A stretch of DNA of 64,000 nucleotides from Raillietiella orientalis (lineage: Eukaryota), in contig JAYWIR010000009.1 in NCBI GenBank assembly GCA_036172245.1, forward strand, positions 1,426,001 through 1,490,000. The letters are read 5' to 3'. A program made the translations under genes and the position numbers. Each line of letters begins with the position of its first letter. Positions within the stretch are counted from its first letter, which is position 1. Shown in pieces: positions 1 through 64,000 of this stretch. The notes beneath the pieces are model-generated. The model was given only the letters and a program-made list of their open reading frames with translations. It did no database searches and was not told where the DNA came from.

Positions 1-2391
1 GTCTCCGGATCCTGGGGACTTTGAAAAATTCGCCTCCGGACCCTCTACCTGCCCTTCCGACAGGTAGGCAGTTCTGCAAGTCTGGCTCTCGCGATGTCTT
101 CCAGGTCGAGGAGAACGGATTGGCCTCTTTGCATCCCCGGGAGTGGTTTCCTCGTCGTGTTCCCTGGAATCGAAGTGCAGGTGCACACGCAATTACGAGT
201 GCCCCGTTTCGGGAAGAGCGGATGGAAACTATTCGGGAAGCTGCGAAGGAATCCAGAAGTTTCGCGGCTCGGAAGAACCGACCAAGACTTTTCAGGACTC
301 GCAAAAAATGACGCGCGCAGGAGCTCGCGCAAGCGCGCACGCACTGGGGAACAGTTGGCGGTACACTTCCTCACCTTGCAGTGAAAAATGCAGCATCAGA
401 AGAAACGCGCGGTACACCACAGATCAGACGAACGCACTGATGAGACGGTACTTAGGAGTTCGTGACCGTGGCAGCCTTACGGATTACGGTCTGCATCCGC
501 GCCGAACTCATCTGCAGGAAACTGGAAGGACGCGAGCCGAACGCTACTCCCCTCTCTCCCCGCATTCTCGCGCGCGACCTTCTTTCCTTCGATCTCCCGA
601 AACGAATGCAGGTTTCCCCCCCGACCCAGAGGAGTGTGTTCCTAGCGGACATTGAAGAACATCCGTCAGGGAAGTGCAGAAGAAACGTCATCGTCGGTGG
701 CTGCTGCCGATTCTTTTCTTTTTCTTTTTTTTTTTATCCATCTGCCTTCGTCCTCATGACTGATTCTTCTTTTTCAGCTCTGCCTCACGGCCCGTTACAT
801 CTCTTCCTTTCGCAGGCGACCTTGACTAAGGAGGTGGCTCAAGCTACGCAACAGAGGTCAGAAAACTGCACCACGACCTCAACTTCCAGCTCGGTGGTTC
901 ACTCCGTCCTCTCTGCTGACCACTTCCGATGAAAAATGATTCCAAGAATCTCCTGTTCCTGAATCCACCGAGGGCAACAGAGCCCAAGAAAAGAATCGGG
1001 ATAGGTTCTTCCAGGCAAATGATCTGCAACAGGAGAAAAAAAAGGCAAAGGATAGGGGTCAAAGGGTTTGAGCGGCCACGTGGTTGCGGTCTCTGCGCGT
1101 GGCACCAGGCGTCGCGGATTCGAATACTCCGAGAAACGGGTGTGTCATGGGTTCGAGTTCCTCCTGCAAGATGACTCTGGCCTATATTCATCGAGGTGCG
1201 GAACCAGTGGCACTTAAAACTGCATGCCCCCGATGAGTGACCGGGGTTGGAAGTCGACCCTCCGGGGTCCTTCCAGAAACTGAATCAGGGAGTCCAGTTC
1301 CCTTCGGAGTTTGCCTCCAGTTGCGCAAAGGAGCGGACCCCCTCTTCGGGGGGGGACCCTCTGTCTCGTACCCTGGAGCTGGTGGATTGATGATACCTGT
1401 CCAGAGTGCAAAGTTGCTCCAGAGCTTGACCGGCTGCAAATTCCTTGCCACCCCCACCCTGCACGCATCCGCAGGCGCATAGCGGCTCCGAGCATGGAAG
1501 CGTGACATCTAAGCTATGCTAGGGAAGTGGAAAAGAGGCGAGATTGTTTTCGCGGGCCAGCTTCCTCCTTTCCCAGCAGCAAGTGCCGGGATGATGGGAT
1601 TCTCTCGAGGACCATGTGTCGGAAACGAGTTGGTTCGTTAGTACCCGCTCCCTGTCCGATGTGGATTATTCATACGTGAACTGCACGGGCACGTGATCTC
1701 CCACACCATGAACTTGCAGCAGAAGAGAAATTCTCTTGTATCACGCTACTGCAGGGCTTCTAATTAGCAGCTAATTGCAAAACACGGATGTCTTCCTCGA
1801 AGGAACCTAAGCTTCCCTCCCGACAACCATCAATTTGAGGATCCACCGACGCACCTGCCTTCCGTGGAACCTCGGCGATCACAGGAAGCGACAAGAATCA
1901 TCAAGTGCGGAACCCTGTGCAAATTATCACCCAGGCACGTGAGTGGCACGCGCCAGAAGCTGTCTGCGGACGCGTCGCCACGCTCAGAGGCCATGAGTTT
2001 GCGTGGCAACGAAAGCGGATGAGCAAATTGAAACTCGAAAAAAAAACACACACACACGCATGCACGCACACGCACACGCAAAGAAACAGCAAGTGGAAAA
2101 GAGCACACGAGCGTGCAGCGGCCCGTGGCTGGGGTGCTTTCAGGGGAAGAAAAGGTCTCCCCACCTCTTTTCCGTGGGTAAGCAGCGCTCCAGAGAACCT
2201 GGAGGGAAAGCTCTGGTGGGATCCGCAAGACGCTGCACTTCATCCTCGAATTTACCTGCGCCCACCTCGTTTCAGAAGTTTTCCCTTTTCACTGGACTGA
2301 AGACCATCGACAGAAGCCAAGATTCTGACCTCTAGGTTGCCAGATGTTCCATGCCTTCGAGTTGGTGCCAGATAGGATCCAGCTGCGGGTC

Positions 2392-2422
2392 GAAATCGCC
2401 CCCCACCTAGGGGGGCGATTTC
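2392..2422. repeat. Perfect inverted repeat, 13-bp arms, 5-nt loop
   Basis: gaaatcgcccccc-accta-ggggggcgatttc. Confidence 0.9.
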
Positions 2423-5400
2423 CGGAGACCACAACGGAGAGCGCCCAAGGTGAAGAGCGCCCAAGGTGGGCACACAGAGATCAGCTGGAAGATCCCCACC
2501 TGCTGTTCTTCACTTGCAGCGTTCTCCAGACACTCCCTTGTACTTTTCGCCATGGTCGCGACCTCTGCTTGCAAGGGAAAGCATTCAGGCCTCGTTACTT
2601 GGATGGAGACGGTGCTTCTCTGAAGCAAAGGGTTGGGGCAACCTGACCACCGTCCTAATTCGGAATACTAATTATAAGTTGGCTTGCGTATTTTGGCGAG
2701 CATCTGATTTGCGTTAGCGGTCAATGAGATGAAATTAAGATGTCAACTCCGGTTGTTTTTCCTCCATCAGTGGTTGCTTCCAAGGACCAACCTACTCCCT
2801 CTGGGATGAACCTCTTTGTTCCAGCCTTCTTTTGGTCGAGACGAGTGGAAAAGAGACTGGCTTTTCGTATACAAAAAAAAAAAAAGAAGCTAAGATTTCA
2901 TCTCTGTGTACAACCGTCTGAATAGAAGGGTTCGGTTGTTCGGGGGACCACCGAAATGAAGCTCTGACCGACCTTCCTGATTCCGAGTTTCCGGCGCTCC
3001 GAACTTTTTTGGATTTTGGCTCAGAAGCGCGTACGAACGGAAAGCTCATCCGCCCCGGAAACGGAAAAAAAAAGGGGAATGGTAAGTTCTGCAGGGCGTG
3101 CTGACGCGCTCAAACGGGCGAAGTGAACGGGTGGTCCATTTTATTCTCATCGTTTGCTTTTTGGTACGCTGAAAATCCTAGCAGCTTCGCAGCATTTGCA
3201 CTCTCAAGATCACATTATTATCGCGTATAATCAGTCCGTAGTGATAGGAACTATGAGAGACCGAGTGCGTGATTGGATTTCGACCAAGCGGAAATGAAAG
3301 TGATCGAATGGTTTAGGGAAACAGTCCGCATTTTATTCATCAGCCGGCGCAACCCATTCTTCAGACGATCGCGTCATAAATAAAAAATTCGAGCTTTTTG
3401 AAAAAGCTGAAATAACGAACTCCAGGTGCAGTGAAGGGTATGGGAAACGGGAGAAAATGGAGCACAAAACTTCCGAAAAAAATACAGCTGTTAGTGGCGA
3501 CGGGAAGCTCCGTAGAACTAATAGCGATTTTCGGAAAACCGAGTCCGCAAGGGAAAGGATTAATAAAAAAAAAAAAAAAAAAATTGGTGGCTTTGTCATG
3601 CTGCTCCGTTGTGTTGCGGAGGAGCAATTTTTCTTTTCCAGGAAATTCTCCTCTTCGCACCGAGCCTTTTGTTGGGAGGGACCGAACACGAGCGCGGGGA
3701 TGATCAGGACCGAAATGTTCCTCTTCCTCGTTCGGTCCTGCCCGAAAAGATGCGAAAGGATCCGGACCGAAAGAGGGACGTTTTTCTGCGAGCTCCCGTT
3801 TCTTTCAAAACCTGTCGCACCGAAAGAGCGGATCGAAGCCAACAGATTTCGCATCTGCGGCGCTCAGAATCGGATCAGAGGTAGCCGCGGATTCGAAAGC
3901 GCCCCAGGCCGAAAGCAAGTCAGCTTCTCGCCGAGCACTCGACGCCGCCTTGCTTTTAATCTTCGCTTTTCAATCAGCAATGACTTGAGTAGTAATCAGC
4001 ATCCATCGTGGAAGGTGCGAGCCACCTTGACTTCACCTCTGCCAGTCCGCAATTCGAACGTCCTGAGAGAACACATACCGACGACTCGAAGGAAAGATCA
4101 AACTTCAGACTGCTTTCTTCCGCGGTGGTCCATCCAGCTGGAGGAGACGGTTTCCGTTACTTGAGCATTTCATCATTTTTTGAAACCTGATCTCTCTGGA
4201 GATGAGTCATCTTTGTGACATCGTTAGGTGCCTCCGCTCCACATGTCGCTGGAAACGTGGAAGTCTAACAAACAGCAACATTTTCTTAAACTTGATGAAT
4301 AAGAAAAAAATCAGCAATCACTCATGTAATAATGTTCCAGCGTATCCTTCTGGTTTCACGATCTAGCTCTGCACGCATTTCTGTTATTTGCATGAGCATC
4401 TACTATGAGAGAACAGCGACGGCATGCTTTGCTTACCAAACGTGTCTTGTGCCGACACACAGACACTGAACACGAGCTCGACAATTTCACCGCATGAATG
4501 GAACAGAGCTTTCAGTGCCGTGTGTTAGTGGCATTACAAAATCATATGTGTCACTAAATGCACAAGTGTGTAAGATTTCTTTGCTTTCATCTAATAAATA
4601 GGTTACCCACGTCATGTGGATTCCGCGCATCATCCATGGACTCTGAAAATTCTTTTCGATATTTTCCTCATCGTGCACATCGCTAAAGGAAACTCAAATG
4701 TTTCGAAATTTCAGTTTTAAATTATTTTGACCTCTACCAGCAAATGATGGCATCCATTCGAAAATTCAGCTGAAGGTCACTCCCAATCCATATTCATCTT
4801 GATTCACGGCTGCTGGACCAAACAGCCTCGAGCTCTGCTGAATAATGGGAACACAGTAGAACGGAAGATAGCCCGAAGGAAAACTGAAGAGTACATCCAA
4901 TCCTACCCATCCTAATAATGGTCAGTGAGAATCAATAAGGATGAATAAAAGAGGCATTTCGAACTCAATGCTTTAATGACTGTGACGAAAGCTAGGAAGC
5001 TGTCTGCAAACGAATCAGCCTCCAGTTGCGAGGAGCACACTCTGATTGGGAATGATAGGATTCCGCCTGCGTAATTCTGCATGGACAACTTCTGGAACCA
5101 CGTGAAGCATTACGCCTATCCCAGCCATGGGGAGTTGGTCAGCTCCGAAGCACAACTACCTGCGCTAGGCCATATTTGTTCAGATTTTAAGAAAGTACTT
5201 TGTACATCTCAGAGAAAGTTTATTTGCATAAATTTCGATAGAGGACAGCTCGAAGTTCCTTGAATTTATTAAGTTCAGCGGTTCTCACAGCCACAGGCCG
5301 AACGAATAAAATCCAAATCGTTCTAAAATAGCCACCATGCTATGGGAATAGGTCCGTCTAGTCCAATTAGGATAATGGGTGATATCATTGGCGAATGGCA

Positions 5401-8400
5401 GAGAGCAGAGTTTGACAAGAACTTGATGCATAGCCCTTCTCTTGCACGATCTCAAAGAATGATTTCTCATCGGAGACTGTTCGTCATCAGTAGCGAAAGA
5501 GAGGAACTCCCGAAGAAAGAAGCATGGAGAGACCAGTAAGACTTATCTTGGGAAGCTGTTGAATTTTTAGCATTCAGGATGAGGATCTTGAATCGTAGAG
5601 AGATTCGAAGCACTGCCAATGCATTTCGTATAGGATCGCTTTTAAGCTGTAGCCACAAAACAGAGCGAGCACTTCGAGGCTAGTTGTCTTTGGAGGACCT
5701 GGAAACCGGATGGAGCAGATGAAACCCAACGGAAACAGAATGAGTACGCACGGAAAGCACAGACCTAGTACGAAAAGCAAGCAGCGAGCAAGTTGGATCT
5801 CTTCTTCATTGGAAACGAGAACCAACGCTGGTTTTCCGTCGCCACGGGAAACGCGCGTGTTCCCTCGGTCCGCTTCTGGTGTTCTCCGCCGCACGTACCG
5901 TAATCCACACTCACACAGACTTCTTCCTTGGAAACTGGTCCAGATCAGCAAAGCGAAACCCTGGATGCCTGCTTGGAAGTGTTTACCCCAGCAGCGCGTT
6001 TGTTCGCTCCCCAGTTCATTTTGCGCAAGAAACACACTGACGCGTCCAATCGCCACTTTAAGGATGTTTGCAATAGAAACGTATTGCAGCATTTATTTCA
6101 AATACACAAAGATACGGTGGATGAGAAGTTCGCCATCTCATTCCGCACCTTCTGATCAATGCCGTCGCCGCGCTCGCTTTTCAAACTCGGTTCTTCTTCA
6201 GATGTCGTTTTTTTTGCATCCTCTTAGGACGAATGGATGTTTGACGGACATGGAGACAAGATCAGCGGTTTGCATTCGTTGCTGAATGACTAACAGAAGA
6301 GGAATGATTTAAAAACGAATCCCAGTCTTCTTACATCACGAGGAATCGTCTTTTTCAGAAGAGTGAGCTCGAAAGATACCGGAAGCTACATCTCAGAGTC
6401 CTTCGCGAGCTCGGAGGCTTCCAAATAAGTCTCAGTAAAAAACAGATTTCTGGTAGTTCGCTGAAAACGAATGCGAATCACTTGTGATAATCAATCACAT
6501 GATGGAACACCCACAGGAAGTGGAACAAAAAAAAAAGGGAGGGGGAGGGGAAAGGACCGCTTGACTGAGTTCAAGAGAAAAAGGACAAAAGTGAGATGGG
6601 ATGACTTTGAAACTCTTGAAGGATGAGAGAAGGAGGCACAGCATTTTCTTGCAGCATTCTTACAAGGAGACTCTCTATGCGATCCTTCGATTTGTGTATT
6701 CATCCCCACAGAGCGCATGATCCAGAAAATGTTCTTTTTCCTTCAACCTTCATGTGTACAACAGTATCCTTTTTCCTTATCCTCTCTACCCTCGACCTCG
6801 CAAAAGAATGCTGCCATCCCTTTATGGCACTATTCCTTTCTTCCATGCCCAAAGTAGGAAACCAACCGCCACATCTCTGCTGTCCAGTGAAAAAGTGGCC
6901 TGGCATTGTAAATCCTTGCCCTTTAACCCGATACTCAATTACCGGGCACTTGGTGGCCTCATCGAGGAACCGCTGTTTAGCATCCATATGACCCCACAAA
7001 ACGACTCCTGTGCACCGCCCATTACCTCGGATTATTTTGTGATTAGGTGTGAGAATCTGTGTAACTGAGCACAAACCGTTTCCTCTCCAGCAGTCTCAAA
7101 GAGAAATGACGCACTCTGAACAGATGTGTCTTCCAGAACTCACACACGGCTTATTATGAGAGAAAGGTGCCCTCTACTCGTTGAACCCAGATTACATGGA
7201 TTACGACCAAAAGTTTCAATTCCCTCGATCCAAATCCATTCCCGAACAATCAGCTTCCGATGACCGACAATAAACTCATACTCAAAGAGTTGCGTAAGCA
7301 AACAACCCAAATACCCACCCTACATTGCCCCAACATCGACTCGGCATTGCCCCCAGGAAAATCAAGCCGATTACTCCGCATGAAGATAAAGGAATCATCG
7401 GAGCCACCGAGTTCATTCCGGAGGAGAAAGCATTCCAGATAAAGATCTTGCAGGAAGGATTCAAGAAGAGTGCAGGGATGAGTTCCGTGAGGCTGCACTG
7501 CTTCTGTCGGAGCTCATTTCAAAACTTATCACTTAGGAAAAACTCCGCGTCAAGTTTGGGATGCTTTCCTGATCCCGGATCTGACAGCATCCGTCCTTCC
7601 CCACCCTGTTTGCTCCCGGAGCCTTCCATGCGAGCTGCGGGAATGTTTTCCAGAAAGTTGTTATATAACAGGAATTCCGAGATTTCTCCTCCTTCCCGTT
7701 CGGGGCCTCCGCGCAGTCGGAAAGGACGGCAAAAAAACTCCATCGGACCACAAACCAAATCTCTCTCGAAACTCCCCATTCCGTCGAACACTCTCTCTCG
7801 TTTGCTCTCGTAGACCTCCTAAACCTCCCCTAACATGACGGAAAGTCCTTGGCAGCGAAAAGTTCGATCAACTGCTCTCGATTTCTATGCTTCAAAGCCT
7901 CTTGATCCTGTCCGATCTTACATGAGCTGAAAGCTGTTGGAATTTCACTCATGCGGAAGCTCATCGATCGTGTCTCTGACTTGCTTGTTGGACGCGCTGA
8001 TCTTCCGCAGCTTCTTTCTGCTGTCCCCGCCGAGCTGCCACAGCTTACCTCGACATCATCTATCATAAATGGATCATCCGATAAGCATAGTCGTTCTAGA
8101 ACCTGGAAATCTGCACTGGTCGGCCTTTTTCTAAACCTTTTATTTTGTGTCGTTTTCTGCTTTTTACCCTCGCCAGTAGGAAAATCCTCAACGCTCCCGG
8201 CAGGACCTACGATCTCTCGTCATTACCCCAGATTAAAATGAATACTCTTCTGCTTCTTTCCAAGATTGAAAGAATGTCCCCCGTCTATCCAAAAAGGAAC
8301 CCGTTGTTACAGAATCGCGTTCTCCTTGGAGTGGTTGCTAGTCGATGTCCGAGGCAGATTGGAGATGAGTCCATCGCTAACCACGGCAACGGTTGCTAGC

Positions 8401-10545
8401 AAATCTCACCGCACAAAACATTCGGCACGTCATTCTTCTTAGCTTTTGATCGCTTACGTCGTTCGCGATTGGCTTCGAGCGGACTGACATTCAATACATC
8501 AACCAGAATTCTCAGTCGTTCCTTCGGTACGACTTGCTAAACACATCCAACTGCTCAATAGATCAATCAAAATTGAAAATCAGGGCTTTTTGCAAAATGG
8601 GACGCCCTAGCATCGGCATTATTGGTCATTTCCATTGGTGTCTGAGAAAAATTGATTCTTTCCTATTCAAGGGTATTGGTTTTTCGTGAGAATAAATGTG
8701 GATGCAATTCTTTGCCTTTTTTATTTTTTTGTATTTCATTTTTTCACTCATTGGCTACCGGTTCTATGCCCATTTTAAAAGCATCAGAGGCATATCTATC
8801 GTGATTTTCTTCCACCTTACTACCGACTGATTTAAATTTTGAAACCTTTCTAATCCATCTTATGGCAAACAACGAGATTTAAGATGGAGCCCTTGCAGCT
8901 TCATAGCTTTCTTTTTAACCTCAAATTTGTAATGGCCTTTGTCCACACCTTCCATTTTGCGTCACTGGACATTTCTGCATGAAACCGGAATTCCACGTGC
9001 CCAATATGTGTTCGTCGAAATTGAGATTCATCAAATCATCCTCGGCTAAATGAGCTGATGTCTAACATGCTAACCCTGAAAGGGAAACTCTTCTTCCTGA
9101 TAATACGAACTCGCGGATCCAGGCTATGAGATTTTCAAGCAGGGCAGGATCCTTTTTCAATCGCCCAGTTACTGAGCTTCTAATCTCAAAATCAAAGTGA
9201 TGAGCCAGAAAGCTTCGCCCGTGATTTGCCGTCTGTTCAATCATGATGCTCGTGATAGGCGCAAGAATTTTGTTCTCCATTCTAATTCTGATTTGTTTCT
9301 CCAAGTCCCACCAAGCAAAAGTATGAAAAGACTTCGTAATTTCCTTTGGATTAAATTTCGCGTTCTGTTTCACTCCAGTCTACAACTAAGAGCGACCCGG
9401 ACGAAACTCCGATTCACTATGATGTCCCATAGGTGATGAATGCTAAAACTGCATTCAAGAACCAAAAGTTAGAAGGAAAACAACTGTTTCCTTAAAACAT
9501 AATTTCCCTCCCAATAGCATTCTGGTCGTTTACACCCATCCATAATCCTAATTACCATGGACACTCTTTTCAGCTGGCATTTGGAACTATGGCTTATTTT
9601 GATCATGAATACGGTATGATTCTAGAATCTATGAATAAATGAGACCTATGTCTCTAAGATACATTAGATTCAAAGTAGACGCATTACCAGCAACTGTGTT
9701 ACATAGTGCTAAGATTACAAGCGCCTTTTGATATGAGTTCCCATGATAAAGACCAAGTGTACACCTTTTTGTATATTACAACGGGTAAAATGAAATAGAC
9801 AATATGCATTTGCGATCTATATTCATAATCATGCAACGGTTATAGAGAGTGAAAGTCAGTCAGTGTATTTTTCTCGTAATACCTTAAAGGTAACAGAAAC
9901 GAGGGATTTCATGCTTTGTACACTCGAATCAATCTTTCAAAAACAAGAGATTACGTGTCTACTCGGCAGTTCGAGGTTGTAATACGTGCAATTGTATGCT
10001 GCTGATCGGCTCGCACTTCGTTATTACGTGCTCATCTCTAGAAATGGGAAAATCTTGCCTTTTAGGAAAATCAAATCGAGTCGGCTATTTTCACCTCTTA
10101 CTGATTCATGAGCACTGAAAATGACACCGGAAAAATAAATTTAAGAGGTGTGTGCAATTCTGCAAACACTTGTCGACTGGAAGTTGTACGCAACTCTCCT
10201 CGCTGGGACAGGAGTCGAGGGAGTAGTGTACATTTGGAAACACTAGTTTTGGGAGATGGTTGACTAGACTGTGTAGAGCTTTGGAAGAAAAAAAAAAAAG
10301 TCAGATGTGTGTGCGTCCATTTAAAAATACCAATCAAATGGATGCGACTTTCGTGCATACAGTTTTTCAAGAGAATTCCTCCGGACCAACATTCCTTTGT
10401 CTTGGTGTACATTCACAACATGACTTTGGAGGCCTTACAACCATACTAAGTACATTGCTGTGAAAATTTGCATGTTTCGACTAAATATTGCTTTAATCGA
10501 CTGATATTACCAAAACACTATTATAGTACCTTAAATCAGCCAATG

Positions 10546-10585
10546 TTTCCTCTTCAGCAGCATAAACATGCTGCTGAAGAGGAAA
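10546..10585. repeat. Perfect inverted repeat, 18-bp arms, 4-nt loop
   Basis: tttcctcttcagcagcat-aaac-atgctgctgaagaggaaa. Confidence 0.95.
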
Positions 10586-11153
10586 AAGAGGATTGATGAA
10601 GTGGTTTACTAACTTCGCCACAGTAAAATATCCCACTTTCATTATTGTGATGAGCAAAGTTAAATTTTCTTATTTTAATACAGACTATAACAGTGTTTAC
10701 TCCAAGGAGTTGCAGAAATAGTAAAGCGAAGCATTTTTTTCCTCCAGCATCTTTGACAAATTTTGCCTCAAAGTGTTTTCTAAGTCATCTAAACGTTGTT
10801 GTGCAATGAACAGATGGGCAATGAACCCTTGCTTCTGCGAACCACGCTGAGGAAAAAATCATCATCAGGGAATGCAGTAAGTATGTAACAGGGGAAGAAA
10901 ATAAACAGGAAAATACATGCTTTTCTCTCCATGCTTTTTCCTAGATGCTTTTTTTGTTAGGCATCTAAACTCTGAAAAGCAGGCGTGCAACTCGACTCTA
11001 TAGAACCGGGAACAATAGTGACAAAGTAGTGGTCTGTGACCAGCATACCGTGTGAAGACGTTTATATGCCCCGAGGCACAATCTTCAGCGAGGTAGGGAT
11101 ACTGCAGATCATGTAACAGTGCTATGAACTTTCGGTAACGATGTTGAAAAACA

Positions 11154-14100
11154 ATGTATAAAAGTTTCTTTCTATATGCGGTGATCGAAAACCTAATTAT
11201 TAACCCCGAAGATTTTACTGTTCATGCCAGTATTAATGCAGCACCGGAATTTTTACCAAGTGGAGACCTATCAAAGTTCACGCTTAAAGAAGATACTTTG
11301 GTCAATTCTGTAGTATATCACTTAAAGGGAATTGATCCCGAAAATTCTTCTGTAACTTATAGCATTGACAGTGATTTTTTGAGAGTTGATAAAAACACTG
11401 GTGTTGTTTACCTATCAAAAGTATTAGATAGAGAAAAAATATCAAAAATATTTGTTACAATCAGTATCTCAGGTACTAAATTTGCACTTCATAACGGCTA
11501 ATGGTTGCTAGCAACTTTGTAGTGGCTCATTTCATTTGTCATGAACAGGAACATTTCCCTATTGTTATTTTTTATGATTATTTTGGGATTTTAATCTTGA
11601 TTCAAATAAGTGCTTTCATCAAAGTAACCATATTTTTGTTTATATCTATTCGTAAATTGAATTTATTGTATTATTACTTCAAAACTTGTTGCATCGAAAC
11701 ATGATGTCTGTTTTCAAATCAATGAAATTAAGCCCCAATACTTCAATAATAATGATTCATAGATTTATGTGCGCATTTTTGTATGTGTTTCTATAGAAGA
11801 AAGCAAGAGAAAGTTAAATCGTCAAATATCTGTTTAAGAATATTAAGAGATCATCATTTCTATTTTCTGTTTTCCAGATGAAAGCTTTGATGAAAATGAA
11901 CCCAACAAAGTATCCCTGAAAAGAGAAATTCAAATTTTGGATGTTAATGATAATGCTCCAAGATTTCTAGATGCTCCATTTGCATTCTCTGTCCTGGAAA
12001 ATGCTACTGTTGGCAGCATTTTATTCAATGGAATTTGGGTTCAAGATGTTGATAGTGGACAGAATGCAAATGTTGACTTTGAGTGTCTACCAGATTTGGT
12101 ATGTAAAGACATTTATGTGTTAAAATATCATAGGCACACAAGTAGTTCTACATTGAGTTCAGTTTGAAATTTCATCGTGTTCTGGGTTTCTTTCCTTCAA
12201 ACCCTAAACACTGATTTTCATTTAAATTCAAGAATTTCTTTCTTATATTACTGTTTACAAATTTTTACTTTGAGCTTTTTATGCTTTTATAGTTTTCATG
12301 CGTGATTTCTTATATTTCTTGACAATTTTTTCATATGTATCACAAGTTATTGTTCTGAGATCTTGTATAATCTAGAAATGTACTGTAATGCACAGCTAAC
12401 TTATCTGTTTCCACAACACTTAGAATTTAATCTTATATGCATTGGTTTGATTGTAACATCTCACAGTTGAAAACAGAAAATTACAGTAAGAAGTTATAGT
12501 GTGGGAGAAGCTAACAATTTATTGTTGAAATCTAACAAAAAATATTTTGGGTGAATCTTGCTGCATTCAGTAATTTTTATAATTTCAAGTTTTTCTTAAC
12601 GAAATTCAGTAAATAAAAAGAATGTATGCATCCTGACGTTATTGCATTAACATGTTTTGATTCCTAATCTATGGTTCAAATTAAATTTCCAGGATGAATT
12701 TGCCTGCCAAACATTTCAAATACAAAGAATTCAAGTTGCTGATGGTTCATTTCAAGGACTTATTATTCTCCAAGATCAACTTGATTTCGAAATTCGCTCC
12801 TTTTATATTCTCAAGATCCGTGCTCATGATAAAGGATTTCGTACCCAGCTGTCCAGTATTGTTCATGTTGCTATCAGTGTCATTGATGTACAAGATCAGT
12901 CACCTGCATTCTTATTCACTCCTTATATTGCCATAATACCAGAAAATGGACCACCTGTAAGTGATGTTTTGTATGCAGTCAAGCATTATTAATGCTTATT
13001 GTCAGGGGCATCTTGTCTTAGAAGTGTCTGCTAGGGATCAGGATGGTGGGAAGCCAAACAAACTCAACTTTCAGATTCATGGTGATGAGAAAAAGCATTT
13101 TAAACTGAGTGATGTTGTTCATGACAACAGTGGAATTAGCAGAGTACACGTACTTGCTAGTAATCACTCATTAGATGCAGACCAAAGAGATTTGATCCTT
13201 AATGGTGGTATATACGTATTTCAACTGGAGGTAAGATGACAACCATGAAACTGTATTGCATCATAAGCTACTAGGCTAGGGAGACAGGTGGCTCCTCTAA
13301 TGAATTTGTAAGAACCAATATAAGTGTCATTATACAAGATCAGGATGACCAAATACCTTTCTTCATTCCTAAGAAAACTAATATAACACTTCCAGAAAAT
13401 ATAAGTGAGATTTTTAGTAACACAAAGATTTTATAAAAACTAATGCATTTGTTGCTTTGTATAGAATCTGGTGAATATGTTCCGGATTTTTGGTTGTGGG
13501 CAACTGATTCAGATTATGGCGAGAATGCTAGGTTCAATCTTTCTTTGAGTAGTGATGTCAGTGGAATATTCAATGTTCATCCGAATTCTTGCCAGCATTT
13601 TTGTTCATTCGCTCTTGAAATAACAAATTCATCTTTACTAGAAAAAATGCGGCATATAAACTTTAATGTTCTGGCCCACAGTGTATCTCATCCTCCTGTT
13701 GATACTAAAGTCCAAATCACTGTGACACCTCCTTCTGATGCCTTGTCTCTGTTTCTACACTCTGAATACAGGTACGAGAATTTGTTCACTTCAGAGTCAT
13801 TTTTGTTTCAGATTTGAGGTGCCAGAAAATGTATCACCTGGCTGGATAGTTGGTGATTTGCTTCTAGTGGACGATGTTCTCTTTCCACTTCACTACAATT
13901 TAACAGGCTTTGGAGTTGATCAATTTAAAATTAATGCTACTTCATCTCAACTTTACGTAGCTAATTGTGGAGTGGTATCCTGCTTGAATTTTGAAGCTGA
14001 GCAAAATTATTTGATGCTCTTGTCTGCCGAAGATACTTCAGGCAAGCAGGGCAGAGTAGTAATTTGGGTTGATGTGCAAGATATCAATGATGTCGCTCCT

Positions 14101-17100
14101 GTATTCTCAGAGAATATTTATAGACGTGTTGTTCGCAGTGGAGAAGATCGCTTAGTACCTCCCCTTGTTATACAGGTTTTGAACTTGCTCTGCTGGACTG
14201 TAATTCTTTTGTAGGCTGAAGATGCTGATGCTTCGCAGCAAGTAATTTTGTACAAAATTCTTACAGGAAACACTCAAGACAAATTATTCAGCTTGAACTC
14301 ATCTTCTGGAGTGCTTACTTTAACAAGACCTGTCAGTTACACAGATACTTCAGTGGGAAAGTATCACTTGGTGGTAGCAGCTGAAGATTCAGGGGAGCCT
14401 CCACTAACAAGCACAGCAGAAGTAGTGATTGCCATTGATGTTGAAAATAATGAAAGACCAGTGTTTCTTAATGAACCTTACATGATTAGCCTTCCAGAAA
14501 ATTCCACACCTGGTACATCTGTCGTGCAAGTTAAGGCTAATGATCCTGATGGATCAGATGATGAACTTACTTATGAGATTGTTAGTGGTGATGAGGATCA
14601 GTTTTCTATTAATCCTCATAATGGTCTCATATTGGTGGCGTCAGAAGCAGATTTGGATATTCAGATTCGAGGGGAAAATTATACATTGATCATAAGAGTC
14701 ACAGATGCTGGATTTCCATTTCATCAAATGAGTTTCACAAAAGTTGAAATACTAATCACTGATGTGAATAATAAGTTTCCATATTTTGAGCATCCTTTCT
14801 ATGCTGTACTAGTAATGGAGTCAACAGAAATCGGAGAAGAAGTGACTTCAGTTAAAGCACATGATTTTGATAAGAATGCAAAATTGCAGTATGGCATTGT
14901 CTCTCCAGTAATCACAAGGAGTATCCATTGGCTTGTTCTTTCTTCAGACGAGCAGTCATCAGATTTCTGGTAAGCTTCTTTCATTTTGATTTTCTTGTTT
15001 TCTTTTTGAAGCTAAATCAAATAGGATTTCAATTTAGTCCACATTTTGCATGGTGATAATGAGCTGACTTTAATGTGATGTTTGCTTTTTAAACATGCAC
15101 ATCTGAATGCTTATTTTTTGCATTCGTTGATGCTTTTAGTAATTGAGTAATTATTTCACACAGCTTGTATGGTCAGTGAGTAAATGTGTCTAAAAAAAAT
15201 TGCATTGTGATCAGTTTTGTCTGAATTTATCCGTTTGAGTGTTTTGTTTGTGCTTTTCTGTATCGAACTGCATCTATTACCTGTCTCGGTTTACACTCCA
15301 TTTCACCTGAATAAGAATAGATTATGAAGCATTTGCATTTTGATTATCCTCTATGTTATCAAATTTCCTGAATTCCATAAATTTTAATCAAAAATTTTGT
15401 TAAAAAGCTGAAGTATCTACTTGAGTGCAGTGGGATTTTCAATCCATCTATAATTGACAGAATGATTTTCTATTCACAGTGGATGGAGAATCATTCTGCT
15501 TATTTATCAAGAAAAATCGTTATTTTTCTTGATAAATAAGCAAGGTGAGAGCCAATAATACAGAAAAAGTCTCTAAATGAAATTTTAAGGACCAAAAATG
15601 GAAATTCTGAGCCCTAGGTAGTACTTGCAACTTATTGATGAAATGAAACTTTTGCTTTGAATTATTAATCAAAAAAACTTTATGCTAAGTACTCAGTAAA
15701 TATAGATAATGATCATAAATTTGGTTTCGATGATGGTTAAAAACTTGGAAAATGCACTTTCATACTTCACCAAGTGCATCTAAATTTTAAATCCATTTTG
15801 TTGAAGTTTAAAAATTTTTAAATTATGAGAAATCCTAATACACTCTTATACGTATCTCAAACTTTTGAATTGTGAGTTTTATGGAGGATGAATTACATTT
15901 GAGAATGTTATGAGAAAATAGTAATGAAGATTGGGTGGTAACTGCGAAAGCATGGAAGATTCCTTGCTAATGTTTTGGGATAGTTTTTTTTACAAACTTT
16001 ATTGAATTGTTTGAAAATATCATGAAGAATGGATACAGCTATTCAAGTTCTTTAACAACCTTGATGATGTTGAAGGTGATCCTACAGTTCAGACTAAAAC
16101 GTATTTGTTATGAAAGTGTGTGTGAATTCTGTGCTGGTAGTGTGAAACCATTGGCATGTTGGAAAGTGAAAGCATATGTTTTCTATCTGTATTGAAAGAA
16201 TCATTTGAAATAACTGGCTGTTTTGCAGGGAAATTCTCAGGATCTTTGATTTTTATTTGCACAAGCAATCTAGTTGCAAAAGAGTTTTCAAGCAAAGGAA
16301 AATATTGTTATATCGCGATAGATCTTGGAATTTTGATTTGTAATTTCTGATATATTCTAAAGTTTGGATTCCATGGATATAGCATATGTGACATTAAAGG
16401 GCTCCAGTTCTCCCCAAACTGGAAGCTTCGTTTGTGCATCAGCAGAAAGTTTTCTGATTGAAATAAAACTGCTTTTGGAGCACTTATATCAAGTCTGACT
16501 TGCGTTAAATTCATATGAAATTTTAATAAATGGGCTTCACATTCCAAAAAGGGTGAGGTTATGAAATTCTAAATGAAAAAACTTTTGCAATCAAGTTGAC
16601 AAAAATTCCAGAGGATCCCAAGCATCACTTTGCCACTGGGAAACTGAGCAATTAAAGAAAAAAGTGGTAGCTAAGATTGCAATTATTGGATCAATTTTTC
16701 ATCGAGATATCAAAAAAGGATTTGAGAAAAGCAGTCAATGTAGTGATTTCTGAAAGCGATGAAAGGCGCTGTCAAAAAATCAGTTTTCTCGATTTTTTAC
16801 TTCGAACAATGTTTTTTTTTATGAAAAAGGAATTAACAGAGGAGAAGTATTCCAAAGTTAGTTTTGATGAAAGGTAGAAAACATAATAGTACAGATTTAG
16901 ACGTATTTCTTAGCCTGTTTCCGGGATTGTAAAGGAACTCGTGTCGAGATGATGATTCCAGCTTTTCCCCATTTTGAAAGTTCTATTGCACTCATCGATC
17001 AGATAATGAGAATGCAGCACATTTTGTACAATTACTGTACTTGGAATCCTCTGTGTAGCGACTTTAAAATTTTTTAATGATTAATTTCCATGTTTACGAT

Positions 17101-20100
17101 CATCTTTTTTCAAACAGTGGCCTGATCTTGGTATGTTTCTGCATGGGACTTGAGAAATAATTCTTAAGGAAAGGATTTTAGTTTTCTCCAGACCTTACAA
17201 TTAGGACAGCACGTAAGGTAATTTGAATAAATTGTGGCCGAACAGCTTAGGACGGTTTCATTCTTTCATTCACAGCATTCGAAAATCTATTATCATAATG
17301 CGAATGGTCTGCCCTTGACACGATGAGGTTCCCTCCTTTTGAACAGAGTATTTTGATTGGTACCAAAAGTACCATGGGGTTTTCATATACGTTAGGGTTT
17401 TTCATTGAGGTTCATAAAAAAAAAAAAAAAAAAGTACAGCGATACAGAAAGAGATAAATGATAAATTGAAGTTGATGCGATCATCATCATCTTTATTATC
17501 AGAAAATGCTTGGAATTGTGATATGCTTTGTCAACAGTCATCACAGATTGAAAGCCAGCGTTTTTTGTATCGCAACTGATACTGTAGGCATCGTAAGAAA
17601 TGTAAAACATTTTTGTAATTCGGTCATCAATTTGGTTAAGCATACTCCGGATCTTTTATTATTGCCTTTACTTGAAAGTAATAAAAAAACTTTCCAGCAT
17701 AAATCCTGAAACTGGATTGATTACAGTTTGTGGGCTGCTGCATCGAGGAAAAGTTGCCGTCTATGAATTAAATATTGAAGCCATCGATGTTAATGGAGAC
17801 ATTTCAACTCGTCCTCAAGTTGCTTTTAGTAAGTTAGTCATCAAATAGCTTCCCCTTTTAATGTTCTCCACAGCAAAATTGTTGATTACCGTAACTGTTC
17901 AGCCAGAAAATTTGCCTATATTTGCATTGCCATGGTCTCCTTCTAGTCCAGTTTTGAATGTTTCCATTAAAGAGGACTTGCCCGTAGGGCATAAAGTGAT
18001 TAAATTAACTGCTGTAGAATCAGTCTCTCAGCAAGCCATACATTGGTTTGAGAAACTGACTGCTTCAGATCCACGTAACATGTTTATTGTAAATCAGATC
18101 ACAGGAGATGTAGTGTTAAACCAACAGTTGGACTTTGAGAAGCAGGATGAGCCAGTAGGAATACGCTTTCTCTTATAGTTTCGTGCACTTTGTCTGCTTG
18201 ACAGTTGTCCATAGTTGTAAAAGCTATGTCCAGTGGATTGTCAAGTTCAGCAACCATCAGCATTCATTTAACAGATGTCAATGATAATGCACCAGTATTT
18301 GAGCATCAGGTAGGATGGATACTGTTGCTATGTTTGTAGTTCTTGGCAGGAATACTCTGTTGAAGTGGATGAATCGTGGAATCAGCCTGATGTGTTCTTC
18401 ACAGCCAATGCCACTGATAAAGATAAGTCACGAGAATACAGATCCATCCAATTCTCTTTAATTGGAGAAGACAGTGATATGTTTATAATAAATTCAAAAA
18501 GTGGTGATATTCAGCTAGCTCCAGGTGCTCATTTTGATAGAGAAATACGCAGCAATTACAGTCTGTTGCTTGTTGCATCTGATTGCCCATATGAGCCATG
18601 GTCACGGCTTTCTTCGACAGCACAGGTAAAAAATGCTGGCAAACTTTTCATCTTTCATCATTTTCATCTTTCCAAAGCTCTTGGTGATAGTCAGAGATGA
18701 TAATGATAATTTTCCGATTTTCTCTCAAACACACTATGTGGCTGTTACACCTGAATCAGCTTCAGTTGGCACCTTAGTGATTCAAGTGCATGCTTACGAT
18801 GCTGATGAAGGTGCAAATGGACAACTAGAATATAGCTGGAGTGGGCCCATGGCTTTGCTGGGTATGAAGATTATCGTTTCTAATGTTATTCTGATACCAA
18901 AACAGACTTGTTGATGATGGATATGCAGAGTGGTATGTTGAAAGTGATCAAGTCTTTGTCTGGAAGAGGTCGCCAACAGCCTTATGTCCTCACAGTTACT
19001 GCTACAGATTTGGGCTGGCCTTTTCATTCCAGTGAAGTTCAGCTGATGCTTTACATTTCCGATTTGTTACTCAATGATGGGAAGCCTATTATTGAGAAGC
19101 CTGCCCAAGGGACCATTGCGATGATTACAGAGGTCAGTGTTAGATATTGGTTTCATTGGTTACCTCTTGCAGAATGTCCAAGCAGGGACACATGTCATGC
19201 AAGTAATTGCTTCTGACCCTGATGATCCCCAAACTCAAGAGGGTCACATCACTTACAGTTTGATTGGTGACTTAAATGCAACTGCGAATTTCGTTTTGGA
19301 TCCAGCAACAGGCTGGATTAGCACTAAAGGCCCTTTGGATCGTGAAGCTCAGAATAGTTATGAAGTGACACTGGTTGTCTCAGATCAAGGCAATCCTCCC
19401 CAGTTCAGCACCAGGAGCTTACAGATCTTTGTTGAGGATATTGATGATAATAAGCCTATGTTCTTATCTACTATAATACAAAACCCACCGGTTTTCTTTA
19501 TCAGGGAAGCAAATGCCATTGGGCAGATAGTGGGGGAGTTAAGTGCACATGATCCTGATGCACCTGAGAATGCTCAGATTGATTTTGCTATTACAGGTGA
19601 GTTCTGTTATTGAAAGTGCAATGTAGTTCTTATGGAAAGGAGGCGAATGCGGGTTACATGATTGTGTCTTCAGATGGTAATGGAACAAAATTCTTTGATG
19701 TGAACCGCACAGTGGATAGTCGAGCTGTGCTATATGCTATTACCAGCTTAGATAAAGAAATAGGAGATAGCTATCAACTTCATGTTGTCTGCTTTCCCTT
19801 GGGAATGAAGACGGCAGCCTTTGATTTTCCTCCACACAGTAAAACTGTTGTTACGGTTCATGTTATTGATATTGATGATAATGAGTTGCAGTTCGTTCAT
19901 GGGAGCCTAGATTTGGGTAAAATTGCATAATGTCGATATCATAGATGACTCTGTCGATCGTTAGCTGTATACTCCGGCACCCCAGTGGGCACCATAATTG
20001 GACAGGTGCAGACTGCAGACCATGATGTTGATGCTTTGTCACCTTCCTTTGAATTAGTAAAACAGACATTGACAGGTAGTGAGAGGCAGACAGGTCCCTT

Positions 20101-20791
20101 CTCTCTTGATGAAAAATCTGGCCATATTCTGGTGCATCATCATTTGAATGATCATGGTGCCACAACATGGGAATTGCATATAGCCGCAAGTAATTCTCCC
20201 GAAAACACTTACAAAATCCAGACCATTGCTAAGGTACAAAAAAACTTCTATTCAAAAAAAAAAAAAAAAGAAGTGTTTTTCAATTTCTTCCAGATTCATG
20301 TGATTCAGGAAAGAAATTTAGTTAAATTCAAACATTCGGCATCCGCAGCAGATCTTAATTCTAGTTTTTTTCAAGAAGTGCAAGATAGTTTGCCAAATCC
20401 TTCAGCACACTTAATGAGAATCGACGGAAAATCCCAAGACTCGAGTAACGGTTCGTGTGTGCAAGTAGTCTGGGGGAATGGTAGTCAGGCAGACCTTACG
20501 ACCTCGTTGGATCTCTTGAGTAGCAGGGGGTCTCGACAGCTCTCAAAGATCTACGAGAGATATGGTATTGAAGAAGTGCAACGCTGTTGGGATAAGTCCA
20601 CAAACATGCAGGACACGTGGATAGAGATTAGTTATGTATCAGTCGGGACATTACTTGGCCTAATTGCTGTCTGCGCCGCGTGCACGATGTATTGCTGCTC
20701 TCGAAAATTACGCGACAAAGCAGAAAAGTATCCGTATATGTGGAAGCTGCCGACGGACACCATCTCAACCCATGGCTACCGGTCCATGTGA
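11154..20791 (+). CDS. Non-classical cadherin, ~14 extracellular cadherin repeats + single TM helix + short tail (Cad88C / cadherin-23-like), ~1,740 aa; 5' end uncertain
   Basis: Hand-spliced exons, all GT..AG and frame-consistent: 11154(or acceptor 11231)-11472, 11878-12098, 12693-12956, 13006-13230, 13275-13404, 13465-13771, 13812-14175, 14215-14969, 17698-17828, 17874-18154, 18205-18309, 18350-18625, 18678-18861, 18906-19132, 19173-19596, 19674-19916, 19965-20233, 20294-20791. Repeated Ca-binding motifs (PE, LDRE/LDFE, DxD, DVNDNAP, DINDVAP, DDNDNFP, DIDDNKP). TM segment ISYVSVGTLLGLIAVCAACTMYCC followed by RKLR. Cadherin family is certain; the subfamily is inferred from repeat count and the EC1 motif EPNKVSLKREIQILDVNDN. 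No clear signal-peptide exon. Confidence 0.93.
15497..15542. repeat. Perfect inverted repeat, 21-bp arms, 4-nt loop (cadherin intron 8)
   Basis: tgcttatttatcaagaaaaat-cgtt-atttttcttgataaataagca. Confidence 0.95.
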
Positions 20792-20923
20792 CCCAACGTG
20801 TGTAGACCAAGGCAGGTCGTGAACGTCCATCCGCCGAAGCGTCGCAGTTTTTGGCTCTTCCCCCCCCCCCTCCTCTCGATTTCGAAATCTTCCATTGTTT
20901 TTTTCCCAAAACGAGAGAATATA

Positions 20924-21783
20924 TTTATTTTAAGAAATGGTACACATGTATTTCTCTCCCGTTGATGTCTCGAAAACCAAGGTAGTAAAAAAGATCTCGT
21001 AATAAGTACACATATGCGTGCTTCGGGGTCCGATTCTTCCGTGAATACGTTGTGGCAGTGATGGCCTTCGTCGGCATGCCCTCTGCTGCATAGCTGAGTA
21101 AAATGCTCGAATGAAGCGGCCATTGTCATTGGAATGTCGGCTTAGAACGTTCAAGGAAAAATCGTCATTAGCCATCGTCATTAGCTCGCTGATCCAAATG
21201 ATGTTTTCGAACGTGAGCGTGCATGCTGCTGCTCCACCGATCTTGATGCTGCTCTCAACCATCCCTATCGCTTCAGCATGCCCTGCTGAATTGGAAGCTC
21301 ACCGTATTTCACACAGTGGACAGCATCTGCATCCGGACCGCACCTTTTTCGAGATCCCTTGTTCTTCGAAATGAGCAACCACTTGGAAAAGTGCACGTAA
21401 GGATCCACGCACGTCCGCTCGTCGTCGCAGGTCATTCAGCATGAAGAACCCACTTCAGATCCTGCTCTGTGTTTTTGTCCATCCCAGGGATGGCAAGTTT
21501 ACGTGGAATTATCATCATCGTGTCGACGATGACGGAAAAGGCTACGGGCATTGTGCTTTTTGTGCCTTGCCGCGCTGCTGCTTGTTGCTCGGGGGGCTTT
21601 CGTGCTGAAGATCCTTGCGGCTCTCATCATCGAACAGGCACGCCGAATTTCTCACACCATTCGGTTAGGTCTTCAGTACTCGGAACTATTTCCGAACCGG
21701 AAGGCCGCCGCCACCATTTTCTCTGCTGCAGCATCCTGTTCTAAGTGCGCAATTTAGCAGTTACCCAGCATCTCCAGTACCAT
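20924..21783 (-). CDS. Possible small intron-containing gene of unknown function, convergent with the cadherin
   Basis: tttcag acceptor followed by aaaATG at 21783. A 38-nt gtgag..atag intron would join ...DADAVHCVKY-G to the ORF 21262-20930. The TAA stop is immediately followed by AATAAA (20929-20924). Middle exons could not be resolved and no homology was recognised. Confidence 0.25.
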
Positions 21784-23503
21784 TTTCGTGTCGCCGATGG
21801 CTGAAAGTGAATTGCTCAACCGTACGGTTTGTTAAGCTAAAACTGGTTTGCTCTTTGCCAAATCAGTGCTTTGGCATCAAGGCTGACAGCCGAGGTCAAT
21901 CGTGCACACGGGCGATGCAAAAGATGTTTCAGGAGGAGGTGCGAAATGCAGCAGAGTTCCGGACAGAGCTTTACCTCGGAGAATAATGGATTCCGGTTTC
22001 TTTATTGGACTGGGGGGGGGGGGGAGGGGAAGGAAGAAAGGCAAGCAAGCATGGTTTTTGGCTTTGGACACCCATCCCTTGGTGCGAAGGCCCAGGCTAT
22101 CTAAAGAGGTGTTAAGAATGTATGCTATTTGCACGTGGTCACACATCCGATCCCAAGGTCCGAGTCGGCAGCAAGAGGTCCCCATTCTGCGAACCCCCCC
22201 ATTGTCATCTGCGCGCTCGGACGTGGGAATTCAATAAGAAACAGTGTGCTTTGTGTAAATCGGAACGACCGCGGAAGAAACCTGGAATGTTCCAGCCCAA
22301 AATTACACTCTCCCTCTAAAACACGAGCTGCACATCCGCCCCGCGCAGCACCCTTCCTTGCCTCCTCCCCGACGACAACGAAAATGGAAAGAGCACGCGC
22401 GCTATTTTGTGCCGAGATGGGTCGTTTACTTTGAAATTATAGGCGCATTGATGAGTTTCCATAATTTCCAAGCTCGACTGACTGCTTCTCTCGCACATAA
22501 TTACAAATCCCATCTGTCCCTTTTTCCTTTTGACTTCTTTTCTTTCTCTAATTAGTTTCCGATCTCAAATCTCAGGCGAGAACGTGTAAGAGCAGCAGCA
22601 ATCTTCGGTTCCAATGCTAGAAGAGCACATTAGAATAACATATGGAACGTCGTTGTGCGTTCGAAACGCGAAAAGGCCTCCTCGTTTCCTCCAAGAAATC
22701 GTTGGAACTCTCTCAATTCGCGGAGCGGCGCACATTCTCTGCCATCGGCACTTTGTTTCCCATCCCTCCACTCACTGCCTTCCATCCACATCACCGATTA
22801 ACTTCTAACCTCCCCTTGCTTATTTCCTGAAAAACTTCCAGCGTGAAACCAGATAATGAAAAATACATTCACTGAGAAAACAGATTTCCTAACTTCAAAC
22901 GTATAACTCCTTCTCTTTTTTCTTTTTTTTTTTTTGTCTACCCTGACAAGGCTTCCCCTTAACACTTGAGTCCTGGCGATAAACTCTTTGCATTTGAGAT
23001 TCCAGTTGCCGTTTCGCGATGGCAACACTGCTGCTCCTTCTTTCTCCTGCATCCGACTTTCGTTTTTGTTTTGTGCGTGCGAGTGCTTATGTGTGTGTCT
23101 TTTTTTTTTTTTTTTTTTTTTTTTTCCCCTTTGCCATCTCTCCTCTCTGTGTGTCCTTAATGCCTTCTGACTTTGTCCGAACTCCTCGAATATTGCTTCC
23201 GTTGCGCTTTTCTATCAGACGATGCTCTCCACAGCAGCACATCGCGTTTGGTTGCCCCGCTGCTCCAGGTTTGGGGAGTGCAGCTTCTTGGAACGCAGGT
23301 GATTCGCAAAACTGCACTTCTTCGGATTCCGGTGCCACAACGAAACTTGGCGATGCTACCTTGTTCCCTATTCAAACAGGGAATCGTATGGCGCAGTGCA
23401 TCGTACACCGGGTTCCATACAGACACTGTTGTATCTGCAAAGTTCAATGACCTCTTCCAATTTTCGCTTATTCTCTTGCCCTTTACAGAAAGGTGAAGTT
23501 GCT

Positions 23504-23507
<4 letters not shown>

Positions 23508-23578
<71 letters not shown>
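23508..23578. repeat. (CT)n microsatellite, ~35 units
   Basis: Uninterrupted tctc run. Confidence 0.97.
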
Positions 23579-23581
<3 letters not shown>

Positions 23582-26500
23582 TTCAAAACATACGGAGAAT
23601 TCTGGGAATTCAAGGGCACAAAGTTTACCCAGCATCCGAATGGATTCATGATGCTTTTTTGCATGCTTCACTTGAAATGGTCAGGTATTCCGATTGATTC
23701 TTCATTTCTTTTTACTGCAATCTAGTAATTCCCTCCCTCCCTCCCCCCCCCCACACTTCTCGGAGCGTTTTTTGTTTGAAGGGGGAGGAGGGGGGAAGGG
23801 TGTCGTAAACTGAAAATTTAAATGGCTTCTTCATGTTCTCACATCTAGTGGTTTTTTCGTGTATAACACTTGACAGCTAAATTTAGACGAAGAAACCCTC
23901 GGCAATTGCAAGAGCAATCATGCAAGAAACGGAAGAGCGAAATTTTTTCGATCTTCAAGAATTCGAGCGTACTGAATTCCAGCTCTCCGTCTGTGCCCTC
24001 AGCATCGTCTTCAATACGCAGCCTCCTCATGCAAATACAGTTACAGCTCAGAGCATCAGCTGCAATCAAATGTGATTTCGGTTTAATGCCCACCGAATTA
24101 CCAAACCGCTATTTTATTGACAAGCGTTTGTGGAGTCTGGAACTTGGCACCACGATTACGCCGCTAACATGGCTCCAAGGAATCCGCCGGATCCTCAACG
24201 TGCTGCCTCGTTCCTCTCTGATCGTATGCAAATAACACTCCCAAACGAGCGGGCTTAACAAGGGACTCGCAGACGCTGCCTCTGGAAAATAATAAATTCT
24301 GCAGTCTTGAATCCGGCATTGAAAATTGTACGACCTAAATCTCCGAAGACAAGTAGGAGATGCACGTAACGGAACCGAACGCGCCTCGCATTGCAGGGGT
24401 GCCAACACCGCACGAGGCTTTTCGAGTCGACGACGCGCGCCGACCGTCCGGGCTGACGCGAGGTGGACACAAAGCGATCCAGTGTTCCGGAGAGACCAAC
24501 AACAACCTATCGTGGTGTGTTCCTGCTCTTTGCCTTGAAGCAGAAGAAGAGTCTTGCACGTGGAATTTACCTATGGTCGGGAAGGGGGGGGGGAGGGGAA
24601 AAAAGAAAAAAAAAAGGAAAAATACACTCACAAAGAAAGAAAAAAAAAAAAAAACTAGACGATCGTAAAAAATGCCAAAAGGTAATTTGGGCAATTGAGC
24701 TCTCAGGTTTGTGATCCTGAGGGGAGATTTATCTGACATCTTGCCTGTCTCATTTCTTGGAAACGAATGGTGCTCCCTCGCGAAGCCATCGGCAGCTGGC
24801 AAACATCAGAAAGGCTACCGTCATCAAAGTGCGACACTGGAATAATGGAACACCGTGGGTAAACACCGCTCCTGCTGGTAAAACACTCGTGTTCTGCAGA
24901 ACCACTGGGGGGGAGGGGGACGCGAAGGGCTGGGGTCGTTCCGGTTTCCCTGCTCAAATGCGTCCACCCCCTAAGTGACCGCGCGGCGATCACACGAGAC
25001 GGCTTCCCGTCCCGAGTGTCTCCCGAAACCCTCGAGGGAAACGTGCAATCTGTGGCTTCCAGGACCTGGTGGTTCGCTTGGAAAATCGTCACTGGCGCAA
25101 CGCTCCTAAGATTCTCCAGAGAGCATCGTGAAGGCATTCACTCAGATAGCTCGCATGGCGCCGGGATGAAATGCGAGCTGCAGCAGCAGAGTGGGAGAGC
25201 TCGCCCAGAAAGAAATGGGCCGCATCCTGCAAAGATTTAATTAGCCGAGGGCGGACGGACCACCGCTTGTCAGGAGCCACAACGAAAAGCAGACGCGACC
25301 AGCCGAGGAGGGAGACGAATCTGAAACAGAACCAGGAGCGGGGGAATCCTGAAAGATGGCAAGGGACGGGTGGGCGGGGAGGTCACTGCAGGCCCAGCAG
25401 TTGGTGTCTGTCGGCTCACCAGCCGGTCCGTCGCCGGAGGAGAGACTTCAGCGGGCTGCGATTCCTTCGGGAGAGGGCACTCCGGGATGGCGCGGAGCAA
25501 CGAGGCGCCTCGGTGCCGATGCCAAGGGAGGACCTTCCGGTGCGCCTCGCGAGACAAATGGTGTGAAAGAGACTGCCGGGAACATCACACGGCTGCCGGC
25601 GACGGGGAGCAGATCTTCCACGCTGCCGACGAACAGCTTTCGTCGATTACGCAAAGGATAGCGACGAGCTACGGAGGTTTTTCTTCCGGAGCCATTTTTT
25701 TTCCTCCCTACAGGTGCGGGAGATGGGAGTTCCAGAAAAAGACGAAGAACCGATAGATCGTCCCTTCCCCCCCCCCCCCTCTCCCCCCAATTACCTTTGC
25801 GGGAGACGAGCGGTGGTCGAGAAACGTTTCTCGGAATAGCACTGTCCCCGGGCTTCGAGGCGGGAGCGGCCGAAACGTCATCCCTGGTGCCCGATTGACT
25901 TGGGGGGGTGGGTGGGTGGATGGGTGTCTCCCGAACCCTTCCCGAGAGAGCCCCGCTCCGAGAGGCTTCCCGTCCCGTTGCTGCGGGTGGAGAGGCTGCC
26001 TGAAATCCCCAGAGGTGGAAGCAGCAGCAGGCGCAGCCTCTTCATCAAGGATGAGCGTTTCTTCCCGTCGCCGTGGATGCGAACACGTGCGCATATTCCA
26101 TGCACATCCGCCGCCTCGCGGGCGCCTGCGTTTCCGACGCGTGCGCCACGAGCAACTGCGTGTTTGTGCAACCGCAATGGATGTGTGTACGCAAACACGC
26201 GAGAAGGCGTGGGCACACGCGATCGAGAAAGCAACGCCCGAAGACGGTTGCCGATGATGATGGTAGCTATCCGTGCGAGGGGCCTCCCTTTTGTCTCCCT
26301 TTCTTTCCTTTCCTTCTTCTTCCCCCCTTTTTCTTTCCCCCCCCCCCCCGCCCTTCCCTGGAGCCAAGGAAATTCCCCATCGGATGGATGCGAGAGCGCC
26401 ATGGCCAGGAGCGCCTCTTCGCACGAGGTTGCCAAAGTCAGGTCCGGAAGAAACGCGGCAGCGAGATTAAACCGCTTCCGCAAAGGATCGCACCGGAACG

Positions 26501-27177
26501 CGGGTGAGCGGCGGCAACGGACGAGGGTAATTGCAGGAGCCGGACGGGTCGAGCCCGCGCGATCCCCCGGGAGCAGGTCGGCGGAGGAGGAGGCCGCCCG
26601 AGGACCGGATTCCTCGAGAAGACGCATCCTCGGGCAGGCGGGCGGGGGAACTGCTCTAGCAGGTCGCGCCGGGGTATACCCGAGGGGGCCTTCGCGCGTT
26701 GAAGACGATTGAGGGGAAGGAAAGGAGCTGCTGGAAGAGTTCAGCGTCCGTCCTGCGCGTAGGGAAAGGTCGGAGGCGCGCGCCAGTGGGCGGCGGATGC
26801 TTCCACCGGCGCAGCGAGAGAACAGAGTGGCCTGCTGCTGCTTGCCGCTTATGCCCCCCCCCCCCAGAGATGCACACTTGCCGGCAGCGATCAACCTCCG
26901 GCAAAGCAAGAAGTACGCGTGACTCATCTCGAGGTCGCACCTTTTCGTGCCAGAAGACGCTCCGGAGAGGCGGTGGCGGAAAGAGGAGGAGGGGGCTCCA
27001 CGCAAGGCTGCTTCCCTCCTCCTCCTCTTCCATCCCGACGGCCCCTCTGCAGGCGAAGAAAGAACGGTCGCGTTGGCACCCCGAAGGGCGACACACCGCG
27101 AGGGAAAGGGGGCGGGGGGGCGAGGACAGGAGGATGGGGCCAACGAAGAGGCTGCAAGGTGATCAAATAAATCTCTT

Positions 27178-27183
27178 TTTATT
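27178..27183 (-). terminator. Putative polyadenylation signal of the TCF gene
   Basis: AATAAA on the minus strand ~430 nt after the stop codon, in a short AT-rich patch. Confidence 0.5.
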
Positions 27184-27614
27184 AAAAGTGTACTTATCGT
27201 CGTAGTCAGTGCTGACACAGCGACCAAATAATAGGAATTTACGTCACAACGAAACATTCGGGATTGCACGCCGGAACTCTCAACGGCACGTGAGAAAAAA
27301 AAAAAAAAAAAAAGGGTTTTTTTTTTTTTTTTTTTTTTTTTTCCTTTCTTTTCTGAGATCACCTTATGGATCAAATTCAGGTCTCATCTCGTATCACAAA
27401 CGCCTGATGATGGCTGCACCAGAACCCCAACTGATCCGAGATCAGGTACGCTGACGATCAATGACAATGACGTGGAGCCGTGTCTGACTTTGGCGCGCGC
27501 GCGCGCAGGTGTGTTTGTAGGGGAGGGGAGGGGGAGCGGGGAGTGGGCGTGAGGAGGACGAGGAGGGGGGAAGGCGAGGGAGGGAATAGGAGGAACGAAC
27601 CCGCTCGCGGGCGG

Positions 27615-30600
27615 CTAGGAGATGCGCAATTCGCTCGCACCGACCTCCACCGCCGGGCGCTGCAGCATGGATCGACCCGTGTACGGAGCAGTCAGCTGGT
27701 CCACACTCAGCGGGTTGTTGGAATCGTGGGGGTTCGCTCCGACCGGGCTGCGGTGGGGGTTCGAAGGGCTGTTCAGCCCGGAGCTGCCGTAGGCTGGCGG
27801 TCCTGAGTTCGGCGGCGTGGGGAAAGGCAGGCTCTTGGCGATCCCGCAGGAGGCGGCCGGGTTCTTCTCCCCGGCGTAGTCCGTTTGGGGAGTGAGTGGG
27901 TCCGAGCTCGCCATGCTCGCGTTCGTCCCAGGACTGGTCAGCTGGCTGAGGCTTGGGCTGGGCAACAGAGGGGCACTAGGACTAGCCAGGCTGAAACTCG
28001 GGCTCGACAGGCTCGTGCTCAGCTGGTTGACGCTCGACATCACAGAGTGACAGTCACTGTCCGAATCGTTGGCTCTGGAATCAGGAGTGAGCGGGTCTCC
28101 GGTGCTTTCAGGGTCATCGCCTCCGGGGTCGGAGCCCTCGAAAAAGCGGACGCACTTTTTCTTTCTCCTGGAAAACAACGACAACGGGGTTGGCTCGGTC
28201 GGGGCTGGGAACACACGCTTGGCTTCAGGAATCACCGTCCCTTGCGAGGTGCACGCACGCACATGGAAGAGCAGATAGGAGGAGGAGGAAAGCAGACGAC
28301 GACGGCGGGACGAGCGGGCGCGCGCCGGGAGACGCTCCTCGGAGGTGTGCGAGAAGTTCCGCGGTCTTCTTGCAGGGGAGGTTCGACCGCCCTCAGCGCG
28401 CAGCAGAACGTGAGGGAAGCAAGGGCGGATCGGGGGGGGGGGGGGAGGATAGAGAGAAAGAGCGAGAGAGAGAGAGAGAGAGAGGGGGGGGGGAAGACTT
28501 GGGAGTCGCGGGACGTGTTCGACCTCGTTCAGAAGAACCAACGAACACGCCCTGCGCGGCTGCTCGCCGAGAGGGCGGGAAGAAGCGGACGGAGGCGGCG
28601 CAGTTCGCTCCGCGCCAACCGGGGGGGGGGGGAGGGCGGTGGAAGACGAAGCGCTGGGGAGAGAACCCCCGCGACTCGCTGCTGCTCTCCTGGCGCCGTC
28701 CGTCTCGCTTGACACACAGGCTATATCCTCTCGCTCGGTCCCAGATTAACTGATGAATGCAACTGCTTGACGGGACTTAGCGCCCTGCCACTGATTGGTG
28801 GTGGTTTATGCACAGTGGTAAACTCCCCGGCGCGACCGGCTGAGGAGACGCGCGAGCGGCAGGCCGCGGAGGATTTTCCCACCTCCACTGGAGGAAAGAG
28901 AGGCTGCGTTTCCGTTTCGCCTTCCCTTTCTGCTGACGTCGCGATGGCAACGCCAGGAGTTCGGAAAGACCGCGGCGACCGTCCGTTCCCCCCGGCTTGG
29001 GGGGGAGGTGGGCCGGCCGAAGAGCAGCCGGCACTCTCAAGAGGGGGTTCTTCGGGGTTCTTTCTGATGCCGACCGATGCCCGCGCCTGCCTGCCGTCCG
29101 CGGCGCGGGCATCCACCCAACGAGGCACTCGGTGGTGCGGGTTCCCGGAAGACGACGGCGCGCCCTTGGCGACGGGGGAGCGCGCGCAGAATGCAGACCC
29201 GACCTTCCCTCTTCGTCTGAGGTCCCGTGCGAGAGGGGTGGCGGAGGTCCGCACGCCTGCGTGGCTGGGAGACGCCGAGACCCCTCTGCCCGTCCCCGGA
29301 GCGACGGAAACGGGAGAGGCGGCGCCCGGGTGCGCGCGATCCGGAGGGGGGAGCCAGAGAGAAGCACAGCAGCCCACAGCAGACGATCCCGTCCTCCCCT
29401 TCTCCTTCCGAGGAACGGGGGAGCGCGTCGGGAGCTGCCCGTCCTTCCTCGGCACTCTTTGTCCGTCTGTCGTGTATCCTTCCCCTCCCTCTTCCTCCTT
29501 CTGCCCGCCCTCAAACGTGTACCACCAACGACACTGACGGAAACAACAAATCTGGCGAGACGAGCATGCAAGAAAAAATAAAGAAAAGGAAATACCTGGA
29601 CTTGCCCACTTAGGACGCGTCCCTACACACGAGATCTCTACAGGTTGACATACGTGAGAGGGGGAGAGGGCGCATCCGCGGGGAGAACAGGGGAAGAAGA
29701 GCTTTGGTCATTTAATGCGCCCGTGTCAAACGAGGCCGGCGCGCAGCGTCGACGACCCGGCGTGGACGGGGCTTCCTCGCACCGTCCCGAGCTAACACAG
29801 GATTTTAGGGAATGTGCCGTGCCGCCGGCGGGACGGAGCCACAGTGGTCGCCGGCTGGGTGGCTGCTCCGACGCTACGATTTCACGCTCGGAACTTTTAG
29901 GGGAGCAAAAAATGAATCAGAGTGCATCCTGGACACACAGAGATTAGCTGAACACACATCAAGACGATCAGGGGATGCTTCACTGACCAGCTGGGGAGAC
30001 AGAAAGCAAGCGGAAGGTCGTGGGACTTCTCTTCCGGATGAGGAAGCAGCGGAGTGCCTGCTTCGCTGTAGATTCCTTTTTTTTTTTTTTTTTTTTTTTT
30101 TCTCGAATCTTCCCAATTATGGAGACGAACGGGAGGAAAGGAAGGAAGAAACGGAGAAAAAAAAACAAACAAACAAAAAGAAGCGACAATCATCAGGCAG
30201 GGGAGAGCAGCTGGGGAAGGCCCGCTGCTTCGCGCGCCGGGAGTGGCGAAGAGAGGGGTGGGGGGAAAGGGGAGGAGCGCAGCGACAACACTAAGAAGCC
30301 AAGCATGCAGCCGGCGACACTGCTGAGGGGGGAGACGCAGATACACCGACATGCAGGGGACCCGGATGCTCCTCCCCTCCCCCCTTCCGAAAAAGAGGAA
30401 CAGGAAGAAAAAAAAAGGAGAAACGAGGAGGAAGGCGGGAAGGCAGCGACAGCGTCGGCAGCAGCACCCCCAAACTTCTTGGGGTCGGTTCTGCAGCAGC
30501 TTCTCCCGATCTCTCTCTCCTTTCCCGTGGTTTCCCTCCCACCTTTCTCTCTCTCTCTCTCCTCGAGGCGAGCGACTTCGCGAGATCCCCGTCCCCTCTC

Positions 30601-33052
30601 CCCCCCCCCGCTCGCAATGCCGGGAGAAGCAGCGCTCCGCGACTGCAGCGGGAGGAGTCGGAATCTTCTCGGAGCGCCTCCTAGCAGCTTCTGCGATGCT
30701 GCTGCCGCGCGCCAGACGGTCGAAGACAAGCAACCAACTGCGCGAGAAGGTCCACGGCAGGGGGAGGGGGGCTCCGAGAAATTCCTTCCCCCTCCCCTCC
30801 CAACTCCTCCTCCTACTACTCCGCCATCCATCCTCCCGCATGCAGGCCGCGAGGGAGTCTCGCCGGGGACGAGGTGACTGCCTCGGCGGGCGACGGACAT
30901 CGGCGGACCGGAAAGGTCGGACGTCCTCGAATGGGGACAGGGTGCTCATAAGAAGGGGAGGAGAAGGGGTAGTCTCCGTCGCGCAGAGAGCTTCCAGAAG
31001 AGAACAACCGCATCCTCCGCGCTGGAGCCCTCTCTTGCGATCTCGAGGGTCGGATCGCGCGCGTTGGGAACGCTTCCATTCCGATGAAGGTTCCTTGGTG
31101 GACAGGGGGAAGAAAAAAGGGGGGGGGGGCAGGGGAGAACGAGGCGGAGGACGATGAGAGCAACTTTTCCTCCGTGGGGTTTTCCTTTGGATATCCTACG
31201 GGAGATGCTGAGGAGTGGTCGCCGCCCCGCAAAGCAAGAGCGAAATTCCTCCGCATGGCTTCTTCTGGAGGAGAAGAGCGAGCGAGCGCCGTCGTGTTTC
31301 GCACCTCATCCAGCCACTCTCGCAACGGTTCCACGGATGAGGGGAAGCTGCACGGAAAGACAGGAACAGGTGAAGAAGAAGAAGAAGAAGAAGAACGCGA
31401 GCTCCTCGGCGCAAGAGAGGCACAACAACAACAGAAGGGGGGAAAGCGGAGGAGGAGGAACACGAAACCACGGTGACGAAACGGAGCATCACTGCCACTG
31501 CTAAGACACGTGCAGAGAACGAGAGAGAGAGAGAGAGAGAAATAAAATACGGAAGAACAGCCATGCACGGCAGAGAACGGGCAGCCTCCTTACCTGCACG
31601 GTTTGCACCACTGGTTCTGATGCTCCAGTCCGAATCTCGCCCGGCACTTCTTTAAGCTGGCACCTGAAGCGCACAGAGGAAATTTAATGGAGGAGAGGAC
31701 CATTCGAGCATCAGAAAGGGGACGGGAAAAGGAGGGTGACGAAGGGGAGGGCTGTTGGCATGCAGAAGAGGGGGAGCAATCCAAACACAAACACACGCAC
31801 ACGAGCACAGCAAGTGAGAGGGCAGGCGAAGAGGAAAGCACCTGCAGCAGCAATGTATCAATGTATCGGGTGGGTCATCGTCATCTCTGGAGCAGACTCG
31901 TGAGGGAGGTTCCTATCTTTCTTTCTATACCTTTCTTTCTCATTTTTAACAAGGAACATCCCGTGACGCGCGAGATGCACGGGACGCACTCTCTCACCCC
32001 GGAGCACCGATCATCGCGCCCGCGGACGTTCGGTCGCGCGTTCCACCCAGTGTCACCCTGCGGTCGCACGCCGGCATTCACAGTTGGTCACAGTCTGTAG
32101 TCACAGCAGAGTGAGTGCGCGCTCGCACACGCACACGCGCACACACACACACACACGCACACACACGCACACACACGCACACGCACTCGGTCAGCCACCC
32201 GGTTCCCAGCCACACAAAGGTCACACACGTCCTCGCTTGAGCGGGCGCGCACATGCGTGCGGTTTCTGTCTTTTCCTTCTTCAAACGGGCGGTGCCGCCG
32301 GCCGGCGGCGAGGCGCACGAGGTCGTCGGGTGACGACCTCTTGGTGACTACTGCTAGCTGAGAAGACGTCGAGGGACGGACGTCCCCTGCCCCCTCCCGT
32401 CCGGAGGAGACGCGGAGCGCGCGCGCGGCACGGAGAGGAGGAGCGCGCGGCACGGCGGAGGTGGCGGCGGAAGCGTGGTTGCATGCGGAAGGGTCAAGAA
32501 CAGAAACAAAAGGTCAAAACAAACAGAAAGAGGGAGAGAGCGAGAGAGCGAGCGAGAGAGAGGGAGGGGGGGGGGGAAATAGAGAGATAGAGAGAGAGAG
32601 ACAGAGAGAGAGAGAAGGTGGTGGATGAGGACAGGAGAGAGCTGAAACCACACACTCCACAGCCACAAAAGCCATGTACCCACAAGCCATAAATGAGATG
32701 CAAGAACTACCTCCATCGGCAGACTTTTCTCGCTTCCTTTTCTTCTTTTTCGAGCTCTGCGCATAGTTATCTCTCGCGGACCACCCCGGGTACATTAGGA
32801 GATGCAACTGCCTCTCTTTTTGGGCCATGTCATAATATTTCCCTTGCTCTTCCCGATTTAACGCGTGCCACTAGAACGAACCAAAGACCGTTTTCAGTTA
32901 GCGCCGCAGAAATTCCCCTCACTGCGTCCCAAGTAGGGCTGCAACGCCGCGCGTGTGTTCGGACATTCCCACTTTTTTTTTTTTTTTTTTTTTCCTTTCC
33001 ATTTTGTGAGTGTCTCCTTTTCTCTCTTTTCGCCGCATCGCACCGCTTGGTT

Positions 33053-33093
<41 letters not shown>

Positions 33094-36000
33094 GGCTTGG
33101 CAACGGGATACGCGGGGGTTCAAGCCGGGAGGAGGACCGTGGATCCCACACCGTTCCTCCAAGCTTGCAGATCGCCAGCTTCTGGTCGCCGGTGCGAAGG
33201 TGTGTGTGAGTGTGTGTGTGTGTGTGTAGGAGGAAGAGGAAGAGAAAGAGAAAGCGCGAGACAGACAGATGGTCGGGGTGGATGGGAGATGGAATCGACT
33301 CTGCCTTTTTTTTTTTTTTTCTTTTTTTTTGCGCGCGCGCGCGAACATTGCTGAGTGAGGTGGGAAAGACAGGCAACAGCAAGGAAGAACAAGCATTCGT
33401 CGGATGGTACCTTCATATGGCTTTTCTTTTTTCCTTTTCTTTTTCTTGGTCGCCAGACCGTAAGCATCTCTGGCGTTCCAGTTGGGGTACAACTGCATGT
33501 GAATCTGCCTTTCTTTTCGGGCTTTGTCATAGTACACAGCCTGCTCTTCCTTCGACAGAGCGTGCCACTGGCGGATAAGTCACGTGAGTTGCACAAGCCA
33601 CGTGGTGTGGAGGAGAGTTCGCAAAGCACCCCGACGGCGTCGCAAGGGGGGAGGCGGGGAAGAGGAGGAAAAGACGCAGGAGGGGGAAGTAAGGGTGGGG
33701 GCAGCGAAGGAAAGGGTCCCTCTGCAGGAGGGCCGAGGAAGGAACGGAGGCACAAGGGGATGGAGGGCGAGGAAGCTGCAGATCGGCTCGAGGAGCGTGG
33801 CGGCGACAGGGAGGACGACGGATATAGGATGGACGGAAAGAGAGAGCAGGCCGCCGCCACGCCCACCGGGGCACCGGCAGGGAGCCAAGGGAGGCTGCGG
33901 TGCGGGACGACGGGGAAGAGCAAGCCCCTCCCTCGCATCTGCTGCCAGATCGCCTTGCGCCACGGGTTTCCCCGCGGACAGGAAAGAGAGAGAGACCGGG
34001 CAGATCGCCTGGAAACTGCGTGAGACCTCCCGAGCGGTTTCCAGGCGATCCTTTCTTCCTCCTCCTCCTCCTCCTCGTTTTCTTCTTGTTTCTTCGAGGA
34101 AAGCGAAGGAGAGGAGGAAACATTCGTGATAGCAGCGCGGCATGGTTGGCGTGGAAACCGGAGCGAGCGACGCTCCGGCTTTCAAGTTCTGGGTGGCAAC
34201 GAGGAACCATTGGTGAGGGTCGCGCGAGCGGACCCTTACGCGCTGTGCGCACGCGGCGAGTTTCCCGGGAGACACTGGTAAGGAGGAAAGGGGGTCGGAA
34301 AGGGGGTGCACGGAGGGGGAGGAGGGAGGAACAAACGCGCGCGCGCTCGCGCGCGCGCGGGAGAGCAGCAGCTTGCCACGGGTGTCGAGCGGGGGACCAA
34401 GGAAGACTCACCCGCCTTCCAAGGATCTGGTTGATGGCGGCAGACTCCTTCAGCGTGCACTCGGCGACCACTTTGGCCCGCATCTCTTTCATGTACAGCA
34501 TGAAGGCATTCAGGGGCTTCTTGATGTGCGGCTTCTTCTTTTCCTCGGCCGCGTGGCTGCCGGCCACCTGGCCGGCGGCGGCGGCCTCCTTCTTCAAGAC
34601 CGGGCTCTGACTGCTACTCGAAGGCTTCTGCCCCATGCACTGCCTTGGGGAAAGGGGGAGGGGAGAAGGGGAGGGAGGGAGGGTCAGCTGGGAGTTGGAC
34701 GGGCGGGGCCAGTGCGCGCTACCTGCTGCCTTCCTCGTACTTCATCCCGGACGACGAGTGGGAGATGCCCGACGTCAGCAGCCCCGAGTGTCCTGAGAGG
34801 GGGTGGTGGGACGAACCAGTCACCAGCCCTGGGCTGAACTTTCCTGCTAGGCTGTTGGGTATTGGAATGGAATTCGAGTAGGGACTAGGTCGGAAGGGCG
34901 AGGAGGCCGAGTAGACGGCGGAGGGATGCCTGCGGGAAAGACACGCCCAGCCTTTGCCTTCCCGTCCCGGGGTCGCCACGAACGGCGCCGCTCCCGTCCG
35001 CCGTCCTCAGCGCCTCAGCCCCTCCCGGACGTTCCGGGAGGAAAGCGAGCGGAACAAAAGGAGGCAGCGTCGGGAGGCGCGGGAGACGCAGCTGTCGGGA
35101 GTCGAGGAGGAGCTTACCATGGAGGAACCGGTGAGAAGTCCGGCGTCATCATGGGATGGTACTGGGCAGGACCGAAGTGATACATGTGAGGCCTGCCTAT
35201 TCCTGGACAACAGGAAGGGGAGAAGGGGAAGAGAGAAAAAAAAAAAAAAAAAACATGGAGTCAGCATTCGCCAAGCAGGCAGACGAGCGCCGCCTGCCGC
35301 GCGCAGTCTTCGCCTCCGTCCCGCGCTCCTCGGTTCGATGCGCGTGGGGTGGGAGCACCGTCCTCCTGTCCGGGCCCCCCGCGCGCGACGGCGGGAAAAC
35401 GGCGTCTCCCCGATCCCTTCCTTCCCTCGCCCCTGCCTCTCCCTCATCCCTGGCGAGCGTCCGGGATGAGGGATCGCCCGTGCGCGACGGCTCTGCGAGC
35501 GAGCGAGGCCATCGCGCCGCGCCTTCTTTTCCCACGTGGACGGTCGATCGCCGATGCTGCTGCTGCTGCTGCTGCGGTCATTCGTCTCTTCAGAAAGGCG
35601 GGGAGAAAAGAGGAAAGCAGAAATGAGAGGGGAACGGGGCAAAGGGTGAACAACTCCAGGGAAGACGACAGGGTGCGAGGCGGACCAACGGAATTCGCGA
35701 ACGGGCAGGGTGGGGTGAGGCGTAGGAAAGAAAGAAAGAAAAGAAGAGATAAAAAAAAAAATAGGAAAGTAGGAGGAAGGCGCGCCCGCCGATAAGCATT
35801 GGGCAGCCAAAAAAACAAAAAAAAAAGAAAAGAAAAGAAGGAAAACGGCGGTCCTGAAGATGGAGAAGGCTTTCGCGGAGTTGCGAATGCGAGAGACGCG
35901 CCGTTGGTCCGTTCCTTTCTCCGTGTTTCCAAGCAAAAGGGGAGAAGAGAGGAAAGGAATATCCTGTTTCGCGAGCACTCCAGGCTCCCTCATGTGCGCC

Positions 36001-38685
36001 CACGCTTCCCACTTTCCTCCTCCTCTTGCACGCTCTCTTTTTTTCCTCCTCCTCCTTTCTTCTTTCTTTCTTTCTTTTTCCTTCTCCCCCCTCGAACTGC
36101 AAGATGGCGCTGCGCTCCGCGCGCGCCTCACCGACACCATAAATCAGAAGGCTACCGGGCCGAGCCCGTCGGACGGCGCCTTGGAAACGATTGTTTGTGA
36201 ATTCTTCAGAAACCGCGCATGCCTTAACGGAAAGGGAGGGGAAGAGGGGGGGGAGGAGGAGGAGGAGAGAAGGGCAGCGCGCGGAGGAGGGGGGGAAGGA
36301 AAGCGAGCACACACGCAGGCGAGGCACGTCGGCAATTGCGACGGCACGGTGCGCCCGCGTGCGTGCCGCCGCAAACAGCTCCTCCCGCTGGCGAGGCTTC
36401 TCGGGCGCGCGCGGGGGCCTGTCCAGCCGCCAGCGCCATCTCCGAAGCGGCGCGCGAACCGGAGGAGCGACACGCTCGCTCGCCCGCTTGAAAAAGCCGC
36501 CGAGACGCACAGGAAGGGGGGGGGGGGGGCGCGTTTCAGCCTCGCTCCCCGCAGGCGGTTCGCGCCAACCCGTCGTCGTCGTTACTTCGTTCCCGACGAA
36601 GCAGCAGGGAGACGAACGGGAGAGCAAGGTGTGCTCCCCGTCGCATGGCAGCCTCTCGGGCGGACGCACGCCGGTGGGAGGGGGAGGGGGGACGAAGGGG
36701 GTGGATCTCACCGCGAGTGTGGTCCTCCGGAGAGTGTCCTCCGGGTTCTCGGCATCCAAGGTCCCGGCGAATCGCCCGGGATCCGCGGATCGCCCGCACG
36801 GCTCCCCGCGCGAGGGGAAGGGCATGCCTGGCGCAGCGTCCTCCCTCAGCACTCTTCGGCCGGGCAAAGGGCCCAACAGCTCCGGGGTAAAAAGGAAGCT
36901 GACGATGAGTCTCCCACGTCCTCCCCCACGGCTGAGGGGGGAGACGGCTTCCAGATGGAGGTCACCCTGGGGAGTCCGGCGCGGAAAGGATTCCCTCCCC
37001 CTACCGGACAGTCTCCCCCACCCTGAAGGCGAAGGAGCACCCGGGAGTGGCGGTGGGTGTTGCTCGGCGACCGAGGCCGAGCGGAGAGGATTTCAGGGAG
37101 GAAGAGGAGGCGGGCCGCTCTGATACGCAGAAACAGTCCACGGTGGGGGAGCCACATGTTCCTGGCCCGGAAGGGCCCGGGGCAGTCTACCGCCCCTGCT
37201 TGAACCCATGGGGAGGAACTCTGCCTGCGGGATCGCTGCGGCTCCCTCGCTTTCCCTCTCCACATGGGGTGGCGACGAGCGTTGCCTAGGAAACGGTGAG
37301 GCCGCCGCCGCCGCCGCCGCCGCCGTCAGAAGAGTCCGGGGGGGGGAAGGGGTCGGAGGAATAAGGCTCTCCCCCTTTCGTCCCCCAGGCTGTCTCGGCG
37401 CCCGCGTGTCGCTGGACGGCTGCGCCCGCGCGAAAAGTTTCTCGATAAGCAGGTCGCCTGAGGCGCGAGGGACGGGGTGGAAGGGAGGTTCGTACCCGGG
37501 GACCAGGGACCCGCCCGCCCTCGCTAGCCGACCCGCCTTCGAGAAGGGCCGTGGAGAGGAGCCCACGACCCTCTGGGGGGTTCGACCCTCGGGAGAGGAG
37601 TCGGCGGAGATCGGCGCTGGCGCGGGGAGGGAACCGTGGAGTTCCCGCTGGAAGGGCGCCGCGCGCGCGGGGAGGACAAAGGGAACGCTCCGACCGACCG
37701 ACGTCGCCGCGCCTTTCTCCGCCGTCCACCATCGCCTCTGCCCGCGTGCCGCCGCCGTCCGCCGCCGGCGGCGCTGCTGCTGCCGTTCCGGACCGGGCGA
37801 CGATCGCGACCGCTGGGAAGCTGCTTTTCCCCCGGCGCAGGGGGGTCGCGGCCGTGAAAACGGGAATAAAGCACGATGCCGGTGGCGGTGGTCGTGTGGG
37901 GTTGGGGTAGCAGGGTGGCCTGCAGGGGTGGCGCACGGGGAAGGGAAACGGGAAAGGCGCCGGCGGAGCGACGCGCCCGCGCGATTCCCCCGAGCGCACA
38001 TCTCGACGGAGGCGGCGGTTGCCGCCGCGCGCCTCCCAGAGGTCGCCTACGCCGACGCGTCCTCCCTCCCCCGCGGGAGAGGCGCAGGAGCGTCTCCACC
38101 GGGGCAGGCTGCGCTCCTGCAGCGCGGAGAGTTTCGGCTGTGCGACATCTTCCGCCCTCGTCTGCAAACAAAAGACGTAAACAGAGTCGGAGACAACGAC
38201 GGGTATCTTGCAAATCAGATAACGAAGAGAAGGAGGGGGGGAGGGGAGGGGAGGGGAGGGGGGGGGGTGAAGAGCGGCGGGGAACGCTTGGAAAGGCTGC
38301 TGCGGGGATGCACGCACGCGGACACGCGGCGAGCGTGTTTCGAGCAGGCTGTTTGATCGTCATGGAATTTCGGGCGGTGCGGCGCCTCCTCGCCGCCGCC
38401 TCGATTCCTTTTCGTCGCGGTCGCCAGGCGATTCCCAGTCGGGGGTGGCTCCTGGTTCCCGAAGGATGAGGGTGGAGGAGGCCGCAAGAAGCACCTGCCA
38501 AGAAACTCGAAAGGAAAGCGGAAGAAGAGAAAGGGGGAAGCGCACGGCGCGCGGAGAGGGGGGGGGGGGAATCGGATCGGTTCGAGATTCCACCGCCAGG
38601 GGCTCTGCGCTCCAGCGGAACGTGTTCCGCAAGAAGCCTCAGGAACGCGCGCGCGCGCGCGCGAACGCTTTACGCATTTTATTTT

Positions 38686-38716
<31 letters not shown>

Positions 38717-41700
38717 TTCGCTCTTTTTTTTTCTTTCCTCTCTTTTCGCCTCTTGGGCTGAGGAACGCTGCTGCAGTGACCGGAACGAAAGAACGACGTG
38801 TAAGACCGCCATGGAGGCTGCGAAACAGAACCTCAGAAGAACAAGGCGGGCATCCCTACGCACGCTGGGGAGGGGGAGGATTTCCGAAGCGGCGACGACG
38901 ACGACGCCGGAAAGAACTTGAGACACCTCCAGATGAGGAGTCGCAGAAAGCGGCAAGCTGCTTCCCTGCGTGACGTCACAAGGCAGACACGACGGTGGCG
39001 CGAACTTCAGAACTCGTGCGCCGAGCGAACAACTGGACGCAAGGCTCCCCCCCCCCCCGTCGGAGGGGCGGGGGCGAGAAGAGCGAGGCACCACCGGCGG
39101 AACCAAGGTGGAAGGGGAAGGCCATCCTCAACCGGGGCGGGGGGGGGGGGGGTAAGGGGAAGAGGCGACCTCCAGCTCCGTGGCGTGTTCCGTCGCCACG
39201 ACCCGACGTCTCCTCCCGCGCCATTCGAAACCGTTGCTGCGCGCCCTCTCTCGCTTACCCCCTCTCTCTCGGGAATCCAAGTGTCTCCGGGTAGAGACGG
39301 GGAAGACCGTCGTTCCCCGAGGAGAGGAGCGGCCTCCATGGCAACGACGAGGACACGCGCACGCGGCTTTCCAAGCTGCCGCCAGCTCGGACTCTTCGCT
39401 CGCCGCTCGAAGACGCGCGCGAGACGCTGCAGCGAACGGCGGCGGAGCAGAAGCAGGAGGAGGAGGAGGAGGAGGAGGAGGGTGCGCGGAGGAGCAGGGG
39501 GAAAAAGAGAAGGAGGGAGAGAGAGAGAGCGAGGAGGAAACCCCTTCTGTCCGGAGGAGGAGGAGCAGAACGCGGAGCGCGCCGGACGGGAGATCGGAAA
39601 GCCCTGTTCGAGCATGGCGGACGAGCGCAGCGCCGCGGCTCCCGCCCGACTCGCTCTGCGCCTCCCCCGCACGCGCAACAGAGCGTCGTCTCCAGGAGCG
39701 GAAGGAGCGCACCAGGGACCATCCCGAGGTTAGCAGCACAGGAGGACGCTCTCTTCCTGCTGCCGCCGCCTTTGATGGCTTCTTCCTCCGCGACTCGCAT
39801 CCAAAGAAGAGACCGCAGGGAGGATCGCCGCGGAAATGCTGGGGGCGTGCCCCGCTTGAGGGAAGGGGGAGCGGCCCGGGCATTTTTGGAGGGAAGCCTC
39901 GCTCGGTGGGTCCGTCCCGGGAGTCGCCGCAGAGCGGACGAACGGGACCGCCACCCGGGAGGGGAGGGAGCTGGGCCCTTGGAGACGGGGGGGTGGGGTG
40001 GGGTGGAAGGGCCGGCACGTCGAGATGCGGGAGAGCAGGAGCGCCCAAGGTCAACGGCAAGGGCGGTTTTCTCGACGGACGGAGGTCTGCCGGTCGCGGG
40101 CGCACGCGGGGCCCGGGCAAAGGACTTTCCATGGTGCTCCGTGCAGCACGGCAAGGGGAGTGGAGGGGAAAGGGCGTTTCTCTCGGGCCCTCGGGGCCGC
40201 CCCTCCTCCCCCGCGCAACCTCGGAAGGAGGCCGTCGCTCCCAGAGCAACCAGCGAGCGCACGGGCCGAACCTGCCCTGGCAGAATCCGCACGCCGCCAT
40301 CGGCGCCGCTCCGCGCCATGTGCCGCGGCTACGTACCGAGACCGGCGGCCTTGGGGTCCAGCTGGTAAGGAGACAGCCCCATGTGGGCCGGAGGGGGCTG
40401 CCCCAGGTGCTCCGAAGTGCCGTTATGGTAAAAGAAAGACAGCGGTGAGCCAGGATGCGTGGGAGGCAGCGGCATCTTCCCCGCCTGAAAAGAAGTGACA
40501 CTCCGTGTAGCTGGGGGTCGCGTCCTCCGGGAGGGGCCGGCGACGGAGTTGGCCTCCGACGGGCGTGAGGCATCTTCCCGGCGACGAGGGGTGCGGGTGA
40601 GGGGAAAGGAGGCCCTCTGGCCCTGGAGGCGCAACCCCCTCCGTCGCGCCCAGGGAAAGCGGCTCTCCGGGCGGAGTCCCTTGTGGGGCGCGCTAGCTAC
40701 TTCCCCCTTCCGGCTCACTCTCCCGACGATCGAAGGACTTCCGGGAACGCGAGGCAGGTCTGCCGGGAGGACGCTCCCTTTGAAGTCCCTTTGATCCCGC
40801 CGCCAGTATTCCGCACCCCCAGGAACGACGTTAACCGCGCATTAGGGCGCTTTCGGGAACCGAATGGAACGTCGGGGGAAGGGGGGACGATCCCATTAGC
40901 GCTCCCCACTGCACCCGGCAGGACCGCGACCGGGGAACAGCCGCGAGAGGCTGTGCTGCGACGGGGAAGGGGGAAGGGGAGGGGGGCGCCGAGGGCAAAC
41001 TAATCAGCGGCCCGCCCCCTGCTCGGAAGCAGCCCGTCCCGTGCTGGCCGGGCAGCCTCTCGGGGGTTGAGAAGGGGGAGAGGCCCGCGAGCCCCTCGAG
41101 ATGCTCCGAGGCATCACGGGCGCATGGGCGCGGCAGGAGAATCGAATGCGCTCTCCCCACCCTCCCGAAGTTGCGGTCTTCGCCACCTGCCTGCGACTGC
41201 CCGACCCCCACAGGCGCCTTCGGACCCACGGACGGACGCGACCGGAACGCGGGCCCGAGAGGGCAGAGCTCCCTCGTCGCGACGCGGCGGCCATTCATGG
41301 CCGTCTCCCACTGCCCCGTCCTCCTCTCCCTTCCCTCCACAAAAACCCCGAGGCATCCCGGCGGAGGGAAACTCTCCAACTGAGCTTGAGGCTTGAGGGA
41401 GAGGGAGGGAGGGGGGTGCGTACATCCCATCCCACCTTGTGCCGTCTCTTCCCGAAGGAGGGAGGGGGGGGGGGAAGGAGACGCCCGAAGGAGAGCGCCA
41501 GGGATGACGCCAGGAAGTGGGGAGAACCTGCTGATTTATTGAGGGCGCGCCTCGTTTCCACGGAAGCCCCCACGTGTTTCCCGGAGGCTCCAAGAGGGAA
41601 ACCTGCGACAGGGAATCCTGTTCTCCGGGAGGCTCTGCTCCCAGCTTCCCCCTTCCTTCTCCTCCTGGCCCCGTCTCTCCTCTACTCCTTTTTTTCTTCT

Positions 41701-44700
41701 CCTCTCCCTCCCTCCATCTTCCCCGTCGCTCCTGAAGGAAGCAACGACTTCCAGGGATGGGGGAGAGCCCGCCGCCTGCGCAGCAGATGGCGGTAGGATG
41801 GCGGGCGGGATTCGGAGAGGAGGAGGAGGAGGAGGGGAACCGCCGCGGCGGTTGCCTCGGAGACGAGGGGGAAGAGCGCGAGCGAGCGACCGCCCCCGCG
41901 AGCTTCCGGGATCGGGGAGGAGGCGACGGCGCGTGCGGGCGCCCCCGCCCCGCTTCCTCTCTGCGCCCGCTGCCGGCGCTCCCGACGGCCGATCGATCGC
42001 CGACGAGCGCCCGGCAACCCAATGGGCGAGCGGCCGCCTCCCTTCCGGGGACGCGCCGCGCCGAGCGGGGCGGCCAATGCGCTCTCTGGACGGGATGCCA
42101 CGTGACACCCGCCTTCCGGAAGGAGCAGAGCCGTCCCGGAGACTTGGCTCCCGCGCCCGTCTACCCCGGGACGCCTCCCGTCCGTCCTTTGGCCGAGGTG
42201 ACGTCTTCCCCTATAGACCCGTGGGTAGGGCGAGGTGGGGAAGGCACCACCCTACTGGGGCGGCAACGGAATCGGAAAACAACGCGTTCTGCCTCCCCAA
42301 GAACAGGACAGACGGGGTTTCCGTGGGGTCAGTTTTGGTGTCCTGACCTCCGTCATAACCTCCTCACCCAGAGGTGTGGTGGTAATCAGCGGCCCCGGGC
42401 GTAGCAACGGGTCGAAGAGACCTCTGGAACGCAGTCTCTCCGTCCCCGCCTCGGGGCCCATCCCGCTACGAACTTCCTGTTCGGCAGGCTGTCCCGGATC
42501 TCCGGGAGAGCGCCGACGGCTCCTTCCGGCGCCGCATCCCGAGCGATGCGGGAGGACGGGGGGGGGAGGGGGGATGAGGAACGGACGCCAGGATGCAAGG
42601 AGCGCTCGCCAGCTCCGAGAGAGGCAGCGGGTGGTCAAGGAGTAAAAGGTCGAGAGGTCAGCCGCTCCTCTGCGTCCGAGACGCCGCTCCCCCCCCCCCC
42701 CCCCAGTAGGCAGCAAGAGAGGCGCCCTGCATCCGTCATCTAGAGCCGCGCCGCTGTTGCCCCTGCTCTTCCCCTCCATGCACTCCCGATCTGCTGCTTC
42801 CGCCGCCCGCCCGCGAGGAAGCGGAGGACGCGAACTATTGCGGGAAAAACGGGAAGCACTCTGGCGCGCACCGTGGGTGGACCCCCCACAACTCCCCAAA
42901 CGATCGTGGAGAGCGAGTGGGAGCAGGGAGAGAGAGAGAGAGATGTGGTAGGGGGGAGGGGGCACGCTGCCGTTGTCCAGGGGACATCGGAACCACCGGT
43001 CGCCCGAGGGAGGACGACACCCTGTGCGCCCCTCGGGAAGACCGTGAAGAGCAGTGCCACCATTCGCCTCCGCCCTGACGCCCGGCACGCAAGCCCGACC
43101 GGCGCACGCGGCTGGGGCGGGAGAAGGGCCCGCACCCTTTCCGTAGGAGGGGGACGGGAGGGGGGGAGGAGAGACGATCTCAGGGGGAGAGGCTCACCCC
43201 TTCCGCCGGGAGTGTCTTCGGACGCACCTGACGCGCGCTGCACGAGCACGACTCCCCCCAGAGCTGGCCCGTTTTCCCCGGCAACTCGCGCCGCGCTCTC
43301 CCAGGTTTCCAGGCAACGCGATCGCTCCGTTCACTTGTCCGCGCGATTTGTCATCCGGAGCCCCGCCGCCGTCTCATCCCGCGCTTTCATCTCTCCCGGA
43401 GTGTGAAATCGGATTGGTCCGAGGCAGGCGAGAAGGGAAGCGCTCCCGGAGGAGAGGAAGGGGAGGGAGATCCGGGAAGGGACAGATGGGTACGAGGACA
43501 GATGGGGGCGCGCGGGCGGGAGCCCGCGTCCCCTCCCGGGAGGAGCGGGGGAGCGGTCGCCAGCCTCCGTGCACTCTCCTCCCCTTATCTTATCGTCCCG
43601 CGGTGGCTGACCCGTGCGCGGCAGAGGAGGAGGAGGAGCAGGCCGGCGGCCTCTTATCGTGGCCGCCGGCGGCATCGCGCCAAAGTCCCGGCGCTTCGCT
43701 CTCGGTCGTCTCCTCAGAAGTTGAGTGGGAAGGGGGGAGGCTCCGCTGCTGCTCGCCGTTTTCCCTAGTCACCCCCCTCCCTCTACTGCCCGCGAGCTCT
43801 CCGCGACCCTCTCCCCTTTCTGACCCCCCACCTTTCCGCGAGCGCGTGGAGGAGACAGGACCTGCTTCCCTTCCTCCTCCCCCTTTCCTCCCTTCTTTTC
43901 CCTCTTCCTTTTGTTTGACAGGAGGCTTCCTTTCACCTACCCGGCGACGGCGGCGGACGGGCGCTCCCTTCACGCCTCCTCCCCGCTCGTTCATTTGTCG
44001 CCGAGCAATCTCAAGGATTCCTCTCGGAAAGGGGAGGAAAGAAGGAGACACGAAAGGAAGAGAGGAAAAAACGAAGGGAAAAAAAAAGGCAAAAAAGAAA
44101 AAAAAAAAAAAAAACGCGTGCGCGCGCGCGCGCGCAGCGCGACCGATCACAATGGCACGCGGAGTGGGGCGCAGACGCCTCTCCGCGTCCTCTCCGGGCA
44201 ACCATAAAAACCGGCCGGGCCGCGCCTTCCTTCCCACTGACAGGCTCGAACAAACGCCTTCCTGCCGGCCTCTCTCTTTCTGCCGCGCCACGGGCGACGT
44301 CGGGTGGAAGGAGAGAATTCCGCTGCCGCCGCCGCCGCCGCCGCCGCCGCCGCGACACCACGTGACCCGCGGCGCTCTTGCCGACCAGACCGCAGCGCGC
44401 GCGCGCGCACCGGCGGCGAACGAGAGCCCGGACGCGAACGGAGCTCCCGCACCGGGGATGCCGCCCTCCCCCCCTGCTCCCTCGGTCTCTCTCTCCCTCT
44501 CCCTCTCTTTCCACTCCCTCCTTTTCGACGCGCTCTCGGGGGGACCGGGTCCTCGAGCGAGCCGCCCGCTCACCCCTTCTGAGAGAGGAATTCCGCCCGC
44601 TTGGCGCCTCGGCCGCCATCTTTCGAGTTTTCTCTGACCGCCTAGCCAGGCCCCCCCGCCCTGGAAAAGCGGCGTCGAGCCTGGGCGGCGGGTGGGGAAG

Positions 44701-47700
44701 GCCAGGAGGCGGACGGGAGTGGCAGGAGCGAGTCCTCCGGGCACGCGCGACACGCGGGCTGCTTGCGAAAACCGGGAGCAGATCTTGCTCCCCCCCCCCC
44801 CCCCGCGAGGCGCGCGGGAGTGGCCACCGTTCTGATTGACCAGCGACCTAGAGGAGGACGGAATCTTCCTGGGAACGGAAAGCCCCAATTTTCGGGAGGT
44901 CGAAAGGTCGGGTGGGGGGGAGGGAAGAGGGGAGTTGCACGCGCATCCCTCAGAGGAGGCGACGGAGCGGGAGGTCTCCCTTCCGAGGGTTCCTTAGCAA
45001 CCTGCCCCCTCCCCCCGATGTAATGGGAGCAGGAAGAGGGTGCATGGATGACACAGCCTCAAGGGGGAGGCGCAGAGGTGCCCTCTGAGGTCCCCCGTCA
45101 CGCGGTGCCTGTGGTAGCTGCCCCACTGTCCGAGGACAGGGCAAGGCAGGAAGGCGATTCGTGGGGCTCGGGAACGGACAGAGCATAGGGGAAGGAGCCA
45201 CCGGTAGAGGGGAATCTGCGCGGCACCTTTCTTGGGAGTACAAGGAGTGCACGGGAGACGACGAGCCTCCGGGGGGAAACGGCGGTCCCGCAGGATGGAG
45301 CCTGGAAAAAGCAGCGCGCATGTCCTTCCCTCCACCAGCTGTTCCCCATCCCATGCTCCCTGTAAGTGGGCTTCTTCGGACGTTGAGGCGGGTAGACGCC
45401 TTTTCCATCCTGCCGGGCGGACTGCCCTGGGCCCGAGATCGCGCCGTTGAGGGACGGGGGTGAAGTGGGAGGAGCGGCGCTTCCACTCCCGGTTTCATCC
45501 TTCCCCTTTGTCAGGACGAGGAGGGGGACGATTCCAGGCGAGGTTGCTGCGGGTGAGCGTGGGGTGGGTGATCTCCTGAGCCACTGGCGGCTGCGCGGAA
45601 GCAGCCGACCGACCCACTCGCTAGGTTGGGTGGGTGGGGCGACCTTGACGACGACAACGACGACTCCTTGACAGCCGAGCGGCGCCCCCGAGCGGCACCC
45701 CTGGAGATGGGGAAAGAACGAGCGATCTCGCGCGCGCCCTGGGTCCAGCAGAACGGGAAGGAGGATAAGGCGAAGAGGGAATCCGGAAGAGCGCGGAACA
45801 GCGGACGGGGGTGGGAAGCGGCGGAGGGATCTTCGTCCCTGTGGCGCCGTTTTCAAGGAAACGTCGGAATGGAGGAGTCGCGGAGGATCGCTCCGAAACG
45901 CGAGGGGTCCTCCCCACCACCCCTCGTCCCCGTCCTCCTTTCCTCGCCTTAGCGAGGCAGGCCAACTCTTCCCTGCACGCGCGTGCGTGCGGCGGCTCCG
46001 CTGCGCCTCCTCTCGCCCATCCGCTGGGGGTAAAGGCGCGCGGGGGAGGAGGGTGGAGAATAGAAGAAAAACGGGGAGGAGGGAAGAGGAAAGAGACGGG
46101 GGACGCTTCCCGCAAAAGAGCTCTCAGAAAGACGCGGTCGGGAGAGTGGGAGGGGGAATAGGCAAGGAGAGGAGGGAGGAGACGAAGAAGAAAAACAGGA
46201 AGACGGCCATAAAATTCGCAGCGTGCAGTGCCCACTTCGCGGCCCCCCCCATAAATCACGGGCATTCATGAGCCCCGGCTTCCCGCGACGGGAGCGCCTC
46301 CCGAGGCCACACGTGTGTTTGCCGACACCGAGGAGGGGGCGGGAGAGGTCGACTGCTCTCTGCCGCTGCAGGACCTTGGCAGTCCCGTCCGAGAGCAGCT
46401 CTCCCTCACGGATGGGGGGGTGCCTCTCGCGAGCCCCCTTCCTGGAACGATAGGGGTCCCTCTGGACGTGTGCGGGAAACGGAGGGGAAGGGGAAGAGAG
46501 CGGCAAATTGGTGAGCAGGCGGGGTGGGGCTGCGCATGGGGTGCGTGGCTCCCCTGTGCACGGGAAGCGAACCTCCAGGGCAGGAGGCGGGAGGCTCTTA
46601 CCATGGTAGCTGTTGTGCCGTTGGGGTAGGGGTAAGACGACACGAGGTACCCCATGTTCAGCGGGGACGCGTGGGCGAAGTGGTCCACGTGCTTTCCTGG
46701 GGAGAACAAAAGAACACGGTCAAGTATCACGCAACAGCATCCCGTGGACGCAGGCGCGCACTCGGATCTTCCCGGACCGCTTCCTGTCCACCCGCCGCGG
46801 CTGCCGGCTACCATTCTCGGGTCGGGAAGAGAGGAGGCCGCCGGGCCCTACGAGGATCCGCGCAGGACCCCTGGAGTAGGGAGACACGAAACTCCCCCTT
46901 CGGCCTATTCTCGGGCACAAGGAGCGGCACCTTCCCGCCCCGGGACCACCCCCAGTACCGCACACACTTCCCTCCCTTTTGTTCCGTCGCCTCTTCTCCC
47001 AGAGGGGTAGAGGGGAATGGAGAAGAGAGGCGGAGGGGGAGGAAGCGGACGTTCAAAGCACGAGGTCTTCGAAAGCTCACGGGCAGGCGGGGAGCTACGG
47101 GGCTCACCCCAAGTGCACGCCGGCTAGCGCCGCCAGGAAAGCTGCGCGGTACCGGCGGAGGGCGCTGAGGGCACGAAGGATGCGGCGGTCGCAGCATCCT
47201 TCGTGCCCTCTGGTGCGAAGGATGAGGAGCTCCCCGTGTGACAACCCCGCAGCCACCGGCGGGGGGCATGCGAGGGAAGGGGTGGCCGGGGGTTGCCACT
47301 CGGACGTTCAGCGGCGGCGGGCGCTGGACGCATCGATGGGGAGGCGACCGAGGGAGACCCGTGGGCGTGACGGGGAAGGAGGAGACGGAGGCGAGACGGA
47401 CAGCTCCGCTCCTCGCCACCGAGCGCCCCCTGCGGGGGACCCTCGGAAGTCGCAGGAGGCCCCTGCGGTCCCCATCGTGCGTGGAATGCGTGCCCGGCGT
47501 CCTGCAGCAGCACTGATGAAACGAGGTGGGTTGGTCGAAAAGGGGAGGGGTGGAGGGGCGCAAAGAAGCAAGCAGAGTCTCGGTGGTTCTCCGTGGTGGA
47601 TTCTGCGCCGTCCTTCATCCACGCGAGCCGCCCCTTTCCCCCCCCCCCTTCCTGGGGAGGTACTCCGGTCCACCTTTCTCGGGCTCCCATCCCCTACCTT

Positions 47701-49607
47701 CCTCTCCTCTCCGGAAAGTGCGGACCTCCGCGTGACCCAGGAAACGACCGTCGCAACCTGCCGTCGGCGCGACGATCGCGGACCTCCGGGGCAAAATCAG
47801 CCTCATTGCCGCGGGCGGGCTTGCGATTCCTTCTCCGCTGCCCTCAATCGCGCCCCTTTTCTTCCTTCCCCCGCCTCGTTGAGGCAGATGGGAAGGGTTG
47901 CCGGGGGAAGAGTGGCAGTTGTCGCCGCAAGGGGCAAGCAAGGGAGACGCTTAGGGGTCACCCCGTGAGCTGGCGCCTCCGACTTCCACCGTCGCCTTCA
48001 AGGGAGGGGAGGGTTGCTGCGAGCTCAGCAGGGATTCCGGACGTTCCCTTTCCCGTGGGGCGCGCAGTTCTCTGGGGGGCGATTGGGTGCCACAATCAGG
48101 CAAATTCCTCCTCCTCCCCCCCCCCCCAAGATGGGAGCGGAAAGAGGGGCGGATGACCCCCACGGCGGCCTGCGCTAGCATAGGCACGTGTGGCGGGACC
48201 AGTGGGCGAGCACGTGCGAGCATGACCTGAAAACCCACGCCGCTGCCGCCCACGCGGCGGTGGTGGAAGGAGGGAGTGCTCGGGAAGAGGGGGGGGGGGG
48301 GGGGAGCAGTGCGAAACAGGAGGTCAGGAGGGAGGAGCGAACGAGGTGGCCGTTCCACGTGCCTCCTGCCACGGCGCCGTCCTTCGCCCACGCGAGCTGC
48401 CAACCTTTCGCTGGCGAAGGGCACTGCGCCTGTCGGCGACGGCGGCGGAGGCGCCGCGCACAAAGTGCGCAGGGGACGCGCCTTCCTCCCTCGGCGGCGG
48501 CCCGCGGCACTGTGCGTGCACGAGCGCCTCTCCTGCCACGCGGTGGGAAGATGGGGGGAAGGGGGCACATATGGCGAGGGCCTGATACGGGGCGCCATGT
48601 CGATCCTTTCCCTCCCTCCCTTGAAAGGAGGGAGTTGCGAGCGGACGCGCTCGGCCACGACCACGGGATGAAAGGGGTATTCACTGTCTTGATCGGGGGC
48701 GGGGGAGGGGGACGAATACTTCCTCGGCACCTGCGCGGGCGCCGAGCATCTCCGGAAGAGAGGATGGAGAAGGCGAGTCGAGCACGCGCGGTGGAGCCCG
48801 CCCGCACGCGCCTTCCCACCCCCTTTCCCTCCTGGCCCCCCCCCGTCCCTCCTTCCTTCCCTTGCGTTCCTTCGGATGAGAGAGGGAAGCGGCGCGGAGG
48901 AAGCCTTCGTCCACCCAACCACTCGCGCGCCCTCGGGACGAACAAGGAGCTCACCGAATAGAGTTGCGTGGTCGAATCGGAATCCTTCCTTGGCACCGAA
49001 GGGGTGGCTGGGGACGTGCGTGCTGCGATCCTGAAACGGGAAAACAGGCATTAGGAGGGCGGCACTTCACACGGCCCTCCCCCTTGGGGACCCTCCGAAG
49101 GAAGTCTGAAGGGCAAGGAGGGCAGGCGGGGGAGCAGCAAGGGCGTTTCTCGAACCCTTCGGGTGGAGGAGCAGGAGGGAGAGAAAAAGAGACGGGTGCG
49201 TGGTGGCGGTGAGGGGACAAGCCCCGGGGCAGCGTGCACTAGGGAGGAGGAGGGGGGGGGGAGACGTTTCCACGCACGGCTCCCCCCAGTCCTCGCGGGG
49301 AGGAGCGACGGGAGCACGAGGGGGCGGGGGAGGTCGACCTGCAGGGTAAGCGGGAAGGAGAGATGGCAGGCAAGGCAAGCAGAGAGAAGGGGGTGGGGTG
49401 GGGTGGAAGGGGGGGGCGTTGGGGCAGGGCCGGGGTGCAGTACGGCTTCACCTCCTCGGACTGGGTGATGAGGCTGTTCTTGTCCTCGATGAAGCTCTTC
49501 TCGGACGTGATCTTCTCCTCTTCACCTTCGCCCTCTTCCTTGTACACTTTCACCTCGTCGCTGGGACCGAGGTCGTCCGCGCGGCCGCCGCCGTTCACGT
49601 GCGGCAT
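27615..49607 (-). CDS. pan: TCF/LEF family HMG-box transcription factor (pangolin/TCF7L ortholog) with C-clamp, ~592-593 aa
   Basis: Exons on the minus strand, all GT-AG and phase-consistent: 49452-49607 ([27 protein letters not shown], beta-catenin-binding domain), 48955-49030, 46602-46696 ([14 protein letters not shown]), 40337-40484 ([16 protein letters not shown]), 35118-35202, 34723-34929, 34412-34643 ([42 protein letters not shown]), either 33411-33567 or 32711-32870, 31594-31663 ([19 protein letters not shown]), 27615-28167 (RRKKKCVRF...[22 protein letters not shown] stop). An in-frame TGA at 49644-49646 upstream supports the ATG at 49607. Confidence 0.96.
32123..32185. repeat. Imperfect (CA)n/(CG) microsatellite in the TCF intron after exon 8b
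   Basis: cgcacacgcacacgcgcacacacacacacacacgcac... Confidence 0.9.
32711..32870 (-). CDS. pan: TCF alternative exon 8b (paralogous HMG-box C-terminal half + basic tail)
   Basis: ttctag|TGG...GGA G|gtagt with a CTAAC branch-point motif at 32897-32901; 160 nt, phase 0 to 1; encodes [53 protein letters not shown]. Confidence 0.92.
33200..33227. repeat. (TG)n microsatellite between TCF exons 8a and 8b
   Basis: gtgtgtgtgagtgtgtgtgtgtgtgtgt. Confidence 0.9.
33411..33567 (-). CDS. pan: TCF alternative exon 8a (HMG-box C-terminal half + basic tail)
   Basis: ccag|TGG...GAA G|gtacc; 157 nt, phase 0 to 1; encodes [52 protein letters not shown]. Confidence 0.92.
39762..39777 (+). promoter_or_regulatory. 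Candidate bipartite TCF site (Helper + HMG site), in TCF intron 4
   Basis: GCCGCCG immediately followed by CCTTTGATG. Confidence 0.4.
40777..40805 (+). promoter_or_regulatory. Candidate Wnt response element: two tandem TCF HMG sites + Helper site, in TCF intron 3
   Basis: CCTTTGAAG (40777-40785), CCTTTGATC (40788-40796), GCCGCCA (40799-40805). Confidence 0.55.
44323..44352. repeat. (GCC)n trinucleotide repeat in TCF intron 3
   Basis: about 9 tandem GCC units. Confidence 0.9.
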
Positions 49608-49814
49608 CCCGGCACCCTTTCCGTCGCAGGGGACGCCGGCAACTCAGGAGAGAGGAGGGTTGGCCGCCGCAACCAAGGCGACGGCAAGCAGGGCGGGGAG
49701 AGAGACGGAGCGGAGGAGAGGAACGGGTTGCGGACGAAGAGGAGGAGGAGGGGGGAGGAGGAGGAGGACGAGGAGAAGCACGAGGAGGAGGAGAAGGAGG
49801 AGATGCTGCGGTAG

Positions 49815-49852
49815 CTGCTGCTGCTGCTGCTGCTGCGGCGGCGGCGGCGGCA

Positions 49853-49899
<47 letters not shown>
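49815..49899. repeat. Compound trinucleotide repeat (CTG)7 + (CGG)~21 upstream of the TCF start codon
   Basis: Directly visible; one CAG interruption in the CGG part. Confidence 0.95.
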
Positions 49900-50044
49900 A
49901 CTGATCTGCGCTGCTCACGGCCGAAACCCGGCGCAGAGACACACTGGAACCATCCTCCGCCTGAGCGCTACTGAAGGCTGCCGCGGCTCTGCGCGCCGAG
50001 GAGACGGCCGCCCGCCGCCGCCGCGAGACGGGGGAGGGAGCGGC

Positions 50045-50053
50045 GGCCAATCA
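50045..50053 (+). promoter_or_regulatory. CCAAT box (NF-Y consensus) in the putative TCF proximal promoter
   Basis: GGCCAATCA about 440 bp upstream of the TCF ATG, in a GC-rich context. Confidence 0.35.
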
Positions 50054-52929
50054 CCACGCGAGCCGGGAAAAGCGGCGGCTCGCGAACAGAGGACGTGCGC
50101 TCGAGATGTTTTTTTTTTTTTCTCTCTCTCTCTCTCTCTCTCCCGCTCTCTCTCTCTTTTTTTTCTTTTCGTTTCTTCTTCTTCTTGTTCTTCTTCTTCT
50201 TCTTCCTCCTCCTCCTCCCTATCCCTCCCTCTCTTTCCCTCTCTCCATCTCCTTCTCTTCTCCTCCCCCTCTTGCCGCCTCCCCCCCTTCCCTCTCTTTT
50301 CCCGTTCGCGCTCGCCGCAGCCGCCGCGCGCCGGTGCTTTCCGCCTCCTCCCCCCGTTCCCGGAGCCCCTGCACCCCCACTGGAAACCGCCACCCAACCC
50401 TCTCTGCTTTTCTTTTCCTTTCCCATTCTGCAGCCGCCGCCGCTGTAAATGGAAAGCCGTATCCCGGGCAACCCCAGAGGGAGCGGCAACCAGTGTGGCC
50501 GTCGCGAAGCAGAGGGGGAGGGAAGCGGGAAGCAAGCATGGCGTAAGGGTGCTTCTCCCCTCCCCCGCGCTTTCCTCGTGCGTACCCCCCCCCCCCTTCT
50601 GATAGGCAAGGGGGGCACCTTCCGAGGGTCGACACCCGGACACCGGGTCAAGCTGAGCCGGGACGCTCTCTTTCCCGGCATCGAGGAGTAGACGAAGAAA
50701 CTTCCAAGAAGACCTTCCCGTTCCTCCCTGCCGTGGCACCCTGCAAAGGGAGCAGGGGAACGGCTGGAGGTGGGGAGGCGTCGTCCCGTTTGCCTTCCCA
50801 CCTCGTCTGCCAGCTCCAGAGCGTTCGCGAAATCCTCTGTCGTCTCTGCGGATTTTTTCTAGGGATCGTGGGGAGAGTTCCAGTCTCAGCATACCCTCGA
50901 CTCCATCCTCCTCCTTTCCCGAAGCCATCCAGTCGTCCGCTTTGTTTAAGAGAGCCGGGATGCAGCGACGCCCGCGGCATCAGCCGCGGTTCCAGAACTG
51001 GGAGGATGATTCAGGTATCTATAAAGGAAGGGAGTCCGCCCCTGCTCTTGCCACACCTTCCACAGGCCAGGGACTGCTTGAGGATGCTTCCCCCCCGAAC
51101 GGCTCATCTCCTCTCCTTCAGGGGCGCTCAAAGGCCACGCAAAGGGAACGGAACCGTGAACGAGAGGGATTTCGTCTCCATCGGCGTTTCCCCGGAAACT
51201 GCCTTCGCTGCCCGAGCGCTCTCGAGGTAGCTTCGACCATCCCCGTTTCGAAAATGCTGTTAGTCTTCGACCGCCACTGCAAGGGAGTCTGTGGATTTTT
51301 CCTGGAAGGGGGAGGGGACCTCGGTAGTCCAGGTGGGATTTTCGATTCCAGACGACCGAGTGCCGCATCCCGTTGGGCTGTACCGCCGAGTCCCAGGCCA
51401 ACGGAGCGGACGTTCCTTCCCTCCTCGTCGGGTCGTTCCTTAGAGCCTGTGGTTCTCATGGGGCGGAAATTCCAGCGCGGCGAGTCTCCCCCATCCCTAA
51501 AAGGTTCCACCTCCAAATGAGCGGTGCTCTGGAATCTCCACGGGGTCGCTATGCAGTCCCAGCTCGGAGATGAGGCAGGAGGCAATGTCCTCGTCGTCTT
51601 CGAACTTCCGCTTTCATAGCAGCCCCACGGTGCCTACGGCTGCTGCCTCCATGCCACAGCCCTTCTGTAGAGGTCATGGCGGGGACGTGGCGCCAACACC
51701 TCAAGGTCTGCCGGAAGATGCTTTTTGTCTTCGGCGTGCATCCCTCCCGAAACGACTTGAAAGTCTCTGAGGCTCTCCGCGCGCAGAGGATCCGCGCTGG
51801 ACATCGGTCGGGATGATGCCCGAGGCGAAACAAACTCCTCTTGAGGGATTCCATCCCGGCTCACAGACCGCTCCAACCCAGCACCTGGATGGAATGCCGT
51901 CCACTTTGCAAGCGACCGGAACGAGACGTCCCTGGGTACTCAGCGCCTACCCCCCACGTCCATGGGGAAGAAGATGCTCCGAAGCGTAGCAGACAACGTG
52001 TCGTGGAGTCCCGGATGCCGAGGACGTTCCTCTCACGTGGCTCATTCTTCATGAGTGACCTCAACTTCTTACACCGAGGTGTGCTGTCCTTAGTATACAG
52101 AGACCCCTGGTGGATGAGGGTCGGCTTCGAAGGGACTGCCCCCCGGAAAAAGCGAGAGGGAGTTCCTCAGCTGTAGTCTGCCGCGTAGTCCGGACGGCGG
52201 CACCCTACTACTGTCGGCGCAGAAGATCTTTTCGAAGAAGTGAGGAGGTCCCGACGACCCCCTCCTTTACTGGGGTCTGGATGGCGCTTCTTGAGCGAGG
52301 GAGCCAGGAGAAAACAGGTTTGCCAGGAGACCAACGGACGGAAGGATGACGTCTCGAGAATGTGGCGCGGAACCTTGGAAGGCGTTGCTCGCGTCTTGGG
52401 TGGCGGCAGAATGCACAGTCGCCTTCTCCTGAGGGGAAGTTTCCCGGGGTGGCAGCAGCAAGAGTGCCTTCTGCTGGGCTGTTGGTATGTTTCCTTCGGC
52501 TGCTGAGGTCCAGCTTCTTGTGGATCGGGTGAAACGGACGTTCCGAGAAGGAAATTCACAGCTGGACCGGCGCAAGTGCCTCGCCGTGGGATCGCTTCCG
52601 AGAGTCTGAAGGTGGGCGTTCAGGCGCTCCCCGAAAGAGGGTGCATTCCCGAGATGGCGTTTTGCAGTTTAGGGAAAGGCTGATCATCTGGGGAACTCTT
52701 GGTTTCTTGCCTCTTAGTCTCGAGGGATCTCACCTGCAACTTTGTGGAAGCTGATTAAGCGGGAGAAAAAAAAAAAAAAGGGGGGGAGGAGGGGAAGTCC
52801 CCATCTCTCCCTCGGATCTGTCCCCACTTCCAAGACACTGAAACGGGTGAAAGCAGCGCGGTAAGGAACTTTGTGCGGTTTCTCCTGCCATCCCATTTTT
52901 GCTGCCTTTCCAAGGTTGAAGGCAAGGAA

Positions 52930-53012
52930 GAAGGAAAAGGCTACGGTGCAGGTCAGAAGATCTCAGGCACAAAGCGCCATATCGCAGTTGATGCACAGAG
53001 TTTTTTGCCACA
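52930..53012 (+). mobile_element. Short degenerate fragment of a bacterial IS5-family (DDE) transposase, endosymbiont-like
   Basis: Translates EGKGYGAGQKISGTKRHIAVDAQSFLP, matching the IS5-family (IS1031-group) motif GYDAGKKxxGxKRHIAVDTxGLP. Flanks show no further similarity and no terminal inverted repeats were seen. Confidence 0.8.
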
Positions 53013-56000
53013 GGGAAAAAAAGAACTCGGGAACAACGAGGAAGGGGAACTGATTCGTTTTCTTAAAGAATGGCGCAGAAACAGCAGCGAAGCACTCTCC
53101 TCGGTGCAAGATTCGACCCTCAGGACGACAGACTTCTTTTTCCGCTGCCCTCTGTACAATGGCAGAAGCACCACAAAGCGCAGCGGAAAACGCACCGAGT
53201 GGGAAAAGCGCAGGCCGAGGCATTCTTCCAAATATGGCAACCACGCTCGCACCAGTCATTACTCGTGCAATCGCTGGTCCAGCTAAGTAGGAAGAATGGA
53301 GAAGAGCCAAGCTTGTTGGAATCAGTCTCGAAAAGGATGGGCTGGAGCCCCCCTTCTCTCACCCTTCTAGTGTTTCAAGGGAATGTGTTTATTCCGGTGT
53401 GCATCCAGGTGGCTTCTTCCTGGAGTAGGCTCTTCCTTTCCGGCTCTCCTCTTCTGAATGCAGAAAGACGTGCGCTCTGACGGAATCGTCGTGTCGCCGC
53501 CTTTCGAAGATCATTTTGCCTCCGCTACGGAACGCCGCAGCGAGGTACCCAAACGCTCCCGCCGATCTGCCGACGCTGGGATCGAAGTCTCCATTCAAGG
53601 TACCACAAGAAGGGAAGGGCGATTTCTCTATTCTTCTACTAGAATGGCTCGCAGGTCATCGTTGGAAGCTGCGGGAGGAGTCCGCTCCAGTTCAGAAAAA
53701 GTCGCGCTTCCGTCGGTCTCCGCCGAAGGAATTCCTCAGGAAGGAGGCAGCACTCGCCGGATGTCCTGAAAAGCATCTCGAGGATTCGGTCTTCCGGCTG
53801 ATTTCTTCCAACGAGCCTTCAAGCGAGAAGAGGAATCCTTCGATGGTCGAAGTTAGTCGGTTGCTTTTGACTTGCCCCATGCCGTGTCTCGCATAGAAGT
53901 CGCAAGGGAACAGAGTTAGTGAGCAGCCAACGTCGGACGGAACGTCGCTGCCAACTGCAGGTGCTGCTGGCCATCCTACCAGTCAGGCACGAGAGAGGTT
54001 CAGTTGAGTTTCTTGGGGGCACAGAGAGAGCCGCGAGTAACCTGTGGTGCTGATGCGGGAAGGGGGAAGGAAGGGTCCTCCGAGAAACACCACGACGACA
54101 TCAGACGGCTCCTTCTTTCAGAAGGTCTGTTCCAGATAAGGGAATGTCTCTCTCCGGAGATACGCAGCCTCCGGAGAGAGCCATCCGCTGAGTAGCCGAT
54201 ATGGCAGCGTTTGGGTGGACAAATTCCATCGGCTCTGCCGTGGAATCCGCTCGAACGCTCCCGGTTTTCGGTGTCTTTTTCTCTGAAGACGGGCGTCCTT
54301 TGGCTGTTGGATTTTCATCCCCTGGAATTCTCATTCCCCGAGGACGGGAGTCCCCCGGCTGATGCGCACTTCTGCTGAGACCAAAGGGCGAACTCGTCCA
54401 GAAGAGCAGGCAGCAGTGGAACGGAGCAAGGAGGAGGGCTAGAAGAACAGGGCCAGACTTCTTGGAGGAGCCCTCTCACAATCGGAACAGTAGGTGGGGG
54501 GGAAGGAAAGGCGGAGGAGGAAGAGGAGTGGTTCCACGCTTTTTACCATTTTCAGGAAGTTTCATGGTCCCTCAGAAACTCTCTCCCTTCCCGTCGGCGC
54601 ATCGTTTTCTGGACCATTTCCCTGCTTTCCTCGAATGGGGAAGAACACTATGGTATGTTTTTTTTTGTTGTTCCATTTGAATTCTTTGCCAGAGAGTCAA
54701 GAGAGGGAGGAGAGGAGTATTTCCAGCGTCTTTTGTGATGGAAGGAAGAAGGAATGGTAGGTAAAAGGGGGTAGGATAAGATCAAACCCGCAGAAGAAGA
54801 TGTACTGAGCGGCCCACAAGCAGATCTAGAGAACAGAAATTTGCCCAACCGAAGATCTCCCAGTACATACAAGATCGCGAAGCCCGGGCTGTTGCTGGAT
54901 CGAGAAGGAGGAAGAAGAGGCGTGGCAGTGAAGCCGGACGAGCCAGTTCTCATTCAGAGCAAGAGGAAAGGAGATATCAGCGCCTGATCTGAGAGCCAAT
55001 GACGCCGAACGGACTAGGCGAGAGAGGGAAAAAGATAGGAGGAGGAAAAAAAAGATGCAACTGGTGGCGAAGACCCTGGATTATGGAGCTCGGGATCTCT
55101 GACTTCCTCTGTGGATGCTTGCAAAACGAAGCGGCGGTTTTCAAAAGAGACAGGGGGAAGGATGGGGGGATTGGGGCAGCCGATCTGCTCCGGAATCTCT
55201 TGCCATTCCAGCTTCCATACGGGCTGCCAAGCCCGGAACTCTGAGATACCAGTCTGCTTTCCTGGTAGCTTGCGACCTCACTGGGAAGGCAAAATGAGGG
55301 GAAAGGCACATCGAGAAACCTCAACAAGCATTCCTGGAAGGCAAAGGAGGTTTCTTGTCCCCAAGAAGAATGGGAAGGAAAATGGTGGGGAGGAGCAGAG
55401 GGTGGGCATAGAGGGATGAGGTCCGAAAGGTGCGGCAAGGAGGAAGCAGATGTCCCAGAAAACCGTCTGAAGAACTCGTGCCACGCTAGTGAATAGACGA
55501 GGCTGGGGAGGAAGAGACTTGCAGCGACATCGCCCACGAAGCTGGAACGGTTTCCTTTACCACCGAAGCTGACTATGATTTGAAAAGGAAAAGGGAAGGG
55601 GAAAACCCTTTCGTTTCTTCTTTTTTTCTCCTTGGAGAACTGCTCCTTGGAAAGGTTGCCTTGGGAAGGTTTTCAGACGTGGAATTCGGAAAATGACAAA
55701 CAGGTGCCATGTCTAAGAATTCTGTTCCTCAGAGAAGGAAGAGGAGCTCCCGGAGACATCCTTCACACTCCCTCGGAATGCACCCTAAATCTGGTACCCG
55801 TACCAACGGAAACCAACGAGCTTTCCGACTGTTGCTTTCGCAGGAAAAGCTAAAGGGTTCGTGAAAGGAGAGATGAGCAACGCCCCCCTTTGCGAGAAGG
55901 CTTCCCTCAAGGACGAAGTGGACAAACCCTCAGGCAGAGGATCCGAAGAACGAACCCGCTTGCCTGCCGTCACTGAGAATGGAGATCTGTGCTTTCTCCT

Positions 56001-59000
56001 CTGGAGAAAAACGAAGCCTCCTTTCCAGACAAGAAACAGAAACGTCTCTCTGAGGTCTCCGCGGGCAGCAGTAGGCGGAGTTCCCGGAATGAATCCCTCA
56101 AAATGACATCCTGCTCATGTGGTTGGGGATTCGCGAGGAAGAGAAGAGAAACGTCGTGAGGGACCTACGGGAAACCATGCAGCCGAGGCAGCTATGTCTT
56201 GCAGTGCTCCGTTGCACCATAAAAATTTGCCGCCGACTGTTGCTCGTGTAGCTCAGCTGATCAGCTGGCTGATGTGGACCACCTCATCCTGGAGCTGGGA
56301 ATCAGCCCACAAGGTTCCGGGAGAACCGTAGGGAAATTCACGAGATGGTGGTGCTTTCGAGCCTATCCCGCGAGGAGGAAGCCTCCGTGTTCCCTTTCCA
56401 GCATCACACGGAATTCCTCCAGGTTCGCCCTAAAGAGAGACCGCCAGCATGTTTTCCGTTTGCTTCTCCCGAGTGCCAGCGGACATGCGCCTTTCGAACG
56501 ACAGGGAATCCAAGCCGTTTGGTTCACTTTTCCTGCAGTAGATTTCTTGCGCTCGAGCACGTGCAGGACTCTTCCCGAGGAGGAACAGGAATCCATATGT
56601 TCCTGCATACCCTGCTGCCAGCATCTTGAGCTTCTGGCCGGAATTTCGATCCAAGGAGTCCAACCTGCGGGAGCGAACCGGACCACCTGCGAGAACGCGC
56701 GCGCGCGCGAATGACTTGGAAAGGGGGAAGAATTGAGACGTGGACAGGAGCCAAAAGAAAAGGACGCTGCTGTTGTTCTGCTCCCTGTCCTTCTCCCCGC
56801 GCAGTTTGCCTCCACGCACTTCGTGCGCGTTCTTCTCTCCTCTGCGGAAATTCAAGGTTGGAGGCTTTCGGGGAGGTGAGCAGGAAGGTTCGGTCCTCGT
56901 CTGCAGCGTCGTCCTTGTCTGCAAGAGCAGGAGCGGCTCCTGGAAAGCCGCTCCTGCTTGAGGACTCCCATCGCGCGTTCGGAACTCAGCTACGCGGGGT
57001 GAACGCCCAGAGCTCCGGCCGCGCCGAGCGGAAGAAAGCCGAGATGCGTTCGTTGGCTAATGACAAAACAGCATCTTGGAGCCTGTGATCAGCGGACCTC
57101 GAAGATGGGAGCAGCAGCACTGTGAAAGTCTGGAGTGCTGAACGTGGCTTCCGTTTCCCCGGTTTCCGAGCGAAAGGCCCCCGCGATGTCTTCGCGACGG
57201 CACAACGCGACTCGCCCTGGTGACCGTTTCAAGGGAGCTAACGAATCTGAGATCCCCGGGATACTCTGCTGCCATCCCTGGAGATGCTCTTCGGGAAGCT
57301 ATTAAAGCAGAGAACAATGCACGCACCAGTCTTGGAACTTATAAATAATGGACCGAGATAATTGTTTTTGATTGATTATTAGATAAATTTCGATCGGTAA
57401 TTCGCCTGCGAAGTTATGAGCCAATGAAGTTGGTGGTCGGTGGACGATAAACCATCCACGGACGGCTCGAGAAACGAAAGCAACGTGCTGATCCATTGCC
57501 AAAACCAATCCTTGTTCGGAATGCCCGTCGGAGCATTCGGCATTTCAAGTGGAGCGGAGAGATCTTCGAGGAACAGAGTGCGGGCAGGTGGAAAGAACCT
57601 CACCCCGGAGCGGACTGCAGCACATCCAATCCCCTGCGAGTTCGCTTCCATCCTTCGGAAGCCGGAACCACTCCCTTTTTCCTTTCTTCCACGGGGTGCA
57701 CAGCAGCTGCGGGTGGCTGAGACCGGATCCCCTGCACGCTTCCCTTGGTCTTGGACTGGAAGGCGGCACGAAACCAGCGGCAACCGGAAGAGCACAGAAA
57801 CAAGCGGGAGCAGAAACCTCTCTGAATCTCATGAGCTCTCAGCTGGTCGCACGACGCCGACAACGACCACAATCCTCGGCGACGATCGGCAGGAAGGGTT
57901 TCTTGCAGAGTTGCCGCCAAGAGCTTGGAACCCCCCTGGTGGTCTGGAAAGGAAAAAAAGAAAAAGAAAATGGGCCAGCAGGCTGGCTTGGGCGGGGGCT
58001 GGGGCTTGCCGCTTCGAGTCCTGTACGTTTTGCTCCAGATGCATGCAACCCTGTCCGGCTGACCACTCTTCGCACGAGCTCTCGTCCCGAAAGAGCCTTG
58101 CCGCGTCGATCTGCGCCACCCTTCCTCCTGGAGGATATTTGCCGAACCGAAGACGACCACCGAAACGGAGACGCTGCCACGTGCTGGGAAGTGAACGGAG
58201 CGTCTTGCAGCTTCCATCTCCGATATCTCGTTTCAAAACGTGGCAGCCATGATGCAAGCCAGAATCGATCACTCCTAATTATTAGGATCCCGGGATGCGC
58301 ACAGATCGATTCGTGCTGCGAGCCTGATGCTTATCTGTCACTGCGTGTTTGCGATTTAGGAGAGAGCGCGCGCGCAGCGTGGAGGCAGCGGAGCGCGAGA
58401 CCCCTCTCTGTAGGTGAATCCCTCCTCGCGCCGGAAAAGATGATCCTCCTTGGCTGCGCTGAAATGTACCCGCAAAGTATCATCTTCGCCGGAGCCCGCG
58501 ATCTCACGGATACGGTTGCTGGTGCGCCATTCGCCACGAGGGAACCAGAGCATTCTTCGCGAAATGCGCGCGTGAAGCGTTCCAAAGCGCCGGAGGAGGC
58601 GCAGCAATCTCCGAGGATGAAGGTATCGGCAGGAATGAAAGATTTCCTTCGCGCTCCGTCAGTCATCTGCGGTGTCGGATTTCTCCGGCTGCACGAGCTC
58701 GGGAATTCCACAACGCGATGCAGCTCGCAGGGAGGAAATTCCTCCACACGTGAAATCGAGTGTCACAATGGGTGCCCCGCGTGATTTCGGAATATAGGAT
58801 TTCCTTAGAGACTCCCCCGATGTTCCAGAAGATGCGATTCGCGTATCGCGCATGCGCTGTGCTTCCCATTACGACCAGCGAGGCTTACGTTCGCTCCCGC
58901 CTTTCCCTCCCCTCCTCTCTCTCTCTCTCTCCTCTTCCTTCCCAATTAAAACATCCATCCGCGCTCCGTGTCCAGGCGTTCCTCTCCGAGGCGCTTTCGA

Positions 59001-62000
59001 CGTCTTCATCGTTACCGGGAAACTTCCCTCGCGCTCCCGGCCCCACCGATCCCCACGCGTCGCCGTCTGCTGCGTGACACAGTTACGGCCTCAACCTGGA
59101 CGAGGTGGCATCCGCTTCTGCCTGAAGGATTCCTCATCCCGAGAAGGCATTCCATTCTTTTTACCACATAATAGGAAAACTTACAATGAGGGTACAACAC
59201 GCATCCACGGCTCAATTAGGGTCACTTTGGTTATGGAAACTGATCGGATTGCTTGTTAGACGTCAAAGGCGGACTGGGGGATACCGAAAGTGCCAGGGGC
59301 CTTTATGTGACAGAGAGAAACATTGCGTTTCCGGTTAGGCATCGGATGTCCCGTTCCCAGACGTCAATGGGCATTTCCCATCGATCATGCGCTGAGCGCA
59401 AGTCTCCATCTTCTCTGCCCGGCGTGGCGTTAGCGCAGGAGCGTGTCGTCCGCGCCAGAGGGGAGGGAGGGAGTCTGTCCTCCCGGAGGGGGAACCGCCG
59501 TCGCTGGCTGTTTTGGAGACCACGCGAGGGAGCCACGGTGCGGGTTCCGGAGAGGAGCGTGGTGGACCCGCTTGGGGAGGAAGGGCGGGGTTTCGAGAAG
59601 CCCGGCCTGGAGCCGCCGCCCTCGGCTCGGAAGGCCCCGTTCGCGGAAGGGGAGGGGAAGGGGGGTGAGAGGGACGGCAGCGTCCTCGCACACGCTCCCC
59701 GCTCGCCTACGACGACGACGGCGCTGGCGACGACAGCGGAGGGCGCAATCCGACTAAAGTCGCTTCCCCGTTGCCGCCGATCCCGGCGCGGGGGCGGCTT
59801 CCGGTTCCCCGGGGCGTTCCTCCCGTTGGCGCGGCGGCGTTTCGCCAGGAGACCAGGGGCCGGCAGCGGTCCTCCGCGGCTTCCTGTACTCTTCTTCTCC
59901 GGCGGATCTTCCGATCCGGTTCCGGCGAAGAAGACCGAGCGGGGGGGCGGCTCCTGCGGCGCCGATAACTGCGGAAGACCCCCGGAGGAGAACTGCCTGG
60001 GCGCACGTGTTGATTCTCCCGATACGAGCCGCCGCTCTCGGCCAAGATTTTCCATCTGCGTTCCCGCGTCGTCACGCCCGATTTTTATCTGCCCCGAGAG
60101 TCCTGCCCGCCCGCGAGAGCGTCCCGCAGCATCCGCCGGTCGTCGGCTCACCTCTGCCGGCTTCCCACGGGGGCGATGATGGCGCTGGAAGTCCGGCGGG
60201 TGGACGGCGGCGGTGTTCGTGACTCGGAGGCCTGCCGACAGCCAGCGTAGGCAACAGCCACGCGGCTTGCCGCGGATGACGACGGAGGCCATGCCCTCCA
60301 CCCGGGACGCCGGGAGAGACGTTGGGGAAGACGTGCGCCTTGCCGCTCCCGGACGAACGGGATAGCATGGAGGACGGGGCAAGCGCCGAACGAAACGCGC
60401 GGGCGTTTCCCGGAGGGAGAGGAAGGAACGCTCCAGTATTCTCCCTGTCCACCCTGTCCGCCAACTGTCCTCCACCCCCCTCCCCCAGCTGGTCGTCCGA
60501 TCCGGACGGATCTCCATGGTGACAGGTCCGACCTTCCTGGTGCTCGAAGCTGCTCGCTGGTGGCGCATCCAGGCGGGCCTCCCAGTGTTCCCCTCCGGTC
60601 TCCTCCCACTTCCACCTTCCAGCCGGGACGAAGGACTTCCGCCTCCCCGCACGCGCATCCCGGTCTGGCTCCCCGGTCCCGGTCCGCTTCGCCCCGATGG
60701 AGCAAGCGGGACCCGGCGAACGTGCGGGTCGCCCCGGGGGACCCCAGCCGAGATACGGCGTGCAGCACGGCTTTGCCGCCGGGAGCGGACGGGATCTCCG
60801 GAAGTTTCCATCCTCTTTTGTGCCCTTCCCCTCTCGGCTCTGCAGGAAGGTGCACACATGGGGACGGCGGCGCTTCGTAGAGTTTGCGCCCGCGGAACTC
60901 TGGCGGCGACAGAGGCACGCGGGCGGTCAGACAGGCTGCACGGGAGAGGCGAGCGACCCAGATCTCCAGGGGGCCGCCTCGGGAAGGGTTCGGAAGGAGC
61001 CACCGCCCCCTCCCACCCGGGCTGGTAGTGAACGCGCACTTCCGGCTGCTCTCTCGCACTACCTCAGAGTCTGCTGCTGGTGCTCGCGTCCAGGAATCCT
61101 CCTCTGTTCCCGAGGGAGGAATCTTCCGCTACACTCCCCCACGCCTGTGCCTGTTCCCGCCTTCGTTGGGGTTCGGGTGAGGGTGGGAGGAAGACGAGGG
61201 TGAGGATGGATGCGTCAACAAAGCGCGCGCCCTCTCTCTTATTGCTGCCTTCGTGGGTCCCCCTCCCCCCCTCTCCTCCCATCGTGGTGGCGACTGAAAA
61301 CGAGGAAGCGGCAGTGGCTCGCGTCATTCCCGGATCGCGCCCGCCCGCCGCTCCGGGGTCTCTCCTGTCTCCGCGAAGCGCCGCGCTCGTGCGAACGAGG
61401 GGAGCTGCAGGTAGCCCAGGAAACGGGAGGGTCGACGGGAGCCCCGGGGAAGGTCCGAGCGGCGGCAGGAACAGGTCCGGACGGGCAGACTGGCAGGTTC
61501 GCGCGCGCGTCTCCGCGCGGGAATTTGGAAGCCTCCGCGGGAGGCGGCAGGCCCTTCCCTCCGGGGACGGAAAGCTCCGCCCCGTGCCGGGTCTCCCCGC
61601 TCCGAAGGAGGCCGCGCGACTTCCCCCCCTTCCCCTCCCCTCGCCCCGGAACCCGATCCGCTTTCCCCTCCCTCCCGCGCGAAGCCAGAATCGCCCAGTC
61701 TCCTCTGCTGTTGCACCCCTTCGTCGAAGGAGCGCTCTCTCTCTCTCTCTCTCCCGGCGACGGCATCTCGTTTTCTCTTCCGCCTCTCAGGGTCAAACGT
61801 GGACCTGCCGCGGCATTTTTTCGGAGCTGATTTCTCCTCCCTCCCCTCCTCCTCCTCCTCCTCCTGCGCCTTCCTTCCTTCCTTTTTTTTTTTTCATGAC
61901 CTTTTTAGTGGAGGGGGGGGGGGGAGGAGGGCACAGTGCCGCATCCCTCTAAGCAAAAGATGGGAAACGAAAATGCAGTGGGATTAAGAGAAGGAGCTCG

Positions 62001-64000
62001 CGCGCGCCCGCGCAGAAGAAAACAAAAACAAAAAGAGAGAGAGAGGGAACCACGTGACTGCGCCCGCGTTTTAAGGCGCGCGCGCGCGCGCGCCTCCACC
62101 CGCGATGACGTCCGGCCGCGGACGCCTCCAGACTGAAGGGACGCCCGGCGTCCCCAGGTGCCACCCGTTCTCGGATCCGCGGCGCCGAGCGCGCCTGCGC
62201 GCGAAAGCGTGTCGGGGTGGGAAGCGCGCGCTCTTCGAACACGTGCAGGCGCGGGCTCTTCCGCTCGCACCCGGCACACGCGCGCGTTCGCCAAAAAGAA
62301 CGCCCGCGCCTGCGTGCAAGCACGTCCACCCCCGCGCGCGCACGCGTGCACGCATGCTGGGTGTCATCATCATCACACGTGTGCACACGCGCGCGGAACG
62401 GAGGGCGCAGACGGAAGCGCCCGAATGGTGTGCCCGATCACGCACGCCTGCACCCAGGCGCACCGCATGCCACCGCCGCCGCGGTGCGTCGTCCCGCGCG
62501 GGAGGAGCGCCTCCGTGGCGCATCGCCCGTGCCTGGCGACGGACGCTGAGGGTATCCCTTCCCCCGCCTCGTCCCTGCGTTCCAGAGAACTTTCCGGAAG
62601 CACGCGGTTGCTCCGCCGAGCCCGAGACTTTCTGGGTTTTCTGATTTTTTTTTTTTTTTTTTTTCTTTTCGCTCGCCGCATCGGGAGGCGCCCGAGCACG
62701 CCTTCTCCAAGATGGCGGAGCAGCCGCGTGCTGTGACAAACGGCTTCCTGAAGGGAAGCGACCCTCCGCGCGGGCTGTCGGCAGGCTGGCTGGTTTCGGC
62801 CGTACCTCCGGCACACTCGCTCCTCCCCTTTCCGACAGCGTGACGGCCTTCCGCACCCCGGCACGAGACCGCTGCTCCGGAGGCAGGGAGGGAGGCTCCG
62901 TGGTCACCAGTCGAGGGAGAGCTCTCCGCGAGAGAAGACGACCCTCGTTAGTGCCTCCAATCCTCCCGCGCCGCCGCCTCGCCCGCGGGCGCGAGGCAGC
63001 GGAGGTCCGAGCTCGGTTCTCCCCGCTCCCGTCTTTTGTTCCGCGGGCTCCAAGCCGGGCGACCGGTCACTCAGGAGAGGGAGGCGCCGGACTCGCCCGG
63101 GGGGATGTTCCCAAGGCAGCACCTCCGATGGGAGGTAAGGATGCACCCGGCCTCTGCAACTCGAGTCGTCGCTGCGAAGAGCCCCTTCGTCCCTGGCAAG
63201 AGGATGAGGCCGTTCCCTCCGTTGCTGGGAAACCGCGACGAGAAGCACCGGTGAAGCTGCACGAGAGGGAGCGGAAAGAGCGCGCCGTTCTTCAGTGATG
63301 CCTTTCTTCGGTCCGTCCGCCACCACCGGAACGAAAAGTCCTTTAGGTCAATGGCTTCCGTGCACTTCCCACTCTTGAGCTGGTGGGACGCAGGGAGCTT
63401 TGAGGACCAGGGAAGGCGGCGATCCACCTGGCAAGTGTGGTCACCCACACGTGTGGCGACTCCCCTAGAAACTCCTGCGTAATCTCCGGTGTGCACCGGG
63501 TGGTTAAGAGGGAGGACGTGAGGCGAACGCACCTTACCTTTCCGACAGGCTGTCTGCGAGCGGACGGGAGCGGACAGGCTCTCTGGGAGCTCCTTCCCAT
63601 CTCCCATCTTCTCAGCTGCCGACTGGACCCGACGGTTTTCCGGCAGCTCCGCGCGCTGACGCGTCTTCCATTTCCTCCGCTGCTTCGAGTAGCAGCTTCC
63701 GAACCGGCTGGGGGTCCCTCGTCCCTTCTGCCGGGAGGCCTGGGGAGAGGACCCCTCGGCCACCACCCTCCGTTCACCCACCCACTCTTGGGCCCGCTGC
63801 TGCTGCCTCGCGCGCGCGCTCGCCTCACCACCGAGGACCGAACCGCCGCCGCCATCATAAATTTAGGTAGGTCGCGCTCCCGTTCTCGGAAGGCGAATCA
63901 CGGATCCGTCTCCATCCCCCTCGCGAGACCGCGGTCGAGAGTCGCCATCTTGCATTTTACTCTGCTGGAAGGATGACGTCAGAGGAACGGAGCCGTTCGC

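Follow-up and report, generated by a model that had tools for sequence, protein, structure and literature searches.

Two forms of the HMG domain encoded by a single TCF gene are known from insects, in which the pangolin (dTCF) gene is single and the exon for HMG-box positions 39–69 and the basic tail is doubled in tandem. The earliest papers on dTCF cloning and gene structure, from 1997–98, reportedly described the two Drosophila forms. Mutually exclusive exons under the control of competing RNA pairings form a further system, that of the Dscam1 and 14-3-3 zeta type.

For the annelid Platynereis dumerilii, the available part of PMC5996498 describes one Tcf gene in which two exons, both covering the start of the HMG domain, are alternatives to each other, as shown by RT-PCR and genomic sequencing. 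The locus analysed here is likewise one invertebrate Tcf gene with two alternative HMG exons, but a different exon is doubled, presumably in an independent event. Two shrimp pangolin isoforms are mentioned, by citation of another paper, in the available part of PMC8365339, which gives no account of the difference between them. Alternative versions of the exon that encodes the HMG C-terminal half are absent from the available portions of that article and of PMC5996498, PMC12865960, PMC9303524, PMC6783274, PMC4963812, PMC3896468, PMC4989106 and PMC3923563. More generally, full-text searches of open-access literature yielded no description or comparison of this exon pair, while genome annotations contain it.

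Gene structure

The 64 000-nucleotide stretch of Raillietiella orientalis DNA analysed here (the window) very probably carries one TCF/pangolin gene of crustacean type on its minus strand, the exon pair being included in this explanation. Barnacles were the nearest among the named matches of this gene. The following parts were recognized:

49446..49607, minus strand: first TCF coding exon (limits approximate; tblastn with four TCF proteins)
40347..40508, minus strand: internal TCF exon with the conserved QPPPAHMG motif (limits approximate; tblastn, all five query proteins)
34412..34643, minus strand: exon 7, N-terminal half of the HMG box (sequence, Pfam, tblastn)
33411..33567, minus strand: exon 8a, upstream alternative, C-terminal half of the HMG box and basic tail (157 nt, phase 0 to 1)
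32871..33410, minus strand: intron separating 8a and 8b (540 nt)
32711..32870, minus strand: exon 8b, downstream alternative, C-terminal half of the HMG box and basic tail (160 nt, phase 0 to 1)
31594..31663, minus strand: C-clamp exon (exon 9), common to both variants (70 nt, starts in phase 1; sequence, tblastn, frame test)
27690..28167, minus strand: next exon, remaining C-clamp (RKKKC...) and C-terminal region (acceptor cag/G at 28167; 3′ limit provisional)

The segment 49607–49446 aligned with the N-termini of four TCFs at 44–48% identity (E = 1e-4 to 6e-6, tblastn) and may correspond to the β-catenin-binding region. Exon 7, with its acceptor at either 34643 or 34639, ends in phase 0 at ...ILGRR/gtgagt and matches positions 1–38 of the Pfam HMG_box model (E = 5.8e-10; 39.9 bits, cut-off 25.4). 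The C-clamp exon (31663..31594) showed 65–80% identity to the C-clamp of five TCFs (KKCRAR..WCKPCR), and the RKKKC motif carries on in the following exon (tblastn); the 22-residue C-clamp piece alone gave no Pfam match.

No third copy of the 8a/8b exon was found in the window by tblastn with five TCF proteins, and in the same searches every other TCF exon occurred once and in order, together spanning ~22 kb. Since only the 8a/8b exon is doubled, we rule out an assembly chimera of two TCF paralogs, an eventuality that the original prediction had itself raised and in favour of which nothing was found; an equal layout is moreover found in independent assemblies of many species, and an artefact of either kind is exceedingly improbable.

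The duplicated exons

The two intact exons predicted at 33411–33567 and 32711–32870 were reproduced to the base, and both match positions 39–69 of the 69-position HMG_box model (E = 2.5e-5 for 8a and 4.1e-5 for 8b). Taken alone, 8a and 8b score 25.1 and 24.4 bits, just below the Pfam cut-off of 25.4, as is expected of half a domain each. The sole PDB sequence match was the HMG domain of LEF-1 (2LEF, E = 1.4e-17). Acceptor and donor read ...ccgccag/TGGCAC and ATGAAG/gtacca in 8a, and ...cgttctag/TGGCAC and ATGGAG/gtagtt in 8b, so that the AG and GT sites and the open translations claimed for both exons are confirmed.

Global alignment of the two peptides gave 31 identical residues in 52 columns, the same figure as an earlier count by hand, and BLASTP aligned them with 23/36 identities (E = 2e-18). 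At the nucleotide level 93 of the first 144 bases are identical. Over codons 1–48 (Nei–Gojobori) the synonymous proportion is 0.85, i.e. saturated, and the non-synonymous proportion is 0.24 (dN 0.29); both copies have therefore been under constraint, which agrees with the purifying selection proposed for them.

Reading frame and probable use of the two exons

Both 8a and 8b have a length of 1 mod 3, and the C-clamp exon requires phase 1. When all four combinations were translated, 7+8a+9 and 7+8b+9 were open, whereas 7+8a+8b+9 met a stop 13 codons into 8b and 7+9, with both exons skipped, a stop after 3 codons. This bears out the earlier argument that a start in phase 0 and an end in phase 1 force one-or-the-other use, and exons 8a and 8b are most likely spliced mutually exclusively in R. 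orientalis. A read-through protein with both exons, as seen in many gene models, was considered as well; the frame excludes such a product in the window.

Inclusion of either exon would yield two TCF proteins that are identical outside ~52 residues. These residues would comprise the C-terminal half of the HMG box (residues 41–86 of the LEF-1 structure 2LEF) and the basic tail, a region that acts in DNA bending and doubles as nuclear localization signal. Since either exon changes the phase by one, transcripts with both or neither would run into a premature stop ahead of later exon junctions and, on the assumption that this step operates here, would be expected to undergo nonsense-mediated decay.

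We infer the use of 8a and of 8b in R. orientalis from their intactness and orthology. It is very unlikely that one exon only (probably 8b) is used and that 8a is a silent relic, a reading suggested by the finding that none of the 16 isoforms examined in the barnacle Amphibalanus is a-only and by the long terminal branch of 8a (0.5, where the median is 0.12). That of 8b is almost equally long (0.43), though, and 8a retains 52 open codons, its AG and GT sites, 82% identity to amphipod a exons and all invariant HMG positions (W1, H2, L4, Q9, Y12, Y13, E19, R20, H23, Y27, P28, W30, R33 and Y36).

Occurrence in other species

Our main reading, to which we give a probability of roughly 0.8 from sequence comparison, sees in the pair a local representative of an ancient pancrustacean arrangement and not a novelty; annotations of insects, Drosophila among them, and of other crustaceans contain it already. 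In each of seven species, RefSeq contains two isoforms whose lengths are the same or almost so and whose sole difference is the exon for the HMG C-terminal half:

Crustaceans: the mantis shrimp Oratosquilla oratoria X2/X1; the lobster Panulirus ornatus X4/X5
Beetles: Tribolium madens X1/X2; Diorhabda X1/X2; Leptinotarsa X1/X2
Drosophila: D. subpulchrella X6/X7; D. suzukii X13/X14

Orthologous pairs are thus annotated as alternatives in these species, in keeping with the alternative use proposed for the window, and isoforms with the second type only are listed for 14 Drosophila species. The caution in the original prediction that isoforms of Drosophila pangolin diverge in just this half of the HMG box, and that the arrangement may be ancient, was well placed, as the RefSeq pairs and the exon tree agree with it.

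Gene models that read through both copies, with a upstream and b downstream, were seen in the amphipods Hyalella and Trinorchestia, the crab Petrolisthes and the barnacle Amphibalanus (partial a), in the springtail Allacma, and in the copepod Tigriopus and copepod-like proteins; of 117 new insect proteins examined, 28 likewise contain both copies in this order. The order a before b is that of the window and of every pancrustacean read-through model inspected. Among protein models of chelicerates and molluscs (isoform sets of ticks, Tachypleus and Haliotis), one exon type only was found, which fits an origin in pancrustaceans and is no proof of absence elsewhere.

The window pair differs in detail from those of its relatives. 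The insect upstream exon is of the window type, with ...YYEKAR... and ...NYG... motifs, and falls in the same tree group as 8a, whereas the downstream exon of insects is highly derived (...PDWSSRAN...GKKRKRKQ...) and 8b looks ancestral (...KKKKRKREK). The isoforms of O. oratoria and P. ornatus are identical in length and differ only in this exon, and the malacostracan a type is the nearest named relative of 8a (76–82% identity); the b type of these pairs, however, contains ...WSSRQNYSQG..., unlike 8b, and ILGRK stands before their exon in place of ILGRR in the window.

Pangolin of Amphibalanus amphitrite (RefSeq X1–X16) is the closest named match both to 8b (84–85%) and to the C-clamp exon, and shares with the window ILGRR and an a-type start (...KEEQAV.Y.KAR...). 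In contrast to the window, eight of its 16 isoforms carry a 22-residue a-derived insert before b and the other eight b alone, the full a alternative being found in none. On reading the sequence of 8a, we saw no GT directly after its 22nd codon, the position that matches the end of the Amphibalanus insert. To judge from the Amphibalanus isoforms, the use of the a exon in the barnacle-like lineage may differ from that in other pancrustaceans.

Phylogeny of the exon copies

In a tree of 71 exon peptides (51 alignment columns), all 25 upstream copies, including 8a, formed one group with support of 98/89, and every one of 200 bootstrap trees had a branch that set this group apart on one side. Two states appear to be shared and derived: K at column 15, present in 16/22 a copies against 0/24 b copies and 1/22 others, and N at column 31, present in 14/25 a copies and absent from the rest. 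Exon 8a is 82% identical to the upstream copy of Hyalella, compared with 31/52 to its own neighbour 8b.

The pair of the ostracod Cyprideis has very long branches and falls with neither exon type in the tree.

A phylogeny had been proposed earlier as the means of telling a shared from an independent duplication, and its answer is divided: 8a groups with the upstream copies at 98/89, but a lineage-specific duplication survived the AU test, the tree that forces 8a, 8b and two barnacle-type rows together having a log-likelihood 17.7 lower (p = 0.084, on 51 columns). A separate duplication in the barnacle-like lineage, resembling the other pancrustacean pairs by convergence, would also accommodate 8b, which lies near the sequence of single-copy TCFs and much nearer to them than to the hexapod/malacostracan downstream type; and the bivalve Mya provides a clear independent case, with both copies inside the mollusc group at 98/89. 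We nevertheless consider it quite unlikely, given the union of 8a with all other upstream copies in the best tree, the identical copy order in the read-through models, the shared states K15 and N31 and the greater likeness of 8a to Hyalella than to 8b.

Under the preferred reading of an old, shared pair, the upstream a exon would be orthologous to the exon of the Drosophila-type isoforms and to the upstream exons of malacostracans, copepods and hexapods; the downstream b exon would be the alternative type, which in this lineage would have stayed near the single-copy ancestral sequence.

Exclusion mechanism

The 540-nt intron between 8a and 8b is far above the minimal intron size that steric exclusion needs, as had been argued before, and steric exclusion was set aside. 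The same applies to incompatibility of U2 and U12 splice sites: both donors are ordinary GT, and neither, on our reading, fits the U12 consensus.

Read in the RNA sense, the 540-nt intron contains three runs of poly(A) together with a (CA)n tract, and the latter has a complementary partner further downstream in the pre-mRNA:

33192..33232, minus strand: (CA)n tract lying ~180 nt past the 8a donor; predicted to form one arm of a long-range duplex
32118..32189, minus strand: (UG/CG)n tract in the intron that follows 8b; the complementary arm

The predicted duplex (−61.4 kcal/mol, duplexfold) would loop out exon 8b. In a scan of the (CA)n arm along the pre-mRNA from 34412 to 31594, all strong partners (−61 to −54 kcal/mol) lay in one tract at 32.1–32.3 kb, and the next-best partner outside it reached −44 kcal/mol. 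The same scan found no docking site with a selector beside each alternative exon. The window thus shares with the Dscam1/14-3-3 zeta type the tandem homologous exons and a long predicted intronic duplex beside one of them, but it has one pairing, flanking 8b, whose arms are simple dinucleotide repeats; with no second selector found, a Dscam-type docking/selector set was set aside.

A combined model, in which a single duplication took place in the pancrustacean ancestor and the choice between 8a and 8b is set by the ~40-bp (CA)n:(UG)n duplex looping out 8b, is speculative and rather unlikely. Were it true, the single ancestral duplication would rank the pair among the oldest mutually exclusive exon pairs within a DNA-binding domain; looping of 8b would bring the 8a donor near the C-clamp exon, and repeat-binding proteins or variation in repeat length could then adjust the proportions in which the two TCF forms are made.

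Biological meaning

For the window itself, the result is mainly the correct annotation of an ordinary, conserved feature. By switching the C-terminal half of the HMG box and the basic tail, one TCF gene would provide two DNA-binding or nuclear-import variants; the likening of the 8a and 8b variants to the four vertebrate paralogs is an analogy and no result. The comparisons suggest that the switch is common to insects, springtails, malacostracans, copepods and the barnacle-like species of the window, and it has probably persisted over hundreds of millions of years, a retention which argues that the two forms have different jobs.

One TCF gene with a single duplicated exon

The TCF exons of the window were placed in order on the minus strand by tblastn with five TCF proteins (barnacle, barnacle-like transcript, unnamed protein, lobster and tick). 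The duplicated part was confined to the C-terminal half of the HMG box, of which these queries found no third copy in the window. An assembly chimera of two TCF paralogs is very unlikely, since no other TCF exon is doubled.

TCF features of the window (all minus strand)
49607-49446, N-terminus (tblastn)
40508-40347, internal exon (tblastn)
34543-34412, first half of the HMG box (tblastn; exon 7)
33567..33411, exon 8a, 157 nt; acceptor ccgccag/TGGCAC, donor ATGAAG/gtacca
32870..32711, exon 8b, 160 nt; acceptor cgttctag/TGGCAC, donor ATGGAG/gtagtt
31664-31593, C-clamp (tblastn; exon 9, limits 31663..31594)
28169-27690, C-terminal region (tblastn)

Exon 7, ending at 34412 as ...ILGRR/gtgagt, covers positions 1-38 of the 69-position Pfam HMG_box profile (E 5.8e-10), and both 8a (E 2.5e-5) and 8b (E 4.1e-5) match positions 39-69. 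The two peptides are homologous (E 2e-18, 23/36 identical), and their global alignment has 31/52 identical columns, exactly the number that had been counted by hand. The exon limits, the splice sites and the absence of stops from both translations, all read from the sequence in the original prediction, were likewise recovered. The sole solved structure with a sequence match is the LEF-1 HMG domain (2LEF, residues 41-86). Exon 7 has two candidate acceptors 4 nt apart (aag/G at 34643 and cag/T at 34639), of which only the latter keeps phase 0; the phase in which the preceding exon ends decides between them. Three poly(A) runs in the RNA lie within the 540-nt intron between 8a and 8b (32973-32993, 21 nt; 33055-33092, 38 nt; 33306-33330, 25 nt).

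Reading frame and selection

The C-clamp begins in exon 9 (70 nt), which has to be entered in phase 1; the following exon starts at 28167 and goes on with RKKKC. Scripted joining of the exons agreed with the proposal that the frame forces the use of one exon or the other.

Reading frame of exon combinations
7+8a+9, open
7+8b+9, open
7+8a+8b+9, stop 13 codons into 8b
7+9, stop after 3 codons

Because both premature stops precede later exon junctions, double and skipped transcripts would reasonably be expected to undergo nonsense-mediated decay. Purifying selection on both exons had also been proposed. A Nei-Gojobori comparison of 8a and 8b (codons 1-48) gave a saturated synonymous proportion of 0.85 against a non-synonymous proportion of 0.24 (dN 0.29), so both copies have been under protein-level constraint since their separation.

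Tandem and alternative copies in relatives

No protein identical to 8a or 8b was found in searches of longer proteins with both exons, so the collection searched lacks the TCF of this species itself. The best named match of 8b was Amphibalanus (84-85% identity). Exon 8a matched best to amphipods (82%), followed by other malacostracans (74-79%), with an unnamed protein also among its best hits. Both copies are read through in ab initio gene models of Hyalella, Trinorchestia and Petrolisthes, as well as of the bivalve Mya, the springtail Allacma and two unnamed proteins; the Amphibalanus read-through model has an upstream (a type) copy limited to its first 22 residues. A search with the second Allacma copy listed 117 new proteins, 28 of which carry both copies (beetles, stick insects, cockroaches, cricket, moths and butterflies, mayfly, psyllid and wasp) in constant order, the ...[11 protein letters not shown]...KKKKRKKE/D type lying upstream of the ...DWSSRAN...GKKRKRKQ type. 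The other 89/117 contain the second type alone. Pangolin X2 of Tribolium castaneum belongs here, as do isoforms of 14 species of Drosophila; D. melanogaster was absent among the matches listed. An exhaustive HMMER search with 8a added further two-copy proteins, including those of the copepod Tigriopus californicus and the ostracod Cyprideis torosa. In each of five proteins (P0318, P0319, P0324, P0325 and P0342) the half-box was matched three or four times; in P0318 and P0319 the end of the first HMG half precedes every match in the printed stretches. All five have the look of proteins with several HMG boxes, or of tandem gene arrays, rather than of exon pairs.

Among the members of ten protein clusters, same-species RefSeq isoform pairs differing solely in this exon were found in seven species.

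Isoform pairs differing solely in this exon
Oratosquilla, X2 (a type) and X1 (b type), both 472 residues
Panulirus, X4 and X5, both 527 residues
Tribolium madens, X1 and X2
Drosophila subpulchrella, X6 and X7
Drosophila suzukii, X13 and X14
Diorhabda, X1 and X2
Leptinotarsa, X1 and X2

Ticks, the horseshoe crab Tachypleus and the abalone Haliotis had isoform sets with a single exon type. Among the 16 RefSeq isoforms of Amphibalanus amphitrite examined (P0010, P0457-P0470; X1-X16), eight have a 22-residue in-frame a-derived insert ahead of b and eight have b alone, with no full a-only alternative. The insert reflects either genuine splicing at an internal donor, peculiar to this lineage, or an error of annotation.

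One duplication or many

A tree was built with IQ-TREE under a site-mixture model from 71 exon peptides (51 columns) picked by hand from about 550 fetched proteins; most near-identical insect rows were omitted, one spurious match was removed and non-exon residues were masked. Upstream and downstream groups were set by position before tree building. All 25 upstream copies, comprising 8a and malacostracan, copepod and hexapod copies, formed a single group (support 98/89), which a branch separated from all other peptides in 100% of the 200 bootstrap trees. Malacostracan and hexapod downstream copies also grouped (98/92); 8b, the barnacle rows and the copepod downstream copies fell among single-copy TCFs. 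Lysine at column 15 occurs in 16/22 upstream copies versus 0/24 downstream copies and 1/22 others, and asparagine at column 31 in 14/25 upstream copies and none elsewhere; as derived states, both residues speak for the upstream group.

A separate duplication of this exon seems to have occurred in the bivalve Mya arenaria (P0121), because both of its tandem half-box copies were placed among the molluscs (98/89). Two divergent half-box copies of Cyprideis torosa (P0323), on very long branches, could not be assigned to the upstream or the downstream type; they matter for the question of whether the pair is older than all pancrustaceans. A tree constrained to keep 8a, 8b and two barnacle-type rows together, a grouping named after tree inspection, was 17.7 log-likelihood units worse and was not rejected by the AU test (p 0.084). 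A single old duplication is thus the best-supported reading of these peptides, not a proven one.

Choice between the two exons

The frame rule explains the survival of single-exon products only, not the choice between 8a and 8b. Steric exclusion is ruled out by the 540-nt intron between them, a spacer already judged too long for it in the original prediction. Both exons have ordinary GT donors. An inverted-repeat scan found two complementary tracts in the pre-mRNA that flank 8b.

Repeat tracts flanking exon 8b
33232-33192, minus strand, (CA)n tract about 180 nt past the 8a donor
32189-32118, minus strand, (UG/CG)n tract in the intron after 8b

Their predicted duplex has an energy of -61.4 kcal/mol, and a pairing scan found no comparable partner for the CA arm elsewhere in the pre-mRNA (34412-31594). 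Among 150 of the 156 Tandem Repeats Finder rows for the 64-kb window, only three arrays are of the AC/GT type, and these tracts account for two of them. Pairing of the tracts would loop out 8b and draw the 8a donor towards exon 9. As one pairing of simple repeats, the predicted duplex offers no more than a lead to a possible part in exon choice.

Relation to known TCF isoforms

The nearest known parallels are pangolin isoform pairs already annotated in insects and in malacostracans. Two Drosophila forms were reportedly noted with the cloning and gene-structure description of dTCF in 1997-98. The portions of the full-text literature searched yielded no description of alternative exons for the C-terminal half of the HMG box. 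Alternative exons of Platynereis Tcf are reported to affect the start of the HMG domain (PMC5996498), a different exon from the 8a/8b pair. Judged on sequence, the feature is real and its interpretation is borne out, including the caveat that the arrangement may be ancient rather than new with Drosophila isoforms differing here, as the pairs in D. subpulchrella and D. suzukii do. The 8a/8b pair is a further member of this arrangement, and its novelty is low because the arrangement is conserved and already annotated. Modest interest attaches to how old the pair is, to how the two forms may differ in function and to any part that the repeat duplex may have in exon choice.

Follow-up and report, generated by a model that had tools for sequence, protein, structure and literature searches.

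A candidate IS5-derived micro-fragment in non-coding animal DNA upstream of a TCF/LEF gene

Results

Genes and sequence composition of the locus

The window, meaning the whole 64-kb stretch of DNA that was analysed, contains cadherin-repeat exons at 13.7-20.8 kb on the + strand and a TCF/LEF gene at 27000-49607 on the minus strand. The TCF/LEF gene has long introns and lies in DNA of 59-69% GC, and the exons with the beta-catenin-binding-like region and the HMG box are given in Table 1. A second HMG-box exon lies near 33.4-33.6 kb, where the frame list gives a reading around the end of the box that is unusual for the family. Overall, the GC content ranges from 34% to 69% inside the 64 kb. The observed/expected ratio of CpG is 0.78-1.05 in 12 of the 16 4-kb bins and drops to 0.32-0.46 only across the cadherin gene body (12001-20000), which also has an excess of TpG/CpA and a GC content of 34-38%. 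Given the methylation patterns of invertebrates and vertebrates, such a profile resembles the mosaic methylation of gene bodies seen in invertebrates rather than a vertebrate pattern. Atlas assignments of the encoded proteins, based on few records, gave Chordata as the most frequent phylum and Rotifera for one cluster, and a cadherin search returned no match.

The GC-rich part of the window holds many long A or T runs in addition to (TC)n and (CTTCTC)n arrays. A (GCT)n(GGC)n triplet repeat occupies 49810-49900, approximately 200 nt upstream of the TCF start codon, and an A14 run followed by G7 and purine-rich sequence lies at 52766-52790, 150 nt upstream of the fragment described below. A search of Rfam returned no matches in the window.

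An IS5 transposase-like fragment

A short stretch resembling a bacterial IS5 transposase lies in non-coding, animal-type DNA 3.3 kb upstream of the TCF/LEF start codon. This distance from TCF, and the presence of host sequence around the fragment, had been proposed in an initial annotation of the window, and both agree with our reading, in which translation of the minus-strand TCF/LEF gene begins at 49607 and the flanks are host-like and non-coding. The + strand from 52930 to 53012 translates as EGKGYGAGQKISGTKRHIAVDAQSFLP, and the peptide is present there as the annotation had described it. Within this stretch, 52936-53010 reads KGYGAGQKISGTKRHIAVDAQSFLP; the string quoted earlier starts at 52936 and its Leu-Pro ends at 53010. 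The similarity extends over approximately 52931-53013, with an nhmmer envelope of 52922-53016. It corresponds to about residues 36-60 of the OrfB of bacterial copies and ends just past the second catalytic Asp (GAT, 52990-52992).

The motif of the subgroup, G-Y-D-x-G-K-K ... K-R-H-I-x-V-D, is kept at 17 of 21 positions, with an Asp and one Lys that are invariant in 122 bacterial cores replaced. A motif altered in this way fits a decayed copy, and it also fits a chance look-alike. The count of 17 of 21 identities to an IS5 motif given in the initial annotation is correct, and so are the four codon differences listed there (GAT>GGT, AAG>CAG, ATA>ACA and ACA>GCA), all of them single-base steps, and the accompanying T-run. 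The 24-residue motif given there itself occurs letter for letter in the IS5 transposase of a Spiroplasma ixodetis plasmid (read with table 4), as well as in several metagenome copies. The T-run consists of six T (53001-53006), and the extra codon lies inside it, before Leu-Pro.

Table 1. Positions of the coding features and of the fragment with its altered codons in the window
Feature	Position	Strand	Evidence or remark
IS5-transposase-like fragment, 26 codons	52936..53013	+	translation, plasmid tblastn, blastn, PAM30 tblastn, protein HMM, nhmmer
Gly codon GGT; Asp (GAY) in 122/122 distinct bacterial cores	52945..52947	+	single-base step from GAT
Gln codon CAG; Lys (AAR) in 122/122 distinct bacterial cores	52954..52956	+	single-base step from AAG
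Thr codon ACA; Ile (ATH) in 122/122 distinct bacterial cores	52969..52971	+	single-base step from ATA
AGT TTT TTG; Gly-Leu in bacteria (Gly-to-Ser step plus one extra in-frame codon)	52999..53007	+	PAM30 alignment crosses with one gap
Stop-free frame of 175 codons holding the fragment	52759..53286	+	stop-free read
TCF/LEF first coding exon, N-terminal beta-catenin-binding-like region	49443..49607	-	start codon 49607; 3' end approximate
TCF/LEF HMG-box exon	34421-34639	-	frame read; first atlas hit a TCF7L2 cluster, 0.92

The fragment sits in a stop-free frame of 175 codons (Table 1), for which there is no evidence of gene status. A search of NCBIfam with the 175-aa frame returned 0 families, and comparison with 1.84 billion representative proteins returned no IS5 protein at E <=0.001. 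Two tandem-repeat proteins matched by the frame were rejected as spurious, as these matches sum weak repeats and reach 24-28 bits in pairwise BLASTP. At 53185-53241 on the + strand (frame residues 143-161), 12 of 19 residues are identical to a unit of P0004, a tandem-repeat 'protein' of 1,630 aa and approximately 21 units. HMMER sums these units to an E-value of 9e-11, with single units at 24-26 bits. This resemblance is taken as chance, and P0004 and P0005 look like translated satellite DNA.

Resemblance to bacterial IS5 transposases

The part of bacterial IS5 transposases (NCBIfam IS5_3 type) that the fragment resembles is the one leading up to the second catalytic Asp. In a tblastn search against plasmids, 1,258 records were returned, and among the matches listed those that are annotated are IS5-family transposases. 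The best protein-level match in plasmids comes from Spiroplasma ixodetis pSHM_2, where the gene is annotated as an IS5 transposase and was translated with table 4 (78.3% of 23 residues). At the DNA level, the best blastn match in 7.3 Gb of plasmids is the annotated IS5 transposase of Undibacterium pUKW01 (81.5% of 65 nt, 62 bits), next to which a copy in a Propionivibrio MAG reaches 80.6% of 62 nt and the Spiroplasma copy 76.5% of 68 nt; one plasmid blastn match is annotated ISStma16. When one genome per species was searched in 185,579 species, there were 384 pattern matches, 59 of them relatives. These bacterial sequences belong to the genuine IS5_3 transposases, given that the Propionivibrio copy scores 157.6 bits against NF033580, for which the cut-off is 110. 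The ISfinder IS1031 group label for the fragment comes from the initial annotation and is presumptive.

Elements of the NF033580 type (transpos_IS5_3), for example those of pSHM_2, pUKW01 and the Propionivibrio MAG, have two overlapping frames and approximately 0.8 kb of coding sequence. The fragment shares with these copies a stretch of 21-25 residues that keeps their order and stops at the second Asp, with 17 of 21 motif residues and 76-81.5% DNA identity over 62-68 nt. Unlike them, it amounts to about 9% of the coding length and is without the first-Asp region, the Glu region and OrfA. In addition, it differs from the 122 bacterial cores in three invariant residues and one added codon. Apart from the altered residues, the fragment agrees with 128 bacterial copies (mean 41.6 of 57 nt) about as well as these copies agree with one another (45.6 of 57).

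Signal at the DNA level and noise at the profile level

The Undibacterium match has an E-value of 4e-7 with a 141-nt query and 3e-5 with an 8-kb query, which scales to approximately 2e-4 for 64 kb. As controls, four stretches comprising 31 kb of the same window gave listed blastn matches of at most 49 bits, which is 13 below the 62 bits of the fragment; these figures describe the matches listed (40 of 89, 8 of 9, 8 of 64, 6 of 48 and 6 of 105 records, ordered by coverage x identity), and a higher-scoring record is possible among the others. In the 8 kb around the fragment, the sole other 62-bit match among those listed belongs to the (GCT)n(GGC)n repeat, whose match to a bacterial cobN gene is spurious and illustrates that E-values from database searches are unreliable for repeats of this kind.

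With PAM30, a matrix suited to high identity, tblastn aligned the Spiroplasma copy over 28 residues (52930-53013) at 55.4 bits and across the T-run gap. Against IS5 proteins the fragment scores 37-40 bits, and all other places in the window score at most 28.9 bits. Our own IS5 protein HMM gave 30.1 bits (E 4e-8 in a search of 2,174 six-frame pieces, runner-up 5.8 bits), and nhmmer with a DNA profile of 45 full-length copies gave 37.5 bits at 52931-53003 (E 3e-12, runner-up -1.6 bits); both of these models lean in favour of the fragment because the copies were fetched by patterns derived from the window. The four amino-acid mismatches are all one base from family codons, which has P ~0.006 if mismatched codons are random, and three of the four are transitions. 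This signal is not independent of the DNA score because single-base steps partly raise that score. As judged from these alignments, the DNA-level likeness does exceed chance, and the likeness to IS5 probably reflects homology.

In contrast, curated generic profiles fail to separate the fragment from noise. The Pfam family PF01609 (DDE_Tnp_1) scores 18.8 bits (E 0.0015) on the 27-mer and 17.6 bits (E 0.0035) on the 175-aa frame, both under the gathering score of 23, while unrelated Pfam families reach up to 17.0 bits (E 0.0073) and 15.6 bits (E 0.012) on 116 neighbouring stop-free frames at 49.5-55.7 kb. Similarly, the NCBIfam model NF033580 gives the fragment 11.2 bits (E 0.19) against its cut-off of 110. 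BLOSUM62 scores only approximately 40 bits, a value common by chance when a window is compared with a large database. A word-indexed protein search with a 42-aa stretch against longer proteins, in which the index requires several shared words, gave 7 candidates and none with E <=1. Synonymous sites add hardly anything to the comparison, at 3.6 bits with 1.6 of them owed to the choice of copies.

These results bear directly on the explanation that a 25-codon stretch of junk happens to resemble an abundant, highly conserved bacterial motif and was spotted by a motif-aware reader. Such a stretch would be expected to score at noise level with generic profiles, to carry no signal at synonymous sites, to lack flanking similarity of any kind and to have no donor above approximately 81% in the collections searched, all of which is the case here. 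The mismatches fall on residues invariant in the 122 cores, as random ones would, and BLOSUM62 matches of 40 bits are expected many times for a window compared with a large database. The same 175-aa frame, moreover, reaches its 12 of 19 identities with an unrelated repeat protein, and real IS5 pieces are very rare in animals (PMC3673617). Set against this are the DNA-level score, 13 bits above the best listed control in 31 kb and at approximately 2e-4 for 64 kb, and the 55.4 bits obtained with PAM30. A coincidence would also have to account for four mismatches that are all single-base steps and for similarity that picks up again past an in-frame gap of one codon. We consider a coincidence a serious possibility, though not a probable one. 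The assignment to the IS5 family made in the initial annotation holds in part: the stretch is most IS5-like, in the right frame and at the right position of the transposase, and the certainty of the assignment is reduced by the appreciable probability that a chance reading keeps.

Absence of the remaining element

For the rest of the element of approximately 1 kb, no other transposase segment and no further match to the element DNA profile was found in the window. The protein HMM matches at positions 30-57 of 176, and the DNA profile at positions 530-602 of 1050. In bacteria, conservation as high as that of the motif extends to its two neighbours, the first-Asp region (11 codons upstream) and the segment immediately downstream. 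Neither was found in any frame by blastn, tblastn with word size 2, the protein HMM or nhmmer, and thus the match stops where a chance match would stop too. A sharp end at the motif edges is expected of a short piece and of a coincidence alike. The fragment reaches the second Asp only and holds no complete DDE core, the first-Asp and Glu regions being missing. A weak OrfA-like match at 53298-53363 (24.3 bits) was rejected, as an OrfA remnant would be expected on the other side of the fragment and the score is at noise level.

No convincing terminal inverted repeats or target-site duplication bound an element of approximately 0.8-1 kb at this site. The sole flanking inverted repeat has 13 nt with one mismatch (92% complementary) and lies at 52560-52572 and 53272-53284, with a spacing of approximately 725 nt. 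By our own estimate this is about the chance expectation in 1.4 kb, and the repeat has no similarity to IS ends. A repeat search around the site found short pairs at chance level only. Among the matches listed, blastn detected no other bacterial DNA in the 8 kb around the fragment or in the 31 kb of other stretches, and Pfam found nothing bacterial above noise on the 116 nearby frames. The locus has the IS5 similarity, its limits are narrow, and all other parts of the element are absent. Judged by these comparisons, the fragment is not a decayed full element and would be either a truly short piece or a coincidence.

Donor and pattern of divergence

Among 186 fetched loci there is no copy closer than 81.5%, and the plasmids, the genomes of the 185,579 species, the viral contigs (7) and the metagenome contigs (at least 118) that were searched yielded no closer donor. 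The initial annotation had proposed an AT-rich endosymbiont as donor, followed by GC-biased neutral decay in the host. This proposal is a sub-case of the transfer discussed below and does not add to its probability. In its favour, the motif given in that annotation is exactly that of the Spiroplasma ixodetis plasmid IS5, the best plasmid match at the protein level, and 13 of the 15 base differences from the Spiroplasma copy run from A/T to G/C (counted from the codon rows). The CpG ratio of the locus, close to 1 and reduced only in one gene body, is also of a type common among invertebrates, which are the usual hosts of symbionts of the Wolbachia, Rickettsia, Cardinium and Spiroplasma type.

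The pattern of differences, however, fits poorly with GC-biased decay of an AT-rich copy. Neutral decay should strike all codon positions alike, whereas the differences from the Spiroplasma copy fall on 11 of 21 third positions and on 4 of 42 first and second positions (Fisher p 3.5e-4). Counting only A/T sites turned to G/C leaves differences at 9 of 19 third positions and at 4 of 23 first and second positions (p 0.049). This excess at third positions indicates divergence under selection among bacterial genes rather than neutral decay in a host. In addition, any mid-GC sequence shows 'AT to GC' differences when compared with a 25%-GC genome.

The distribution of relatives also argues against an endosymbiont. 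In the collections searched, mid-GC copies from the Betaproteobacteria, namely Undibacterium and Propionivibrio, are the best DNA matches, and Spiroplasma is best at the protein level only, and there by one residue. G or C occupies 10 of the 21 third positions of the fragment, and these mid-GC third positions, together with the best DNA matches, tell against an endosymbiont copy of very high AT content. The motif subgroup is found in many free-living lineages and in metagenomes, and the surrounding 8 kb holds no further bacterial DNA at the level of blastn. An AT-rich endosymbiont donor with GC-biased decay is accordingly unlikely. The three changed residues that are invariant in bacteria fit a loss of selection.

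Assembly artefact and eukaryotic transposon relic

Causes other than an IS5-derived piece or a coincidence are together improbable. Bacterial reads from the sample, or an IS of a cloning host, could have been built into the contig; contamination of clones by insertion sequences of the cloning host is a known phenomenon. In public reads from one low-depth run, contigs cover 52797-52910, 53048-53297 and 54015-54100 only, leaving the fragment uncovered and its junctions without a spanning contig. The piece, however, is approximately 75 nt long with host-like DNA on both sides, and an artefact would thus need two wrong joins within 90 nt. Fresh contaminant DNA would also not be expected to differ from the 122 cores in three invariant residues and an extra codon. 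Phage records gave no match, and no IS matched in 5,426 E. coli genomes, with a 41-bit hit (E 1) in 1 genome that only clips the first bases of the motif; an IS of an E. coli cloning host is excluded by this genome search. An artefact of assembly or contamination is, in our view, very unlikely.

A relic of a eukaryotic transposon related to IS5 (PIF/Harbinger, ISL2EU or similar) is the least probable of the alternatives. In animal DNA, transposase-like scraps most often stem from old transposon relics. There is also an evolutionary link between PIF/Harbinger and IS5 (PMC3673617). Against such a relic, Pfam returns DDE_Tnp_1, the bacterial IS4/IS5 type, and nothing else of this kind: in this Pfam-level comparison no Harbinger-type or plant PIF family appeared at E <=10 with the 27-mer or at E <=1 with the 175-aa frame. 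A better match to PIF/Harbinger, which the initial annotation had named as evidence that would count against its reading, was therefore absent from Pfam. Moreover, the identity of approximately 80% to bacterial copies far exceeds what those superfamilies share with IS5, no flanking transposase is left, and the frame has no homologue among the 1.84 billion representatives.

Discussion

Our analysis leans, if only slightly, towards a real but dead IS5-derived micro-fragment of approximately 70-85 nt that would come from a two-frame transposase gene of the IS5_3 type. A short piece of bacterial DNA may have entered the animal chromosome, for example by being patched into a break. The inserted piece would then have gained three or four point changes, at positions where bacterial copies do not vary, and it would also have gained a one-codon expansion of the T-run. 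What is left are only the codons that lie between the regions of the first and the second catalytic Asp, and thus the fragment encodes no transposase and has no mobility. Nothing suggests that it has a function.

The evidence for this event has to be weighed against its low prior, which follows from the rarity of bacterial IS in eukaryotes. With a DNA-level chance of approximately 1e-4 to 1e-3 per window on one side and a low prior on the other, a transferred piece and a coincidence do not separate cleanly. The prior hinges on how transfer-prone the host is, and it is the background transfer rate of the host that decides the verdict.

Reports of bacterial IS in eukaryotic genomes are few. A screen of 430 eukaryote genomes found only bacterial IS of the IS607 type (PMC3673617). 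For the bdelloid rotifer Adineta vaga, an IS5-like transposon has been described that is single copy and silent (Gladyshev and Arkhipova 2009, as cited in PMC3673617 and bioRxiv 10.1101/2021.09.26.461848). If the fragment is real, the rotifer case would share with it a silent, single-copy bacterial IS5-type sequence in an animal nuclear genome; it is, however, a described transposon, whereas the fragment here is a 75-nt scrap with the rest of the element missing.

Two further systems concern endosymbionts. ISWpi1, which is the family that the initial annotation had in mind, is an IS5-family group with two overlapping frames and is reported to be restricted to Wolbachia (PMC2515875). Any likeness of the fragment to it is presumptive, and the motif subgroup matched here, unlike ISWpi1, also occurs widely in other bacteria. 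Arthropods and nematodes are known to have nuclear insertions of DNA from endosymbionts, and some of these insertions include bacterial IS as part of larger blocks (Dunning Hotopp 2011, as cited in PMC3673617). If the transfer is real, the fragment would share with these insertions the condition of non-functional, decaying bacterial DNA in host chromosomes. Unlike the larger blocks, it has no other bacterial-like DNA detectable by blastn in the surrounding 8 kb, and an endosymbiont donor is not indicated.

If real, the fragment would be a small bacterial DNA fossil preserved within a chromosome of an animal, of a length that the usual screens would miss. Taken alone it changes little, as it is functionless, its donor is not identifiable, and it holds no record of which bacterium was involved. 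Its main value is methodological, in that a striking motif match can be profile-level noise yet clear at the DNA level. It is tempting to speculate that the fragment is a visible example of a class that escapes transfer screens, namely bacterial pieces of <100 nt patched into animal germline chromosomes, though we give this idea little credence. Equally speculative is the corollary that such pieces of <100 nt would be recognisable only where they cover an ultra-conserved motif. Should this class of micro-fragments be true, whole-genome motif scans could recover a hidden record of past intimate associations with bacteria.

A separate observation concerns the bacterial copies themselves. In two alphaproteobacterial MAGs, the chromosomes (CBDAUZ010000001.1 and OZ244899.1) both hold numerous IS5_3-type copies, comprising loci L006, L009-L013, L016-L017, L021-L024, L030, L032, L034-L035, L038, L042, L049, L053-L054, L057 and L059 of our set, and many of these copies are frameshifted or truncated when their frames are read.
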